Below are positions 1 to 64,000 of a DNA stretch of 64,000 nucleotides, in pieces. The position numbers and the translations under genes are program-made. A model generated the notes under the pieces. That model was not told the origin of the DNA. It worked only from the letters and a program-made list of their open reading frames with translations, and made no database searches. Origin of the DNA: an uncultured bacterium. GTDB lineage: Bacteria > Pseudomonadota > Gammaproteobacteria > Burkholderiales > Burkholderiaceae_C. Position 1 is the first letter of the stretch. Each line of letters begins with the position of its first letter. Location: assembly GCA_963802435.1 (NCBI GenBank), contig CAWDIT010000013.1:111113-175112 (forward strand). The letters are read 5' to 3'.

Positions 1-2283
<2,283 letters not shown>

Positions 2284-2305
2284 AACTCAGCCCCGTGAAA
2301 CCCCT

Positions 2306-2827
2306 ATGCTGACCGACGACGGCAAACACCTGTACGTGTCCTGGGACGAGTACCACATGTTGATCGAGCGCCTCGCGCTCAAGATCAGCGCGTCCGGGTG
2401 GAACTTCGATCAGATCCTGTGCCTGGCGCGCGGTGGCATGCGCCCTGGCGACGTGCTTTCGCGGGTCTTCGACAAGCCGCTGGCGATCATGTCGACGAGT
2501 TCCTACCGTGCCGATTCCGGCACGATCCAGGGCCGCCTCGACATCGCGAAGTACATCACCTTGCCGCAGGGCGAACTTGCCGGTCGCGTCTTGCTGGTCG
2601 ATGATCTGGCCGATTCGGGCGTGACGCTGCGCGCGGTGGTCGACCGCCTGCGCGGCATGCCTGCCATCGTGGAACTTCGCTCGGCGGTGATCTGGACGAA
2701 GGGCGTGTCGTCGTACATACCCGACTATTTCGTCGAGATGCTGCCGACCAGTCCGTGGATTCACCAGCCGTTCGAGGAGTATGACGACCTGCGACCCGAA
2801 GGGCTGGCGAAGAAGTTCGCGATTTGA
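2306..2827 (+). CDS. purine phosphoribosyltransferase family protein (Gpt/xanthine-guanine PRT-like)
   Basis: ATG at 2306. The PRPP-binding motif VLLVDDLADSGVT is present, and the overall layout resembles E. coli Gpt (WDEY.., ARGG.., WIHQPFE). Confidence 0.8.
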   Translation: MLTDDGKHLYVSWDEYHMLIERLALKISASGWNFDQILCLARGGMRPGDVLSRVFDKPLAIMSTSSYRADSGTIQGRLDIAKYITLPQGELAGRVLLVDDLADSGVTLRAVVDRLRGMPAIVELRSAVIWTKGVSSYIPDYFVEMLPTSPWIHQPFEEYDDLRPEGLAKKFAI

Positions 2828-2880
2828 GGCTGTTGCCCGCCTCGCCATGCGAACCGCCGGCAGCGCTGTTGCGAATGCCC

Positions 2881-2909
2881 AAAAAAGCAAAACGCGCCGT
2901 AGCGCGTTT
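2881..2909 (-). terminator. Rho-independent terminator downstream of tRNA-Leu, possibly bidirectional
   Basis: An 8-bp stem (aaacgcgc / gcgcgttt) with a 4-nt loop at 2890..2909. On the minus strand it is followed by GCTTTTTT. Confidence 0.7.
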
Positions 2910-2920
2910 GTCAATTCTCT

Positions 2921-3005
<85 letters not shown>

Positions 3006-3081
3006 ATTTCAGGAAGCGTGAGATTCTATCATCATCAAAACAACAAACCCAACTTCTCCCCCTGCCACCGGTGCTGCGCTC

Positions 3082-5298
3082 ATGAGCGAAGTCGACGGCG
3101 TGATCCAGGGACACCGCGACGGCCACGGCTTCGTCCAGCGTGGCGACCGCCAGCCCGACATCTATCTGTCGCCGCAGGAAATGCGCGCAGTCATGCACCG
3201 GGACCAGGTGCGCGTGCGCATCATTCGCTACGATCGCAAGGGACGCCCCGAGGGACGCGTGCTCGAGATCCTCGAGCGCAGGAAGTCGCCGATCATCGGT
3301 CGCCTGCTGCACGAAGCGGGCATCTGGCTCGTCGCGCCGGAGGACAAGCGTTACGGCCAGGACATCATGGTGCCGAAGAACGGCCTCGCGAATGCCGCGG
3401 TCGGGCAGGTCGTCGCGATCGAGCTGACCGAACCGCCGTCGCTCTACTCGCAGCCGATGGGTCGCGTGACCGAGGTACTGGGCGAGATCGACGATCCGGG
3501 CATGGAGATCGAGATCGCAGTGCGCAAGTTCGAAGTGCCGCACCGCTTCTCGCCCGAGACGCTGGCCCAGGCCGGTGAACTGCCGGACAGGATTCGCACG
3601 ATCGACCGCAAGGGCCGGATCGACCTGACGGATGTGGCGTTGGTCACGATCGACGGCGAAGACGCGCGTGACTTCGACGACGCGGTGTACTGCGAGCCGC
3701 TCAGGCAGGGTCGCGGAAAGACCGCCGCCGAGGGCTGGCGCCTGGTCGTGGCGATCGCCGACGTGAGCCACTACGTCAAGCCCGGCGAGCCGATCGACGT
3801 CGACGCCTACGAGCGCGCGACCTCGGTCTACTTCCCGCGCCGGGTGATCCCGATGCTGCCGGAAAAGCTCTCCAACGGCCTGTGTTCGCTGAATCCGAAC
3901 GAGGACCGGCTGGCGATGGTGTGCGACATGGTCGTCACGACCACCGGCGAGATCGAGGCCTATCAGTTCTACCCGGCGGTGATCTGCTCGCACGCGCGCT
4001 TCACGTACAACGAGGTCGCGGCGATCCTGGCCAACACGCGCGGTCCGGAAGCCGCGAAGCGCAGCGACCTGGTGCCTCATCTGCTCAACCTGAACGAGGT
4101 CTACCGCGCGTTGCTGAAGGATCGCGCTCGGCGCGGCGCGATCGACTTCGAGACGACCGAGACGCAGATCGTCTGCGACGAGAACGGTCGCATCGAGAAG
4201 ATCGTCCCGCGCACCCGCACCGAGGCGCACAAGCTGATCGAGGAGTCGATGCTGGCGGCCAACGTCTGCTCGGCGGACTTCATCGAGCGTGGCAAGCACC
4301 CGGCGCTGTATCGCGTCCACGAGGGGCCGACGCCCGAGAAGCGGGCGGTGCTGCAGAGCTACCTGAAGGCGCTCGGCCTCGGGCTGTCGATCAGCGACGA
4401 TCCGAAGCCGGGCGAATACCAGAGCATCGCCGCGGCCACGGCCGCGCGACCGGACGCGCAGCAGATCCACATGATGCTGCTGCGCTCGATGCAGCAGGCC
4501 GTCTATACCGGTGCCAATGAGGGGCATTTCGGTCTGGCCTATCCCGCCTACACGCACTTCACGAGTCCGATTCGCCGCTACCCGGACCTGCTGGTGCACC
4601 GCGTCATCAAGGCGTTGCTGACGGGCAGACGCTACTCGCTGATCAGCGGCATCACCGAGGCGCACGGCAGGGCCAGGAAGAGCGCCGCTGCCGAAGAGGA
4701 GCAGTGGGAAACGGCGGGCACGCATTGCAGCGCCAACGAGCGCCGCGCCGACGAGGCCTCGCGCGACGTCGAGGCCTGGCTCAAGTGCCGCTACATGCGC
4801 GAACACCTGGGCGAGGAATTCGGCGGCACGGTGAGCGCGGCGACGAGCTTCGGGCTGTTCGTCCAGCTCGACGGCCTGTATGTCGAAGGGCTGGTTCACA
4901 TCACCGAACTCGGCGGCGAATACTTCCGCTTCGACGAGGCGCGCCAGGAACTGCGTGGCGAACGCAGCGGCATGCGCTACACCGTCGGATCGAGGGTGCG
5001 GGTGCAGGTCAGCCGGGTCGACCTCGACGGCCGCAGGATCGACTTCCGGTTGGTCGACGAAGGCGAGGAAGCCGCGCTGATGGCGCGCGCGCGACGCGAC
5101 AAGTTCGGCGACAAGGCGGGCGACCGGAGCACGGGCGCCGGTGCGGTTGGCGAACTCGCCGCCGTGACGCAGGCCGACCGGGCGCTGAAGGCGGCGGGCA
5201 GGGCCCGTGCGGGAGCGGGAAAGGGCGCACATCCGGTGCGCGCCGCGAAGGAGGCGGCGCGCAAGGGCGCAGCGGGAAAGACGATCAAGCGCCGCTGA
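3082..5298 (+). CDS. rnr: ribonuclease R (RNB-family 3'-5' exoribonuclease)
   Basis: Cold-shock-like N-terminus (GHGFV), RNB core (DGEDARDFDDAVY, YFPRRVIPMLPE, HFGLA..YTHFTSPIRRYPDL), an S1 domain and a Lys/Arg-rich tail. Confidence 0.93.
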   Translation: MSEVDGVIQGHRDGHGFVQRGDRQPDIYLSPQEMRAVMHRDQVRVRIIRYDRKGRPEGRVLEILERRKSPIIGRLLHEAGIWLVAPEDKRYGQDIMVPKNGLANAAVGQVVAIELTEPPSLYSQPMGRVTEVLGEIDDPGMEIEIAVRKFEVPHRFSPETLAQAGELPDRIRTIDRKGRIDLTDVALVTIDGEDARDFDDAVYCEPLRQGRGKTAAEGWRLVVAIADVSHYVKPGEPIDVDAYERATSVYFPRRVIPMLPEKLSNGLCSLNPNEDRLAMVCDMVVTTTGEIEAYQFYPAVICSHARFTYNEVAAILANTRGPEAAKRSDLVPHLLNLNEVYRALLKDRARRGAIDFETTETQIVCDENGRIEKIVPRTRTEAHKLIEESMLAANVCSADFIERGKHPALYRVHEGPTPEKRAVLQSYLKALGLGLSISDDPKPGEYQSIAAATAARPDAQQIHMMLLRSMQQAVYTGANEGHFGLAYPAYTHFTSPIRRYPDLLVHRVIKALLTGRRYSLISGITEAHGRARKSAAAEEEQWETAGTHCSANERRADEASRDVEAWLKCRYMREHLGEEFGGTVSAATSFGLFVQLDGLYVEGLVHITELGGEYFRFDEARQELRGERSGMRYTVGSRVRVQVSRVDLDGRRIDFRLVDEGEEAALMARARRDKFGDKAGDRSTGAGAVGELAAVTQADRALKAAGRARAGAGKGAHPVRAAKEAARKGAAGKTIKRR

Positions 5299-5363
5299 GC
5301 GGGGCGCTTCGGCCAACGACCCTGCGGGCGTCCGGCCGCGGCCGGCTCCCTACAATCGAGACA

Positions 5364-6233
5364 GTGAAACCTTCTGCCCATCCGCTCAACGCCGATCTGC
5401 ACTGCCATTCCTTCGTTTCGGACGGCACGCTCAGCCCGCAAGCCCTGGCGTCGCGCGCCAAGGCGAACGGTGTCGAGCTCTGGGCGCTGACCGATCACGA
5501 CGAAGTGGGCGGACAGCAGCGTGCTCGGGAAGCGGCGTCCGGGCTTGGCTTGCCGTGGGTCAGCGGTGTCGAGATCTCGGTCAGCTTTGCAGGCAGCACG
5601 GTGCACATCGTCGGTCTGGGCTTCGACGAGGGCGACGCAGCGCTCGTTGCGGGCCTGGGCGCAACCCGGGGCGGGCGCGAGGAGCGCGCCCGCGAGATGG
5701 CCAGGGGCCTGGCGCAGGCGGGCATCGCCGGCGCCTTCGAGGGGGCTCTGAAGTACGTCGGCAACCCCGAACTGATCTCGCGCACGCACTTCGCGCGCCA
5801 CCTGGTCGAGGCGGGCATCTGTGCCGACACTCAGGCGGTCTTTCGCAAGTACCTGGTCGAAGGCCGTCCGGGCTACGTGCCGCACCTCTGGGCGAGCCTC
5901 GCCGATGCGGTGCGCTGGATCACGCAGGCCGGTGGCGTCGCCGTGATCGCCCATCCCGGCCGCTACAAGCTCAGCCCGAACGAGGAATTCGCGCTGTTCT
6001 CCGAGTTCAAGGCGCATGGCGGACAGGGAGTCGAGATCGTGACCGGCAGTCACTATGGCGCCGACTATGCGAAGTACGGTGCAATGGCGCTCGAGTTCGA
6101 CCTGCTCGCCTCGCGGGGCTCGGACTTTCACGCGCCCGGCGAGAGTTACGCCGATCTCGGCAGGCTGCCCGGCTTGCCGGGGCACCTGAGCCCGGTGTGG
6201 GAAGCGCTTGCGCAGAAGGTCCGGCAGCCCTGA
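5364..6233 (+). CDS. PHP-domain phosphoesterase (TrpH/YciV-like)
   Basis: An in-frame GTG at 5364 gives VKPSAHPLNADLHCHSFVSDG, LTDHD, AHPGRY and GSDFH, which are PHP metal-ligand motifs. The upstream part of ORF 4704..6233 overlaps rnr and is junk. Confidence 0.8.
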   Translation: MKPSAHPLNADLHCHSFVSDGTLSPQALASRAKANGVELWALTDHDEVGGQQRAREAASGLGLPWVSGVEISVSFAGSTVHIVGLGFDEGDAALVAGLGATRGGREERAREMARGLAQAGIAGAFEGALKYVGNPELISRTHFARHLVEAGICADTQAVFRKYLVEGRPGYVPHLWASLADAVRWITQAGGVAVIAHPGRYKLSPNEEFALFSEFKAHGGQGVEIVTGSHYGADYAKYGAMALEFDLLASRGSDFHAPGESYADLGRLPGLPGHLSPVWEALAQKVRQP

Positions 6234-6267
6234 CGGGAGGCGCCGAGACGCAGCAGCGTTGCCGGTC

Positions 6268-9200
6268 CTACTCGGCCGCCGCTTCACCCGGCTGCAGGAC
6301 TCGCACCGTGGCCTGCCGCGCGGCCGACGGTGACGCTGCCGGAGCCTTCTTCTCGCGCACCAGGTAGCTCCAGAGCACGGGCACCACGACCAGCGTCAGC
6401 AGCGTCGAGGTGATCACGCCGCCGATGATGGCGCGGCCCATCGGCGCCTGGATTTCGCCGCCGTCATTGAGGGCGAGGGCCAGCGGCAGCATGCCGAACA
6501 CCATCGCCGCGGTCGTCATCAGGATCGGACGCATGCGGATCAGTCCGGCCTGCAGCAGCGCGTCGGCCACGCTCAGCCCGGCCTTCAGGCCGTGGTTGGC
6601 GAAGTCGACGAGCAGGATCGCGTTCTTCGTCACCAGACCCATCAGCATGACGAGGCCGATCATCGAGAACACGTTCAGCGTGCTGCGCCAGAGCAGCAGC
6701 GCGAGCATCACGCCGATCAACGCCAGCGGCAGCGAGGCCATGATCGCGATCGGTTGCACGAAGCTGCCGAACTGGCTGGCGAGCACGATGTAGATGAAGA
6801 CCACTGCCAGCGCCATCGCGCCGAGCATCGCGGTGAAGGCCTCCTGCTGGTCGCGTGTCTGGCCGCCGACATCGAAGCTGAAGCCCTGCGGCAGCGCGGT
6901 CGCCTTGACGAGCTTCTGCACGTCGTCGCCCACGTCGCCGGCGGGCCGCCCCTGCACGCCGGCGAAGATCGCCTCGCGCCGTTGCAGGCTCTGGCGGCGG
7001 ATCACCGCCGGATTGTCCACCGGCTCGATGTTCGCCACCGCCTCCAGCGTGATCGGCGTGCCGTCCTTGGCGAATGCCACGGGAAGCTTGCGCATCTGTT
7101 CGATGCGCTCGCGCTGCACCTCGGGCAGGCGCAGCAGCACCTCGACCTGCTCACCGTCGGGCGTCGTCCAGTAGGTCGCCACTTCGCCGTTGACGTAGGC
7201 CCGCAGGCTGGCCGCGATCTGCGGCGCCGTGAGGCCGAGCTCGCGCACCGCGCCGGGCTTCAGGCGCACCGCGAACGCGGGCAGGCCGGGCTTGTACGAC
7301 AGTTCGACGTCGGTCGTTCCGGGGATCTTCCTGATCTTCTCGGCGAAATCCTGCGACAGCCGGGCCAGCACGACGGGGTCGCTGCCGAGGATGGTCACGT
7401 AGATCGGGCGGTCGAAACCGACCGAGACGTCGATGCCGGGGATCTTCGCGATCTTCTCGCGGATCGCGTCTTCCACTTCCTTCTGCGAGCGCTTGCGTTC
7501 GCCGCGGTCGACGAGGCCGATGTTCAGCGACGCCTGGTTGCGCCCGACCGAGAAGCCGGAGCCCTGACCACCGACGTTGGTCGAGACGTTCTTCACCTCG
7601 GGGAACGAGGCCACGATCTCCTCGACCTGGCGCACCTTCGCGTCGCTGCGCGCCAGGCTCGCGCCGACCGGCATGCGGATGCTCAACTGCGTGAAACTCT
7701 GGTCGGTCTGCGGAATGAACTCGCTGCCGACCAATGGCGCCAGAGCGAGCGCGCCGAAGAAGCTCGCGCCGCCGACGGCCAGGATCACGCCGCGCGGCGT
7801 CAGGGTCGCCAGCCGCAGGCGACGCGGCGCAGCCTTGTCGCGCCGGCCCGCGGCATCGAACGGGTGACCGTAGGCCGGAATCGGCGGGACCAGCACGCGA
7901 AAGCGGCGGGCGCTGAACGCCCAGCGGATCAGGCGCTCGTAGAGCGTGTGCATCGCGTCCAGCCCGCGATCGGTCCAGCGGATCAGGTGGGCTATGCCCC
8001 ACAGCGTCTTCAGGCGTGACGACGGCGGGTCCTTCCATACGCTCGACAGCATCGGATCGAGCGTGAAGCTGACGAACAGGCTTACGAGCACCGCCACCGC
8101 GACCGTGATGCCGAACGGGAAGAAGAACTTGCCGACGATGCCTCCCATGAAGGCCACCGGCACGAACACCGCGCAGATGGCGAAAGTCGTGGCCATCACC
8201 GCCAGCCCGATCTCCTCGGTGCCCCTGTGCGCCGCGGTGACGTGGTCCTGGCCCATGTGCAGGTGCCGCACGATGTTCTCGCGCACCACGATCGCGTCGT
8301 CGATCAGCAGGCCGATGCACAGGCTCAAGGCCATCATCGTCATGAAGTTGAGCGTGAAGCCGAAGGCGTAGACGGCGATGAAGCTCGAGATGACCGAGAT
8401 CGGCAACGTCAGCCCGGTGATCACGGTCGAGCGCCACGAGTGCAGGAACAGGAACACGATCGCCACTGTCAGCAAGGCGCCCTCGACGAGCGTGTGCTGC
8501 AAGCCGCGGAGCGACCCCTTGACGAAGTCGCTCGCCGCATAGATGAGGCGGAGCTCCACGCCCGACGGCAGGCCCTTGCGGATCTCTTCCATCTGCGCCT
8601 TCACCGCCTCACCGGTGGCGACGATATTGGCGTCCTGCTGCTTGAAGACGTTGAAGTTCACCGCACGCTGGCCGTTGATCCGCGCCACGGTGTCGGGCTC
8701 GCGCTCGCGCTCGACGATCTGCCCCAGGTCGCCCAGCGTCAACGCCAGGCCACCGCGGTTGGCGACGACGAGCGCGGCAAACTGCTTGGGGTCGCGCACG
8801 CGACCTTCGACACGCAGGATCGCGTCCTGCGAAGCGTCCGACAGCAAGCCGACCGGCTCGTCGGCATTGGCCGCACGCAGCGCGCTCGATATCTCGGCCG
8901 GCGTGATCGCATAGGCGCGCAGCCGTGTCGGGTCGAGGTCGATGCGGACCTCGCGCGTGGCCAGGCCGCTGATCTGCACCTGCGCCACGCCCTCGACGCT
9001 TTGCAGCCGCTTGCCGACGACCTGCTCGCCGAGGATCGACAGCTCGCGAGCGCTGCGCGTCGCCGACACCAGCGCCATCGTGACCACCGGCTGGCTGTTC
9101 TCGTTGTCGTAGCGCGCAATGGTCGGCGCCTTCGCGTCCTTCGGGAACGCGGCCTGCACGACCGCCACGCGATCCCTAACGTCCTGCAGCGCCTTGGCCA

Positions 9201-9501
9201 TGTCCGCGTTCAGGCTGAACTCGACGCTGGTCTGGCTGCGTCCCTCGAAGCTGCGCGACGTGATGCGCTTGACGCCGGCAATGCTGTTCAGCGCTTCCTC
9301 GATGACCTTGGTCAGCTCGCGCTCGACGGCCTCGGGTGACGCGCCGGGATAGGCGACGTCGACGAAGGCCACCGGCGGCGAGACGTCCGGCATCTGCTCG
9401 ACGCCCAGGCGCAGGTAGGAAGCGATGCCCAGCACGCACAGTGCGACCATGACCATGGTCGCGAACACGGGGTTGGCGATCGAGACGCGGGTCATCCACA
9501 T
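6268..9501 (-). CDS. RND efflux transporter, inner-membrane permease (AcrB/HAE family)
   Basis: 1077 aa with an N-terminus typical of AcrB-like pumps (SIANPVFATMVMV..). The 12-TM layout with two large periplasmic loops is inferred from hydrophobic blocks. The start may be Met3. Confidence 0.9.
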   Translation of the reverse strand: MWMTRVSIANPVFATMVMVALCVLGIASYLRLGVEQMPDVSPPVAFVDVAYPGASPEAVERELTKVIEEALNSIAGVKRITSRSFEGRSQTSVEFSLNADMAKALQDVRDRVAVVQAAFPKDAKAPTIARYDNENSQPVVTMALVSATRSARELSILGEQVVGKRLQSVEGVAQVQISGLATREVRIDLDPTRLRAYAITPAEISSALRAANADEPVGLLSDASQDAILRVEGRVRDPKQFAALVVANRGGLALTLGDLGQIVEREREPDTVARINGQRAVNFNVFKQQDANIVATGEAVKAQMEEIRKGLPSGVELRLIYAASDFVKGSLRGLQHTLVEGALLTVAIVFLFLHSWRSTVITGLTLPISVISSFIAVYAFGFTLNFMTMMALSLCIGLLIDDAIVVRENIVRHLHMGQDHVTAAHRGTEEIGLAVMATTFAICAVFVPVAFMGGIVGKFFFPFGITVAVAVLVSLFVSFTLDPMLSSVWKDPPSSRLKTLWGIAHLIRWTDRGLDAMHTLYERLIRWAFSARRFRVLVPPIPAYGHPFDAAGRRDKAAPRRLRLATLTPRGVILAVGGASFFGALALAPLVGSEFIPQTDQSFTQLSIRMPVGASLARSDAKVRQVEEIVASFPEVKNVSTNVGGQGSGFSVGRNQASLNIGLVDRGERKRSQKEVEDAIREKIAKIPGIDVSVGFDRPIYVTILGSDPVVLARLSQDFAEKIRKIPGTTDVELSYKPGLPAFAVRLKPGAVRELGLTAPQIAASLRAYVNGEVATYWTTPDGEQVEVLLRLPEVQRERIEQMRKLPVAFAKDGTPITLEAVANIEPVDNPAVIRRQSLQRREAIFAGVQGRPAGDVGDDVQKLVKATALPQGFSFDVGGQTRDQQEAFTAMLGAMALAVVFIYIVLASQFGSFVQPIAIMASLPLALIGVMLALLLWRSTLNVFSMIGLVMLMGLVTKNAILLVDFANHGLKAGLSVADALLQAGLIRMRPILMTTAAMVFGMLPLALALNDGGEIQAPMGRAIIGGVITSTLLTLVVVPVLWSYLVREKKAPAASPSAARQATVRVLQPGEAAAE

Positions 9502-9564
9502 GGCGGCAACCTCGAATTCAGCAGGTACCCGACAGCGAGTGAAGCGGGCCTGGGCGTCGTCATT

Positions 9565-10728
9565 TCAGCGCGCCGCAGCCGAGGCTGCCTGTGCCGCCGA
9601 GGCGACCGGCCCGGTGCGCGATACGACTGCTGCTTTCGCTCCTTCGCGCAGGTTGTCGAAGGGCGCCGCCAGGACCTCTGAGGTCGGCGAAAGACCTGCG
9701 AGTACCTCGACCAGCCCGCGCGACTCGTCGCGCCGGCCGGTGGTGACGGCGCGGCGCACAAGGCTGCCGTTCTCGATCACCCAGACCTGGTCCTGCCCCG
9801 CGGTGTTGCGCACGGCGAGGGCCGGCACGCTCAGGCGTTGACTGTTGTCGGGCAGCACGACCCTGGCCAGGGCGTACTGACCGGCCCGAAAGGTCTCGTC
9901 AGGGTTGGCCACCGTGACCGTCACGCCGATCGACCGCGTTCCCGGTTCGGCAGCCGGCGCGATGCGGGCCAGGCGGCCCGCCACCGGCTCCGCGACACCC
10001 TCGACCAGCACTTCCACCCGCATGCCGGGGGCGAGGCGTGAGACCTCGTGCGTGCCGACAGCGCCCGCCAGTTCGAGCTCGCCGAGATCGACGATGGAGA
10101 GGATCGCCTGCTCGACGCTGAGCTTCTCGCCCGGCAGCACATTGCGCTTGCTGACGACACCCGAGATCGGAGCCGTCAGTCCGGCCTCGTGGATGCCGAT
10201 GCGCACCGTCGCGAACTGAGCCCGGGCCGACTTGAGCTGGGCGCTCGCCGCATCGAGCCTCGCCTGGGAGGACTGCAGGGCCGTCGGAGAGATGAAGTTC
10301 TGCTGCGCCAGTCCGATGTTCGCCGCGTGCTGACGCTCGGCCTCGGCAAGTGCAGCCAGCGCCGATTCGACCGCGGCGGAGCGGTCGGTGGCGCGCGCCT
10401 GAAGGTCCGACAAATCGATCGCGCCGAGCGGCTGCCCGGCGCGCACACGACTGCCCTCGGCGACGCTCAGTTCGACCAGGGTGCCGGCAGCTTTGGCGCG
10501 GACCACGGCCGTGCGCGGCGCCACCAGCGGCCCCGAGAACTCGATGTGCAGCGGCATCGCCACGCTTTGGGGACGCACCACCTCCTGCGCCGTGAACTCG
10601 AGTGCCACCTCGGGCGGCTTGCCCTTCTTGTCGCTGGCGCCGGTGCTCGTGGCGCGCGACACCACCACCGATGCAACGCCCGCGACGATGACCGCGGCAA
10701 CTCCTCCCATCAGCCACAACTTCCGCAT
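9565..10728 (-). CDS. RND efflux periplasmic adaptor (membrane fusion protein, HlyD family)
   Basis: N-terminal TM anchor, a coiled-coil hairpin region (LQARATDRSAAVESALAALAEAERQ..) and beta-barrel segments. It lies immediately upstream of the RND permease. Confidence 0.88.
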   Translation of the reverse strand: MRKLWLMGGVAAVIVAGVASVVVSRATSTGASDKKGKPPEVALEFTAQEVVRPQSVAMPLHIEFSGPLVAPRTAVVRAKAAGTLVELSVAEGSRVRAGQPLGAIDLSDLQARATDRSAAVESALAALAEAERQHAANIGLAQQNFISPTALQSSQARLDAASAQLKSARAQFATVRIGIHEAGLTAPISGVVSKRNVLPGEKLSVEQAILSIVDLGELELAGAVGTHEVSRLAPGMRVEVLVEGVAEPVAGRLARIAPAAEPGTRSIGVTVTVANPDETFRAGQYALARVVLPDNSQRLSVPALAVRNTAGQDQVWVIENGSLVRRAVTTGRRDESRGLVEVLAGLSPTSEVLAAPFDNLREGAKAAVVSRTGPVASAAQAASAAAR

Positions 10729-11053
10729 GGGCTCCCTTTGGTTACGACATGACCCGAGTTCACGTGCGCCTTCTCCGAGTCTGTGTCACGGCTACGACAT
10801 GACTTGACTGCAAATTGGTCCTCCCGGAGTTTTCGTCTTCCCGGCCGGACTCAGGCCTCGCAGTGTATGCAGCGCGCACGGCTGAACAAGCGCGATTGCG
10901 ACAGCTTGCAGATTGCGCGGCATCAGGTGCAGCCCGCTGCGATGGCCGAGGCCGCAGCCGCGCATTGTGCGCGATGCGTGGAAGCCACGGTCAGGCGGGG
11001 GTTCCTGGAACCTAGAATCCAGGCGACTCTCGTCGAGACCAAGGAGCAAGCCC

Positions 11054-11521
11054 GTGAAGATCAAGAGCCAGCGAGATTTCTGGGCCGGCCTGCTGTTCGT
11101 GTTCGTCGGCCTGGCGTTCGCGTGGGGTGCCACGAACTACAACTTCGGCCAGTCGGCCCGGCCCGGTCCCGGCTACTTTCCGTTCGGCCTGGGAATTCTG
11201 CTGGCGGCGCTGGGTGCGATCGTCCTGTTCAAGGCGCTGACCATCGAGACGACCGACGGCGACCCGGTGGGCAGCTTCGCCTGGAAGCCGCTGCTCTACA
11301 TCGCCGGTACGGTGACGCTGTTCGGCTGGGTGCTGCCGCACCTGGGCATGTTCATCGCGTTGCCTGTTCTCGTCGTCGTGGCAGCGCGTGCCGGCGACGA
11401 GTTCCACTGGGGCGAGGTGCTGCTCAACGCCGCCCTCCTGACGGCAGGCAGCTGGGTCATCTTCATCTGGGGGCTGAACCTGACGATTCCGCTCTGGCCT
11501 TCGTCAGCCTTCGGGCACTGA
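11054..11521 (+). CDS. tctB: tripartite tricarboxylate transporter small membrane subunit TctB
   Basis: GTG at 11054 is preceded by AAGGAG at 11041. The roughly 155-aa product has 4 TM segments (DFWAGLLFVFVGLAF..) and is followed 10 nt later by tctA. Confidence 0.8.
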   Translation: MKIKSQRDFWAGLLFVFVGLAFAWGATNYNFGQSARPGPGYFPFGLGILLAALGAIVLFKALTIETTDGDPVGSFAWKPLLYIAGTVTLFGWVLPHLGMFIALPVLVVVAARAGDEFHWGEVLLNAALLTAGSWVIFIWGLNLTIPLWPSSAFGH

Positions 11522-11531
11522 AGGGCGCGAG

Positions 11532-13046
11532 ATGGACCTGCTCAACAACCTCGCGCTCGGTTTCGGCGTCGCCTTCACGCTGCAGAACCTGGCCTACGCG
11601 TTCTTCGGCGCGGTGCTGGGAACGCTGATCGGCGTGCTGCCCGGGCTCGGCCCGGTGGCCACGATCGCGATGCTGCTTCCCAGCATCTACGCGCTCGACG
11701 CGACACCGGCGCTGATCATGCTGGCCGGCATCTACTACGGTGCGCAGTACGGCGGTTCCACGACGGCGATCCTGATCAACGTGCCGGGCGAGTCTTCGTC
11801 GGTCGTGACGGCGATCGACGGCTACCAGATGGCGCGCCGGGGTAGGGCAGGTTCTGCGCTCGCTGCCGCAGGTCTGGGGTCCTTCTTCGCCGGCTGCGTG
11901 GGCACGATCGTGATCGCCGCCTTTGCGCCGCCGCTGACCGAGCTTGCCTTCAAGTTCGGCCCGGCCGAGTACTTCTCGCTGATGGTGCTCGGACTGATCG
12001 GCGCTGTCGTTCTGGCCTCGGGCTCGCTGATCAAGGCGATCGCGATGATCATCCTCGGCCTGCTGCTCGGTCAGATCAACACCGACGTGATCTCCGGCGT
12101 GCCGCGCTACAGCTTCGACATCCCCGAGCTGACCGACGGCATCGGCTTCGTCGCCATCGCGATGGGCGTGTTCGGCTTCGGCGAAATCATTGCCAACCTG
12201 GGCATGCCGGCGGAGCATCGCGAGGTGTTCACGAAGGACGTGAAGGGCCTGTGGCCGACCCGGCAGGACTTCCGGGACGCGTGGCCGGCGGTCCTGCGAG
12301 GAACGGCGCTCGGCTCGATGCTCGGCGTGCTGCCCGGCGGCGGCGCGCTGCTGTCCGCGTTCGCCGCCTACACCGTGGAGAAGAAGATGCGCATGCGGCC
12401 CGGTGAAGTGCCGTTCGGCAAGGGCAACATCCGCGGCGTGGCCGGTCCGGAATCGGCCAACAATGCCGGTGCGCAGACCTCGTTCATCCCGATGCTCACG
12501 CTGGGCATCCCGCCCAACGCCGTGATGGCGCTGATGGTCGGCGCGATGACGATCAAGGGCATCCAGCCCGGCCCGCAGGTCATGACGAGCAACCCCGAGC
12601 TGTTCTGGGGCCTGATCGCGTCGATGTGGGTCGGCAACGCGATGCTGGTGGTTTTGAACCTGCCGCTGATCGGCATCTGGGTCAAGCTGCTGACCGTCCC
12701 TTATCGCTTCCTCTTCCCCGCCATCATCGTGTTCTGCTGCGTGGGGCTCTACACGCTGAACAACAACGCCTTCGACGTCTACATCGGCGCCGGTTTCGCG
12801 GTGGCTGGCTACGTGTTCTACAAGCTGAGCTGCGAGCCGGCGCCGCTGCTCCTCGGCTTCATCCTCGGTCCGCTGATGGAAGAGAACCTTCGCCGGGCGC
12901 TGCTCCTCAGCCGCGGTGACTGGAGCACCTTCGTGACGGGGCCGCTGTCGGCGGGCCTCTTGATCGCCGCCGCGCTGATGATCGTGGTGGTGATGCTGCC
13001 GTCGATCAAGAGCAAGCGCGCGACCGTGTTCGTCGAGGAGCCCTGA
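11532..13046 (+). CDS. tctA: tripartite tricarboxylate transporter large permease TctA
   Basis: 504-aa polytopic protein with TctA-like motifs (GVLPGLGP, GAQYGGSTTAILINVPGE, GVLPGGGA). Confidence 0.9.
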   Translation: MDLLNNLALGFGVAFTLQNLAYAFFGAVLGTLIGVLPGLGPVATIAMLLPSIYALDATPALIMLAGIYYGAQYGGSTTAILINVPGESSSVVTAIDGYQMARRGRAGSALAAAGLGSFFAGCVGTIVIAAFAPPLTELAFKFGPAEYFSLMVLGLIGAVVLASGSLIKAIAMIILGLLLGQINTDVISGVPRYSFDIPELTDGIGFVAIAMGVFGFGEIIANLGMPAEHREVFTKDVKGLWPTRQDFRDAWPAVLRGTALGSMLGVLPGGGALLSAFAAYTVEKKMRMRPGEVPFGKGNIRGVAGPESANNAGAQTSFIPMLTLGIPPNAVMALMVGAMTIKGIQPGPQVMTSNPELFWGLIASMWVGNAMLVVLNLPLIGIWVKLLTVPYRFLFPAIIVFCCVGLYTLNNNAFDVYIGAGFAVAGYVFYKLSCEPAPLLLGFILGPLMEENLRRALLLSRGDWSTFVTGPLSAGLLIAAALMIVVVMLPSIKSKRATVFVEEP

Positions 13047-13134
13047 CGCCACGCAGTCGGCGCTGAAGCCTGACCGGCTCGACCGGGCGGAGTGATGCAC
13101 GGCGCCTTGGAGACTTCCTCATCAGGGACGAGAG

Positions 13135-14754
13135 ATGCAGCAGACATTCGACTGGACCCGAAGCTACCCGAGCGTGCGCCTGCCGGTGTTCGGCCGCAAC
13201 GTGGTCTCCACCTCCCACCCGCTGGGCGCGCAGGCCGGGCTGCGCATGCTGCTGGCGGGGGGCAATGCGGTCGATGCGGCGGTCGCGGCGGCCGCGGTGA
13301 TGACGATCGTCGAGCCGGTCAGCAACGGCCTCGGCAGCGACGCGTTCTGCATCCTGTGGGACGGCAAGGAGTTGCACGGCCTGAACGCCTCGGGACGTGC
13401 GCCGGCGGCCTGGACGCCCGGCTACTTCAGACGCAAGTACGGCGCCGATGCGAAGGCGCCGCCCCGTCGGGGCTGGGACTCGGTCACCGTGCCCGGTGCC
13501 GTGGCCGGCTGGGTGAGTCTGAGCGATCGCTTCGGTCGTCTGCCGTTTGCCGACCTGCTGCAGCCGGCCATCGAGATCGCCGAGCGCGGCTATGCGGTGC
13601 CTGTCGTCGTGCAACAGAAGTGGGCCGCGGCGGCGGCACTGCTCGCCGGCGAGCCCGGCTACGCCGAGGCCTTCATGCCGCGCGGGCGTGCGCCGGAGGT
13701 CGGCGAGCTGTTCCGCTTCGAGGCTGCGGCGCGAACGCTGCGGCTGATCGCCGACAGCCGCGGCGAAGCCTTCTACCGTGGCGAAGTCGCCGAAGCTGCA
13801 GCGCACCATGCGCGCAGCTACGGAGGGGCGATGACGGCCGCCGATTTCGCCGCCGGCGCGCCCGAATGGGTCAAGCCGCTGGCGAAGGACTACCGCGGCC
13901 ACACGCTGCACGAGATCCCGCCCAATGGCCAGGGCATCGCGGCGCAGATCGCGCTCGGCATCCTGCAGCACTTCGATCTCGCCGCGCTGCCGGTGGACGG
14001 CGCGGCCTCGCAGCACCTGCAGATCGAGGCGATGAAGCTCGCCTTCGCCGACGTCTACCGTTACGTGTCCGAGCCGGCGAGCATGCAGCTTTCTTCGGCT
14101 GCGATGCTGGACGATGGCTACCTCGCCAGCCGCGCGAAGGCGATCGACCCGAAGCGGGCGCAGGAGTTCGGGGCCGGCAACCCGGTGAAGGGGGGAACGA
14201 TCTACCTCACTGCTGCCGACGAGCGCGGCATGATGGTCAGCTTCATCCAGAGCAACTACATGGGCTTCGGCTCCGGCGTCGTCGTGCCGGGCTACGGCCT
14301 GGCGCTGCAGAACCGCGGCCACGGCTTCTCGCTGGACGCGGCCAGCCCGAACGTCGTCGCGCCGGGCAAGCGGCCGTTCCACACCATCATCCCGGGCTTC
14401 CTGACGCGAGAGGGCCATGCTCTCATGTCGTTCGGCGTGATGGGCGGCAACATGCAACCGCAGGGTCACCTGCAGACGCTGGTGCGCATGCTCGACCACG
14501 CCCAGCATCCGCAAGCGGCGTGCGACGCGCCGCGCTGGCGCTTCAACCAGGGGCTGGAGATCAACGTCGAGCGCAGCATGGACCGGGGCACCGTCGAGGG
14601 GCTGATCGAGCTCGGGCATCGGATCGACGTGATCGACGATTCGTACCAGGACTTCGGTGCCGGCCAGTTCATCTGGCGCCTCGGCGATCCCGGCGTCGAG
14701 GGCTACGTGGCGGCGAGCGACCCGCGGCGCGATGGGCAGGCCGCGGCGTTCTGA
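13135..14754 (+). CDS. ggt: gamma-glutamyltransferase family protein
   Basis: GGNAVDAAVAAA, LGSD, the autoprocessing site GGTIYLTAAD, and a C-terminal MGG..QPQ motif. Confidence 0.88.
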   Translation: MQQTFDWTRSYPSVRLPVFGRNVVSTSHPLGAQAGLRMLLAGGNAVDAAVAAAAVMTIVEPVSNGLGSDAFCILWDGKELHGLNASGRAPAAWTPGYFRRKYGADAKAPPRRGWDSVTVPGAVAGWVSLSDRFGRLPFADLLQPAIEIAERGYAVPVVVQQKWAAAAALLAGEPGYAEAFMPRGRAPEVGELFRFEAAARTLRLIADSRGEAFYRGEVAEAAAHHARSYGGAMTAADFAAGAPEWVKPLAKDYRGHTLHEIPPNGQGIAAQIALGILQHFDLAALPVDGAASQHLQIEAMKLAFADVYRYVSEPASMQLSSAAMLDDGYLASRAKAIDPKRAQEFGAGNPVKGGTIYLTAADERGMMVSFIQSNYMGFGSGVVVPGYGLALQNRGHGFSLDAASPNVVAPGKRPFHTIIPGFLTREGHALMSFGVMGGNMQPQGHLQTLVRMLDHAQHPQAACDAPRWRFNQGLEINVERSMDRGTVEGLIELGHRIDVIDDSYQDFGAGQFIWRLGDPGVEGYVAASDPRRDGQAAAF

Positions 14755-14767
14755 ACCTTATCCCGGC

Positions 14768-15133
14768 CTAGGAGCGTGAGAGGGAATCCAATGCGCCCGC
14801 GCCGGGGTGGGCAAGGGCGCTGGGGTAGGCGCGGCGCGCCGCCCAGGCTCGTGCCTGGGCAAGCGGCGCAACACCGCCCAGCGCCCTTGGGTACCCCGGC
14901 CCGAAGGGTGAGGTCCCAAGACGGCCCCACTCGTCGTTGCAAATGCTCGCCGGGGGTCGCCCGCAGCCGACCTGCTCGCGCAGCGTGCAGGCGCAGGGCG
15001 ACCACTGGCGTTGCTGCGCTGTGGGCTGCGCGCACGGCCGCTGCGCAACGCCACCCCGGCTCCGCTTTGCGCCTAGATTGGGCCCGCCTTGGGGTCTCAC
15101 GCGGGTGCATTGGATTCCCTCTCACGCTCTAAC
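14768..15133. mobile_element. MITE-like non-coding element bounded by roughly 33-bp terminal inverted repeats
   Basis: 14772..14794 (gagcgtgagagggaatccaatgc) is the exact reverse complement of 15107..15129. The repeat extends to about 33 nt with 2 mismatches. There are internal sub-palindromes and no credible ORF. Both strands give shadow ORFs starting MRGNPM. Confidence 0.6.
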
Positions 15134-15623
15134 GCCGCGGCTGCGGAGTTCGATCTGGTTGCGGCAGCCGGCGTTGATGACGCGCAGCTCGGCAAGGGTC
15201 TCCTCGATCTGCCCGCGCTTCTTCTCGAGCGCTGCGATCGCGGCGTCGGTACGCGCGATCACGTAGTGCAGTTGCTGCAGCCGGCCCTCGCCGTGGCTGC
15301 CGTAGAGGTCGAGGTACTGCTTGATGTCGGCCAGCGTCGAGCCGATCGCCTTGGCGCGCAGGATCAGCGTCAGTCGGGCCCGGTCGCTGCGCGTGTAGAC
15401 GCGCGCGCCGTTGACGCGCCGCGGCGCGAGCAGTCCCTTGTCCTCGTAGAAGCGCAGTGCGCGCAGCGTGATGCCGAACTCCCGGCACAGTTCTGTGATG
15501 CCGAACAGCTCGGTCGTGCCTTCGTTGCGGTGCGAATCGACGAAGGCCTGCGCGTCGCGGGCCGTGCTTGCCGGTGAGCGCGAGCGCCGCGCGGACGCGG
15601 GTGGGGGCGGCGGGTCGCTCACG
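15122..15623 (-). CDS. MerR-family transcriptional regulator (LiuR-like)
   Basis: HTH motif FGITELCREFGITLRALRFYEDKGLL followed by a coiled-coil dimerisation helix. It is divergent from the acyl-CoA carboxylase operon. The start was set to GTG 15623 because upstream sequence overlaps the SCP2 gene. The last 3 codons and the stop lie inside the repeat element. Confidence 0.75.
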
Positions 15624-15645
15624 CGGTCCTGCAGCGGACGAGGGG

Positions 15646-15942
15646 TCAGATGACGCGCTGCAGGCGCATCGCGACGCTCATGTCGCCGGCGACCTTGAGC
15701 TTGCCCATCATGAAGCCGGTGGCGGGTTCGAGCTCGCCGCTCAGCAGGGCGGTCAGGTTCTCCAGCGTGATGCCGACCGTGCAGTCGCACTCGACGTTGT
15801 CATTGCTCACCGAGTTCGGTGCGCTGCGACCGTCGATGCAGATCGTGCCGTCGGCCCCGCAGTCGAACTTCAGCGTGGCGTTCAGGCCGCTGTCGGCGCC
15901 GACCTTGGTGCGTATGGCCTGGGTGCATTCTTCTAGATTCAT
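15646..15942 (-). CDS. SCP2 sterol/lipid-carrier domain protein
   Basis: MNLEECTQAIRTKVG..ATLKFDC..GITLENLTALLSGELEPATGFMMGKLKVAGDMSVAMRLQ matches the SCP2 C-terminal signature. Confidence 0.8.
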   Translation of the reverse strand: MNLEECTQAIRTKVGADSGLNATLKFDCGADGTICIDGRSAPNSVSNDNVECDCTVGITLENLTALLSGELEPATGFMMGKLKVAGDMSVAMRLQRVI

Positions 15943-16035
15943 CGGGATGCGTCCTGTCGCGGATGGAGGTGAGGCCGCCATGCTATCGGCTCAGCATCAC
16001 CAGCGGCATAGTGTAATCACTGATACGAGAGCATG

Positions 16036-16066
16036 TTGACGTTAACGTGACCTTCACTTCTAATGC
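16036..16066 (+). promoter_or_regulatory. MerR-type promoter candidate: -35 TTGACG, 19-bp spacer, -10 TAATGC, with embedded dyads
   Basis: TTGACG at 16036..16041, a spacer at 16042..16060 (19 nt) and TAATGC at 16061..16066. The palindrome ACGTTAACGT lies at 16039..16048, and GTGAC-N16-GTCAC spans 16046..16071. The site is 75 nt upstream of the carboxyltransferase ATG. Confidence 0.5.
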
Positions 16067-16141
16067 GTCACTGAACACCGAAGACCTCATGACCGATCCG
16101 ACCTTCCCACTCCCGCGCCAGGCTCCGGCGGCGTCGTACTG

Positions 16142-17755
16142 ATGCCCGCCCTCGTCTCGAAGATCGACCCGCGCGCCACTGCCTTCGGCGTCAATGCGCG
16201 GTGCATGCAGGAACGGCTCGCCGAGGTGCAGCGGCTGGAGCAGCTGGTGATCGCCGAGTCGCAGGCGAAGCGCGAGCGCTTCGAGAAGCGCGGCCAGCTG
16301 CTGCCGCGCGAGCGCGTGGCGCGCCTGCTCGACCGCGGATCGATCTTTCTCGAGCTGAGCCGCCTCGCCGGGCTGAACATGCACGACGACGACGGCAAGA
16401 AGTCGGTGATGGGCGGCGGTTCCATCGTCGGCATCGGCGTCGTCGCCGGCCGGCGCTGCCTCGTCTCGGCGAGCGACAGCGCGGTCAAGGGCGGCACCGT
16501 CGCGCCGATGGGCCTGAAGAAGGCGCTGCGGGCGCAGGAGATCGCGCGCGAGAACAAGCTGCCGCTCGTCTACCTCGTCGAGTCGGGCGGCGCGAACCTG
16601 ATGTACCAGAGCGAAATCTTCATCGAAGGCGGGCGCAGTTTCGCCAACCAGGCGCGGCTGTCGGCGGCTGGCATCCCGCAGGTCGCCGTCGTGCACGGCT
16701 CGTCCACTGCCGGTGGCGCCTACCTGCCCGGTCTGTCGGACTACGTGATCCTGGTGCGCGGCCGTTCGAGCATCTACCTGGCCGGTCCGCCGCTCGTGAA
16801 GGCCGCAATCGGCGAGGACGCGAGCGACGAGGAGCTCGGCGGCGCCGAGACGCACGCCGAAGTCACCGGCCTCGGCGAGTACCTTTGCGAGAACGACGCG
16901 CACGCGATCGCGCTGGCGCGCGAGCTGCTCGACAAGCTGCAGTGGGACACGGTGCCTGCCGCGCAGGCCGAAGCTGCGGCGCCGCTGTTCGACGAGCAGG
17001 AACTGCTCGGCATCGTGCCCGCCGACGAGCGCGAGCCCTACGACGTGCGCGAGGTCGTCGCACGTCTCGTCGACGGTTCCGACTTCCTCGAGTTCAAGGC
17101 CCGCTACGGCAGCGAGACGGTCTGCGGCCACGCCCGCGTCGATGGCCAGCTCGTCGGCGTCCTCGGCAACAACGGCCCGATCCAGCCGAACGGCTCCACC
17201 AAGGCGGCGCAGTTCATCCAGCTCTGCGATCAGAGCGGCACGCCGCTCGTCTTCCTGCAGAACACCACCGGCTACATGGTCGGCTCGGTGGCCGAGCGCA
17301 GCGGTGCGATCAAGCACGGTTCGAAGATGATCCAGGCGGTGGCCAACGCGCGGGTGGCGAAGTTCACCTTCGTGATCGGCGGCTCGTACGGCGCCGGCAA
17401 CTACGGCATGTGCGGACGCGGCTTCGACCCTCGATTCATCTTTGCCTGGCCCTCGGCGCGCACTGCGGTGATGGGCGGCGCGCAGGCGGCCAAGGTGATG
17501 GATATCGTCAACCGCGCCAAGCTCGAGCGCAGCGGCGTGGCGGCGAACGAGGAGGCGCTGAAGGCGATGTCGGACGGCCTGCGCAACCGGCTCGACCGCG
17601 AATCGGCGGCGCTGTTCGGCACCGCCAGGCTGTGGGACGACGGCATCATCGATCCGCGCGACACGCGGCGCGTGCTGGCGCTGTGCCTCGCGCTGGCGCG
17701 CGAGGCCGATGCCCGGGCGCTGCGCCCGAACACCTTCGGCGTGGCAAGGATGTGA
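16142..17755 (+). CDS. acyl-CoA carboxylase carboxyltransferase (beta) subunit, AtuC/LiuB family
   Basis: 537 aa with carboxyltransferase motifs (GGGSIVGIG, VESGGANL, GGAYLPG, FLQNTTGYMVG, GGSYGAGNYGM). Confidence 0.92.
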   Translation: MPALVSKIDPRATAFGVNARCMQERLAEVQRLEQLVIAESQAKRERFEKRGQLLPRERVARLLDRGSIFLELSRLAGLNMHDDDGKKSVMGGGSIVGIGVVAGRRCLVSASDSAVKGGTVAPMGLKKALRAQEIARENKLPLVYLVESGGANLMYQSEIFIEGGRSFANQARLSAAGIPQVAVVHGSSTAGGAYLPGLSDYVILVRGRSSIYLAGPPLVKAAIGEDASDEELGGAETHAEVTGLGEYLCENDAHAIALARELLDKLQWDTVPAAQAEAAAPLFDEQELLGIVPADEREPYDVREVVARLVDGSDFLEFKARYGSETVCGHARVDGQLVGVLGNNGPIQPNGSTKAAQFIQLCDQSGTPLVFLQNTTGYMVGSVAERSGAIKHGSKMIQAVANARVAKFTFVIGGSYGAGNYGMCGRGFDPRFIFAWPSARTAVMGGAQAAKVMDIVNRAKLERSGVAANEEALKAMSDGLRNRLDRESAALFGTARLWDDGIIDPRDTRRVLALCLALAREADARALRPNTFGVARM

Positions 17756-17834
17756 CCACGCCGAAGGGCCATTGCATGCGGCACATTCGCCGCGTGTGCC
17801 CGCTGAATCTCGAGGCCTACCAGAGACCGACACG

Positions 17835-18989
17835 ATGAAGTTCTCCCCCGAACACGAGCAGATCGCCGACACCGTCCGCAGGTTCGTCGCGAAAGAGATC
17901 AACCCCTTCGTTGCCGAGTGGGAAGCGGCGCAGCAGTTTCCGATCCACGAGGTCTTCAAGAAGCTCGGCAACCTCGGCCTGCTCGGCCTGAAGTACCCGG
18001 CCGAGTACGGCGGGATGGACCTCGACTTCAGCTACTCGATGGCCATGGCCGAGGCGCTCGGTGAGTGCAACTGCGGCGGCGTGCCGATGGCCATCGGCGT
18101 GCACACCGACATGTGCACCCCGGCGCTGGCGCGCTTCGGCTCCGACGAGCTGCGCCGCGAGTTCCTGGCGCCGTCGATTGCCGGCGACATGGTCGGCTGC
18201 ATCGGCGTCAGCGAGGCCGGTGGCGGATCCGACGTCGCAGCGGTGAAGACGCGGGCGCAGCGCGACGGCGACGACTACGTGATCAACGGCTCGAAGATGT
18301 GGATCACCAACGGCATGACGGCGGACTGGTGTTGCCTGCTCGCCAACACCTCCGAGGGTTCGCCGCACAAGAACAAGAGCCTGATCGTCGTGCCGATGGA
18401 TGCGCCCGGCATCACGCGGCAGAAGATCCGCAAGATCGGCATGGACTCGTCCGACACCGCGCAGCTCTTCTTCGACAACGTTCGCGTGCCGCGGCGCAAC
18501 CTGATCGGCCAGGAGGGCATGGGCTTTACCTTCCAGATGCTGCAGTTCCAGGAGGAGCGACTGTACGGCGCGGCCGGCTCGCTGCGCTCGCTCGACCGGC
18601 TGATCGACCAGACGATCGAGTACACGCGCCAGCGCCAGGCCTTCGGCAAGAGCATCCTCGACAACCAGGTCGTGCACTACCGGCTCGCCGAGCTGCGCAC
18701 CGAGGTCGAGGCGCTGCGTGCACTGACGTATCGCGCCGTCGAGCTCTACGTGTCGGGCAAGGACGTGACGCGCCTCGCGTCGATGGCCAAGTTGAAGTGC
18801 GGCCGCCTGTCGCGCGAAGTCACCGACTCGTGCCTTCAGTACTGGGGCGGCATGGGCTACACCTGGGACAACCCGCTGTCGCAGGCGTACCGCGACAGCC
18901 GGTTGATCTCGATCGGCGGGGGTGCGGACGAGGTGATGCTCGGCATCATCTGCAAGCTCGAGGGCACGCTGCCCGGAAAGTCGAAGTGA
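17835..18989 (+). CDS. acyl-CoA dehydrogenase (AtuD/citronellyl-CoA dehydrogenase-like)
   Basis: ATG at 17835. Motifs: GCIGVSEAGGGSD, YVINGSKMWITNG, GGMGYTWDNP, IGGGADEVM. From memory it resembles AtuD more than isovaleryl-CoA dehydrogenase. Confidence 0.88.
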   Translation: MKFSPEHEQIADTVRRFVAKEINPFVAEWEAAQQFPIHEVFKKLGNLGLLGLKYPAEYGGMDLDFSYSMAMAEALGECNCGGVPMAIGVHTDMCTPALARFGSDELRREFLAPSIAGDMVGCIGVSEAGGGSDVAAVKTRAQRDGDDYVINGSKMWITNGMTADWCCLLANTSEGSPHKNKSLIVVPMDAPGITRQKIRKIGMDSSDTAQLFFDNVRVPRRNLIGQEGMGFTFQMLQFQEERLYGAAGSLRSLDRLIDQTIEYTRQRQAFGKSILDNQVVHYRLAELRTEVEALRALTYRAVELYVSGKDVTRLASMAKLKCGRLSREVTDSCLQYWGGMGYTWDNPLSQAYRDSRLISIGGGADEVMLGIICKLEGTLPGKSK

Positions 18990-19807
18990 GCGTGGCCGCA
19001 CTCGACCTGCCGGCGTTCGCGACCGTTGCGGCGCGCGCCGATGGCGCGGTGCTGCATCTCACGCTGAACCGGCCGGAAGCGCGCAACGCGATGTCGCTCG
19101 CGATGGTGGGTGAACTTCAGCGCGCGCTGGCCGCGGCCGAGGAGAGCGGCACGATCCGGGTCGTCGTGCTGCGCGGCGCGGGCGGACATTTCTGCGCCGG
19201 TGGCGATCTGAAAGACATGGCCGCCGCACGCATGAAGGCACAGGCACCCGGCGAAGACGCCATCGCCGAGGTGAACGCGCAGTTCGGCGCGCTGTGCGTC
19301 GCCTATTCGCGCACGCCGCTGGCGCTCGTCGCGGTGCTCGAAGGCACGGTGATGGGCGGGGGCTTCGGCCTCGCCTGCGTGGCCGACGTCGCGCTCGCCG
19401 GCGACAGCGTGGCGTTTCGCCTGCCCGAGACGACGCTCGGCGTCGTGCCGGCGCAGATCGCGCCCTACCTCGTCGAGCGCATCGGCACCTCGCAGGCCAG
19501 GCGCCTCGCGGTCAGCGGCGCCCGGCTCGATGCCGTGGCGGCACTCGCCATCGGCCTGGTGCACGAAGTGCATGCGGGCGCCGCGCTCGACGCGGCGCTG
19601 GCGCGGGTGATCGACAGCATCCTGCAATGCGCGCCCGACGCCGTTGCGCAGACCAAGCGTCTCGTCGCGCTGGCCCGCTTCAAATCACCGGCCGACCTCG
19701 TCGCCGAAGCCGCGGAGGTGTTCTCGCGCGCGGTGCAGGGGCCCGAGGGCATCGAGGGTACGACCGCCTTTCTGCAGAAGCGCAAGCCGAACTGGGCGCC
19801 GCAATGA
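18986..19807 (+). CDS. enoyl-CoA hydratase/isomerase family protein (AtuE/LiuC-like)
   Basis: The GTG start overlaps the upstream stop (GTGA). Crotonase motifs LNRPEARNAM, FCAGGDLK and EGTVMGGGFGLA are present. Confidence 0.85.
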   Translation: MSVAALDLPAFATVAARADGAVLHLTLNRPEARNAMSLAMVGELQRALAAAEESGTIRVVVLRGAGGHFCAGGDLKDMAAARMKAQAPGEDAIAEVNAQFGALCVAYSRTPLALVAVLEGTVMGGGFGLACVADVALAGDSVAFRLPETTLGVVPAQIAPYLVERIGTSQARRLAVSGARLDAVAALAIGLVHEVHAGAALDAALARVIDSILQCAPDAVAQTKRLVALARFKSPADLVAEAAEVFSRAVQGPEGIEGTTAFLQKRKPNWAPQ

Positions 19808-21780
19808 GCTTCAGCAAGATTCTGGTTGCGAACAGGGGTGAGATCGCGTGCAGGGTCATGCGCACCGCCCGCGCGCTCGGCTACCGCACGGTCGCTGTGT
19901 TCAGCGACGCAGACGCCGATGCACCGCACGTGCGGCAGGCGGACGAGGCGGTGCATGTCGGCGCCTCGCCCGCCGCCGACTCGTACCTTCGCATCGCCGC
20001 GTTGATCGAAGCCGCGCGGCGCACCGGCGCCGATGCGGTGCACCCCGGCTACGGGTTCCTCAGCGAGAGCGCCGCGTTCGCCCAGGCCTGCCTCGATGCG
20101 AACCTGGTGTTCATCGGCGCGCCGCCGGCGGCCATTCGCAAGATGGGCGACAAGGCGCTGGCCAAGCAACGCATGCTTGCCGCGGGCGTGCCGTGCGCGC
20201 CAGGCTATCTGGGGGCAGAGCAGGACGACGAACGCCTCGCGCACGAGGCCGCGGCGCTCGGCTACCCGTTGCTCGTCAAGGCGGTGGCCGGCGGCGGCGG
20301 GCGCGGCATGCGGCTGGTGCGCGAGGCCGCCGAGATCGTGCCGGCGATCGCCGGCGCCAGGCGCGAGGCGCTGAGCGCGTTCGGCGACGGAGCGCTGATG
20401 CTCGAGCGGCTGATCGAGGACGGCCGCCACATCGAGATCCAGGTCTTCGCCGACGCGCACGGCAACGCGATCCACCTCGGCGAGCGCGACTGCACGGCGC
20501 AGCGTCGACGGCAGAAGGTGATCGAGGAATCGCCGTCGCCGGCGGTCAGCCCGGCGATGCGCGAGGCGATGGGGCGCGATGCCGTTGCCGCCGCACTGGC
20601 CGTCGGCTACCGCGGCGCGGGCACGGTCGAGTTCATCGTCGACGCCGGGCTGAAGCACTACTTCCTCGAGATGAACACGCGGCTGCAGGTCGAGCATCCG
20701 GTCACCGAGACGGTCACCGGGCTCGATCTCGTCGAGTGGCAGTTGCGCGTCGCGGCGGGCGAACGGCTGCCGCTGCAGCAGCACGAGGTCCGCCTGCAGG
20801 GTCACGCGATCGAGGCGCGACTCTACGCGGAAGACCCGTATTCGCAGCCGACGCCGTTCGCGCCGCAGACGGGCCGCGTGCACTGGTGGCGGCCCGAGGC
20901 GGCAGCCTCACAGGCCGGCGTCCGCATCGACCACGGCATTGCCGAGGGAGGCGAGGTCTCGCCGTTCTACGACGCGATGGTCGCCAAGTTCATTGCCCAC
21001 GGCCGCGACCGCGACGACGCGATCCGTCGCCTGCGCGCGGCCTTGCAGGATGCCCCGCTGCTCGGCCTGCGCAACAACGGCCGCTTCCTGGCCGACCTGC
21101 TCGACCACCCGGACTTTCGCGGCGCCGCGCTGACGACGACGCGCATCGACCGCTGGTTCGAGCAAGGCGAGCCGATTGCACGGCGACCGCTGCCGACCGC
21201 CGAGGCCTGGTGCGTTGCCGCAGCCGCCTTGACGCACGGCGCGGGTTGGCGCGCCGACAGCGTGGCGGCGTACGACATCGAGCTGCGCTGCGACGACGGC
21301 GAGACCGAGCGCCTGCGCGTGTGCCCTGGCCACGGCGGCGCGGTACTGGTCGTGCACCGAGGAGAAGCGCACGAAGTCGGCCTGATCCGGTTCGAGCCGG
21401 GGGAGCTGAACTATCGCTTCGACGGCGTGCAGCGCCGAGCAGTGGCGCTGCACCACGGCAGCGACCTGCACCTTGCGCTGGCTGGCGCGAGCTTGGTGTT
21501 CAGCGAGCCCTCGGCACTGGCGAGTGCCGATGCCGGCGTCGACGAGCGGCGGGTGCGCGCTGCCGTGGCCGGCGTCGTGACCCAGGTGCTGGTGCAGCCG
21601 GGCGACACGGTGGCCGCCGGCCAGGCGCTCGTCTGCGTCGAGGCGATGAAGATGGAAATGTGGCTCGCCGCGCCGTCCGCTGGCGTCGTGCTGACGGTGC
21701 ACGCGCGCGTCGGCGAGCAGGTCGCGGCCGGCACCGTGCTGGCCGGACTGGAGCCGCAAGGCGCGAGGGAAACGTCATGA
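19804..21780 (+). CDS. acyl-CoA carboxylase biotin carboxylase/BCCP (alpha) subunit, AtuF/LiuD family
   Basis: ATGA overlap with the hydratase gene. MSFSKILVANRGEIACRV, an ATP-grasp core, and the C-terminal biotinylation motif EAMKME. Confidence 0.93.
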   Translation: MSFSKILVANRGEIACRVMRTARALGYRTVAVFSDADADAPHVRQADEAVHVGASPAADSYLRIAALIEAARRTGADAVHPGYGFLSESAAFAQACLDANLVFIGAPPAAIRKMGDKALAKQRMLAAGVPCAPGYLGAEQDDERLAHEAAALGYPLLVKAVAGGGGRGMRLVREAAEIVPAIAGARREALSAFGDGALMLERLIEDGRHIEIQVFADAHGNAIHLGERDCTAQRRRQKVIEESPSPAVSPAMREAMGRDAVAAALAVGYRGAGTVEFIVDAGLKHYFLEMNTRLQVEHPVTETVTGLDLVEWQLRVAAGERLPLQQHEVRLQGHAIEARLYAEDPYSQPTPFAPQTGRVHWWRPEAAASQAGVRIDHGIAEGGEVSPFYDAMVAKFIAHGRDRDDAIRRLRAALQDAPLLGLRNNGRFLADLLDHPDFRGAALTTTRIDRWFEQGEPIARRPLPTAEAWCVAAAALTHGAGWRADSVAAYDIELRCDDGETERLRVCPGHGGAVLVVHRGEAHEVGLIRFEPGELNYRFDGVQRRAVALHHGSDLHLALAGASLVFSEPSALASADAGVDERRVRAAVAGVVTQVLVQPGDTVAAGQALVCVEAMKMEMWLAAPSAGVVLTVHARVGEQVAAGTVLAGLEPQGARETS

Positions 21781-22649
21781 CGAAAGCGATCATCACCTGC
21801 GCGCTGACCGGCGTCCTGACCGACCCCAGGCAGCACCCGGTGCCGGTGACGCCGGCGCAAATGGCGGCCGAAGCGCGCGACGCGTTCGACGCCGGCGCGG
21901 CGATCATGCACGTGCACCTGCGCAGCCAGGAGGAGGGCTTCGGCCACCTGCCGAGCTGGGATCCGGACGTGGCCGAGCGCGTCGTGAATGCGATCCGCGA
22001 GGCCTGCCCCGACGTGATCATCAACCTCACGACCGGCGTGATCGGCAAGGACATCTCCGGGCCGCTCGCCTGCATCCGCCGCGTCAGGCCGGAGATCGCC
22101 GCCTGCAACGCCGGCAGCCTGAACTACCTGAAGATCAAGGACAACGGCCAATGGGCCTGGCCGCCGATGGTGTTCGACAACCCGGTGGCCAAGGTGCAGC
22201 AGTACCTCGACGTGATGGCCGAGTGCGGCGTGCACCCCGAGTTCGAGTGCTTCGACGTCGGCATCGTGCGTTCGGTCGCCATGTACCTGAAGGCTGGCAT
22301 GGTGACGCAGGCGATGGGGACGCCGGAGCTCAATTTCGTGATGGGCGTCGCCTCGGGCATGCCGTGCGACGCCGACCTGCTCGGGCTGCTGCCCCGCTGG
22401 CTCGCCCCCGGCGCCGTCTGGCAGACGACGCTGATCGGCCGCGCCGAGGTCTGGCCGGTGCACCAGAAGACGGCCGAGCTCGGCGGGATGCTTCGCACCG
22501 GCCTCGAGGACACCTTCTACCTGCCCGGCGGCGAACGCGCCACGGGCAACGGAGCGCTCATTGCCGCGCTGGCCGTCTGCGCCCGCCGTGCGGGGCGCGA
22601 AGTCGCCAGCCCGGCCGAAGCGCGCGTGCTGCTGGGCCTGCGCCACTGA
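21777..22649 (+). CDS. beta-keto acid cleavage enzyme family protein (BKACE, DUF849)
   Basis: ATGA overlap with the alpha subunit gene. MTKAIITCALTG, HVH (Zn ligands), NLTTG, RTGLEDT. Confidence 0.85.
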   Translation: MTKAIITCALTGVLTDPRQHPVPVTPAQMAAEARDAFDAGAAIMHVHLRSQEEGFGHLPSWDPDVAERVVNAIREACPDVIINLTTGVIGKDISGPLACIRRVRPEIAACNAGSLNYLKIKDNGQWAWPPMVFDNPVAKVQQYLDVMAECGVHPEFECFDVGIVRSVAMYLKAGMVTQAMGTPELNFVMGVASGMPCDADLLGLLPRWLAPGAVWQTTLIGRAEVWPVHQKTAELGGMLRTGLEDTFYLPGGERATGNGALIAALAVCARRAGREVASPAEARVLLGLRH

Positions 22650-22692
22650 GCCTCCGGGCTGTCGCACGCGCGGCGTTCGTAGAATGCCCGCG

Positions 22693-23613
22693 ATGACAGT
22701 GACTCCCCGCATGCCGCAGCCTGGCGCCGTGCCGCGCCCGCTCTGGCCGGGGCTGCTGCTGGCGGGCGTCGGCGCGATCGCCTTCTCCGGCAAGGCGATC
22801 ATCGTCAAGCTGGCGTACCGCCACGGCGTCGATGCGGTGACGCTGATCATGTACCGCATGCTGTTCGCGCTGCCGATGTTCGTGCTGCTCGCGTGGTGGG
22901 CCGGGCGCGGCAGGCCGGCCCTCACGCGGCGCGACCGACTGGCAATTCTCGGTCTCGGTTTCAGCGGCTACTACCTGGCGAGCTTCCTCGACTTCTCCGG
23001 CTTGCAGTACATCAGCGCCAGCCTCGAGCGGCTGATCCTGTACCTCAACCCGACGCTCGTGCTCGCGCTCAGTGTCCTTCTGTTCAAGCGCGGCGTCAGC
23101 CGCAGACAGCTGCTGGCGCTGGCCGTCAGCTACAGCGGGGTTGCGCTGGTCTTCGGCCACGAGGTGCAACTCGTCGGCCCGCACGTCGCGCTCGGCGCGG
23201 CGCTGGTGTTCGCCAGCGCGGTGAGCTATGCGCTGTACCTCGTGTACAGCGGCGAGGAAGTCAGGCGCCTCGGTGCGCTTCGTCTGACGGGCCTGGCCAC
23301 CAGCGTCGCCTGCGTGCTTTGCATCGCGCAGTTCCTGCTGCTGCGCCCGCTGGCGGCGATGGCCGTGGCACCCGAGGTGATCTGGCTGTCGGTGCTCAAC
23401 GCGACCGCCTGCACCTTCGCGCCGGTGCTGATGATGATGATGGCGATCGAGCGCATCGGTGCCACGATGGCCGCGCAGACCGGCATGATCGGTCCGCTGT
23501 CGACGATCACGATGGGCGTGCTGATCCTGGACGAGCCTTTCACCGCCTGGGTCGCCGCCGGCACGCTGCTCGTGCTGGCCGGCATCTGGCTGCTGGCGCA
23601 CGCGCGGGGATGA
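22693..23613 (+). CDS. EamA/DMT-family transporter
   Basis: 10-TM layout with duplicated EamA halves (FSGKAIIVKLAY.., SGYYLASFLDFSGLQYISASL). The start is uncertain between 22684 and 22693. Confidence 0.8.
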   Translation: MTVTPRMPQPGAVPRPLWPGLLLAGVGAIAFSGKAIIVKLAYRHGVDAVTLIMYRMLFALPMFVLLAWWAGRGRPALTRRDRLAILGLGFSGYYLASFLDFSGLQYISASLERLILYLNPTLVLALSVLLFKRGVSRRQLLALAVSYSGVALVFGHEVQLVGPHVALGAALVFASAVSYALYLVYSGEEVRRLGALRLTGLATSVACVLCIAQFLLLRPLAAMAVAPEVIWLSVLNATACTFAPVLMMMMAIERIGATMAAQTGMIGPLSTITMGVLILDEPFTAWVAAGTLLVLAGIWLLAHARG

Positions 23614-23665
23614 GACGGCTCGGGCGCCGCGGGGCGCCTGGCGATTCGACACTGAAGGAGCAAGC

Positions 23666-24451
23666 ATGGATCTCGGACTCGGAGGCAAATGGGCGCTCGT
23701 CTGCGCCGCGAGCAAGGGGCTCGGCAAGGGCTGCGCGCAGGCGCTCGTGCGCGAGGGAGTGAACGTCGTGGTCACCGCGCGCGGCGCCGCGGCGCTGGAG
23801 GCGACGGCGGCCGGACTGCGTGCGCTGAACCCCGCCGTGCAGGTACGCGCGGTGGCAGGCGACATCACGACGCCCGAAGGCCGCGCCGCCGCGCTCGCGG
23901 CGTGCCCGCAGGTCGACATCCTCGTCAACAACGCGGGCGGCCCGCCGCCGGGCGACTTCCGCGACTGGGGGCGCGAGGCGTGGATCAAGGCGCTCGACGC
24001 CAACATGCTGGCGCCGATCGAGCTGATCCGCGCCACGGTCGACGCAATGGCCGAGCGCGGCTTCGGCCGCATCGTCAACATCACCTCGGCCGCGGTGAAG
24101 GCGCCGATCGACATCCTCGGCCTGTCAAACGGCGCACGCGCGGGCCTCACGGGCTTCGTCGCCGGCGTCGCGCGAAGCGGCATCGCCGCGCGCGGCGTGA
24201 CGATCAACAACCTGCTGCCCGGCGCCCACGACACGGAGCGTCTGCGCGTCACGATGCAGGGCCTGGCGCAGAAGACAGGCCAGTCGGTCGAGGCCGTGAT
24301 GGCCCAGCGTGCCGGCGCGATCCCGGCACGCCGCTTCGGCAGCGCCGAGGAGTTCGGCGCCGTCTGCGCCTTCCTGTGCAGCGTGCATGCGGGCTATCTG
24401 ACGGGGCAGAACGTCCTGCTCGACGGCGGGGCGTACGCGGGGACGTTCTGA
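23666..24451 (+). CDS. SDR-family oxidoreductase
   Basis: Rossmann motif ASKGLGKG plus NNAG and a short-chain dehydrogenase layout. 261 aa. Confidence 0.85.
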   Translation: MDLGLGGKWALVCAASKGLGKGCAQALVREGVNVVVTARGAAALEATAAGLRALNPAVQVRAVAGDITTPEGRAAALAACPQVDILVNNAGGPPPGDFRDWGREAWIKALDANMLAPIELIRATVDAMAERGFGRIVNITSAAVKAPIDILGLSNGARAGLTGFVAGVARSGIAARGVTINNLLPGAHDTERLRVTMQGLAQKTGQSVEAVMAQRAGAIPARRFGSAEEFGAVCAFLCSVHAGYLTGQNVLLDGGAYAGTF

Positions 24452-24466
24452 TCTCGTGAACGGGCC

Positions 24467-24850
24467 CTAGACGAGCCCCATGCTGGCCGAACGCGTCAAC
24501 GCCACGGCGACGATGTAGCCGACGCTCGCCAGCGCCGCCGCGAACGCTATGAGTGTCTTGCGCCGCGAGGCATCCCGCCTCAAAGCGACGCTGCCCAGCA
24601 CGACGTAGACGCACAGCGCAAGCACCTTGGCCGTGAGCCAGGGCTGCGCCAGCGGGTACTGCGCGCTCATCACCGCCAGGGTGACGGCCGCCGCGAGCAG
24701 CAGCGTGTCGTTGAAGTGCGGTGCGACCCGCAGCCAGCGCCAGTGGCGCCAGTCGACACCCTTCAACTGCATTGCTCCGCGCAGGGCGAACAGGCTGATG
24801 CTGATGCCGGCAGAGCCGACGTGGACTGCACGAAGGGTCGAATACTCCAT
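24467..24850 (-). CDS. SirB-family small membrane protein
   Basis: ATG at 24850. 127 aa with 4 TM segments; PHFNDTLLL and WLTAKVLALCVYVVLG resemble the SirB family. Confidence 0.65.
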   Translation of the reverse strand: MEYSTLRAVHVGSAGISISLFALRGAMQLKGVDWRHWRWLRVAPHFNDTLLLAAAVTLAVMSAQYPLAQPWLTAKVLALCVYVVLGSVALRRDASRRKTLIAFAAALASVGYIVAVALTRSASMGLV

Positions 24851-24878
24851 CGCGGGATTGTCTGCGTTCGCCCCGGCC

Positions 24879-25772
24879 CTAGCCCTTGCGACGGCGTCCG
24901 AAGCTCGGGGGCAGCCAGGGCAGCGCCAGCAGCAAAGCGGTGCCGGCGACGACGAGCGCCCACACCTGACCCAGCGGCCAGACATAGAACAGCGGCATCA
25001 GCGCGAGGTAGAACCAGTCGAATTGCAGCGTGCCGGCGGCCACCGCCATGTCGGCCGCGCCGCCCTGGCTCAGCGCCGGCGCCACAAGCGACAGCGCGAG
25101 CAGCGTCGCCAGCAGGCCCGCCATGATCGGCCGCGGCGGGTTCGTGCGCGCCTTGGGCACGCGCTGCACGTGCACCCACATCAGCAGCAGCACGACGAGC
25201 GGAATGCCGATGTGCATGAACGCCAACAGCGAGAAGAAGCGGTCGTTCACGCTGCTCGCGTAGATGAAGTTGCGCATCAGTGCGCCGCCGAAAATCGGCA
25301 ACCGGTCGAGCCATTCGAAGCTGGCGGTGATGACGAACTGCGCCATCCTGTCCCACGGCAGCATGTAGCCGTTGATGCCCGACACGTAGACCAGCCAGAT
25401 CAGCGCCACGCCGGTCAGCCAGGAGAACGAGCGGAAGCCCCGCAGCCGGTCGAATGCGAAGTGGCGCAGCATGTGCAGCAGCATCGTGAACGCCATCGCA
25501 TCCGACGCATAGCGGTGCAGGCTGCGCAGGATGCCGCCGGCCCACCACTGACCGTGCGTCAGCGCCTCGACCGATGCATACGCGTCGCTGACGCCGGTCT
25601 CGAAGAACGCGTACAGGTACAGACCGCTGGCGGCGACGACCCAGAACAGGAAGAAGCTGATCGCGCCGAGCTGGTACAGCGGGTTCAGGCGGTCGCCGAA
25701 GGCCGCGTTGAACGGCGCCTCGACACGGATGAACAGCCATTGCAGCCAGCCCTGCAGGCGCTTGATGATCAT
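24879..25772 (-). CDS. diheme cytochrome b (cytochrome b N-terminal-domain-like)
   Basis: ATG at 25772 overlaps the upstream stop (ATGA). Two His pairs spaced 14 residues apart (SLHRY..LLHML and FMHIG..WVHVQ), as in the bc1/b6 heme ligands. It is a paralogue of the N-terminal half of 27707..29266. Confidence 0.8.
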   Translation of the reverse strand: MIIKRLQGWLQWLFIRVEAPFNAAFGDRLNPLYQLGAISFFLFWVVAASGLYLYAFFETGVSDAYASVEALTHGQWWAGGILRSLHRYASDAMAFTMLLHMLRHFAFDRLRGFRSFSWLTGVALIWLVYVSGINGYMLPWDRMAQFVITASFEWLDRLPIFGGALMRNFIYASSVNDRFFSLLAFMHIGIPLVVLLLMWVHVQRVPKARTNPPRPIMAGLLATLLALSLVAPALSQGGAADMAVAAGTLQFDWFYLALMPLFYVWPLGQVWALVVAGTALLLALPWLPPSFGRRRKG

Positions 25773-27196
25773 GCCGGGTCCGGGCGCGCAGCCGGCTGCC
25801 GCATCGCCTTCACGACGACGACGACGAACAGCAGTCCGCCGACGATCGCGATCAGGCCACCGAGTCCCATCAACCCCATGCCGGCCACCTCGCCCGGGCT
25901 GCGCAGCACCTGCTCGGCGCCGGCCACCTTGCGCTGCACGCCGTAGCCGCCCGACCACACCAGGCCGACGATGTGCAGCAACTGCCCGCTGCCATAGAGC
26001 CAGGGCTGCAGCGTCGCCGAGCGCGCGTTCGGCGCGGCGTAGCCGAGCTGCGGCAGCAGGTGGTAGACGAGGCCCATCAGTGCCAGCGTCACGCCGACAA
26101 TGCAGCCGTGGTAGTGCGCCGGTATGCGTACGTTGCTCCCGCTGATGAAGACGCCGATGAGTCCGCCGGCCGCAAAGAGCAGCACCGACGACACCAGCGC
26201 CGCGCGCAGGGGCCGCGCCGTGACGTCCGGCGACGGAGCGCCGGCGAGCGCGAGCACGACCGCCAGGCCGGTCGGCAGGATCGCGACGCCGCCGCCGAGG
26301 CGCATCGCCCAGGTGAGCAGGTTGCGGTGCTCCACCGACGCGACGTCGTAGGCCAGGTAGGCCCAGGGCGTGACGAACACGCTCGCCAGCGCGAGCGCGA
26401 ACATCAGCAGCGCGATGCGCGGCGACAGGCGCACCCGGGCCCCGCTGGCGCCGGCCAGCCACAGCCAGGCGACGAGCATCAGCAGCGTCCAGGTGAACTG
26501 CAGCGCATGGCCGCCGCCCCAGAACGCGATCTCGTAGTAGGCCTTGCCGGCGAGCGAACGCGGGACGACGGCGAGCGACCACGCGAACGCGAGCAGCGCG
26601 ACGGCCGTGGCGACGGCGCTGGCGTTCAGCCCGAAGCGCAGCGCGCCAGCGCCGTCGAACGAGACGCCGAGCCGGGGCGCGAGCCACAGGCCGCGCAGCA
26701 CGAGCAGCGCCGTGCCGATGCCGAACACGACCAGCCCGGCGAGGAACAGCGGCCCGTCGAGCACCGGGATGTAGTTGGCCATCACCGCCTCGCCGCGGTC
26801 GAGGAAGGGCGCCAGCGACATCATCAGCGCGCCTGCGCCGGCGAGGGCGAGCGCCACCCAGCCCGAGCGAATGCCGCGTGGCGCGCTGTTCAGGCTCCAG
26901 AGCAAGCCCGCGACGGCGACGAACCACACCAGCACCGAAAGGTCCACATGCACGACGAGCGCGACGCGAAAGAAGTCGGCGACCGGCAGCCACTGGTTGA
27001 CTCCTGGCGTGCGCGAGAGCACCAGTAGCACCGAGAACACGCCCGAGCCGACGAGCGACAGCACGGCGAGCCACAGCCAGCCGCGGGCGAGGGCACGGCG
27101 CGCGCCCGCGGGCACGGCGAGCGTGTAGTCGGTTGCGGCGGCGGACGCCAGCGCCGGCGCCTGTGAGGCGAGAGGAAGCACAGTGGTGGTGTTCAT
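25769..27196 (-). CDS. divergent heme-copper-oxidase subunit I-like membrane protein
   Basis: 475 aa. The HCO signature helices are recognisable: ALVVHVD, FWGGGHALQF, IPAHYHGCIVG..LVYHLLP. The helix VII HH pair reads VEHRN. ATGA overlaps at both ends. Confidence 0.75.
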   Translation of the reverse strand: MNTTTVLPLASQAPALASAAATDYTLAVPAGARRALARGWLWLAVLSLVGSGVFSVLLVLSRTPGVNQWLPVADFFRVALVVHVDLSVLVWFVAVAGLLWSLNSAPRGIRSGWVALALAGAGALMMSLAPFLDRGEAVMANYIPVLDGPLFLAGLVVFGIGTALLVLRGLWLAPRLGVSFDGAGALRFGLNASAVATAVALLAFAWSLAVVPRSLAGKAYYEIAFWGGGHALQFTWTLLMLVAWLWLAGASGARVRLSPRIALLMFALALASVFVTPWAYLAYDVASVEHRNLLTWAMRLGGGVAILPTGLAVVLALAGAPSPDVTARPLRAALVSSVLLFAAGGLIGVFISGSNVRIPAHYHGCIVGVTLALMGLVYHLLPQLGYAAPNARSATLQPWLYGSGQLLHIVGLVWSGGYGVQRKVAGAEQVLRSPGEVAGMGLMGLGGLIAIVGGLLFVVVVVKAMRQPAARPDPA

Positions 27197-27714
27197 TGGA
27201 GGGCGATGCCGCCTTTCTCGGCGTCGAAGTCGATGACCAGGATCTGCGCCGGTGCGAGACTCACGGTCTGCTCGCGCTGATAGTCGAAGCCACTACCGGC
27301 GGCGCTGTCCTTCAAGCGCACGGCGACGCGGTGTTCGCCGGCCGCCACGTTCAAGCGCTGGTAGACCGTCGAAGCGCCGTCCTTCGACAGCCCCGACGGC
27401 TCGGCGACGTGGCGAACCGCCGGCGCGCCGTCGATGTCGACCTCGACGCGAACCGGAGCGCGCTCGCGCTCGCACTTCATCGTCGCTCGCATGTTGGGCG
27501 GCAGCTTCGCGAGTTCTTCGGCGCCGAGCTGCCGGCATTCGGCGACACGCTTGCCGGCGTGCGTGAAGCTCAGCTTGATCAGCGCCTGGTCAGGTGCCAG
27601 GTGGTGGTACTCGGGCCAGTGGGAGAACACGCCGATGACGAGCGCGAACACGCCATAGAGCAGCAACTGGCCGGCCCAGGCGAGCGGTGTGGTTCGTGCC
27701 TTGGGTCTATCCAT
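27193..27714 (-). CDS. hypothetical membrane-anchored protein (173 aa)
   Basis: One N-terminal TM segment (LAWAGQLLLYGVFALVIGVF) and a soluble domain predicted to be beta-rich, with two Cys. It is translationally coupled to both neighbours. No family recognised. Confidence 0.6.
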   Translation of the reverse strand: MDRPKARTTPLAWAGQLLLYGVFALVIGVFSHWPEYHHLAPDQALIKLSFTHAGKRVAECRQLGAEELAKLPPNMRATMKCERERAPVRVEVDIDGAPAVRHVAEPSGLSKDGASTVYQRLNVAAGEHRVAVRLKDSAAGSGFDYQREQTVSLAPAQILVIDFDAEKGGIALQ

Positions 27715-29266
27715 GCTGCAGGCTCGTCTGCACGGGTCGCGGCAGCGGCGCGACGCGGCGACGCAGCGCGTCCAGCGCCGCGGCGACGTCGGTCTCGTCG
27801 CCGGCGTCTGCCCACGTCACTTCGATGCGCTCGCGCGGCACCGAGGCACGCAGTTGCGGCTCGCGCTCGCCGAGCAGGCGCTGCTGCGTCCACCGCGCGC
27901 CGAGGCGAAACTCGCAGCCGCCCTCACGGCAGCCTGTCACCAGCACGCCCGCGGCGCCGCCGCGCAGCGCGTACTCGACGAACGAGGGCGGCAGCATGCC
28001 AGTGCAGATCAGGCTCAGGCTCGTCACGTCGGCGGCTTCCAGCGCAGCGACGCGCGCCCCGCGGTCGCAGCCGATGACGACGATCCGACTGTCGCCCTGC
28101 AGTGCGGCGAGCTGGCGTTCCATCTTCTGGCGCAGGCTGTTCAGCGGCATCTGCGGCATGTCGATGCCGGTGGCGAGTTCGGCCGCGCCGCGAAACGGCG
28201 TCGCCGAGGGACACGAGCCGACGCAGATGCCGCAACTCGAACAGAGGTCGGCGTCGACCTGCGCGAGCTGCCTGGCGATTCTTCCGTTCGGGTGCGGCAG
28301 CATCGTGATCGCCGCATACGGGCAGTCGTCGAAGCAACGCCGGCAGCCGTTGCAGTTGTCAGGGTCGACCCGGGCCACTGCGGGCGCCGCAGGTCGTGGC
28401 AGCCAGGGCAACGCGAACAGCAGCAGCAGCGTCGCGCCGACCAGCAGCCACAGCGCGCCGGCCGAGCTGGCGTACATCAGCGGGTGGACGAACAGCAGCC
28501 ACCAGTCGAGCGCGACGGTCCGAGGCGCGCTGGCGAGATCCGCCGCGCCCTGGTCTGCCACCGGCAGCGCCAGCGCCAGTGCGAGGAGCGCCAGCGTCAC
28601 GCCGGCGGCGAGCGTGCGCGGCGGGAACACCTCTGCGCGGCTGAGCCGCTGGATGTGGAACCACAGGCCGAACACCAGCAGCAGCGGCACGCCGAGGTGG
28701 ATGAACACGAACAGCGAGAACAGCCGGTCACCGACACTGGCAGGGCCGAGGAAGTTGCGCGTCAGCGGCGACGCGAAGAACGGCAGCGCGTCCAGCCACT
28801 CGGCGGTGGCGATGGCGGAGAACTGGCCGAGACGGTCCCAGTTCAGCCAGAAGCCGCCGATCGCGCTGACGAAGGCGAACAGCAGCAGCGGCACACCGGT
28901 GAGCCACGAGAAGCGGCGAAAGCCGTGGTAGCGGCCGAACAGCCATTCGCGCAGCAGGTGGGCCAGCATCAGGACGACGAAGGCATCGGCCGCGTAGCGG
29001 TGCAGGCTGCGCAGCCAGCCGCCCAGGTACCAGGGTTGCCGCGACAGCTCGGCGATCGAGCGGTAGGCGCCCGCGACCGAGGTGTCGAGCACCGCATAGA
29101 GCACGATGCCGCTCGCCGCCAACAGCCAGAAGCAGAGGAAGCCCAGCGCGCCCAGGTGGCGCAGCGGGTTCAGCGCGCTTCCGGACACCGCGTCTAGGCC
29201 GCGCTCGCCGCGCTGCCACAGGGCCAGCGCGACTTCGCGTGCCGCCGGTGTCGACTCCTTGGCCAT
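27707..29266 (-). CDS. fusion protein: cytochrome b domain, 2x[4Fe-4S] ferredoxin domain and MvhD/FlpD-like domain
   Basis: ATG at 29266. Cytochrome b His pairs (SLHRY..MLAHLL, FIHLG..WFHIQ). CNGCRRCFDDCP and CSSCGICVGSCP. C-terminal LICTGMLPPSFVEYALRGGAAGVLVTGCREGGCEF resembles methyl-viologen-reducing hydrogenase delta subunit. Confidence 0.75.
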   Translation of the reverse strand: MAKESTPAAREVALALWQRGERGLDAVSGSALNPLRHLGALGFLCFWLLAASGIVLYAVLDTSVAGAYRSIAELSRQPWYLGGWLRSLHRYAADAFVVLMLAHLLREWLFGRYHGFRRFSWLTGVPLLLFAFVSAIGGFWLNWDRLGQFSAIATAEWLDALPFFASPLTRNFLGPASVGDRLFSLFVFIHLGVPLLLVFGLWFHIQRLSRAEVFPPRTLAAGVTLALLALALALPVADQGAADLASAPRTVALDWWLLFVHPLMYASSAGALWLLVGATLLLLFALPWLPRPAAPAVARVDPDNCNGCRRCFDDCPYAAITMLPHPNGRIARQLAQVDADLCSSCGICVGSCPSATPFRGAAELATGIDMPQMPLNSLRQKMERQLAALQGDSRIVVIGCDRGARVAALEAADVTSLSLICTGMLPPSFVEYALRGGAAGVLVTGCREGGCEFRLGARWTQQRLLGEREPQLRASVPRERIEVTWADAGDETDVAAALDALRRRVAPLPRPVQTSLQHG

Positions 29267-29274
29267 CGTGATCG

Positions 29275-30162
29275 TCAATGCGCCGTGGGCACGGCCGGCG
29301 GTCGCGGCATCGACGCGGCCCGCTGCGCCCGGCGCGCGCGGCGCCGGTCTCGCCACTCGAGGGCGAAGAACCACAGCATCGCGAGCGCGAAGGTGATGCC
29401 GCCGGCGATCTCGATCGCCAGCGCGTAGCTGACGCGGTAGGTGCCGGTGGCAGGGTCGTAGACCGAGCACAGCAGGCGCACGCGTTCGACGAGTTCGGCC
29501 AGGCCCAGGCTCGCCGGCAGCGGCTGGTTGCGCAGCAGCAGGCGAAGCGGCTCGCCGAGCCGGTCGGCGCTGAAGTCGTCGCCGTAGACCTGGGCCGCGA
29601 GGCGACCCTCGGCGTCGACGATGCTGACCTGGAGCAGGTGGTCGAAACCGGCCTGGGTCGGCCGGTATTCGAAGCCGAAGTCGCGTGTCAGCGCAGCGAT
29701 GCTTGCCGCGCGCGGGCTGAGGAAGTCCCAGTTCGGCGCTGCGATCCGCTGCTGCAGCGCGAACGCCTTCATCGACTGCGGCGAATCGGCGGGCTGGTTG
29801 AAGCCGATGCTGACGACGTTGAACTGGCCCGCATCGAAGCTGCCGCGCATCGCCTGCAGCGCCTCGGCCAGCGCGCGCGTGCTCGTCGGGCAGACCTGGA
29901 AGCAGCCGGTGTAGATGAAGTTCACGAGCAAGGGCTTGCCGCGGTAGTCGGCCAGGCGCACCGGGCGCCCCTCGCGGTCGAGCAAGGTGAAATCGCCGAT
30001 CGTCCTGCCGATCGCCGCCTGGCTCGTGCGCAGCGCGGCGGAGGGGTCCAGCGCCGGCTGGAGGGCGGCTGTGTCCTCGGCGTGGGCCGGAGCGAGTATG
30101 GCCAAGGCAAGTGCGGCCAGCAGGCCGCGCAGCGTGGTGGCGAGCACGCCGGCAGCAGGCAT
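29275..30162 (-). CDS. SCO1/SenC copper chaperone with a C-terminal transmembrane extension
   Basis: ATG at 30162. Signal/anchor sequence, thioredoxin fold with CFQVCP (CxxxCP) and a distal His (GFDHLLQVSIVD), plus an extra C-terminal TM segment (IAGGITFALAMLWFFAL). Confidence 0.8.
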   Translation of the reverse strand: MPAAGVLATTLRGLLAALALAILAPAHAEDTAALQPALDPSAALRTSQAAIGRTIGDFTLLDREGRPVRLADYRGKPLLVNFIYTGCFQVCPTSTRALAEALQAMRGSFDAGQFNVVSIGFNQPADSPQSMKAFALQQRIAAPNWDFLSPRAASIAALTRDFGFEYRPTQAGFDHLLQVSIVDAEGRLAAQVYGDDFSADRLGEPLRLLLRNQPLPASLGLAELVERVRLLCSVYDPATGTYRVSYALAIEIAGGITFALAMLWFFALEWRDRRRARRAQRAASMPRPPAVPTAH

Positions 30163-30169
30163 CGCAGCC

Positions 30170-31066
30170 CTAGCGCAGCAGCGCGTCGACGCTCGCCGCG
30201 GCAAGAACCAGGCTGAGTTGGAGCAGCGACGCGAAGAACGAACCCATCGCCGTCTGGCGGCTGGGGTGGCTTGCGAGGGCATGGGCCTTGCGCAGGAAGA
30301 AGAGGCCACCGGCCAGCGCACCGGCCAGGTAGATCGGCCCGGCGCCGAAGAACATCGGCAGCAGCGATGCAGCGACCAGCACGGCCGTGCTCCAGAACAC
30401 GATGCGCGCGGCGCGCTCGGTTCCCACCACCACCGGCAACATGGGCACGCCGGCGGCGACGTAGTCGTCGCGGTTGGCGATCGCCAGGCTCCAGAAATGC
30501 GGCGGCGTCCACAGGAACAGCACCAGCGCCAGCAGCGCCGGCAGGCTGCCGAGCGCGGGATCCACCGCTGCGGCGCCGGCCAGCACGGCAAAGCTCCCAG
30601 CCAGGCCGCCGATGACGATGTTGAGCCAGGTCCGCCGCTTCAGCCACACCGTGTAGACGACGGCATAGAAGAACGCGCCGAGGAAGACGTAGAGCGCCAC
30701 CATCGCGTTCAGCGCCCACCAGGCCGACGCGACCGAGGTGGCCAGCAGCAGCCCGATCAGCGCCAACCATGCCGGCGTGTGCGGCAGGGCGCCGGTGACG
30801 AAGGCGCGCGTGCGCGTGCGCGCCATCAGGCGGTCGCTGTCGGCCTCGACGTACTGGTTGAACGCGCCTGCGCTCGCCGAGGAGACGAAGACCGACAGCG
30901 CGAGCACCAGCACCTGCGCCAGCCCGGGCCCCGGTCCGGGCGTGAACGCGAAGCCGACCAGCGCAGTGAGCATGATCATCAGGCCGATGCGCAGCTTGAA
31001 CAGCCCGAGCACGTCGCGGACCAGGCGCGCCGGAGTGCGAGTTGCGTGCGCGATGGAGGCGCTCAT
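30170..31066 (-). CDS. ctaB: protoheme IX farnesyltransferase (heme O synthase)
   Basis: ATG at 31066. UbiA-family motifs (NQYVEADSDRLMARTRTR, YTVWLKRRT, LWTPPHFWSLA). Confidence 0.88.
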   Translation of the reverse strand: MSASIAHATRTPARLVRDVLGLFKLRIGLMIMLTALVGFAFTPGPGPGLAQVLVLALSVFVSSASAGAFNQYVEADSDRLMARTRTRAFVTGALPHTPAWLALIGLLLATSVASAWWALNAMVALYVFLGAFFYAVVYTVWLKRRTWLNIVIGGLAGSFAVLAGAAAVDPALGSLPALLALVLFLWTPPHFWSLAIANRDDYVAAGVPMLPVVVGTERAARIVFWSTAVLVAASLLPMFFGAGPIYLAGALAGGLFFLRKAHALASHPSRQTAMGSFFASLLQLSLVLAAASVDALLR

Positions 31067-31157
31067 CACCGCAGTAGAACGATGAACTCGGGCCGCGCCG
31101 GGCCGCCCCAAGCGGCCCGAGGCCTTGCAGGCCGCGCAGGGCCAGTGGCCCAGCCCC

Positions 31158-31198
31158 TCGCCAGGCACAAGCAGTCCACAGGACTGCTTGTGTCCGCG
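31158..31198. repeat. REP-like palindromic unit, copy 1
   Basis: tcgccaggCACAAGCAGTCCacaGGACTGCTTGTGtccgcg: 12-bp stem with a 3-nt loop. A second copy lies at 35750..35790. Confidence 0.75.
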
Positions 31199-31241
31199 TT
31201 CGGCCCCTCGGCGGGGCGACACCGAAGGTGTCTTGGGGCCG

Positions 31242-32942
31242 TCATGACAGGCCCCAGACCTGAGACAGGTACTTCCAGTTGATGAAGTAGTAGAGCACGA
31301 AGGCCGCCAGGAACACCATCGCCAGCGCGAAGGTGCCGGGGGCCGCGAAGCCGGCCGAGCCGTATCCTTGCACGGCAGCGCCGACGGGAGTCGGCGGGAT
31401 CGGCGTAAAGCGCGGACTGACGGCGCCGCTGTCGAGCCGCTTGCCCCACAGCAGCGAACCGACCGTGACGTAGATGTAGATCGCGCCGCCGGCGATCGCC
31501 GCGATGCCGGCAAGCCCGACCAGGCCCATCATCAGGTAGGCCGCGCCCGGCCACTCGTAGGCCATGGCCGCGCCGCTGAAGGCCATGTCCCAGTGGCGGC
31601 GCGAGACGCCCAGCGTGCCCGCGCCCATCATCACCAGGCAGAAGAAATACATCGACAGGCCGAACAGGTAGGGCTGCAGCTTCGCCAGGCCGGGGGCGAT
31701 CATCTCGCGCCGGAACAGCACCGGGATCAGGAAGTAGGTCAGCGCCATGAACGACAGCGTCGTGCCGACGACCACCGTGGCGTGGAAGTGACCGGGCACG
31801 TAGATCGTGTTGTGGATGATCATGTTGAGTTGCTCGGTGCCCATCATCACGCCCGAAATGCCGCCGAGGAAGCCGAAGCCGATCAGCGAGATGAACACGC
31901 CGGAGAACACCGGGTTGCCCCAGGGCGCCTTGCGCAGCCACTCGAACAGGCCCTTGTTGAAACCCTTCTTGCGCTGCGCGACCTCGATCGCCCCGGGAAT
32001 GGTCAGGCCGTGGATCATCGAGGCGAGCACCGCGAAGTACATGAAGTAGCTGGTGTTGACGACCTTCCACGCGGTGCTCACGCCGGGATCGGCCAGCAGG
32101 TGGTGCGCGCTGGCGAGCTGCAGGAACAGGATGTAGAGCAGGAAGGCCCCGCGGCTGACGCGCTCCGACATCGGCTTGGCGCCGAAGGCGATCGCCGCGA
32201 CCGCATACCAGATCGAGATGTGCGCCGCGACGTTGATCTGCTGCGACGAGTGGCCGAAGGCCCACCAGATCGTGCGGTAGACGAGCGCATCGACTTCCTT
32301 GACGACGCCGACCGACATCAGGAAGGTCGGGATCAGGATGATTGCGCCGGAGGCGATCGTGAACACGGCGATGATCGCGGCGGTGATCGCACCGAAGGTC
32401 ACCAGCGGCACCGACCCCTGGTAGGTCTTGTCGCGCCTGGCAATGACCAGCGTGCCGAAGAAGACGAAGCAGGCGACGAGCGCGCCGACGGCGAACAGGA
32501 TCAGCCCGAGGTAGAAGTGCGGCGCGGCCATCATCGGCACGTAGCTCGTCATCATCACGCTCGAGCTGCCCTGGAACACGGCGACGTTGTTGGTGACGGC
32601 ACCGATCAGCATCAACGCGAATGCGAGCCAGGCGATGTTGGGTGTGGCGATCCGGCAGCGCAGCAGCGTCGACGAGCAGAAGTAGAGCACCGCGACCTCG
32701 AAGAAGATGATCCAGAAGATCAGCATGTCGATGCCGTGCGCGGTGAGCACCTGGTAGAAGGTGTCGGCGGCGAGCCAGTGCACGGCCGGCCAGCGCGTCA
32801 GCACGACGCCGACGGCGAGGATGCCGCCGACGAGCAGGAACACCACCGCCACCACGGCGTTGGCGATCATCAGTTTCTCGGCCTGGCCTTCGAACTGAAG
32901 GCCCGAGCGAGGGCAAGTGCGGTACGTCACGGCGCTCGACAT
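31242..32942 (-). CDS. heme-copper oxidase subunit I, B-family-like, lacking the cross-link tyrosine
   Basis: 566 aa, collinear from memory with Thermus ba3 subunit I: LTAHG, WWAFGHSSQQ (ba3 GHPIVY), SAHHLLADPG, VPGHFHATV. SD GGGAGG precedes the ATG. Confidence 0.85.
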   Translation of the reverse strand: MSSAVTYRTCPRSGLQFEGQAEKLMIANAVVAVVFLLVGGILAVGVVLTRWPAVHWLAADTFYQVLTAHGIDMLIFWIIFFEVAVLYFCSSTLLRCRIATPNIAWLAFALMLIGAVTNNVAVFQGSSSVMMTSYVPMMAAPHFYLGLILFAVGALVACFVFFGTLVIARRDKTYQGSVPLVTFGAITAAIIAVFTIASGAIILIPTFLMSVGVVKEVDALVYRTIWWAFGHSSQQINVAAHISIWYAVAAIAFGAKPMSERVSRGAFLLYILFLQLASAHHLLADPGVSTAWKVVNTSYFMYFAVLASMIHGLTIPGAIEVAQRKKGFNKGLFEWLRKAPWGNPVFSGVFISLIGFGFLGGISGVMMGTEQLNMIIHNTIYVPGHFHATVVVGTTLSFMALTYFLIPVLFRREMIAPGLAKLQPYLFGLSMYFFCLVMMGAGTLGVSRRHWDMAFSGAAMAYEWPGAAYLMMGLVGLAGIAAIAGGAIYIYVTVGSLLWGKRLDSGAVSPRFTPIPPTPVGAAVQGYGSAGFAAPGTFALAMVFLAAFVLYYFINWKYLSQVWGLS

Positions 32943-32952
32943 TTCGGCCTCC

Positions 32953-33492
32953 CTATTTCACGTACATGCGGCCGACCATCGTGTGATGGTTGATGCCGCA
33001 GTACTCGTTGCACACCACCGAGAATTGCCCCGTCTGGTTCGGAGTGACGTTCACCACGTGCTCGAAGCCGGGAACGACCTGGATGTTGATGTTGGTCGGC
33101 TGCAGCGAGAAGCCGTGGTTGTAGTCCATCGATGTCAGGTGCAGCCGGTAGGTCTTGTCCTTCTCGAGCTCGATGATCGGCCACCAGCTCCACAGGCGCG
33201 CGATCAGGTACACGTCGCTGCCCGCCGGTGGGTGCACCACCGGGATCTTCTGGTCGGTCTCGGTGCGCACGGTGTACTTGTCGACCATCGCCTGCGCCTT
33301 GGCGGCGAACAACTCGGGCGTCGTGCGGTAGGTCTCGGTCGACAGGTTCTGCTTGCCCCAGATGTGCCAGCCGACCATCATGAAGAACATCACCATGCAC
33401 CAGACGAAGGCGATGGCGATCCACGTGCCTTCGACACGGTCCAGCGGGTGCTTCCACCACAGTCGTTCGGCGGGGGGCAGGATGGCGCTCAT
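32953..33492 (-). CDS. heme-copper oxidase subunit II (cupredoxin, CuA site present)
   Basis: One TM helix and a cupredoxin domain. The CuA ligand pattern is H (MDYNHGF) plus CNEYCGINHHTM (C-x3-C-x3-H-x2-M). Confidence 0.82.
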   Translation of the reverse strand: MSAILPPAERLWWKHPLDRVEGTWIAIAFVWCMVMFFMMVGWHIWGKQNLSTETYRTTPELFAAKAQAMVDKYTVRTETDQKIPVVHPPAGSDVYLIARLWSWWPIIELEKDKTYRLHLTSMDYNHGFSLQPTNINIQVVPGFEHVVNVTPNQTGQFSVVCNEYCGINHHTMVGRMYVK

Positions 33493-33535
33493 GGTGTGGT
33501 TCCTCGCGGTGGATGGAAGCGGGCAGCGCGCTTTC

Positions 33536-33691
33536 TCACCTGGCCAGCGGCACGGTCAGAATGTCGATCACGCCCCAGAGGGTGTAGACCAACATCGGCA
33601 CCATCACGCCGAGGAACAGCAGCAGGAACGGGTTGTCCAGCAGTTGCTGCATCCAGGGGATGGATTCGTCGTCGTTTTCGGTCGCGTGCAT
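33536..33691 (-). CDS. small single-TM protein (51 aa) leading the oxidase operon
   Basis: AAGGAG lies 6 nt upstream of the ATG at 33691. There is a hydrophobic helix (FLLLFLGVMVPMLVYTLWGVI). It sits 43 nt upstream of subunit II. Confidence 0.5.
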   Translation of the reverse strand: MHATENDDESIPWMQQLLDNPFLLLFLGVMVPMLVYTLWGVIDILTVPLAR

Positions 33692-33881
33692 CGGGTCTCC
33701 TTCTTGCCGCGATGAAGGGCGCGGCAGGTGGTCGAAATTCTGCGGCGCTGGGCCGTGCAGAAAATTGAACCAAGATAAGAATGCGCGAGGTCGGTCCTGC
33801 TCGTGGTCGGCATGCGCATGCGCCGATCGATCAGCGATCCCCCCGATGTACCTCGGCCCCTGTCTGTCGCACAGTCGCCGC

Positions 33882-34871
33882 ATGGCCAACATGACAACGA
33901 CGCCTCCCGCGCCGGAAAGCGATCCCGCGCGACGCCTGGCATTCCTGCGACGCCTGGCTCTGCTGTGCGCGATCCTGGTGCTCGCGATCACCAGCCTGAG
34001 CGCGTTCATCCGCCTGTCGAAGGCCGGTCTCTCGTGTACCGATGGACCGCACTGTTACGGCCAGAACCTGCGCCAGCTCCAGCAGGGTCTTGCGGCGACG
34101 GCGGGCGAGGACGCGGGCACGGCCGCAGCGCGGCTGGCGCATCGCGTGGTGGCGAGCGCCGCGCTGCTGCTGGTGATCACGATGGTCGTCGTCTGCCTGA
34201 CGGCTCGCCCGCCGATGTGGCCCGAAAGCCGCGCCGCGCTCGCGCTTCTCGCGCTGGCCTTGTTTCTCGCCGTGCTGGGCCGATGGTCGGGCAACGCGCG
34301 CGTGCCGGCCGTGGCGATCGGCAACCTGCTCGGTGGCTTTGCGATGCTGGCGTTGTGCTGGCGGTTGGCGCGCGGGGGCTCCGTGCCCGGCACGCCATCG
34401 CTGCGCGCATGGGCCGGGCTCGGCGTGGTCCTGCTCGTGGTGCAGGTGACACTCGGAGGCTTGTTGAGCGCGTCCTACGCTGCGATGAGCTGCGGCGGCC
34501 TCGCCGAATGCCTCGCCGCGTCGGCGAACGTTCCGTGGAACGCCCTCGATCCCTGGCGCGAACCCGTGCTGGCGCTCACCCCGCCGCTCAACCCTTCGGG
34601 TGCGCTGGCGCAGACAGTGCATCGGCTGTCGGGGCTTGCCGTCGCGCTGGTCGTGGGGCCGCTGGGCATCGCCGCGCTGCGCAACGGTCGACGCGGTCAC
34701 GGCGCGCTGTTGCTGGTGTTGCTGGCTGCGGAGCTAGTGCTGGGCTTGCGGATGACCGGCGGCGTGTCGCTTGCACTGGCGCTGGCGCTGGCGCATAACG
34801 TGGTCGCCGCGTTGCTGCTGGCCACGGTGTTCGATCTGACGCGAGGGTCTGGCGCGGCGCGGTTGCCCTGA
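33882..34871 (+). CDS. ctaA: heme A synthase (COX15/CtaA family)
   Basis: Polytopic protein with Cys pairs (SCTDGPHC, SCGGLAEC) and conserved His residues (AHRVV, VHRLSG, AHNVV). The start is ATG 33882 or 33891. Confidence 0.75.
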   Translation: MANMTTTPPAPESDPARRLAFLRRLALLCAILVLAITSLSAFIRLSKAGLSCTDGPHCYGQNLRQLQQGLAATAGEDAGTAAARLAHRVVASAALLLVITMVVVCLTARPPMWPESRAALALLALALFLAVLGRWSGNARVPAVAIGNLLGGFAMLALCWRLARGGSVPGTPSLRAWAGLGVVLLVVQVTLGGLLSASYAAMSCGGLAECLAASANVPWNALDPWREPVLALTPPLNPSGALAQTVHRLSGLAVALVVGPLGIAALRNGRRGHGALLLVLLAAELVLGLRMTGGVSLALALALAHNVVAALLLATVFDLTRGSGAARLP

Positions 34872-34928
34872 GTTCGGTCTGACCGCGGCGCTGGCACAAT
34901 CCCGCACGCCCAGGTCAGGAGACCCCCG

Positions 34929-35633
34929 ATGGAGCCGCGCCCGTTCGACGTGCCGAAATACCTCTCGGTACTGCCGCTGTTCAACGACCTCACGCCGGTC
35001 GAACTGAAGCAACTGGCCGAAGGGTGCATGCTGCGCCGCCTGGTGCGCGGCGACATGGTCTTCCGCATGGGCGAACCCTGCAACGAGTTCCACGTGGTCG
35101 TGACGGGGCAGGTCAAGTTGTTCGTGCTGTCGCCGGCGGGGCAGGAGAAGGTGCTGGAACTGGTCGGCCCTGGCCAGAGCTTCGGCGAGGCGATCATGTT
35201 CACCGACCGCCCCTACATGCTGGGCGCGCAGTCGCTTTCGGACATGCTGCTGCTCACGGTCTCGAAGCAGGCGGTGCTGGCCGAGATCGAGCGCGACCAC
35301 CGCTTCGCACTGCGCATGCTCGCCGGGCTGTCGCGCCGCATGCACGGGCTGGTGCACGACGTCGAGGCCTATTCGCTGCACTCAGGATTGCAGCGCGTGA
35401 TCGGCTTCCTGCTGCGCGACCAGGCGCTCGATGACTGCGCGCCGACCGAGGTGCGCACGGTGTCGCTGCCGGTCAGCAAGGCGACGATCGCGTCGCGTCT
35501 GTCGCTCTCGCCCGAGTACTTCTCTCGCGTGCTGCACGAACTCGAGGCCAGCGGCCTGATCGAAATCGACCGCCGCGACATCCGGATCCTCGACGCCCAG
35601 CGGCTTTCCCAGTTCGGCCTCACGGCTGCCTGA
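34929..35633 (+). CDS. Crp/Fnr-family transcriptional regulator without an Fnr-type Cys cluster (Dnr/NnrR-like)
   Basis: cNMP-binding-like beta-barrel (GQSFGE). C-terminal HTH with the E--SR recognition motif (SPEYFSRVL). No N-terminal CxxC..C motif. Confidence 0.85.
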   Translation: MEPRPFDVPKYLSVLPLFNDLTPVELKQLAEGCMLRRLVRGDMVFRMGEPCNEFHVVVTGQVKLFVLSPAGQEKVLELVGPGQSFGEAIMFTDRPYMLGAQSLSDMLLLTVSKQAVLAEIERDHRFALRMLAGLSRRMHGLVHDVEAYSLHSGLQRVIGFLLRDQALDDCAPTEVRTVSLPVSKATIASRLSLSPEYFSRVLHELEASGLIEIDRRDIRILDAQRLSQFGLTAA

Positions 35634-35639
35634 TACGGT

Positions 35640-36135
35640 CTTGCATTCAATTGCGTAGATCAGGGCGCCCGCTTCGGTAGTTTGGCGCGGGAGCGCCAGG
35701 GCGGGCTGGCGTGTTCTGCTCCGTGCCCGGTGCCGTAGGCCCCGGGCGTTCGCCAGGCACAAACAGTCCTCAGGACTGTTTGTGTCCGGGCTCTCTCCCC
35801 CGGCGCCGGCCTTCGGCCACCGCCTCCTCCTTTACCTGCGCAGAACACGCCAGCCCGCCCTGACGCTCTGCTTCACCGCTGTCGTACCGGCGCGCACGCA
35901 AGACTGTCGCGCTGCTTCCTGGCCGAGGGCGGCGGGTGACCGGCTGCCGCAGGTAAAGGAGGAGACGCCAGCCGACAGGCTGGCGTCGGGGGACACGGAG
36001 GTAGCCGGTCACCCGCCGCTCTCGGCCTCGCGCAGGCCTTGGCATCCATACAGCCGGGATCAAGGCGGCTTGTCGCACCGATCTAAACGAGTCCGAAGCC
36101 ACCCGGATTCCTTATTGATTGAATGCGAAGCCGTA
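35640..36135. repeat. highly structured intergenic region with nested perfect inverted repeats and REP copy 2
   Basis: 23-bp inverted repeat 35697..35719 / 35840..35862. 17-bp inverted repeat 35824..35840 / 35948..35964. REP hairpin 35758..35784. Additional hairpins acgccagcc-gaca-ggctggcgt and gggtgaccggct...agccggtcaccc. Confidence 0.8.
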
Positions 36136-36170
36136 TGAGGGCTGCGGCGGCGAACGGGCGCGACGGCGGC

Positions 36171-37089
36171 TCAGGGGCGCAGCCGCGCCGAGGAGACGAC
36201 GATGCCGGCGACGATCAGGGCGAAGGCAAGCGTGTGGAACCAGCGCGGCGGCTCGCCGAGCAGGGCCGCCGACATCAGGGCTGCGAAGACCGGCGTCAGG
36301 TTGCCGAAGAAGGCGGCGAGCGCCGGCCCGCCGGCCATGATGCCCAGGCCCCAGCAGCGGAATGCGACGATCGATGGGCCCACTGCAACAAAGAGCAGCG
36401 CAGCCAGCACCCAGCCGTTCCAGGCGATCGGCGGTATGCCGTGGGCGATTTCGGCACCGGCCGCCGCACCGGCGCCGAGCAGGCCGAACACCATCTGCAC
36501 GAGCAGGAATTCGGCCCAGTTCCAGGACGGACGCTGCGGCGCGCGCATCGAGGCCGGTGGACGCGCCAGCATCCAGCTGTAGAAGGCCCAGGAGACAGTC
36601 GCGACGAGCACGTACAGATCGCCCGCGACGAACTGAACACGCGCCAGCGCCGCGGGGTCGCCACGTGCGATCACCAGCAGCACGCCGGCGATCGAGAGGC
36701 GCTGCACCGACGATCTGGCGGCGCCGCGGGTGCTCGCCGTGGAACAGCGCGCCGACGGCGAGCATCCACACCGGGCTGCTGGCGGCGATCAGTGTCACGT
36801 TGATCGGCGTGGTGGTCACGAGCGCCAGATACTGCAGCGCGTTGTAGAGGCCGACGCCGATCAGGCCGAGCCCCAAGAGGTGCGGCCAGCGCGCCGCGAT
36901 GTCGTGCGGCCGGCGCAGCACGCGCCAGCCCAGTGGCAACAGCAGCAGCGTGGCGAGCAGCCAGCGCAGGAAGTTCAGCGTCAGCGGCGGCACGCTGCCG
37001 ACGAGCAGGCGCCCGACGACGGCGTTGCCCGCCCAAAGCAACGGCGGCAGCGTCATCAGCAGCGCCACGCGTGGCGCGAGGCGCGTCAT
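36171..37089 (-). pseudogene. EamA/DMT-family transporter interrupted by a 1-nt frameshift near 36705
   Basis: The N-terminal half (MTRLAPRV..HGEHPRRRQIVGAA) and the C-terminal half (..LSIAGVLLVIARGD..) are in different frames. Removing one C from gcgCctc restores QIVGAALSIAGVLLVIA. Confidence 0.7.
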
Positions 37090-37403
37090 CGGGGCGCAGT
37101 GTCCGGCATCTGCGCGCCGCAGTTCCAGCACTGCTCGAACGGGCCGTCGATCCGCTCGCCGCAGCCGGTGCACACCCAGCGCCGGTGCGGCGGGTGGCGA
37201 AGCTCGTGCAGCAGGCTGCGCGCCGCGTCGAACTGCGCGGCGTCGGCGATCCACACCTCGGGCAGCGCCTGGTCGGGCGGGATTTCGCCGGCGATGCTGC
37301 TCGCGAAGTAGCGCTGCACGCTGGCGCTGATGCCACCGCTCGTGAGCATGTCGGCCCAGAGCGTCGCGATCGCGATGTTGGGGGCGGTGGTGAGGCGTTT
37401 CAT
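37086..37403 (-). CDS. DUF2007-like small protein with a C-terminal zinc ribbon
   Basis: 105 aa with CTGCGERIDGPFEQCWNCG at the C-terminus. ATGA overlap with the downstream DMT gene. Confidence 0.6.
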   Translation of the reverse strand: MKRLTTAPNIAIATLWADMLTSGGISASVQRYFASSIAGEIPPDQALPEVWIADAAQFDAARSLLHELRHPPHRRWVCTGCGERIDGPFEQCWNCGAQMPDTAPR

Positions 37404-37487
37404 GCGGTGTCGAACACCTCGGGGCAGGGCTTGGCAGAATTGCTGGCACGATAGCGCATTGCCACCCTAGCGACGGAGACCCCTGCC

Positions 37488-38480
37488 ATGAGCCAGACCA
37501 GCCCCACGATCCGCGTCGACCAGCACGGTGGCGCCGAAGCGATGCACCTCGTCGAACTTCCCGTGGGCGACCCCGGTCCGGGCGAGATCCGCATCCGCCA
37601 CCACGCCTGCGGGTTGAACTTCATCGACGTCTACCAGCGCGCGGGCGTCTACCCGATGACCATGCCGCTGTCGCTCGGCATGGAAGGTGCCGGCATCGTC
37701 GAGGCGGTGGGCGAGGGCGTGACGCACCTGAAGGCGGGCGACCGCGCGGCGTACGCGAGCACGCCGCCGGGCAGCTACTGCACGCTGCGCGTGATGCCGG
37801 CCAAGTGCGTCGTGAAGCTGCCCGACGCGATCAGCTTCGAGACCGGCGCGGCGATGATGTTGAAAGGCCTGACGGCGCAGTACCTGCTGAAGAGGACGCT
37901 GCCGCAGGGCGGATTGCAGGCAGGCGACTTCGTGCTGTTCCACGCCGCAGCGGGCGGCGTCGGGCTGATCGCCTGCCAGTGGGCGCATGCGCTCGGCCTG
38001 CGGTTGATCGGCACGGCAGGCACCGACGAGAAATGCGCGCTCGCCGCAGCGAACGGCGCGGCGTTCACGATCAACTACCGGAGCGAGGATTTCGCTGCCC
38101 GCGTGCGCGAGATCACCGGCGGGGCGGGCGTGAAGGTGGTGTACGACTCGATCGGCAAGGACACCTGGGACAAGTCGCTCGACTGCCTGCGCCCGTTCGG
38201 GCTGATGGCGAGCTTCGGCAACGCCTCGGGCGTGGTGCCGCCGTTCGCTCCGGGCATTCTCGGCGCGAAGGGTTCGCTCTACGTGACGCGGCAAACGCTC
38301 TTCACGCACATCGCGACGCGCGAGTCGACGCAGGCGATGGCCGACGATCTGTTCGCGGTGGTGACGGGCGGCAAGGTGAGCATCCGCATCGGCCAGCGCT
38401 ACGCCTTGAAGGACGTGGCGCAGGCGCACCGCGACCTGGAAGCGCGCAAGACGACCGGTTGCAGCGTGCTGCTGCCCTGA
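37488..38480 (+). CDS. qor: NADPH:quinone oxidoreductase (MDR superfamily)
   Basis: GLNFIDVYQRAGVYP, GMEGAGIVEAVGEGV, AAAGGVGL; 330 aa. Confidence 0.88.
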   Translation: MSQTSPTIRVDQHGGAEAMHLVELPVGDPGPGEIRIRHHACGLNFIDVYQRAGVYPMTMPLSLGMEGAGIVEAVGEGVTHLKAGDRAAYASTPPGSYCTLRVMPAKCVVKLPDAISFETGAAMMLKGLTAQYLLKRTLPQGGLQAGDFVLFHAAAGGVGLIACQWAHALGLRLIGTAGTDEKCALAAANGAAFTINYRSEDFAARVREITGGAGVKVVYDSIGKDTWDKSLDCLRPFGLMASFGNASGVVPPFAPGILGAKGSLYVTRQTLFTHIATRESTQAMADDLFAVVTGGKVSIRIGQRYALKDVAQAHRDLEARKTTGCSVLLP

Positions 38481-38487
38481 CCACCGG

Positions 38488-39297
38488 TCAGCCTGCGGCG
38501 GGCGCTGATTCGTCCACCGCCACCGCCGCGCGGTAGGCGTGCCAGGTGGCGTGGCCGAGCACCGGCCCGACGACGAGCAGGCCGAGGAATCCGGGCAGCA
38601 TCGCGAGCACGACGAGCAGCGTGATCAGCGTGCCCCACAGCAGCATCACGCCGGGCTGCGCGAGGCACAGGCGGATGCTCGTCAGGCCGGAGCTGATGGC
38701 ATCGGTCTGGCGGTCGAGGATCATCGGGATCGAGACCACGCTGACGGCGAAGATCAGCGCTGCGAAGGCGCTGCCGACGCCCATGTAGGCGACGATGAAT
38801 TCGGTGTTCTCGGGGTCGACGAGCTTGAGCAGCGAACCCTTGAAGTCCGGCATGCCGTCGAAGCTGAGCGCGAAGACGACCAGTGACGCGCGCGCCCAGA
38901 CCATCTCGAGCACGAGCAGCACGGTGCCGAAGACCGCCATCGTCCCCATCTTCGTATCCCAGGCGGTGAGCGACTCGCCGAGGTCGGGATGCTCGCCGCG
39001 TTCGAGCTTGCGGCTCACGTCGTAGAGGCCGAGGCAGAGGAAGGGTCCGACGAGCAGGAACCCCGCGCTCAGCGCGAGCGTCCACGCCGGCGAGTACTCG
39101 AAGACCTTCAGCAGCAGCCAGCCCATCACGGCGAAACAGCCGCCGTAGAACACGCCGATGACGGGCGCGCGGCGCAAGTCGCGCCAGCCTGCGGCGAGCC
39201 AGCGCAAAGGATCGGTCAGCCGAAGCTCGTTCAGCCGGATGTCGAAGGCCGAGTCGGAGGCGGGCGCGGAAGAGCGGGTCTCGGTGGGCTTGCTCAT
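38488..39297 (-). CDS. DUF2189-family integral membrane protein
   Basis: ATG at 39297. PLRWLAAGWRDLRRAP..GVFYGGCF and several TM segments. Family recognised from memory only. Confidence 0.6.
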   Translation of the reverse strand: MSKPTETRSSAPASDSAFDIRLNELRLTDPLRWLAAGWRDLRRAPVIGVFYGGCFAVMGWLLLKVFEYSPAWTLALSAGFLLVGPFLCLGLYDVSRKLERGEHPDLGESLTAWDTKMGTMAVFGTVLLVLEMVWARASLVVFALSFDGMPDFKGSLLKLVDPENTEFIVAYMGVGSAFAALIFAVSVVSIPMILDRQTDAISSGLTSIRLCLAQPGVMLLWGTLITLLVVLAMLPGFLGLLVVGPVLGHATWHAYRAAVAVDESAPAAG

Positions 39298-39314
39298 CGC
39301 GCGATTCTGCCGAA

Positions 39315-39809
39315 TTAGCGCCTCGTGCGTCTGACGCGCAACAGTTCGTCCAGGATCAACAGGGCCGCGCCGGTCGTGATCGCGCTGTCGGCGACGTTGA
39401 ACGACGGGAAGTACCAGCCGGCGTAGTGGACCTGGATGAAGTCGACCACGTAGCCGTGCAACAGGCGGTCGATCACGTTGCCCACGGCTCCACCGAGGAT
39501 CAGCGCGAGTGCCCACCCGAATAGCCGCTGCCCGCCATGGCTGCGCAGCATCCAGACGATGAAGACGGCTGCCACTGCGCCGAGGCCGACGAAGAACCAG
39601 CGCTGCCAGCCCGCCGCGCCGGCGAGGAAGCTGAACGCCGCGCCGGTGTTGTGCACGCGCACGACGTTGAAGAACGAGGTGACCGTGCGGCTGTGGCCGA
39701 GATCGAAGCTGCCGAGGATCAGTGTCTTCGTGAACTGGTCGAGAAGGACGATGGCGAGTGCAATGCCAAGCCAGCGCAACAGCCCGCCCGACGACTTCGT
39801 ACTGGCCAT
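39315..39809 (-). CDS. lspA: lipoprotein signal peptidase (signal peptidase II)
   Basis: ATGA overlap with the ileS stop. [37 protein letters not shown]. Confidence 0.93.
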
Positions 39810-42712
39810 CAGGCGAACTCGCGCTTCTCGCCCGGGCCGTGGAGATTGCTCGTGCAGCGGCCGCAAATCGTCGGGTGCGTCGGGTCGTGGCCGACGTCGT
39901 CGCGGTAGTGCCAGCAGCGGGCGCACTTGGGGGCAGCCGCCGCCGCGACTTCGACAGCGAAGTCTTCCCCGGTGGCCAGCGTGGCCTGCGAAGTGATGGT
40001 CACGAAGCGCAGGTCCTTGCCCAGTGTCGCGAGCAACGCGTGATCGGCTTCGCCGGCGGTGATGCGAACGTTTGCCTGCAGCGAAGAGCCGATCGCGCCG
40101 GCGGTGCGCAGCTCCTCGATCGCCTTGTTGCAGAGGTCGCGCACTTCGCGGATGCGTGCCCACTTCGCGAGCAAGGCTTCATCCGGCGCCGGAAAGCGCC
40201 AGTATGTCTCGCTGAAGATCGACGGCGACGAGGGCTGTGAGTGCGTCGCCGCCGAGGCGGTGCCGCGGGGCGCGAACACCTGCCACGCTTCCTCGGCGGT
40301 GAAGCTGAGGAACGGCGCCATCCAGCGCAGCATTGCGTGCGTGATGTGCCACAGCGCGGTCTGCGCCGAGCGCCGCGCGGGCGACTTCGGCGCCGTCGTG
40401 TACAGGCGGTCCTTCAGGATGTCGAGGTAGAACGCGCCGAGGTCTTCGCTGCAGAAGACCTGCAGCTTGGCGACCACCGGGTGGAATTCGTAGACCTCGT
40501 AGTGCGCGAGGACCTCGGCCTGGAACTGCGCCGCGCGGGCGAGAGCCCAGCGGTCGATCTCGAGCATCTCGGCTGGCGACACCGCATCGGTCGCGGCATC
40601 GAAGTCGCTCGTGTTGGCGAGCAGGAAGCGCAGCGTGTTGCGGATGCGGCGGTAACCGTCGACGACGCGGGCGAGGATCTTGTCGTCGCCGGCGATGTCG
40701 CCCGAGTAGTCGCTCGCCGCGACCCACAGGCGGATGATCTCGGCGCCGAGCTTGCGGCTCACCGCCTGCGGCTCGATGCCGTTGCCGAGCGACTTGCTCA
40801 TCTTGCGGCCCTGGCTGTCGACCGTGAAGCCGTGCGTCAGCAGGCCGCGATACGGCGCGCGACCTTCGAGCGCGCAGGCGATCAGCAGCGAAGAGTGGAA
40901 CCAGCCGCGGTGCTGGTCGTGACCCTCGAGGTAGAGGTCGGCCTCGGGGCCGCTGGCGTGGTATCCGGGGTGCTCCTTCGTTCCGCGGTGCGTGCCGCGC
41001 AGCACGTGGAAGAAGGTCGATCCCGAGTCGAACCAGACCTCGAGGATGTCGCTGCTCTTCGCGTAGTGCGCGGCGTCGGGCGCACCGAGGATCTGCTCGG
41101 CCGTCACGCGGCTCCAGGCCTCGATGCCGCCGGCCTCGACGATCGCCGCGGCCTGGTCGAGGATCTCCATCGTCCGCGGGTGCAGTTCGCCGCTGTCCTT
41201 GTGCAGGAAGAACGGCAGCGGCACGCCCCAGCTGCGCTGGCGGCTGATGCACCAGTCGGGCCGGTTGGCGATCATGTCACGCAGGCGGGCGCGGCCGTTC
41301 TCGGGAAAGAAGCCGGTCTGGTCGATCGCATCGAGCGCCGTCTGGCGCAGCGTGCGCGGCGCCTTGTCCTTCGTAAACACGCCTTCGCCCTCGTCCATGC
41401 GGATGAACCACTGCGCCGCCGCGCGATAGATCACCGGGCTCTTGTGGCGCCAGCAGTGGGGGTAGCTGTGGGTGATCGTCGCGGTGGCGAAGAGCCGGCC
41501 GGCGTCGTTCAGCGCCGCGATGACGACCGGCACCGCCTTCCAGATGTCGAGGCCACCGAAGAGCGGGAAGTCCGCTGCGTACGAACCGTTGCCCTGCACC
41601 GGGTTCAGGATGTCGTCGTAGGCGAGACCGTGCGCGACGCAGGAGTTGAAGTCGTCCACGCCGTAGGCGGGCGACGAGTGGACGATGCCGGTGCCGTCTT
41701 CGGCCGTCGCGTAGTCGGCCAGGTAGACGGGCGAGAGGCGGTCGTAGCCCGCATCGACCTGCGCGAGCGGATGGCGAAAGGCGATGCCGCCGAGCATCTC
41801 GCCCTTCGTCGTTGCGATCACCGTCCCGGCCAGCCCGTAGCGCTGCAGGCAGCTCTCGACGAGCGAGGCGGCGAGCACCAGCAGTCCGCGTTCGGTATCG
41901 ACGAGTGCGTAGTCGAGCTTGGGGTTCAGGTTCAACGCCTGGTTGGCCGGCAGCGTCCAGGCGGTCGTGGTCCAGATCACCGCGAACGCGTCCCGGGCCA
42001 GCGTCGTGAGGCCGAAGGCGCTCGCCAGGCGTTGCGGGTCGGCGCAGAGGAAGCCGACGTCGACCGTCTGGCTCGTCTTGTCGGCGTATTCGATCTCGAA
42101 TTCGGCCAGCGACGAGCCGCAGTCGAAGCACCAGTACACGGGTTTCAGGCCGCGGTAGACGAAGCCGCGCTCGATGACACGCTTGAAGGCGCGGATCTCG
42201 CCGGCCTCGTTCATCGGGTCCATCGTCGCGTAGCGGTTCGCCCAGTCGCCGAGCACGCCCAGGCGCTTGAAGTCCTCCCGCTGCAGCGCGATCTGCTCGG
42301 TGGCATAGGCACGGCCTTTGGCCTGCATGTCGTCGCGGCTCAGGTGGCGGCCGAACTGCTTTTCGATCGCGTTCTCGATCGGCAGGCCGTGGCAGTCCCA
42401 GCCCGGCACGTACTGCGCATCGAAGCCGGCCAGCTGGCGCGCCTTGACGATCATGTCCTTGAGCACCTTGTTGACGGCGTGGCCCATATGGATCTGGCCG
42501 TTCGCGTACGGCGGGCCGTCGTGCAGCACGAAGAGCGGCGCACCGTGGCGAGCGTCGCGCAGCTTCCTGTAGACGCCGCTATCGTCCCACGCCTTCACCC
42601 AGCCGGGCTCGCGCTTCGGCAAGTCGCCGCGCATCGGGAACGGCGTGTCCGGCAGGTTCAGCGTCGAGCGGTAGTCGGTCGGGGCGGCGGGGGTGGAAGG
42701 CTGGTCAGCCAT
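39809..42712 (-). CDS. ileS: isoleucine--tRNA ligase
   Basis: 967 aa with HMGH (HIGH) and KMSKS motifs and a C-terminal Zn-binding CxxC..CxxC. Confidence 0.97.
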
Positions 42713-42826
42713 GACAGGTCCTTGCGGGCAGAACGCTCCCGTGCGTGCGGGAGTCCATCGTCGGGGAGTGCAGCGGCGCGGTGGCGACGCCGTGGGCGCC
42801 CGCCGGCTTGCGCCGGGCGGCGCAGG

Positions 42827-43849
42827 TCAAATTCGGTCGCGTGTCGTCTGGCGACGCTGCGCCGCATGCTCGGCGAAGAAGGCGCGCGCGTCGGTCACGT
42901 CCTTGCGTATCGCGGACGTCAGCGCGGGCAGCCCGTCGTAGCGGGTCTCGTCGCGGAGTTTGTGCAGCAGTTCCACGCGGGCGAGTTTACCGTAGCCTCC
43001 CTCCGGGCCCAGCGCTTGCGGCCACTCGAGGCAATGCACCTCGAGCAGCACGCGACCCGCACCTTCGATCGTCGGCCGCACGCCGAGGCTGGCCACGCCC
43101 GGAACGGCCTCGTCGGCGAGGCCGAAAGTCCGCACCACGTAGACGCCCGTCGCCGCTGCGCGCGCGTGCGGGAAGCGCAGGTTGAGCGTGCGAAAACCGT
43201 CGTCGCGGTCCAGCGCGCTGCGGCCGAGATCGCGCCCGAGCTTGCGGCCGTGCAGCACGTGGCCGCTGATGCTGTACGGTCGGCCGAGCAGGCTCGCGAC
43301 GAGTTCCATGTTCCCGGCCGCGAGCGCGTCGCGCACCGCCGAACTGCTGACGCGCAGGCCGTGCACTTCGTAGCTGTTCATGCGCGCGACGTCGAAGCCC
43401 TGCGCCTGGCCCGCCGCGTCGAGCATTGCATAGTCGCCTGCGCGTCGCGCGCCGAAGCGGAAGTCGTCGCCGACCAGCACGTAGCGAGTGCCCAGGCCCT
43501 TCACCAGCACCTCGGCGATGAAGGCCTGCGGCGACTGGCTGGCAAACGCGGCGTCGAAGCGCATCACGACCACCTGCTCGATGTCGCAGCGCTCGAGCTC
43601 GCTCAGCTTGTCGCGCAGCGTCGCGATGCGCGGCGGCGCGAGCCCGGGCTTGTTGGCCAGTTGCGCGAAGAAGTCGCGCGGATGCGGTTCGAAGGTCAGC
43701 ACGCAGGTCGGCAGTCCGCGGTGCTGGGCCTCCGAGCGCAGCAGCGCCAGCATGGCCTGGTGGCCGCGATGCACGCCGTCGAAATTGCCGATGGTGAGCG
43801 CGCAGGCGCCGGCGATGCCGGGATGGTGGACGCCGCGGAAGACCTGCAT
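42827..43849 (-). CDS. ribF: bifunctional riboflavin kinase / FMN adenylyltransferase
   Basis: GNFDGVHRGH, an FAD synthetase N-terminal domain, and a riboflavin kinase C-terminal domain (GRKLGRDLG, PTIE). It lies upstream of ileS-lspA. Confidence 0.93.
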   Translation of the reverse strand: MQVFRGVHHPGIAGACALTIGNFDGVHRGHQAMLALLRSEAQHRGLPTCVLTFEPHPRDFFAQLANKPGLAPPRIATLRDKLSELERCDIEQVVVMRFDAAFASQSPQAFIAEVLVKGLGTRYVLVGDDFRFGARRAGDYAMLDAAGQAQGFDVARMNSYEVHGLRVSSSAVRDALAAGNMELVASLLGRPYSISGHVLHGRKLGRDLGRSALDRDDGFRTLNLRFPHARAAATGVYVVRTFGLADEAVPGVASLGVRPTIEGAGRVLLEVHCLEWPQALGPEGGYGKLARVELLHKLRDETRYDGLPALTSAIRKDVTDARAFFAEHAAQRRQTTRDRI

Positions 43850-44018
43850 CGGCGAATTATGGGGCGCTGTCGCTGGAGCGCTCTCAAGGAAACGCCGGGC
43901 CGCCCCGGGTTTTGCCGGGCTTCGCCCTCTCGCCTTCGGCTTCGCGCAACTTCGCTTCGCTCGTTGTCTTGCACCCCCGCCGGGGGCGGACGCCGCAAGG
44001 CGGAGGCCTTGGGGGCGC

Positions 44019-44519
44019 TCAGGAAGCGCTGGCTGCCGGTTGCCGCCTGGCGGCGGTCCAGCGATCGAGCTTCTCGCGCGCGCCGTTGCGGGCGGGATCC
44101 ATGGCGCCGGCGTGGCTGGGCGCCTTCGCTGCGAGCTCGATCACATAGCCGTTCGGGTCGCGGAAGTAGATCGAGTGAATGAAGCCGTGGTCCGAGATGC
44201 CACGGGTCTCGATGCCGGCCGCCTTGCCCTTGGCGAACATGTCGTGGAGGGTCTGCGAGTCGACCTCCAGCGCGATGTGCAGGTCGTAGTCGTGCTGCAC
44301 CTTGAAATCGAAGGGCATGTCGGGCGCCTCGAAGAACGCCAGATAGGAGCCGTCGCCGAGCTGGTAGAACGTGTGCAGGGTGTCGGTCTTGCGGCCGCTC
44401 TTCGTCTCACCGATTTCCAGCGTTCCGGCCAGCGGCAGGCCGAGGAAGCCTTCGTAGAAGCGCCGCGTCTCTTCCGAATCTCGGCAGCGGTAGGCGTTGT
44501 GGTGCAGACCCTGGATCAT
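44019..44519 (-). CDS. VOC (glyoxalase/bleomycin-resistance/dioxygenase) family protein
   Basis: MIQGLHHNAYRC..FYEGFLGL..HIALEV..IYFRDPNGYVIEL. Confidence 0.8.
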   Translation of the reverse strand: MIQGLHHNAYRCRDSEETRRFYEGFLGLPLAGTLEIGETKSGRKTDTLHTFYQLGDGSYLAFFEAPDMPFDFKVQHDYDLHIALEVDSQTLHDMFAKGKAAGIETRGISDHGFIHSIYFRDPNGYVIELAAKAPSHAGAMDPARNGAREKLDRWTAARRQPAASAS

Positions 44520-44547
44520 GGTGTCTCTCCCCGAAGACGCGAGGGAT

Positions 44548-45222
44548 TCAGATCGTGACGAACGACTTGTCCTTGAGCGACGCGGCGAAGCCGTCGATGG
44601 CCTCGTGCACCTTGGGCCAGCTCTCGAGTGCCTTCATCTTGCCGAGCCAGCGTTGGATGTTCGGATAGGCGGCGTAGCTGCAACCAATGAGTTCGCCGGC
44701 CGCGATCATCTCGGCCCCCAGGTAGTCGGCCAGCGTGATCTGGTCGCCGCACAGGTAGGCCTTGTGCGGGCCGATCAGGCTCTCGTCGAGGATCTTCAGC
44801 CAGGACTGCGTCTTCTGCCGGCCCCAGGCCAGCGTGCCCGCCTGCACCTCCGCGTTCGGTCGCACGTGATGCGGGAACGCCTGCGGATAGACCAGCCCGT
44901 AGCCGAAGTCCCTGTAGATGTTGGCGTTGAACCAGTCCATCATCTCGTTGACGCGGGCGCGCGCCTTCAGATCCTTCGGGTAGGCGGGCGAACCTGCCCT
45001 GTCGGCAAGGTACTTGACGATCGCCGAGCATTCGGTCAGCCGGAAGTCTCCATCCTCGAGGACGGGGACCATGCAGTTGGGATTGATCTTCGCGAACTCG
45101 GGCTTGTGATGCTCGCCGGTGAAAAGATCGACGACCTGGTATTCGAGATCGATTCCCTGATCCACCGCAAACTGCTGGACGATCCGGCTCGTCGTCGATG
45201 CGGGATGGAAGTAGAGCTTCAT
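44548..45222 (-). CDS. glutathione S-transferase family protein
   Basis: ATG at 45222. MKLYFHPASTTS..VPVLEDGDFRLTECSAIVKYL, followed by a helical C-terminal domain. Confidence 0.82.
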   Translation of the reverse strand: MKLYFHPASTTSRIVQQFAVDQGIDLEYQVVDLFTGEHHKPEFAKINPNCMVPVLEDGDFRLTECSAIVKYLADRAGSPAYPKDLKARARVNEMMDWFNANIYRDFGYGLVYPQAFPHHVRPNAEVQAGTLAWGRQKTQSWLKILDESLIGPHKAYLCGDQITLADYLGAEMIAAGELIGCSYAAYPNIQRWLGKMKALESWPKVHEAIDGFAASLKDKSFVTI

Positions 45223-45259
45223 CGGTGGTTCTCCTGGCGCGAGAGTCGCGGGGCGCAGT

Positions 45260-46117
45260 CTAGATCTCTTTCGCCGGTGGGGGCATTGCACCGGCCTCCT
45301 CGGACCCGACCCCGCACCGGTGCTGGCCACTGCCGACGTCCAGAGACTCCACGCAGTAGGTCTGGATCGGTTCGGCCTTGCCCTTGACGTGGCTCGCCGG
45401 CATGGGCTGGAACAGGAATTCATCGCCGAGCGCGCGGCGGATGTCCTCGGTGACCAGCAGGTCCACCTGGTGCTTGCCGGTCAGGCCCTCGACGCGCGAG
45501 GCGACGTTGATCGGGTCTCCCGTGACGCTGAATTTCGCCAGACCTGCGGTGCCTATGACGCCAGCCACCACCTCGCCGCAATGGATGCCGATGCCGAAGC
45601 GCAGTTCGGGCAGCCCGGTCGCGCGCAGCGTCTGGTTGTAGCGCGCGAGTTCGACCCGCATTTCCAGCGCCGCCAGCACGGCGTCGCGCGCCTGCCAGGG
45701 GTTGGGTTCGAGGGCGCCGAACAACGCCAGCAAGCCGTCACCCACGAACTCGGTGACGTGGCCGTGGTGCCGGGCGATGGCCCGGTCCATGCGGCCGAAA
45801 TAGTCGTTGAGGACCTTGACGGTGACGTCCGGGTCAAGCCGATCGCACAACGCGGTAAATCCGCGCAAGTCCGCGAACAGCATCGTCACCTGACGGCGCT
45901 GGGGGGCGAAGACATCACCCGAGTCGGTCAGTCGCTCCACCACGTCTGCTGGCACGAAGCGCTCGAACTGGCGCTGCACCTGTTCCAGCTTGTCTTCAGC
46001 GGCCAGCAGCAACTTTTCCAACTGGCGACTGCGCCTGCTGCCGCGAATGCACAGCGCGGCCAGCCCCAACGCAGCGAGCGTTGCCAGCCCTGCCAGTGCC
46101 CAGCCCAGATCGATCAC
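45260..46117 (-). CDS. membrane-anchored class III adenylate/guanylate cyclase
   Basis: N-terminal TM segment and coiled coil. Cyclase core with FADLRGFT, EFVGDGLLALFG, TGDPINVASR. The GTG start overlaps the upstream stop (GTGA). Confidence 0.85.
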   Translation of the reverse strand: MIDLGWALAGLATLAALGLAALCIRGSRRSRQLEKLLLAAEDKLEQVQRQFERFVPADVVERLTDSGDVFAPQRRQVTMLFADLRGFTALCDRLDPDVTVKVLNDYFGRMDRAIARHHGHVTEFVGDGLLALFGALEPNPWQARDAVLAALEMRVELARYNQTLRATGLPELRFGIGIHCGEVVAGVIGTAGLAKFSVTGDPINVASRVEGLTGKHQVDLLVTEDIRRALGDEFLFQPMPASHVKGKAEPIQTYCVESLDVGSGQHRCGVGSEEAGAMPPPAKEI

Positions 46118-47208
46118 TCCAGCAGCATCGCCAGCCGCACGGTGGCGTTCGCCAGCGCGGCAACGCCAATCGCCTCCAGCAACGCCGCATCACCCAGGGC
46201 ACCGGCCAGCACACGGGTCTTCTGCTGGATCGTCGGCGTGTCGTAGTAGACGGTATCCCGCGCCCATGAGAGCAGGGCGGCCTCGTTCGCCGACAGCCGA
46301 TCCGACTGCAGGGTCGCCAACGCGGAATCGATCTCGACGCTGCTCAATCCCGCGCTGCCCAGCAGCTTCCTCGCCTCGCCTTCGCAATGCGGACAACCGA
46401 TGGTGCGCGCAATCACGGCGAACATCAGCGCCTTGGTGGGAAGGTCGAGCACATCGGAAGCGAACGCGCCGTCGAGCGCGGACTTCATGACCCTGGCCGC
46501 CGGCAGGCCCGCGAGCGGAGCCAGGATCGCGCCGAAGCTCCCGCTGGCGAGCTCGGTATCGCTGGGCGAGGTCGCGAGTGGTGTGTTCCGCCCGCCGACA
46601 CCGAGTTTGCGCAGCAAGGGCATGGCCAGGCCCATCAGGCGCCCCACGGGTCCGTTGGCCATGCGTTCGAACTTCGTTTCAGGCGGGCAGGCGATCAGGG
46701 TGCTCACCCGGTTGTAGAAGCAGCTCCCGGCGATCACGAACGCCATTTCGGCGACTTCCGGGCCCGAATAGCCCAGGCCGACCAGCCTTTCGCGCGCGCT
46801 CCTCGATGGGCGCGGACGCGATCGCGCGAGGTTGCGGCAGAACTCGATGAAGGCACGCTCCCGGGGATCCGTTTCCGCGAGCTGCATGTCTCGCTCGACA
46901 CTCTGGATGAACCCCTCGGAATAGCCCAGCACCTTCATGTAAGCCCGGTTCGCACCGTAGCAATAGCGGCACGCGTTCTCCTGAGCGGTCACCATGTTGC
47001 CGATCCGTAGGAGTCGCTCCGGGATCGCGCTGGGTTGGCAATTCACGGCGCCAAATGCTGCTTCACGCAGCCAGCGGCTGGGCGCAATCCGGCGGTCGAC
47101 TTCGGACACCTGACCGCCGCGGTGCTTGACCTCCGCCTCCCAAGCAGGGTCCGGAGCCGGCGGCACGATGGGCTCGGCCCACGCGATCTCATTGAGCAGC
47201 AGTGCCAT
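46114..47208 (-). CDS. tandem carboxymuconolactone decarboxylase/AhpD-like domain protein
   Basis: Two AhpD-like halves, each with a CxxC motif (ENACRYCYG and IGCPHCEG). Confidence 0.72.
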   Translation of the reverse strand: MALLLNEIAWAEPIVPPAPDPAWEAEVKHRGGQVSEVDRRIAPSRWLREAAFGAVNCQPSAIPERLLRIGNMVTAQENACRYCYGANRAYMKVLGYSEGFIQSVERDMQLAETDPRERAFIEFCRNLARSRPRPSRSARERLVGLGYSGPEVAEMAFVIAGSCFYNRVSTLIACPPETKFERMANGPVGRLMGLAMPLLRKLGVGGRNTPLATSPSDTELASGSFGAILAPLAGLPAARVMKSALDGAFASDVLDLPTKALMFAVIARTIGCPHCEGEARKLLGSAGLSSVEIDSALATLQSDRLSANEAALLSWARDTVYYDTPTIQQKTRVLAGALGDAALLEAIGVAALANATVRLAMLLE

Positions 47209-47535
47209 GGCTGGATCCTCCGGTTTTCGATGCCAGTCGCGAGCGCTGAACCCTGCTCCTGCCGATCGGCTGGAGGTTTCGATCCTCCGCTACGGAAGGG
47301 GCGCCATTCTATGACGTCCCTCCTGCGTAGCGCGTGATCGCGGACGCTACCGGTAGGGGTTTCGGGCCTTCGTTCGACACCGCGCGCAGACACTCCGCCA
47401 ACGCTGCCGCGGAGGCCTCGACGACCCCGTTCCCCGGCTCACCTCGGCGCAGGTCTCGGGCATCACCAACGCGGCGGCCCCGGTGCAAGCGACGCCATTG
47501 GAACCCAGGGCCACGCTTGCTCCTTGTCGTGGCAT

Positions 47536-48852
47536 CTACTTCTGCGTTGCACGGTGGAGGAGCCCGCGGTTGACCACACTGTGCGGCTTGAGCGCGGCCC
47601 GCTCGTTCGCGAGTGCGGCGGCAACTTCCGGTCGGTTGGCGCGAAGTGCCGCCTCGACCAGCGTCCAGTCGATGACGTCGCGTTGGGCGTGGCTGCCGCC
47701 GATGATGTTCGCGACGAAGCGAAGTGGATGCAAGGCCTCCAGGCAGGTCTGGTATTGCCCCCGCCAGAACGCGACGAAGCCTCTGATCAGCGGAAGCCCG
47801 ATGGTGCGAGTCCAGTGCGCCGTCTCGACGAGGCCGGCAGCATGGCTCCGCGCAGCTGCCAGCAGTTCATCGAGCCGCGCGTCGCGCCCGGCACCGAGAT
47901 AGGCCATGGCTGCATGCAGGTCGTTGAAGGGATACAACTGCCCGTCGGCATGTTCGTCCCAGCACACCGACAGTTCCAGCCACCGGTCGCCAACGTCATG
48001 CCCGCACAAGTGCAACCGCCAAAGCAGGGCAGAGGCGTCGATCAGGTCGAGCACGACGTGGCTCCGGCTGGCGCGGATCGGGCCATCGTAGAGCGCTAGG
48101 GCCATGTCGGCCTGCCCGAGGTCGAGATGGCACAGCGCACCGTGCCACCAGTTGTGGACCTTGAGAAAGTTGTCGTCGCGAGCCCAATACGGTTCGCGCG
48201 CCGTCATCCAGCCGATGCCGTCCTGCACACGCCCCTGCATTTCCATCACGTGGGCGACGGCATGGTGCGCCCAGGCGTCGAGCGGCTCCAGGTCGAGGGC
48301 ATGACGGCCAGCTTCCTCTGCACGCCCGTAGTCACCTGTCTCCTCGAGCCCGAACGCGTACATCCCGATCACGGCGTGGTAGCCGGGGTCGTCCTTGGTC
48401 CAGCGAGGCACGATGCGCGCAACACGATCGCGCAGGTTTCGCGCGCTGCCGCGATAGAAGTCCATCAGGTGGCCCACCTGGAGCGCTACGAGGTCGCGCG
48501 GGTAGCGCATGTTGTGAAAATCCATGTCGCTCGCGGCAGCACCCCAGTTTCCGGCGAGCAGTTGCTCGAGAACCGCGAACTGGGACACCTCGCGCTCGTT
48601 CATGCCCGGCGTGAGCAACCCGTGGGCGATCTTGCGCGCTTGAGCCGTCGCCGCCGGCTCGGTGGCAAGCGCGAGGATGAAGCTCTTGAACAGGTGTGCC
48701 TGGGCAAACGCCGGTGAGTCGGCGATGGCCTCGTCGAGTCGTGCCAGTGGATCGCCGCAATAGATGTTGAAGCCGCGCACGGCGTCGTCGAACAGGCTGG
48801 CTGCACGCGCGGTCGCATTGGAAAGCGCATTCGATTGCCGATCGGCGACCAT
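47536..48852 (-). CDS. tetratricopeptide-repeat protein (TTC38-like)
   Basis: 438-aa all-helical repeat protein (YGRAEEAGRHALDLEPLDAWAHHAVAHVMEMQGR..). Confidence 0.65.
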   Translation of the reverse strand: MVADRQSNALSNATARAASLFDDAVRGFNIYCGDPLARLDEAIADSPAFAQAHLFKSFILALATEPAATAQARKIAHGLLTPGMNEREVSQFAVLEQLLAGNWGAAASDMDFHNMRYPRDLVALQVGHLMDFYRGSARNLRDRVARIVPRWTKDDPGYHAVIGMYAFGLEETGDYGRAEEAGRHALDLEPLDAWAHHAVAHVMEMQGRVQDGIGWMTAREPYWARDDNFLKVHNWWHGALCHLDLGQADMALALYDGPIRASRSHVVLDLIDASALLWRLHLCGHDVGDRWLELSVCWDEHADGQLYPFNDLHAAMAYLGAGRDARLDELLAAARSHAAGLVETAHWTRTIGLPLIRGFVAFWRGQYQTCLEALHPLRFVANIIGGSHAQRDVIDWTLVEAALRANRPEVAAALANERAALKPHSVVNRGLLHRATQK

Positions 48853-49013
48853 GCTGTTCCTCGTGAAGCTGGTCCTTCATTGCCGCGCGACCTGTTCCAG
48901 TCGCGTCTGGCCGTTGCTCGACACTCCGCGAGCGTCGGACCTTTGGTGAGAGGTGCCCCGCAGCTTCCGGCGTCGACATCCGCCACGCGGAGCTGCGCGC
49001 GGAGCCCCTGCAC

Positions 49014-50435
49014 TCAGGCCTTCGGCGAAATGTTCTGGTTGAGGCAGAACAGATTCTCTGGGTCGTACTTTGTCTTCAGCGTGGCCAGGCGCGGGTAGTT
49101 GGGACCATACGCACCTGCCGCCACGCGCTGCGTCTCGTCCTCGGGCATGAAGTTCACGTAGACGCCGCCCGTCGCGTGCGGTGTGAGCGCATCGAAAAGG
49201 CCCCTCGCCCAGGCGATGCAATGTGCATCCTGGCCGGGCTCGCGCCAGCGGGTGTGCACGTTGATGATGTATTCGACGTCGCGGTGAGGGTATGCCGTGT
49301 CTCCAACGGGGACGCGATTCACGGCCGCACCAAGGTGACCGACGAAGGCTTCGCACTCGTCGCTCGGCAGGCGTTCGATCGCGGCGCACACGATCCGCTC
49401 GACGTCGCCCGTGATCGCCTTGAAATCGTGCGACTTCCAGTAGTTCCGCGCCCCGGGTGCAAGCAATGGGTCGAAGGCCGTCTGCCAGCCGACGAAGGGC
49501 ATCGCGCCGACGTGCTCGCCGGCCGGCTTGCCGAAGCCGCGGAGTTGCGCGGCCAGTTCGTTGCCTCGACTCGCCTCGCCGATCCAGCAGAACGCGACGA
49601 CGACGACTTCCGTTCCGTGCACGTTCGCCGGCAGGAACGGCAGCGGCGGCGCCTTGCGCAGGACGAGCCATGCCGTCATCTCGTCGGGCGCCGCAGCGGT
49701 GAATTTCCGGTAGCCCTCGAACACCTGGTGCGCTTGCGCGAACGGATAGACGATGAGCCCGGCCAGGACCTCGGGCCCCAGCTCGTGCAACTGGTACTCG
49801 AACGAGGTGACGACGCCGAAATTTCCGCCGCCACCGCGCACCGCCCAGAACAGGTCGGCGTTCTGCTTTGCGCTGGCCTGGACGAACTCGCCGGAGGCGA
49901 GCACGACGTCGACGGCGACCAGGTTGTCGATGGTCAGGCCACGCTTGCGGCTCTGCCAGCCGAATCCGCCACCCAGCGTGAGTCCGGCCACCCCGGTCGT
50001 CGAGTTGATGCCGGTGGGCGTGGAAAGCCCGAATGCCTGCGTCTCGCGGTCGAAGTCCGACAGCAGCGCGCCAGGTTCCACCCGCGCCAGCTTGCCGGCC
50101 GGGTCGACGCGCACCGACTTCATCGCCGACAGGTCGAGCATGAGGCCGCCATCGCAAGCGGCCTTGCCGGCGATGTTGTGCCCGCCACCCTTGACCGCGA
50201 GCAGCAGCCGGCTTTCGCGCGCGAAGTTCACCGCCTGCATCACGTCGCCGGCGCCGGCAGCGCGCACGATGGCCGCCGGTCGGCGGTCGATCATGCCGTT
50301 CCACAGCGTACGTGCGACGTCGTAGCCGGGATCGCCGGGCAAGAGGAGGGCGCCGCGGAGCGCGGCACGCAGGGCATCGAGGCGTTCCTGCGCAATGCCG
50401 ATGGTGCTGCCCTGGGTGGAGCGAAAGTCGGTCAT
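49014..50435 (-). CDS. FAD-linked oxidase (PCMH-type FAD-binding domain with BBE-like C-terminus)
   Basis: ATG at 50435 with GAGGAGGA upstream. VKGGGHN, WAVRGGGGNFGVVT, and YVNF..KYDPENLF at the C-terminus. Confidence 0.85.
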   Translation of the reverse strand: MTDFRSTQGSTIGIAQERLDALRAALRGALLLPGDPGYDVARTLWNGMIDRRPAAIVRAAGAGDVMQAVNFARESRLLLAVKGGGHNIAGKAACDGGLMLDLSAMKSVRVDPAGKLARVEPGALLSDFDRETQAFGLSTPTGINSTTGVAGLTLGGGFGWQSRKRGLTIDNLVAVDVVLASGEFVQASAKQNADLFWAVRGGGGNFGVVTSFEYQLHELGPEVLAGLIVYPFAQAHQVFEGYRKFTAAAPDEMTAWLVLRKAPPLPFLPANVHGTEVVVVAFCWIGEASRGNELAAQLRGFGKPAGEHVGAMPFVGWQTAFDPLLAPGARNYWKSHDFKAITGDVERIVCAAIERLPSDECEAFVGHLGAAVNRVPVGDTAYPHRDVEYIINVHTRWREPGQDAHCIAWARGLFDALTPHATGGVYVNFMPEDETQRVAAGAYGPNYPRLATLKTKYDPENLFCLNQNISPKA

Positions 50436-50656
50436 GGAGGCATCCTCCTCGCGAAACGATCGGAGACTCGATGTCGGAGTCACGGAGCAGTCGGCTGAGG
50501 CGGGCGTGCGCGCTGACCCCGAAGGGACGAAGGAATCCTAGGCCGTTCGCTGTGAGTCTGCCAAAGCCCTTTCGACGAAGGGGCGGTTGTCTGTCCGATG
50601 GGTCGAAGCGCGGCCGAGCTCACGTCGCACCCCGAGCCCTCCGGCGCACCGCATCG

Positions 50657-51736
50657 TCAAGCCCGAGATTGCGCACGCGGGCTTGCAGCCGACCGCCATT
50701 GGCTCGGGCTGAGGTCTGCCCAGCCTCGGAAGGCCCGTGAGAAGGCATTCGGATCCGCGTATTGCAGGGCCGCAGCAATCTCGGAAACTGGAAGTCCGGT
50801 GTTCTGGAGAAGTTGCTGCGCCAGCTCGAATCGCGCCTCGTTGATGATCTGCTGCAGATTCATTCCCTCTGCCTCCAGGCGCCGCCGCAGCGTCCGCTCG
50901 TGGATTCCGAACAGGCGCGCCACCGACTCTGCCGTCGCCGTTCCGCTCAGCAGCATCTGATGCATGACGCCTTGCACCTGTTCGGCAAAACTCATCGGCC
51001 CGTTGGCCTCTGCGTCCCGGATGGCCTTGGCGAGCAGGTCATGGAGCGCCGCGTCGGCGCCTTCGATCGCCTTGTCGAGCCAGGACGATTCGAACACGAA
51101 CCCCGAGATCTCGGCGTCGAAGCGGACAGTCGGTCCAAACACGCGGCGATATGGCGCGATCTGGGCCGGCCGGCCGTGCGAGAACTGCACGCGCTGCGCC
51201 TTCCAGCCGGGTCCGCAAAGTTCGGCCATGATGCGGTACCCGATGGTGACCGCGGCATCGTAGATCTGGCCGACTGCCGGCGTGCCGTGGCGGTAGATCG
51301 AATACCCGAGGAGGGCACGGGACGGATCGGGAGCGAGCAGCAAGGGTGCGGCACCCCTGTCGTGCAGGTGAAAGTGCAGCAGCAGGCCGCGCACGGCCTC
51401 GCCCACCGTGGCGCAATTGCGCATCAGATAGCCGAGCGGACCGAAGCTCTTCAGATTGCAGCGTTCGCCAACCAGCAGCCCGAAGTGAGGACAGCCCGTC
51501 AGTGAAACGCACGCATCGAACAGTCTTCCCAGAGCCTCGAACTGGATTCGACTGGCGGGATCCTTGAACAGGCGCAGATCGACGCCGGCTTGCGCGAACG
51601 CTCGCTGCGGTCTGACGCCCAGTTCGGACAAGACCGTCGGGATCGCCAGGATGGGCCCGAGCTGGACGTCCCCGGGGCCGCTCATCGGGAGGGTCCGCGA
51701 TGGTCGCGGCTTCGAGCCGAGGTTCTTCTTCAGCAC
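50657..51736 (-). CDS. AraC-family transcriptional regulator (N-terminal arabinose-binding-like domain)
   Basis: C-terminal double HTH (RLFGIHERTLRRRLEAEGMN..ALQYADPNAFSRAFRGW). The start is uncertain; an alternative Met lies at 51685. Confidence 0.85.
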   Translation of the reverse strand: MLKKNLGSKPRPSRTLPMSGPGDVQLGPILAIPTVLSELGVRPQRAFAQAGVDLRLFKDPASRIQFEALGRLFDACVSLTGCPHFGLLVGERCNLKSFGPLGYLMRNCATVGEAVRGLLLHFHLHDRGAAPLLLAPDPSRALLGYSIYRHGTPAVGQIYDAAVTIGYRIMAELCGPGWKAQRVQFSHGRPAQIAPYRRVFGPTVRFDAEISGFVFESSWLDKAIEGADAALHDLLAKAIRDAEANGPMSFAEQVQGVMHQMLLSGTATAESVARLFGIHERTLRRRLEAEGMNLQQIINEARFELAQQLLQNTGLPVSEIAAALQYADPNAFSRAFRGWADLSPSQWRSAASPRAQSRA

Positions 51737-51886
51737 TGGAGTGGACTCATTGGGCAGGAATGGCGCAATGCGTGGAACTGGCGGGTCGGCGATTGAGTTT
51801 TGTCAACGAGCGCGAATCTGGCCTGATTGTGCAGCTTGCTGTGGCCGGAATTGCAAGATGACATCGGGTAGAAGGCGCTAGAGTTC

Positions 51887-52564
51887 ATGAGTACACGCGA
51901 ACAACGGAGGTATCGATGCCCAGAACTCACAGGCTTGGCCAAGGCTCTTGTCACACTTCTCGCCACGGTTTTGGCGGCCGGCTTGGTGGCGGCGCAATCG
52001 GCTGGCGCGCCGGATGATCGAGCGAAGCCCAGAACTGCCGCTCCGCGCACGAACAATGCCGCACTGGCCAAAGCCATGGAAGTGGCGATGACGCCGGGCG
52101 AGGGCCAGAAGAGGCTCGAACCGATGATCGGCACCTTCGATGTCAGGATTCGAATCTGGGTGGACCCCTCCAAACCCCCAGTCGAGTCGCGGGCGACCAG
52201 CATCAGTGTCTGGGTACTCGGCCACCGCTACATTCAGACGATGCTGTCAGGGCACACGCTCGGCGAGGCCTTCAACGGCATCGGCTACATCGGCTACGAC
52301 AACGTCGGCAAGACCTACCAGGTGGCCTGGATGGACGACGCCAGCACCGCGATGACCTTGTATCAAGGCGGGTTCGCTGGTGGCGGCAGGACGGCGAAGT
52401 TGAAGGCGACCGTGTCCAATGCAGTGACCGGCAAGCCGACGCCCATCGAAATGCGCATGACGCTGGCGGACAACGGCGATCATGTGACGGAACTGTGGGG
52501 GCAGGGCCCTGGCGGCAGGATGTTCAGGATGATGGAACTGCAGAACACGAAGACCAAACAGTGA
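51887..52564 (+). CDS. DUF1579-like secreted protein
   Basis: Signal-like N-terminus. The central and C-terminal region (MIGTFDV..WVLGHRYIQ..GYDNVGKTYQVAWMDD) resembles DUF1579 from memory. Confidence 0.55.
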   Translation: MSTREQRRYRCPELTGLAKALVTLLATVLAAGLVAAQSAGAPDDRAKPRTAAPRTNNAALAKAMEVAMTPGEGQKRLEPMIGTFDVRIRIWVDPSKPPVESRATSISVWVLGHRYIQTMLSGHTLGEAFNGIGYIGYDNVGKTYQVAWMDDASTAMTLYQGGFAGGGRTAKLKATVSNAVTGKPTPIEMRMTLADNGDHVTELWGQGPGGRMFRMMELQNTKTKQ

Positions 52565-52589
52565 AACGCTCTCGAGCAGGAGAAGAGTC

Positions 52590-53012
52590 ATGACGCAAGT
52601 GAAAGTTTGCAAGAGCCTTACGCGCAACACACTGCTGAGTGCGATGGCGTTCCTGGCCCTGCTGGCCTGCGTGGAGCCGGCGTGGGCGATTCTTGGCGTG
52701 TGGCGCCGCGCGGCCGTAACCACCGCGGTGGTCGTGGGTGCCACCGAGACGGCTGCGGTGGCGAGCGCCAATGCCTCCAGGGAAGCTGCAGCGACCGCCC
52801 AGGCCCAGTCGGCCGCCAACGCGTCGGCGGCCGCCGCCAAGCAGGCGCAGGACTCCGCCAATCAGGCCGCGGCACAAGCGAAGGCCGCGACGGCCACCAA
52901 GACGCCGCAACAGAAGCTTCAGGAATTGCAGTCGCTCTACGACCAGAAGCTCATCAGCCAGAGCGACTACGAAGCCGCGAAGAAGAAGATCCTCGGTGAA
53001 CTGACAAACTGA
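52590..53012 (+). CDS. secreted Ala/Gln-rich protein with a C-terminal SHOCT domain
   Basis: SD AGGAGAAG. Signal peptide (..VEPAWA), a low-complexity A/Q/S tract, then LQELQSLYDQKLISQSDYEAAKKKILGEL (SHOCT signature). Confidence 0.65.
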   Translation: MTQVKVCKSLTRNTLLSAMAFLALLACVEPAWAILGVWRRAAVTTAVVVGATETAAVASANASREAAATAQAQSAANASAAAAKQAQDSANQAAAQAKAATATKTPQQKLQELQSLYDQKLISQSDYEAAKKKILGELTN

Positions 53013-53025
53013 AGAGGCCGGTCAG

Positions 53026-55539
53026 ATGACTACATATCACAGACAACTCGCCCTGTGCGTCGCGATCGTCGGTGCCCTCGCGGGCACTGCCACCGCGACC
53101 GCGCAACAGGTCACCGGCACGCTGGGCTCGCCCAGCGCCACCACGACCATCAGCGGCAAGCAACTCCCCGCACCCGACCCGGCCTTCGGCGGCGTGATCA
53201 AGCAAGGCGCGCTGCAGTCCAAGCCCTGGTGGGCGCCGCGCATCGTGCCGCCGAAGGGCGCGCCCAACGTGCTGCTGATCATCACCGACGACGCCGGCTT
53301 CGGCGTGCCCAGCACCTTCGGCGGCGTGATCCCGACGCCGACGATGGACCGCATCGCCCAGGAAGGCCTGCGCTACAACCGCGTCTTCTCGACCGCGCTG
53401 TGCTCGCCCACGCGCGCTGCGCTGATCACCGGGCGCAACCACCACTCGGCCGGCTTCGGCGTGATCTCCGAGCAGGCGACGGGCTTCCCGGGCTACAACA
53501 GCATCATCGCCAAGGACAAGGCCACCATCGGGCGCATGCTGCTCGACAACGGCTATGCCACGTCGTGGTTCGGCAAGAACCACAACACGCCGGCCTTCGC
53601 GGCGAGCCAGGTCGGGCCCTTCGACCAGTGGCCCTCCGGCATGGGCTTCGAATATTTCTATGGCTTCAACGGCGGCGATGCCAACCAGTGGCAGCCGAAC
53701 CTGTTCCGCAATTCGACGCAGATCTATCCGTTCGAGGGCAAGCCGGGCTGGAACCTCGTCACCGGAATGGCCGACGACGCCATCGACTACATGACGCGGA
53801 TGCACCAGATCCAGCCTGACAAGCCTCTCTTCATCAAGTACGCGCCCGGCGCCACGCACGCGCCGCACCACCCGACCAAGGAGTGGGTGGACAGGATCAG
53901 CGCAATGCACCTGTTCGACGGCGGCTACGAGAAAGTGCGGCAGACGATCTTCGAGAACCAGAAGCGCCTGGGTGTGATCCCGAAGGACACCCAGCTCGGG
54001 CCCTGGCCGAAAGAGGTGCTCAAGCCCTGGGACCAGCTCAGTGCCGACGAGAAGAAGCTCTTCATTCGCCAGGTCGATGTCTTCGCCGCCTATGCAGCCT
54101 ACAGCGACGCCGAGATCGGCCGCGTGATCCAGGCCTTCCAGGACCTGGGGCGGCTCGACAACACGCTCATCATCTACATCAACGGCGACAACGGCACCAG
54201 CGCCGAGGGCGGTCCGATGGGCACGCCGAACGAGGTCGCGTTCTTCAACGGCCTCAACCAGTTGCCCATCGACGTGCAGATGAAGTTCTACGACGTCTGG
54301 GGCACCGAGCAGACCTACAACCACATGTCGGCCGGCTGGTCGTGGGCCTTCGACACGCCGTTCTCGTGGTTCAAGCAGAACGCCTCGCAGCTCGGCGGCG
54401 TGAACCAGAACATGGTGGTGTCGTGGCCGGCGCGCATCAAGGACAAGGGCGGCCTGCGCGAGCAGTTCGTGCACGTCATCGACGTCGTGCCGACGATCCT
54501 GGAGGCCGCCGGCATCAAGGCGCCCGAGATGGTGGACGGCATCAAGCAGGCGCCGATCGAAGGCACGAGCTTCGCCTACACCTTCGACGCGAAGAACGCC
54601 AAGGCAGCGACGCGGCACAAGCGTCAGTATTTCGAGATGATGGGCCAGTGGGCGCTGTACGACGACGGCTGGTTCCTGAGCACCCAGGTCAACCGCGCAC
54701 CGTGGGAAGCCTTCGGACCGGCGAACGCGGACCCGCTGAACAACCAGGTGCTGCAGCTCTACAACCTGAACGACGACTTCAACCAGACCACCGACCTCGC
54801 GGCGAAGAACCCGCAGAAGGTCAAGGCGATGAAGCAGGCCTTCGTTGCCGAGGCGAAGAAGTACCAGGTGCTGCCGTTCGACGCCTCGGTGGCGGCGCGC
54901 ATCGTCGCGCCGCGGCCGAACATCACCGCCGGGCGCAGCGAGTTCGTCTACACGCGGGCTATGGTCGGGTTGCCGCAAGGCGATTCGCCGCTGCTGCTGA
55001 ACACCTCGTACACGGTCACGGCCGACATCGAGGTGCCGCCCGGCGGCGCGGAAGGCATGATGCTGACCTCCGGCGGGCGTTTCGCCGGCTACGGCTTCTA
55101 CCTGCTGAAGGGCAAGCCGGTGTGGCTGTGGAACATGGTCGATCTGGAGCGCATCAGGTGGGAAGGCCCCGACGCGCTGACGCCCGGGCGGCACACGGTC
55201 GAGTTCGACTTCAAGTACGACGGCCTCGGCGCCGGCACGCTGGCGTTCAACGACTTCAGCGGCGTCGGGCGGCCGGGCGTCGGCACGCTGAAGGTCGATG
55301 GCAAGGTGGTCGACACCAAGCAGATGCCGAAGACGCTGCCCATGATCCTGCAGTGGGACGAGAGCTTCGACATCGGATCGGACACGCTGACCGGCGTGAA
55401 CGACGCCGACTACAAGCCGCCGTTCGCGCTGACCGCCAAGTTGAACAAGCTGACGATCAAGCTCGACCGGCCGCAGTTGTCGCCCGCGGACATCAAGAAA
55501 CTTCAGTCGGCGATGCAGGAGAAGGCGAAGGCCGATTGA
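53026..55539 (+). CDS. arylsulfatase (Cys-type, formylglycine-dependent), paralogue 1
   Basis: Signal peptide, DDAGFG, CSPTRAALITGRNHH, GKNHN. 837 aa. Confidence 0.9.
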   Translation: MTTYHRQLALCVAIVGALAGTATATAQQVTGTLGSPSATTTISGKQLPAPDPAFGGVIKQGALQSKPWWAPRIVPPKGAPNVLLIITDDAGFGVPSTFGGVIPTPTMDRIAQEGLRYNRVFSTALCSPTRAALITGRNHHSAGFGVISEQATGFPGYNSIIAKDKATIGRMLLDNGYATSWFGKNHNTPAFAASQVGPFDQWPSGMGFEYFYGFNGGDANQWQPNLFRNSTQIYPFEGKPGWNLVTGMADDAIDYMTRMHQIQPDKPLFIKYAPGATHAPHHPTKEWVDRISAMHLFDGGYEKVRQTIFENQKRLGVIPKDTQLGPWPKEVLKPWDQLSADEKKLFIRQVDVFAAYAAYSDAEIGRVIQAFQDLGRLDNTLIIYINGDNGTSAEGGPMGTPNEVAFFNGLNQLPIDVQMKFYDVWGTEQTYNHMSAGWSWAFDTPFSWFKQNASQLGGVNQNMVVSWPARIKDKGGLREQFVHVIDVVPTILEAAGIKAPEMVDGIKQAPIEGTSFAYTFDAKNAKAATRHKRQYFEMMGQWALYDDGWFLSTQVNRAPWEAFGPANADPLNNQVLQLYNLNDDFNQTTDLAAKNPQKVKAMKQAFVAEAKKYQVLPFDASVAARIVAPRPNITAGRSEFVYTRAMVGLPQGDSPLLLNTSYTVTADIEVPPGGAEGMMLTSGGRFAGYGFYLLKGKPVWLWNMVDLERIRWEGPDALTPGRHTVEFDFKYDGLGAGTLAFNDFSGVGRPGVGTLKVDGKVVDTKQMPKTLPMILQWDESFDIGSDTLTGVNDADYKPPFALTAKLNKLTIKLDRPQLSPADIKKLQSAMQEKAKAD

Positions 55540-55705
55540 TCCCGCCGCTGGATGAAGCCCGGCCAGAAGCAGCGACACAGGAAGCGTCTGAAGCTCGTAC
55601 GCAACGCCCGATCCTTCTCGCAGCGCCTTCCTTCGCTGCCAACACGGGTGCCTGTGAAGGGCGACACGATCAACCGGGTTGCATGACGTTCGAAGGACAC
55701 GAGAG

Positions 55706-58198
55706 ATGACTACAAGTCCCAGACACCTCGCCTTGTGGGTCGCGATGGTCGGTGCCCTGACGGTCCCTGCCTCAGCGGCGGCGCAGCAGGTCACCGGCAC
55801 CCTGGGGTCGCCCACCGCCACCACCACCACGGGCGGAAAGCAGCTTCCGCTGCCCGACCCGAAGTTCGAAGGGGTCATCAAGGAAAAGGCCTCGGAGTCC
55901 AAGGCCTGGTGGCCGCCCCGCGTCGTGCCGCCGAAGGGCGCGCCCAACGTGCTGCTGATCATGACCGACGACAGCGGGTTCGGCGCACCGGGCACCTTCG
56001 GCGGTGTCGTGCCGACACCGGCCATGGACCGCATCGCGAAGGCCGGGCTGCGCTACACGAACTTTCACTCCACGTCGCTGTGCTCGCCCTCGCGTGCGGC
56101 ATTGATCACCGGGCGCAACCACCACGTGGCCGGCTTCGGCGTGGTGGGCGAGATCGCCACCGGATTCCCGGGCTACGACTCCGTGATCCGCAAGGAGAAC
56201 GGCACGATCGGCACGATCCTGCGCGACAACGGCTACGCGACCTCGTGGTTCGGCAAGAACCACAACACGCCCTTCTACCAGGCGACGCAGGCCGGGCCCT
56301 TCGACCAGTGGCCGAACGGCATGGGCTTCGAGTACTTCTACGGCTTCGTCGGCGGCGACGCCAGCCAATGGCAACCGAACCTGTTCCGCAACACGACGGC
56401 GATCTTTCCGTTCGAGGGCAAGCCGGGCTGGAACCTGACGACGGCGATGGCCGACGAGGCGATCCAGTACATGAAGCAGATCAAGGCCGTCGCACCCGAC
56501 AAGCCGTTCCTCGTCTATTACGTTCCGGGCGGCACACATTCGCCGCACCACCCCACGCCGGAGTGGATCAAGAAGATCGGCGACATGCACCTGTTCGACC
56601 AGGGCTGGAACAAGATCCGCGAAACCATCTTCGCCAACCAGAAGCGGCTGGGCATCATGCCGGCGAACGCCCAACTGACCCCCTGGCCGAAGGAACTGCC
56701 GCAGTGGGATTCGCTCGGGCTGGTCGAGAAGAAGCTTTTCATCAAGCAGGCCGATGTCTTCGGCGCCTACCTCGCCTACACCGACCACGAGATCGGCCGC
56801 GTCATCCAGGCGGTCGAGGACATGGGCCAGCTCGACAACACGCTGATCATCTACATCGCCGGCGACAACGGCGCGAGCCCGGAAGGCATGCTCAACGGCA
56901 CGCCGAACGAGTTCACCACCTTCAACGGCGTTCCGGTGCCGGTCGATGCGCAGATGCTCTGGTATCCGTTCTGGGGCTCGGACAAGACCTTCCCGCACTT
57001 CGCGGCACCCTGGGCCTGGGCGATGGATACGCCCTTCAAGTGGACCAAGCAGGTGGCGTCGCACTACGGCGGCACGGCGCAGGGCATGGCGATGTCGTGG
57101 CCCGGCCACATCACCGATGGGGGCGGCATCCGGCGCCAGTTCCATCACCTGATCGACATCGTGCCGACCATCCTGGAGGCAGCCGCCATCCCGGCGCCGG
57201 AGATGATCAATGGCGTCAAGCAGCGCGCCATGGACGGCGTGAGCATGGCCTACACCTGGGACAAGGCGGGCGCCGAGGTCGCGTCGCGACGCAGCACGCA
57301 GTATTTCGAGATGCTCGGCAACCGCGCCATCTATCACGACGGCTGGGTGGCCAACACGACCCCGGCGACGCTGCCGTGGGAACTGAGCACCAAGCCGGCG
57401 CCCGACGTGATCACCGGCTACCAGTGGGAGCTCTACAACGTGGCCGAGGATCCGACCGAGTTCAACGACCTCGCGGCGAAGATGCCGGACAAGTTGAAGC
57501 AGATGCAGGACCTCTTCTACGCCGAGGCGGCCAAGCATGACGTGCTGCCGCTGGACAACACGTCCCTGACGCGCTGGAACGCGCCGAAGCCGAACCTCAC
57601 CGGCGGACGCAAGGTCTTCACCTACTCGGGGACGCTGAGCGGCATCCCCAACAGCGGCGCACCGAGCATCCTGAACCGGTCGTACACCATCACCGCCGAG
57701 GTCACGATCCCCAAAGGCGGGGCCGAAGGCATGATCGTCACCGATGGCGGGCGCTTCGGCGGCTACGGGCTGTTCCTGAGCAAGGGCGTGGCCGGCATCC
57801 GCAAGAGCAAGCCGGTGTTCCTCTACAACCTGCTCAACCTGAAGCGCACGGTGTGGGCCGGGCCGGAGCTGGGCGCCGGCAAGCACACGATCGTCTTCGA
57901 GTTCACCTCCGCCGCGCCGGGCCTGGGCAAGGGCGGCACGGGCGTGCTCAAGGTGGACGGCAAGGAAGTGGCGCGCAACACCATGGAGAACTCGATGCCG
58001 ATCACCTTCCCGGAAGACGAGACCTTCGACGTCGGCATGGACACGCGCAGCGGCGTCGCGATGGTGGAGTATCGCTACGACGTGCCATTCAGGTTCACCG
58101 GCACGATCAACAAGCTCCGCTTCGACCTCGGGGAGCAGAGCCTGACGACCGCGGAGCGCGAGCAGATGCAAAAGACCGTCGCCCGGGCGCGCGACTAG
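55706..58198 (+). CDS. arylsulfatase (Cys-type), paralogue 2
   Basis: The ATG at 55706 aligns with the paralogue 1 N-terminus. DDSGFG, CSPSRAALITGRNHH, GKNHN. Collinear with paralogue 1 throughout. Confidence 0.9.
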   Translation: MTTSPRHLALWVAMVGALTVPASAAAQQVTGTLGSPTATTTTGGKQLPLPDPKFEGVIKEKASESKAWWPPRVVPPKGAPNVLLIMTDDSGFGAPGTFGGVVPTPAMDRIAKAGLRYTNFHSTSLCSPSRAALITGRNHHVAGFGVVGEIATGFPGYDSVIRKENGTIGTILRDNGYATSWFGKNHNTPFYQATQAGPFDQWPNGMGFEYFYGFVGGDASQWQPNLFRNTTAIFPFEGKPGWNLTTAMADEAIQYMKQIKAVAPDKPFLVYYVPGGTHSPHHPTPEWIKKIGDMHLFDQGWNKIRETIFANQKRLGIMPANAQLTPWPKELPQWDSLGLVEKKLFIKQADVFGAYLAYTDHEIGRVIQAVEDMGQLDNTLIIYIAGDNGASPEGMLNGTPNEFTTFNGVPVPVDAQMLWYPFWGSDKTFPHFAAPWAWAMDTPFKWTKQVASHYGGTAQGMAMSWPGHITDGGGIRRQFHHLIDIVPTILEAAAIPAPEMINGVKQRAMDGVSMAYTWDKAGAEVASRRSTQYFEMLGNRAIYHDGWVANTTPATLPWELSTKPAPDVITGYQWELYNVAEDPTEFNDLAAKMPDKLKQMQDLFYAEAAKHDVLPLDNTSLTRWNAPKPNLTGGRKVFTYSGTLSGIPNSGAPSILNRSYTITAEVTIPKGGAEGMIVTDGGRFGGYGLFLSKGVAGIRKSKPVFLYNLLNLKRTVWAGPELGAGKHTIVFEFTSAAPGLGKGGTGVLKVDGKEVARNTMENSMPITFPEDETFDVGMDTRSGVAMVEYRYDVPFRFTGTINKLRFDLGEQSLTTAEREQMQKTVARARD

Positions 58199-58251
58199 CG
58201 GCGGATGCGCAACACCGAACCGCGAGCGCGCAAGGACCGGAGAGACGCGCA

Positions 58252-58644
58252 ATGAATCGGGTGCTCGTTGCCGCTGCCGTCGGCGAAGCCGCGACCGGGC
58301 TCGCCATGCTGATCGTTCCGTCACTGGTCGGGCAACTGCTGCTCGGCGCCGAACTGACCGGCATTGCCGTGACCGTGGCGCGCGTTGCCGGGATCGCCCT
58401 GATCGCCTTGGGCATCGCCTGCTGGCCGGGCACGCCGCTGCTCGGCATGCTGACCTACAGCGCGGCCGTCACGGTGTATCTCGCCTACATCGGCTTGTCG
58501 GGCTGCTTCGAGCGGCAAATTGCTGTGGCCGGCGGTCGTTCTGCATGCGATCCTGACGGCACTGTTGCTCCGGGCGCCCGTGGGCGAAGCGGCATCGAAG
58601 ACATAGACGAATCTCGGCTTCGCCAACTGGCCACGGCTGGGTGA
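58252..58644 (+). CDS. small multi-TM membrane protein, probably frameshifted near 58504
   Basis: MNRVLVAAAVGEAATGLAMLIV.. has three hydrophobic helices. A fourth helix (LLWPAVVLHAILTALLL) continues in the +1 frame and stops at 58606. Confidence 0.45.
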   Translation: MNRVLVAAAVGEAATGLAMLIVPSLVGQLLLGAELTGIAVTVARVAGIALIALGIACWPGTPLLGMLTYSAAVTVYLAYIGLSGCFERQIAVAGGRSACDPDGTVAPGARGRSGIEDIDESRLRQLATAG

Positions 58645-58683
58645 CCGACAGCTGGCGCGACACGAATCAATCTGGAGGAAGGA

Positions 58684-59505
58684 ATGGCGATACAGGTGAC
58701 CAACTGGCGGCTGGTTGGCGCAGCACTCGCGGCTTCATTGAGCGCGGCCGCGCCCGCCCACGCTGAAATGAGCGCGGAGGAGCTGGCCAAGCTCGCGCAG
58801 AACCCGGTCGGCAACCTGATCAGCGTGCCGTTCCAGAACAACACCAACTTCAATGTCGGGCCGATGTCGGGAACGCAGAACATCCTGAACATCCAGCCGG
58901 TGATTCCGATCTCGGTGAACAGCGAATGGAACATCATCACGCGCACCATCCTGCCGGTGATCTGGCAGCCGGCGCTGAGCCCGACCACCGACAGCACCAG
59001 CGGCATCGGCGATATCGTCCTCACCGCCTTCCTGTCGCCGGCGCAGCCCAAGGGCCTGATCTGGGGTGCGGGGCCGGTGCTGCAGATCCCGACCAACAGC
59101 AGCGCCGAACTCGGCAACAAGAACTGGGGTCTCGGCCCCTCGGTCGTCGTGCTCAAGATGGAGCATGGCAGCCCGTGGGTCTACGGCGCGCTGGCCAACA
59201 ACATCTGGTCGCTGAGCAGCAACAAGCAGGGCGGCTCGTACAACAACGGCCTGATCCAGCCTTTCGTGAACTACAACTTCGCTGGCGGCTTCTACGTGGT
59301 CAGCGGGCCGATCCTGACAGTCAACTGGAAGGCCGCGAGCGGGCAGCAGTGGACCGTGCCGCTGGGCGGCGGCATCGGCAAGATCTTCCACCTCGGCAAG
59401 CTGCCGGTGAACACCTCGCTGCAGGCCTACTACAACGTCGTGAACCCGGACAACGGCGCCGACTGGCAGTTGCGGGCGCAGGTGCAGTTCATGTTCCCGA
59501 AGTAG
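58684..59505 (+). CDS. outer-membrane beta-barrel protein (MetA-pathway/phenol-degradation-like transporter family)
   Basis: Signal peptide (..APAHA), alternating beta-strand pattern, and a C-terminal aromatic terminus (QVQFMFPK). Confidence 0.7.
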   Translation: MAIQVTNWRLVGAALAASLSAAAPAHAEMSAEELAKLAQNPVGNLISVPFQNNTNFNVGPMSGTQNILNIQPVIPISVNSEWNIITRTILPVIWQPALSPTTDSTSGIGDIVLTAFLSPAQPKGLIWGAGPVLQIPTNSSAELGNKNWGLGPSVVVLKMEHGSPWVYGALANNIWSLSSNKQGGSYNNGLIQPFVNYNFAGGFYVVSGPILTVNWKAASGQQWTVPLGGGIGKIFHLGKLPVNTSLQAYYNVVNPDNGADWQLRAQVQFMFPK

Positions 59506-59721
59506 GCGGACGCGTGTGATGGCATCGGACATGCGCAGCAAGGTCGAGCCGGTGAAGGCAGTCGCCGCGCTCGCGGATTCACTCGCACGTCCACCATCAC
59601 GATCGTCAGCTTTCAGATCGCAGGAAGGCTCGACTTCCATGCGGTCAACCCTGATGCCCGGCAACCCACTTGAATTTCAACAGAGCCTCTCTTGTTCGGT
59701 CCCATTTCATCGAGGAACTTC

Positions 59722-60255
59722 ATGACTACCCGACGCACCTTGCTTGCCTCCGCCACATTGCTCGCTTCGACGACCACGCTCCAGTCCGCATTGGCACAGA
59801 ATGCCGAGACTGCTACGAAGCAGGCTGATTTCCTGTTCGTGCAGACGGCGAACAGCATGAGCTTCGACAAGTCGACCCGCAAGCTGACGCTGCATCGGGT
59901 GAGCCCGATCACCGTGTTCTTTTCGGACCGTCCCGAGCGCATTGCCGGCAACATGAAGACGGCAGCGTTCGTCCCGTTCTGGAGCGAGGGCAAGAACAGC
60001 TTTCTCTCGGACCCACCGAACGCCGACATTTCTCTCATCGAGGGTGGGGCCCTGCGGCAGGTCGTGGCAGTACTGGAGGCTCCCGTGTTGAAAGGAACCG
60101 ACCTGTCGTACACGATCAAGGTGCTTCAAGGCGACATGCCTTCGAAGGCGGCCGAGGTGTCAGTGTTCATCGACGTCATCGGCATGCCGCTGACGCCGGT
60201 GTCGTTTGCAGGTGTCGCGCGGCGTGGCTACCGCCGGGCGGTCGTGCTCCGTTAA
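59722..60255 (+). CDS. hypothetical exported protein with a Tat-like signal (TRRTLL)
   Basis: MTTRRTLLASATLLASTTTLQSALA looks like a twin-arginine signal peptide. No family recognised. Confidence 0.55.
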   Translation: MTTRRTLLASATLLASTTTLQSALAQNAETATKQADFLFVQTANSMSFDKSTRKLTLHRVSPITVFFSDRPERIAGNMKTAAFVPFWSEGKNSFLSDPPNADISLIEGGALRQVVAVLEAPVLKGTDLSYTIKVLQGDMPSKAAEVSVFIDVIGMPLTPVSFAGVARRGYRRAVVLR

Positions 60256-60308
60256 GTCCAATCCGAGCTACAACGTCGCTTTCGACAACTTTCACCCAAG
60301 GAAATCCC

Positions 60309-60998
60309 ATGAACCACACCCGTCGCAATTTCACCCTGGCCGGTACTGCCATCGCGCTCGTCGCCTCCTTCAGCAGCCTGCCCGCGCGCGCCGACGACGC
60401 CAGCGACGCCAAGGGCACCGTCGACAAGGCCACGGCCACGGTCAACGCTTTCGCCGCAGACAAGGACTACCCGACGCTGCACGGACTGGTGAAGAAGGCC
60501 AAGGCCGTGCTCGTCTACCCGCAGATCATCGAAGGTGGCTTCATCATCGGCGGCTCGGGCGGCACAGGCGTGCTGCTGGTACGCGACGAGAAGACCGGCA
60601 ACTTCAGCGCCCCGGCGTTCTATTCGATGGGCGGCGTCAGCCTCGGCTTCCTGGCCGGCGGCCAGGCGGCCGAGACCATGGTCGTCGTCAACACGCAGAA
60701 GGCGCTCGACTCGCTGCTGTCGACCAAGGTCAAGTTCGGCGGCGATGCCTCTGTCGCCGTCGGCCCGAAGGGAGCAGGCGCATCCGCAACCTTCACCGAG
60801 GACTTCATTGCCTACTCCAAGTCCAAGGGCGCGTACGCCAACATGTCGCTCAACGGCCAGGTCGTGGACGTGCGTGAAGGCCTGAACGCAGCCTACTACG
60901 GCAAGCCGACGACACCGGTCGACATCCTGGTCAAGAAGACTGTCAGCAACCCCGGCGCAGCACCACTGCAGGCCGCGCTGAAGTCGATGGCCAGGTAG
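60309..60998 (+). CDS. SYLF (Ysc84/DUF500) lipid-binding domain protein, exported
   Basis: Signal peptide. AKAVLVYPQIIEGGFIIGGSGGTGVLL..FYSMGGVSLGFLAGG..FGGDASVAVGPKG. Confidence 0.7.
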   Translation: MNHTRRNFTLAGTAIALVASFSSLPARADDASDAKGTVDKATATVNAFAADKDYPTLHGLVKKAKAVLVYPQIIEGGFIIGGSGGTGVLLVRDEKTGNFSAPAFYSMGGVSLGFLAGGQAAETMVVVNTQKALDSLLSTKVKFGGDASVAVGPKGAGASATFTEDFIAYSKSKGAYANMSLNGQVVDVREGLNAAYYGKPTTPVDILVKKTVSNPGAAPLQAALKSMAR

Positions 60999-61125
60999 CG
61001 TTCGAGGCTGCCAGCCAGGGCGTTGTTGCGGGTGTGCCGCCGTACGACCCGTGAGTTGGCGGTGCGAGTCGACCGTTCGCAAGCGAGCTGCAAACGGCAC
61101 CGGTCGGCCGGTCATCCTGACAGGC

Positions 61126-61695
61126 ATGGGGCAAGTCCGAACATCCGAGCATTCCGTGCAAACTCAGCTCGAGCAGATCACCTACATCACCCGCGGCGAG
61201 GAGTTGGCGTGGGGCCTCGTGCTGCTGGCCTTCAGCCTGGTGATCCACGGATTCGGCATGGTGCTGACGCTGCACCTCGGCAACACTTTCAAGCAGCGCT
61301 TCGGAGCGACCGAACGCCTTCTCGCGGGCATTACCACGATCATCCTCGGGAGCTGGCTGATCGTGGCGGTCCACATCGTCGAGATTGCGATGTGGGCCGT
61401 GTTCTTCCAATGGAAGGAGTGCTTCGCGAACTGGAGCACGGCCGTCTACTTCACCGGGCTCCAGTACACCACGGTGGGAAGCACGCTCAACCTGCCGAAG
61501 CACTGGCGACTGCTCGAGATCATGGTCGCCAGCGCGGGTCTGATGGGATTCGCCTGGTCCACCGGCGTGCTGATGACGCTGGCGCAGAACTTCCAGAGCC
61601 AGCAGTTGCGAGTCCTGGATGCGCTGCGGGGCGGAGGTCGCAGAAAGGCGGATCCGGCAGTGTCCCAGCCACTGAAGTCAGACGTCAGAGAATGA
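61126..61695 (+). CDS. two-TM ion-channel family protein with a degenerate K+ filter (TTVGST)
   Basis: TM1, pore helix (AVYFTGLQYTTVGSTLN) and TM2. The start is uncertain between 61051 and 61126. Confidence 0.55.
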   Translation: MGQVRTSEHSVQTQLEQITYITRGEELAWGLVLLAFSLVIHGFGMVLTLHLGNTFKQRFGATERLLAGITTIILGSWLIVAVHIVEIAMWAVFFQWKECFANWSTAVYFTGLQYTTVGSTLNLPKHWRLLEIMVASAGLMGFAWSTGVLMTLAQNFQSQQLRVLDALRGGGRRKADPAVSQPLKSDVRE

Positions 61696-61775
61696 AGGCG
61701 GCTCATTGAGGGGCCCGATCGTTTAGCAAACCGCCGTACTCAAGTGCCGCGCTCATTTCAGCCAGGAAGCCCACC

Positions 61776-62687
61776 ATGTCGCACAAGCTGATCGTCCTTC
61801 CCGATGACACCGCCAAACCGATCATCGACGCCATCGCGGGTGCGACGAAGTCGCTCAACATCCGCATGTTCCTGTTCACCGACCCGACACTGATCGACGC
61901 CGTGATCGCCGCGCACAAGCGCGGCGTCAAGGTGCGGGTCATGCTCAACCCGGCGCGGCGCAGCGGCGAGTCGGAGAACGAGGAAGCGAGGAAGCTCCTC
62001 ACCGAGGCCGGCGTCGCCGTGCACGACAGCAACCCCGCGTTCGCGCTGACGCACCAGAAGTCGATGGTGATCGATAACAAGATCGGCTTCGTCGAGTCGC
62101 TCAACTGGGAGCCGAAGGACCTGACGAAGACCCGCGACTACGCCATCGTGACGACCAAGGGCCACGAGGTGGCCGAGATGGTCGCCTGCTTCGACGCCGA
62201 CTGGGAGCACGAGAAGTTCAAGCCGCAACCGGGCTCGCCGCTGATCTGGTGCCCCGACAACGGCCGCCAGCGCATGGCCGCTTTCATCGACGCGACGCAG
62301 CACACCCTGTGGCTGCAGAACGAGCGCTACCAGGACCAGGTGATCATCGAACGCCTGGTGCGCGCCGTGACGCGCGGCGTGAAGGTGCACATCCTGGCCA
62401 AGCCGCCGCACTCGCTCAAGCCCGACAAGCTGATCGAGGGCGTCGGCGGGCTGCGCATCCTGCAGGACGTGGGCGCCAAGGTGCACACCTTGAAGCACCT
62501 CAAGCTGCACGCCAAGATGCTGCTCGCCGACAGCAGGCACGCCATCGTCGGTTCGATCAACATCGCGCCCGGAAGCTTCGACGCGCGGCGCGAACTGGCG
62601 ATCGAGACCGACGACCCGGAAGTCGCGAAGCGGCTCGGAGAAGGTGGCGCAGCACGACTGGAGACCTGTCGCACCCGCTCGACCTGA
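61776..62687 (+). CDS. phospholipase D-family protein with two HKD motifs; the C-terminus is probably frameshifted and may extend to 62851
   Basis: HKD motifs THQKSMVID and LHAKMLLAD. After 62637 the coherent sequence continues in other frames (VAQHDW, then DLSHPLDLSD..). Confidence 0.7.
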   Translation: MSHKLIVLPDDTAKPIIDAIAGATKSLNIRMFLFTDPTLIDAVIAAHKRGVKVRVMLNPARRSGESENEEARKLLTEAGVAVHDSNPAFALTHQKSMVIDNKIGFVESLNWEPKDLTKTRDYAIVTTKGHEVAEMVACFDADWEHEKFKPQPGSPLIWCPDNGRQRMAAFIDATQHTLWLQNERYQDQVIIERLVRAVTRGVKVHILAKPPHSLKPDKLIEGVGGLRILQDVGAKVHTLKHLKLHAKMLLADSRHAIVGSINIAPGSFDARRELAIETDDPEVAKRLGEGGAARLETCRTRST

Positions 62688-62878
62688 GCGACGCGGCGCT
62701 GCTGTCAGACCTGAAGAAGCGCGAAGGACTGGACCCCGACAAGCTCGTGCTGTACGAGGACAGCGAGCACTGGGGCTACCACCACAACGGGCATCACGCC
62801 AAGAACCACGGCGAGGGCAACGGCAAGGGTGCGCACGTGAACCCGCAGTAGAGTCAGGACCGAACACGCGAGGAGAAG

Positions 62879-63632
62879 ATGATGGCGCACGACGTACCCA
62901 AGATCGGAACCGATGGCCTGCCGCTGCCCGTGATGCCGCCGGAGCGCGACCCGCGGCTCACCATCCGCGTCATCCGCGTGATGTTCTACGTGCCGGGCTT
63001 CACCGCGCTGCTGCTGCTGAAGACGGGCGAGCCGACCGGCTTCGGCATCACGATCGAATTCCTGATGCTGGCGAGCGCCGCGTCCGTCGTCGCCGGACTC
63101 TTCGTCGCGAGCGATTCGACGGGTGCGACCGGTGACAACGCCTCGAAGGTCGGGCTCTGGAGCGGCGCGCTGGTGCTCGAACTGATGGGCGTGGTCTCGT
63201 TCCTGTACGCGCTGCCGACGCTCTTCCACCAGCTTGCGAACAGCGAACTGCTGCACAAGCTGGTGCCTGGCGCGACGGCGGTGCCGCTCGGGGCCAGCGA
63301 GCTGATCCCGTCGCTGGCGATCATCCCGTTCATGCTCTACCAGCTGGCCGGGTTCGGCACGCTTCACTTCGTGGTGTCCAAGCCGGTGAACTGGGCGCAT
63401 CAACCTCGCGATCCCGGTGTTCGCCATCGGCGGTTACGTCGCCAATCGCGAAGCCAGCTTCGTCGTCGAGCGGACGCTCGGCGGCGTGCTCGTCCTGCTG
63501 ATGATCGGCACCGTCGTCTACGGCGTCTTCAAGCTCAAGGCCATGCAGATGCTCTACGACGCACATTGCCCGCCCAAGCTCGGCAAGCATCACGCCGTTG
63601 AGGCTGAGACCTCGGGGTCGCCGCCGCGCTGA
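62879..63632 (+). pseudogene. hypothetical polytopic membrane protein split by a 1-nt frameshift near 63397
   Basis: ORF 62879.. reads ..FVVSKPVNWA, then Arg-rich junk. The +1 frame continues INLAIPVFAIGGYVANREASFVVERTLGGVLVLLMIG.. to the stop at 63632. Confidence 0.5.
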
Positions 63633-63673
63633 TCCGGGTTGGCAAAGCGGCGCCGCTCGAGTGCTCTGCGCCG

Positions 63674-64000
63674 CTACGGCGTGACGATCAGGCCGCGAAA
63701 CGTCTGCCGGGCCGCGGGAAGCTTCTTGCACTCGACGCCCCCCGCCATCACGCCGCCGTCGTCGCTCAGCAGCTGCACGCGGGCGGACTGCGGGATCGCA
63801 AACGCTGCCTCTGGCCGCAGGTTCCCAAGGTCGATCCCGACCACCGGTGTTGCCGCATCGCCGGCCCGGCCCGACCAGCGATACAGCCCGAAGCTGCCGC
63901 GGTCGGCCGTCGGCCCGGCGACGATCAGATAGCCCGAGCCGACGAGCAAGATGCTGCGAATACCGCGGCGGTCAAGGTCAAGCTCGATTGGTGTGCCGAA
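63674..64000 (-). CDS. conserved hypothetical protein, C-terminal part (5' end outside window)
   Basis: The frame stays open to the window edge (FGTPIELDLDRRGIRSILLVGSGYLIVAGPTADRGSFGLYRWSG..). No confident family assignment. Confidence 0.4.
   Translation of the reverse strand, partial: FGTPIELDLDRRGIRSILLVGSGYLIVAGPTADRGSFGLYRWSGRAGDAATPVVGIDLGNLRPEAAFAIPQSARVQLLSDDGGVMAGGVECKKLPAARQTFRGLIVTP

What the first reader, a model, noticed from the sequence alone, without database searches (positions are those of the whole stretch)
31242..33492. B-family-like heme-copper oxidase with an intact CuA subunit II but no cross-link tyrosine: candidate NO reductase rather than O2 reductase
Seen: subunit I is collinear with ba3-type oxidases (LTAHG; SAHHLLADPG; VPGHFHATV). 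The helix VI motif is WWAFGHSSQQ where ba3 has GHPIVY, so the His-Tyr cross-link Tyr is replaced by Gln. Subunit II keeps all CuA ligands (H in MDYNHGF; CNEYCGINHHTM). A Sco1/SenC gene lies downstream. Established knowledge: the cross-linked Tyr is essential for O2 reduction in A/B-type oxidases. CuA-containing, Tyr-less relatives of the B family (eNOR, sNOR, bNOR) have been proposed, and in one case shown, to reduce NO. The norSY-senC-orf1 cluster of ammonia oxidisers has a similar subunit I/II plus SenC layout. Inference: this is an sNOR/eNOR-type enzyme. The adjacent heme O and heme A synthase genes suggest a farnesylated heme in the active site.
Basis: partly seen in the sequence, partly recalled or inferred. 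Interest (0 to 1): 0.6.

Follow-up and report, generated by a model that had tools for sequence, protein, structure and literature searches.

The report
eNOR-type nitric oxide reductase operon
This "cytochrome oxidase" is a typical member of the already described eNOR family, a ba3-oxidase relative with glutamine in place of the catalytic tyrosine that most likely reduces nitric oxide rather than oxygen.

Summary
Subunit I (31242-32942, minus strand) keeps all six haem/metal histidines. It has Gln235 exactly where Thermus ba3 has the cross-linked Tyr237. Subunit II (32953-33492) keeps every CuA ligand.

The interpretation (NO reductase, not O2 reductase) is supported but can be sharpened to eNOR, not sNOR.
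- Published tables give Gln at this site as the eNOR mark and Asn as the sNOR/bNOR mark.
- In a maximum-likelihood tree, all GHxxQQ proteins form one clade (support 100/99). It holds this one, haloarchaeal/Natronomonas eNORs and Rhodothermus sp. homologues. It excludes Tyr-bearing relatives and ba3.
- The operon matches the eNOR operon described for Ferrigenium straubiae: small 51-aa subunit, II, I, haem O synthase, Sco1, cytochrome b/Fe-S protein, metal-poor oxidase paralogue, cytochrome b, and a divergent haem A synthase.

More than 570 species carry 84-95% identical copies, usually labelled "cbb3-type oxidase". In sampled relatives the gene goes with nirS: 16 of 19 carriers against 28 of 181 non-carriers. 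It often lies within 11 kb of nirS.

One oddity: this genome has narG but no nirS, nirK, nosZ, cNOR/qNOR or flavohaemoglobin was found.

This scan reached the same verdict on other DNA (31 earlier notes match). It is a new member of a known kind and of low interest.

The parts
33536..33691 (-). 51-aa single-helix protein with an AAGGAG ribosome-binding site, 43 nt upstream of subunit II. Probable small third subunit, in the position of ba3 subunit IIa.
   Evidence: Read directly. tblastn finds it just upstream of subunit II in 79/79 proteobacterial loci and in 75 haloarchaeal/Rhodothermus-type eNOR loci, with the shared motif PWxQQLLD...Y..WGxxDxLTxP. No Pfam or PDB match.
32953..33492 (-). 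eNOR subunit II: one membrane helix plus a cupredoxin domain with a complete CuA site (H126, C161, E163, C165, H169, M172).
   Evidence: PF00116 and TIGR02866 hits. Alignment with ba3 subunit II, E 7e-16. Numbering.
31242..32942 (-). eNOR subunit I (566 aa). Six His ligands kept, Gln235 in place of the cross-link Tyr, and K-channel-like residues Y246, S259, S308, H311 and T314.
   Evidence: PF00115 at 212 bits. PDB alignment. Site table. Tree. AlphaFold model with pLDDT 77 and pTM 0.81, nearest folds 7DEG and ba3 at TM about 0.75.
30170..31066 (-). Haem O synthase (CtaB/CyoE paralogue), 175 nt downstream of subunit I.
   Evidence: TIGR01473 at 256 bits, above the 210 cut-off. Present in 42/45 syntenic loci. 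A second, canonical ctaB lies beside the aa3 oxidase on contig 4.
29275..30162 (-). Sco1/SenC copper chaperone with a C-terminal extension.
   Evidence: PF02630, E 7.8e-15. Present in 44/45 syntenic loci.
27707..29266 (-). Fusion of dihaem cytochrome b, two [4Fe-4S] motifs and an FlpD/MvhD-like domain. Accessory protein of the proteobacterial eNOR operon.
   Evidence: PF00033, Fer4 families and PF02662. Present in 43/45 loci. Similar cytochrome b/[Fe-S] proteins are described in the Ferrigenium eNOR operon.
27193..27714 (-). 173-aa membrane-anchored protein of unknown family.
   Evidence: No Pfam or NCBIfam hit. Present in 45/45 syntenic loci.
25769..27196 (-). Divergent oxidase subunit-I paralogue. 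It appears to correspond to the 'eNOR scaffold protein' named in the Ferrigenium preprint; I matched it by description only, not by sequence.
   Evidence: Weak PF00115 hit at 50 bits. Present in 45/45 loci at about 71% identity. Named.
24879..25772 (-). Second cytochrome b (b6/ExtP-like). Its start overlaps the paralogue's stop by 4 nt.
   Evidence: PF00033 at 75 bits. Present in 45/45 loci. Start read.
33882..34871 (+). Divergent haem A synthase (CtaA/Cox15 paralogue), transcribed away from the operon.
   Evidence: PF02628 at 90 bits. Found beside the operon in 22/45 loci. A canonical ctaA (249 bits) lies with the aa3 genes on contig 4. [quoted passage not shown]
34929..35633 (+). Crp/Fnr-family regulator without an N-terminal Cys cluster (Dnr/NnrR-like by that criterion). 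Its link to the operon is inferred.
   Evidence: PF00027 plus PF13545. Best NCBIfam hit is FtrB, below its cut-off. Adjacent in 16/45 loci. No FNR-type box with two or fewer mismatches between 33493 and 33900.

Best explanation

Likely composition: a CuA-bearing subunit II takes electrons from a periplasmic carrier, presumably cytochrome c, and passes them through a bis-His low-spin haem to a high-spin haem plus a three-His metal site in subunit I. Because the redox-active His-Tyr cofactor is replaced by Gln235, the site can deliver the two electrons needed for 2 NO + 2 H+ -> N2O + H2O, but not the four needed for O2.

A K-channel-like row of residues (Y246, S259, S308, H311, T314) may bring the protons from the cytoplasm, which would make the reaction electrogenic. 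The operon's own haem O and haem A synthases and Sco1 supply a haem A-type cofactor and CuA. A conserved 51-aa one-helix protein is probably a third subunit.

Shown here: sequence features, phylogenetic placement, synteny, and association with nirS in relatives. Inferred: NO as substrate, proton uptake, haem type, identity of the non-haem metal, and the role of the small protein.

In this genome, where no NO-forming nitrite reductase was found, the enzyme would consume NO made by neighbours or as a side product of nitrate/nitrite metabolism.
For: - Gln at the ba3 Tyr237 position, with all six His ligands kept. Gln at this site is the published eNOR diagnostic, against Asn for sNOR/bNOR, Glu for c/qNOR and Asp for gNOR (PMC8756737, Table A4 and section 2.7.1).
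- Tree: the 16 GHxxQQ rows form one clade at 100/99. They comprise this protein with Burkholderiales/Lysobacterales orthologues, a Myxococcota-type representative, Natronomonas and other haloarchaea, and Rhodothermus sp. The clade excludes the Tyr-bearing GHxxQY rows and the B family including ba3.
- The Ser309 equivalent and other K-channel residues are as in eNOR (text).
- Intact CuA site.
- Operon content equals the Ferrigenium straubiae eNOR operon: II, I, haem O synthase, sco1, scaffold protein, cytochrome b/Fe-S proteins. It is syntenic in 42-45 of 45 loci.
- A CtaA homologue lies next door, as reported for many eNOR operons. It is a second copy beside the housekeeping pair.
- One genome per genus in the same family: eNOR in 19/200; nirS in 16/19 carriers against 28/181 non-carriers; eNOR lies 1-11 kb from the nirS cluster in 8 genomes.
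- In G149 the nirS-nirT...nirN cluster runs straight into eNOR II/I, and that genome has no cNOR/qNOR candidate.
- R. marinus eNOR reduces NO and not O2 and contains haem As (PMC11214002).
- Subunit I is the most conserved gene of the operon, with median 89% identity against 51-84% for the others.
Against: - No activity data exist for this clade. It is only about 40-44% identical to the Rhodothermus/haloarchaeal eNORs. The type-strain R. marinus gene itself did not surface in my scans, so the tie to the characterised enzyme runs through family membership, not orthology.
- The window's own genome (97.6% complete) shows no nirS, nirK or nosZ, so the denitrification context is missing here.
- No FNR/Dnr-type box was found upstream.
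- The non-haem metal (Fe or Cu) is unknown.
- The nirS association is counted across related genomes, which are not independent.
Confidence: 0.85

Rival explanations
1. It is an sNOR-type enzyme, like norSY-senC-orf1 of ammonia oxidisers. This was the other half of the first reader's guess.
For: It has a CuA subunit II, a Tyr-less subunit I and a SenC/Sco1 gene in the same operon. The host is a betaproteobacterium, as for many sNORs (Table A4).
Against: sNOR and bNOR carry Asn at the Tyr site; this protein has Gln235. sNOR lacks the Ser309 equivalent; this protein has Ser308. The protein sits with 100/99 support in the clade of Gln-bearing eNORs. No authentic sNOR sequence could be fetched for the tree.
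Confidence: 0.03
2. It is still an oxygen reductase: a B-family variant that works without the helix VI tyrosine, using a tyrosine from elsewhere or another mechanism.
For: The closest solved folds and sequences are ba3-type oxidases. The nearest Tyr-bearing relatives (GHxxQY; P0128 at 46% identity) share Glu82, Gln234, Asn237, Tyr270 and His311 with it. Invariant Tyr270 lies on helix VII. The genome lacks nir genes.
Against: The C-family migration position (HH minus 6) is Leu274, and Tyr270 is ten residues, almost three helical turns, below the HH pair. The published survey found no migrated Tyr in these families. R. marinus eNOR showed no O2 reduction. The Magnetospirillum 'cytochrome a1-like' protein, which that paper assigns to eNOR, is described as lacking cytochrome c oxidase activity. 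The genome already has aa3 and cbb3 oxidases.
Confidence: 0.05
3. In this nir-less host the enzyme acts on another small oxidant, such as N2O, peroxide or nitrite, or serves mainly as an electron sink together with the cytochrome b/Fe-S module. NO would then not be its physiological substrate.
For: No nirS, nirK or nosZ was found in the genome. The operon carries an uncharacterised redox module that was not found within 6-7 kb of the Rhodothermus/haloarchaeal eNOR genes.
Against: The same operon, at 73-93% identity, sits beside nirS clusters in relatives. Orphan NO reductases used for detoxification are common (own knowledge). The genome has NarG, a possible source of nitrite and trace NO, and no flavohaemoglobin or c/qNOR candidate was found, which leaves eNOR as the only recognisable NO consumer.
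Confidence: 0.07

Closest known systems
eNOR family (Hemp & Gennis 2008; Rhodothermus marinus DSM 4252 enzyme characterised in Murali et al. 2024, PMC11214002)
   Same: B-family-derived subunit I with Gln at the cross-link Tyr site (motif GH(G/S)(S/T)QQIN), six His ligands, K-channel-like residues including the Ser309 equivalent, a CuA subunit II, nearby haem O/A synthase genes, and the small 51-aa upstream ORF.
   Different: Only about 40-44% identical to the Rhodothermus sp./haloarchaeal branch. The proteobacterial operon adds Sco1, two cytochrome b proteins (one fused to Fe-S and FlpD domains), a 173-aa protein and an oxidase paralogue. tblastn did not find these within 6-7 kb in that branch.
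eNOR operon of Ferrigenium straubiae KS (Becker, Straub, Hemp, Kappler; bioRxiv 10.64898/2026.01.22.701106)
   Same: Same gene set and order as described in the text: eNOR II, eNOR I, haem O synthase, sco1, 'eNOR scaffold protein', and cytochrome b/[Fe-S] proteins. The host is also in Burkholderiales.
   Different: In Ferrigenium one cytochrome b protein also carries FAD and NADH domains, and there is no haem A synthase in the operon. Here the fusion ends in an FlpD-like domain and a ctaA paralogue lies next door. I could not fetch the Ferrigenium sequence, so identity was not measured.
Magnetospirillum magnetotacticum 'cytochrome a1-like' haemoprotein (Tanimura & Fukumori 2000, as cited in PMC11214002)
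   Same: Murali et al. assign it to eNOR. It is a haem-copper family protein without cytochrome c oxidase activity and with haem a-type spectra.
   Different: Known to me only through that citation. No sequence comparison was made here.
Thermus thermophilus cytochrome ba3 (B family; PDB 1EHK/1XME) and Aquifex aeolicus 7DEG
   Same: Closest solved structures (E 4e-44 and 8e-47; model TM about 0.75). Same ligand set, a CuA subunit II and a one-helix small subunit.
   Different: ba3 has Tyr237 cross-linked to His233 and reduces O2. Here the motif is GHSSQQ. Thr312 is His311, Tyr244 is Ile242, Trp239 is Asn237 and Ala85 is Glu82.
sNOR (norSY-senC-orf1 of ammonia oxidisers)
   Same: A Tyr-less, CuA-containing B-family offshoot with a SenC gene in the cluster.
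   Different: sNOR has Asn, not Gln, at the Tyr site. It lacks the Ser309 equivalent and is a separate lineage according to PMC11214002.

Membership tests
eNOR | Haem-copper subunit I of the B-family lineage with all six haem/metal His ligands | tested here: met
   H69, H231, H280, H281, H385 and H387 align with ba3 H72, H233, H282, H283, H384 and H386. The nearest folds are ba3-type.
eNOR | Gln in place of the cross-linked Tyr (diagnostic residue in PMC8756737, after Hemp & Gennis 2008) | tested here: met
   Gln235 aligns with ba3 Tyr237. The motif GHSSQQIN compares with GHGSQQIN in Rhodothermus sp. and GHGTQQIN in Natronomonas.
eNOR | Falls in one clade with recognised eNORs, apart from Tyr-bearing oxidases | tested here: met
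   The clade of all Gln-bearing rows, including Natronomonas and Rhodothermus sp., has support 100/99 and excludes GHxxQY relatives and ba3. The characterised R. marinus sequence itself was not in the tree.
eNOR | CuA-binding subunit II | tested here: met
   H126, C161, C165, H169 and M172 align with the ba3 subunit II ligands.
eNOR | Conserved K-channel-like residues, including the Ser309 equivalent | tested here: met
   Y246, S259, S308, H311 and T314. The pattern matches the Rhodothermus/haloarchaeal rows except Thr against Ala at position 314. Proton conduction itself was not tested.
eNOR | Operon with haem O synthase and often CtaA; in Proteobacteria also Sco1 and the 'scaffold' paralogue | tested here: met
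   descriptions.
eNOR | Reduces NO to N2O and does not reduce O2 | not testable with these tools
   Needs enzyme assays.
eNOR | Haem As (hydroxyethylgeranylgeranyl haem a) in both haem sites | not testable with these tools
   Only indirect support: a dedicated second ctaA/ctaB pair at the locus.
sNOR | Asn at the cross-link Tyr position | tested here: not met
   The residue is Gln235. Table A4 of PMC8756737 is quoted.
sNOR | Ser309 equivalent missing, with a conserved Glu elsewhere in the channel | tested here: not met
   Ser308 is present and invariant in the family alignment.
B-family O2 reductase | His-Tyr cross-link tyrosine on helix VI, or a migrated Tyr on helix VII | tested here: not met
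   Gln235 sits on helix VI. Leu274 occupies the C-family position (HH minus 6), and the only nearby invariant Tyr (Y270) is ten residues below the HH pair. A distance check in 3D was not possible because model coordinates are not exposed.
cNOR/qNOR | C-family-related subunit I with a haem c subunit or fused N-terminal domain, and no CuA | tested here: not met
   Subunit II is a CuA cupredoxin. Subunit I groups with the B family (99/99), apart from the genome's own aa3 and from the cbb3 used as outgroup.

The most novel reading that the evidence does not exclude
The Burkholderiales-type eNOR may not be just a two-subunit NO reductase. It could be the core of a larger machine with about eight proteins: the small IIa-like subunit, II, I, two cytochromes b (one wired to cytoplasmic Fe-S/FlpD domains), a 173-aa protein and a metal-poor oxidase paralogue. 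Such a machine would link quinol or cytoplasmic reductant to proton-motive NO reduction. In a genome without any nitrite reductase it would support respiration or scavenging of NO made by other organisms.
Probability: 0.2. Interest if true: 0.55.

Novelty: new member of a known kind. Interest (0 to 1): 0.25.

Why it matters
It matters mainly for annotation and for nitrogen-cycle bookkeeping. Hundreds of Burkholderiales and Lysobacterales genomes carry this operon under the label "cbb3-type" or "cytochrome c oxidase subunit I". That hides a probable N2O-producing step. It also makes nirS-positive genomes without cNOR/qNOR look as if they cannot remove NO. In this genome it is the only recognisable NO-consuming enzyme. 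The untested accessory genes and the conserved 51-aa protein are the parts where new biochemistry could still be found.

Tried and rejected
- I tried to fetch the characterised R. marinus DSM 4252 eNOR by scanning named genomes with a haloarchaeal representative and then with a Rhodothermus sp. homologue. Only two Rhodothermus sp. MAGs appeared, not the type strain. A scan with the 52%-identical representative P0121 gave Myxococcota, Leptospiraceae and Planctomycetota, not Magnetospirillum. All four genome scans are now used, so Ferrigenium and an authentic sNOR could not be fetched.
- FNR/Dnr box: none with two or fewer mismatches in the promoter region 33493-33900. No sigma-70 promoter-like site was found at 24300-35000, and the one terminator-like site (about 26980, inside a gene) is below the number expected by chance.
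The search for a tyrosine near His231 could therefore only be done by alignment.
- The supplementary data of PMC11214002 (family alignments) are not held.
- sNOR, O2-reductase and c/qNOR readings were considered and rejected; see the rival explanations and membership tests.
- The apparent 'scaffold' hits in haloarchaeal/Rhodothermus loci were cross-hits to subunit I itself and were discarded.
Full report
**What is at the site**

On the minus strand, 33691 to 24879, lies one tightly packed gene row:
- a 51-aa one-helix ORF (33536-33691), preceded by AAGGAG
- subunit II (32953-33492)
- subunit I (31242-32942), 10 nt after subunit II
- haem O synthase (30170-31066)
- Sco1/SenC (29275-30162)
- a cytochrome b / 2x[4Fe-4S] / FlpD-like fusion (27707-29266)
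- a 173-aa anchored protein (27193-27714)
- a very divergent oxidase subunit-I paralogue (25769-27196)
- a second cytochrome b (24879-25772)

A haem A synthase paralogue (33882-34871) and a Crp/Fnr-type regulator (34929-35633) are transcribed the other way.

**Checking the observation**

It aligns WWAFGHSSQQ with FWW(T)GHPIVY.

I rebuilt ba3 numbering from that alignment and checked that positions 72, 233, 237, 282, 283, 384 and 386 read H, H, Y, H, H, H, H. In a multiple alignment the window protein has His at all six ligand positions (H69, H231, H280, H281, H385, H387) and Gln235 at the Tyr237 position.

Subunit II aligns with ba3 subunit II (7e-16). It keeps His126, Cys161, Cys165, His169 and Met172.

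**Which family**

Two papers give the criteria.
- PMC8756737 (Table A4, after Hemp & Gennis 2008) lists the residue at the Tyr site: Tyr in oxygen reductases, Glu in cNOR/qNOR, Asn in sNOR and CuANOR (bNOR), Gln in eNOR and Asp in gNOR. It uses the Gln to define eNOR ingroup sequences.
- PMC11214002 adds that eNOR and bNOR keep a K-channel like that of ba3, including Ser309, whereas sNOR lacks that serine. [quoted passage not shown]

The window protein has Gln235 and Ser308, with Y246, S259, H311 and T314 along the channel line. The pattern is the same as in the Rhodothermus sp. and haloarchaeal proteins except at position 314.

**Phylogeny**

A search of 1.84 billion cluster representatives gave full-length relatives of three kinds:
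- GHxxQQ: P0121 at 52%, P0124, and P0127 at 40%
- GHxxQY, with the Tyr retained: P0128 at 46%, P0132, P0133, P0156 and P0258
- classical GHPxVY B-family proteins at about 30%

P0127 proved to be haloarchaeal. Its relatives in named genomes include Natronomonas, the genus in which eNOR was first described according to PMC8756737. They also include other Halobacteria, Salinivenus, Rhodothermales and two Rhodothermus sp. MAGs, all with GHG(S/T)QQIN.

I built an IQ-TREE (LG+C20) of 40 rows, rooted on the genome's own cbb3, with its aa3 as a second distant row. All 16 Gln-bearing rows form one clade with support 100/99. The Tyr-bearing GHxxQY rows lie just outside it. The B family, including ba3, is a separate group.

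That is not met. The position used by C-family oxidases for their migrated tyrosine (six residues before the HH pair) is Leu274. The invariant Tyr270 lies ten residues below HH, too far along the helix for a cross-link as judged from sequence.

An AlphaFold model (pLDDT 77, pTM 0.81) matches 7DEG and ba3 at TM about 0.75.

**Operon and distribution**

Named-genome scans found the subunit I gene in at least 572 stretches. The 80 loci kept are 84-95% identical to it. Most are from Burkholderiales (Curvibacter, Piscinibacter, Rhodoferax, Rubrivivax, Simplicispira, Ramlibacter), with some from Lysobacterales and Rhodanobacteraceae. Sources usually call it "cbb3-type cytochrome c oxidase subunit I".

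Across 45 loci with full flanks, tblastn found each window gene as follows:

| Gene | Loci with a hit (of 45) |
|---|---|
| Subunit II | 45 |
| Subunit I | 45 |
| 173-aa protein | 45 |
| Oxidase paralogue | 45 |
| Second cytochrome b | 45 |
| Sco1 | 44 |
| Cytochrome b/Fe-S fusion | 43 |
| CtaB | 42 |
| CtaA | 22 |
| Crp/Fnr regulator | 16 |

Subunit I is the most conserved gene, with median 89% identity against 51-84% for the rest.

I read it. [quoted passage not shown] It also describes two cytochrome b/[Fe-S] proteins there. That is the same gene set as here.

tblastn did not find the accessory genes within 6-7 kb of the haloarchaeal/Rhodothermus-type loci. The apparent scaffold hits there were subunit I itself.

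**The small ORF**

The 51-aa protein upstream of subunit II is found in the same place in 79/79 proteobacterial loci and in 75 loci of the haloarchaeal/Rhodothermus branch. The shared motif is PWxQQLLD...Y..WGxxDxLTxP. It has no Pfam or PDB match.

Conservation across bacteria and archaea argues that it is a real part of the enzyme. It sits where ba3 operons encode the one-helix subunit IIa; that comparison rests on my own knowledge. The main text of PMC11214002 does not mention a third subunit.

**Physiological context**

| Feature in the window's genome (97.6% complete, 16 contigs) | Result |
|---|---|
| aa3 oxidase | present |
| cbb3 oxidase | present |
| cNOR or qNOR candidate | not found |
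| narG | present |
| nirS | not found |
| nirK | not found |
| nosZ | not found |
| Globin-domain flavohaemoglobin | not found |
| NnrS | present |
| Second, canonical ctaA/ctaB pair beside the aa3 genes | present |

The pair of ctaA/ctaB at this locus is therefore dedicated to it. That fits the special haem As reported for eNOR.

I sampled one genome per genus of the same family.
- The gene was found in 19 of 200.
- nirS was found in 16 of those 19. The three without it have fragmentary eNOR hits; G079 is 62% complete and G014 is in 590 contigs.
- nirS was found in 28 of the 181 non-carriers.
- In eight carriers the eNOR gene lies 1-11 kb from cytochrome cd1-family genes on the same contig.
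- nirK adds little: it passes its cut-off in two carriers, G060 and G149.

In G149 the nirS-nirT...nirF...nirJ-nirN row runs into eNOR II/I on the same strand. The only oxidase-family genes in that genome are aa3, cbb3, eNOR and the paralogue.

These genomes are related, so the counts are descriptive rather than a statistical test. Still, the physical linkage is the usual signature of a denitrification NO reductase. The window's genome is an exception: it keeps the reductase without a nitrite reductase.

**Mechanism and confidence**

The best-supported reading runs as follows. Electrons enter at CuA, pass the bis-His low-spin haem, and reach a high-spin haem plus a three-His metal site. That site lacks the tyrosine radical source and so performs the two-electron reduction of 2 NO to N2O. 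Protons are possibly drawn from the cytoplasm through the conserved channel residues.

Family membership is well supported (about 0.9). The NO reductase function rests on one characterised family member, on the Tyr-less site and on the nirS linkage (overall 0.85). The identity of the metal, the haem type, proton pumping, and the roles of the small protein and the accessory module are all inferred.

**Novelty**

eNOR was named in 2008 and characterised in 2024. Proteobacterial members have been noted in print (PMC8756737; PMC10734462 for Gallionellaceae; the Ferrigenium preprint). Earlier reports of this scan reached the same verdict on other DNA: a word search returned 31 matching notes, and all eight shown concluded eNOR. 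On this genome, reports on the neighbouring genes called them the accessory half of an eNOR operon.

This is therefore a correct observation of a known enzyme type: a new, mislabelled member. The minor twists are the nir-less host and the untested accessory genes.

**Limits**

- The type-strain R. marinus, Ferrigenium and sNOR sequences could not be fetched.
- The family alignments of PMC11214002 are not held.
- No FNR-type box was found upstream of the operon, and the simple promoter/terminator scan was uninformative.

Noticed in passing
window 33536-33691 (-): A 51-aa one-helix ORF with a strong ribosome-binding site heads the operon. It is conserved upstream of subunit II in 79/79 proteobacterial and 75 haloarchaeal/Rhodothermus-type eNOR loci. 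It has no Pfam or PDB match and is not mentioned in the main text of the eNOR paper. It is probably a universal third subunit.
   Followed up: partly
P0128, P0132, P0133, P0156 (representatives): The nearest Tyr-bearing relatives of eNOR carry GHxxQY. They already share Glu82, Gln234, Asn237, Tyr270 and His311 with eNOR. Near the active site they differ mainly by Tyr against Gln at the cross-link position, plus W292, N296, Y299 and Y302. They look like the oxygen-reducing stock from which eNOR arose.
   Followed up: partly
P0181, P0204, P0243 (representatives): This is an odd oxidase-like group about 30% identical to eNOR subunit I. Tyr replaces the first His of the HH pair and also replaces the proximal His of the high-spin haem (LYH and G/AY(F/L/V)H). 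The helix VI motif is FH(V/I)xHY. I cannot match it to any family I know of.
   Followed up: no
L054, L080 and other Lysobacterales/Rhodanobacteraceae loci: Gammaproteobacterial copies are 84-89% identical to the window's subunit I. The two in the tree (L054, L080) nest inside the betaproteobacterial clade (99/97). The gene is patchy, found in 19 of 200 genera of the family. Both points suggest that the whole operon moves horizontally.
   Followed up: partly
G000 contig 4, 469436-476815, against window 30170-31066 and 33882-34871: The genome has two ctaA/ctaB pairs. A canonical pair lies beside the aa3 oxidase. A divergent pair lies at the eNOR locus, where ctaA scores only 89 bits against 249. 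The second pair may make the geranylgeranyl-type haem reported for eNOR.
   Followed up: partly
whole genome G000: narG and NnrS are present. No nirS, nirK, nosZ, cNOR/qNOR or globin-type flavohaemoglobin was found at 97.6% completeness, while a genome of the same genus (G158) has nirS. This is an orphan eNOR in a nitrate reducer.
   Followed up: partly
window 24467-24985 (-): A SirB-family membrane protein gene (PF04247, E 3e-36) follows the last cytochrome b gene on the same strand. As listed, its reading frame overlaps the end of that gene by about 100 nt, so the true start is probably further in.
   Followed up: no
window 32001-34000: G+C drops to 0.64 over subunits I/II and the promoter region, against 0.69-0.72 on either side.
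   Followed up: no
window 31067-31241: A 175-nt untranslated gap separates subunit I from ctaB, whereas most other junctions in the row are tight or overlap. It might set the ratio of structural to accessory gene expression. The simple terminator scan found nothing there.
   Followed up: no
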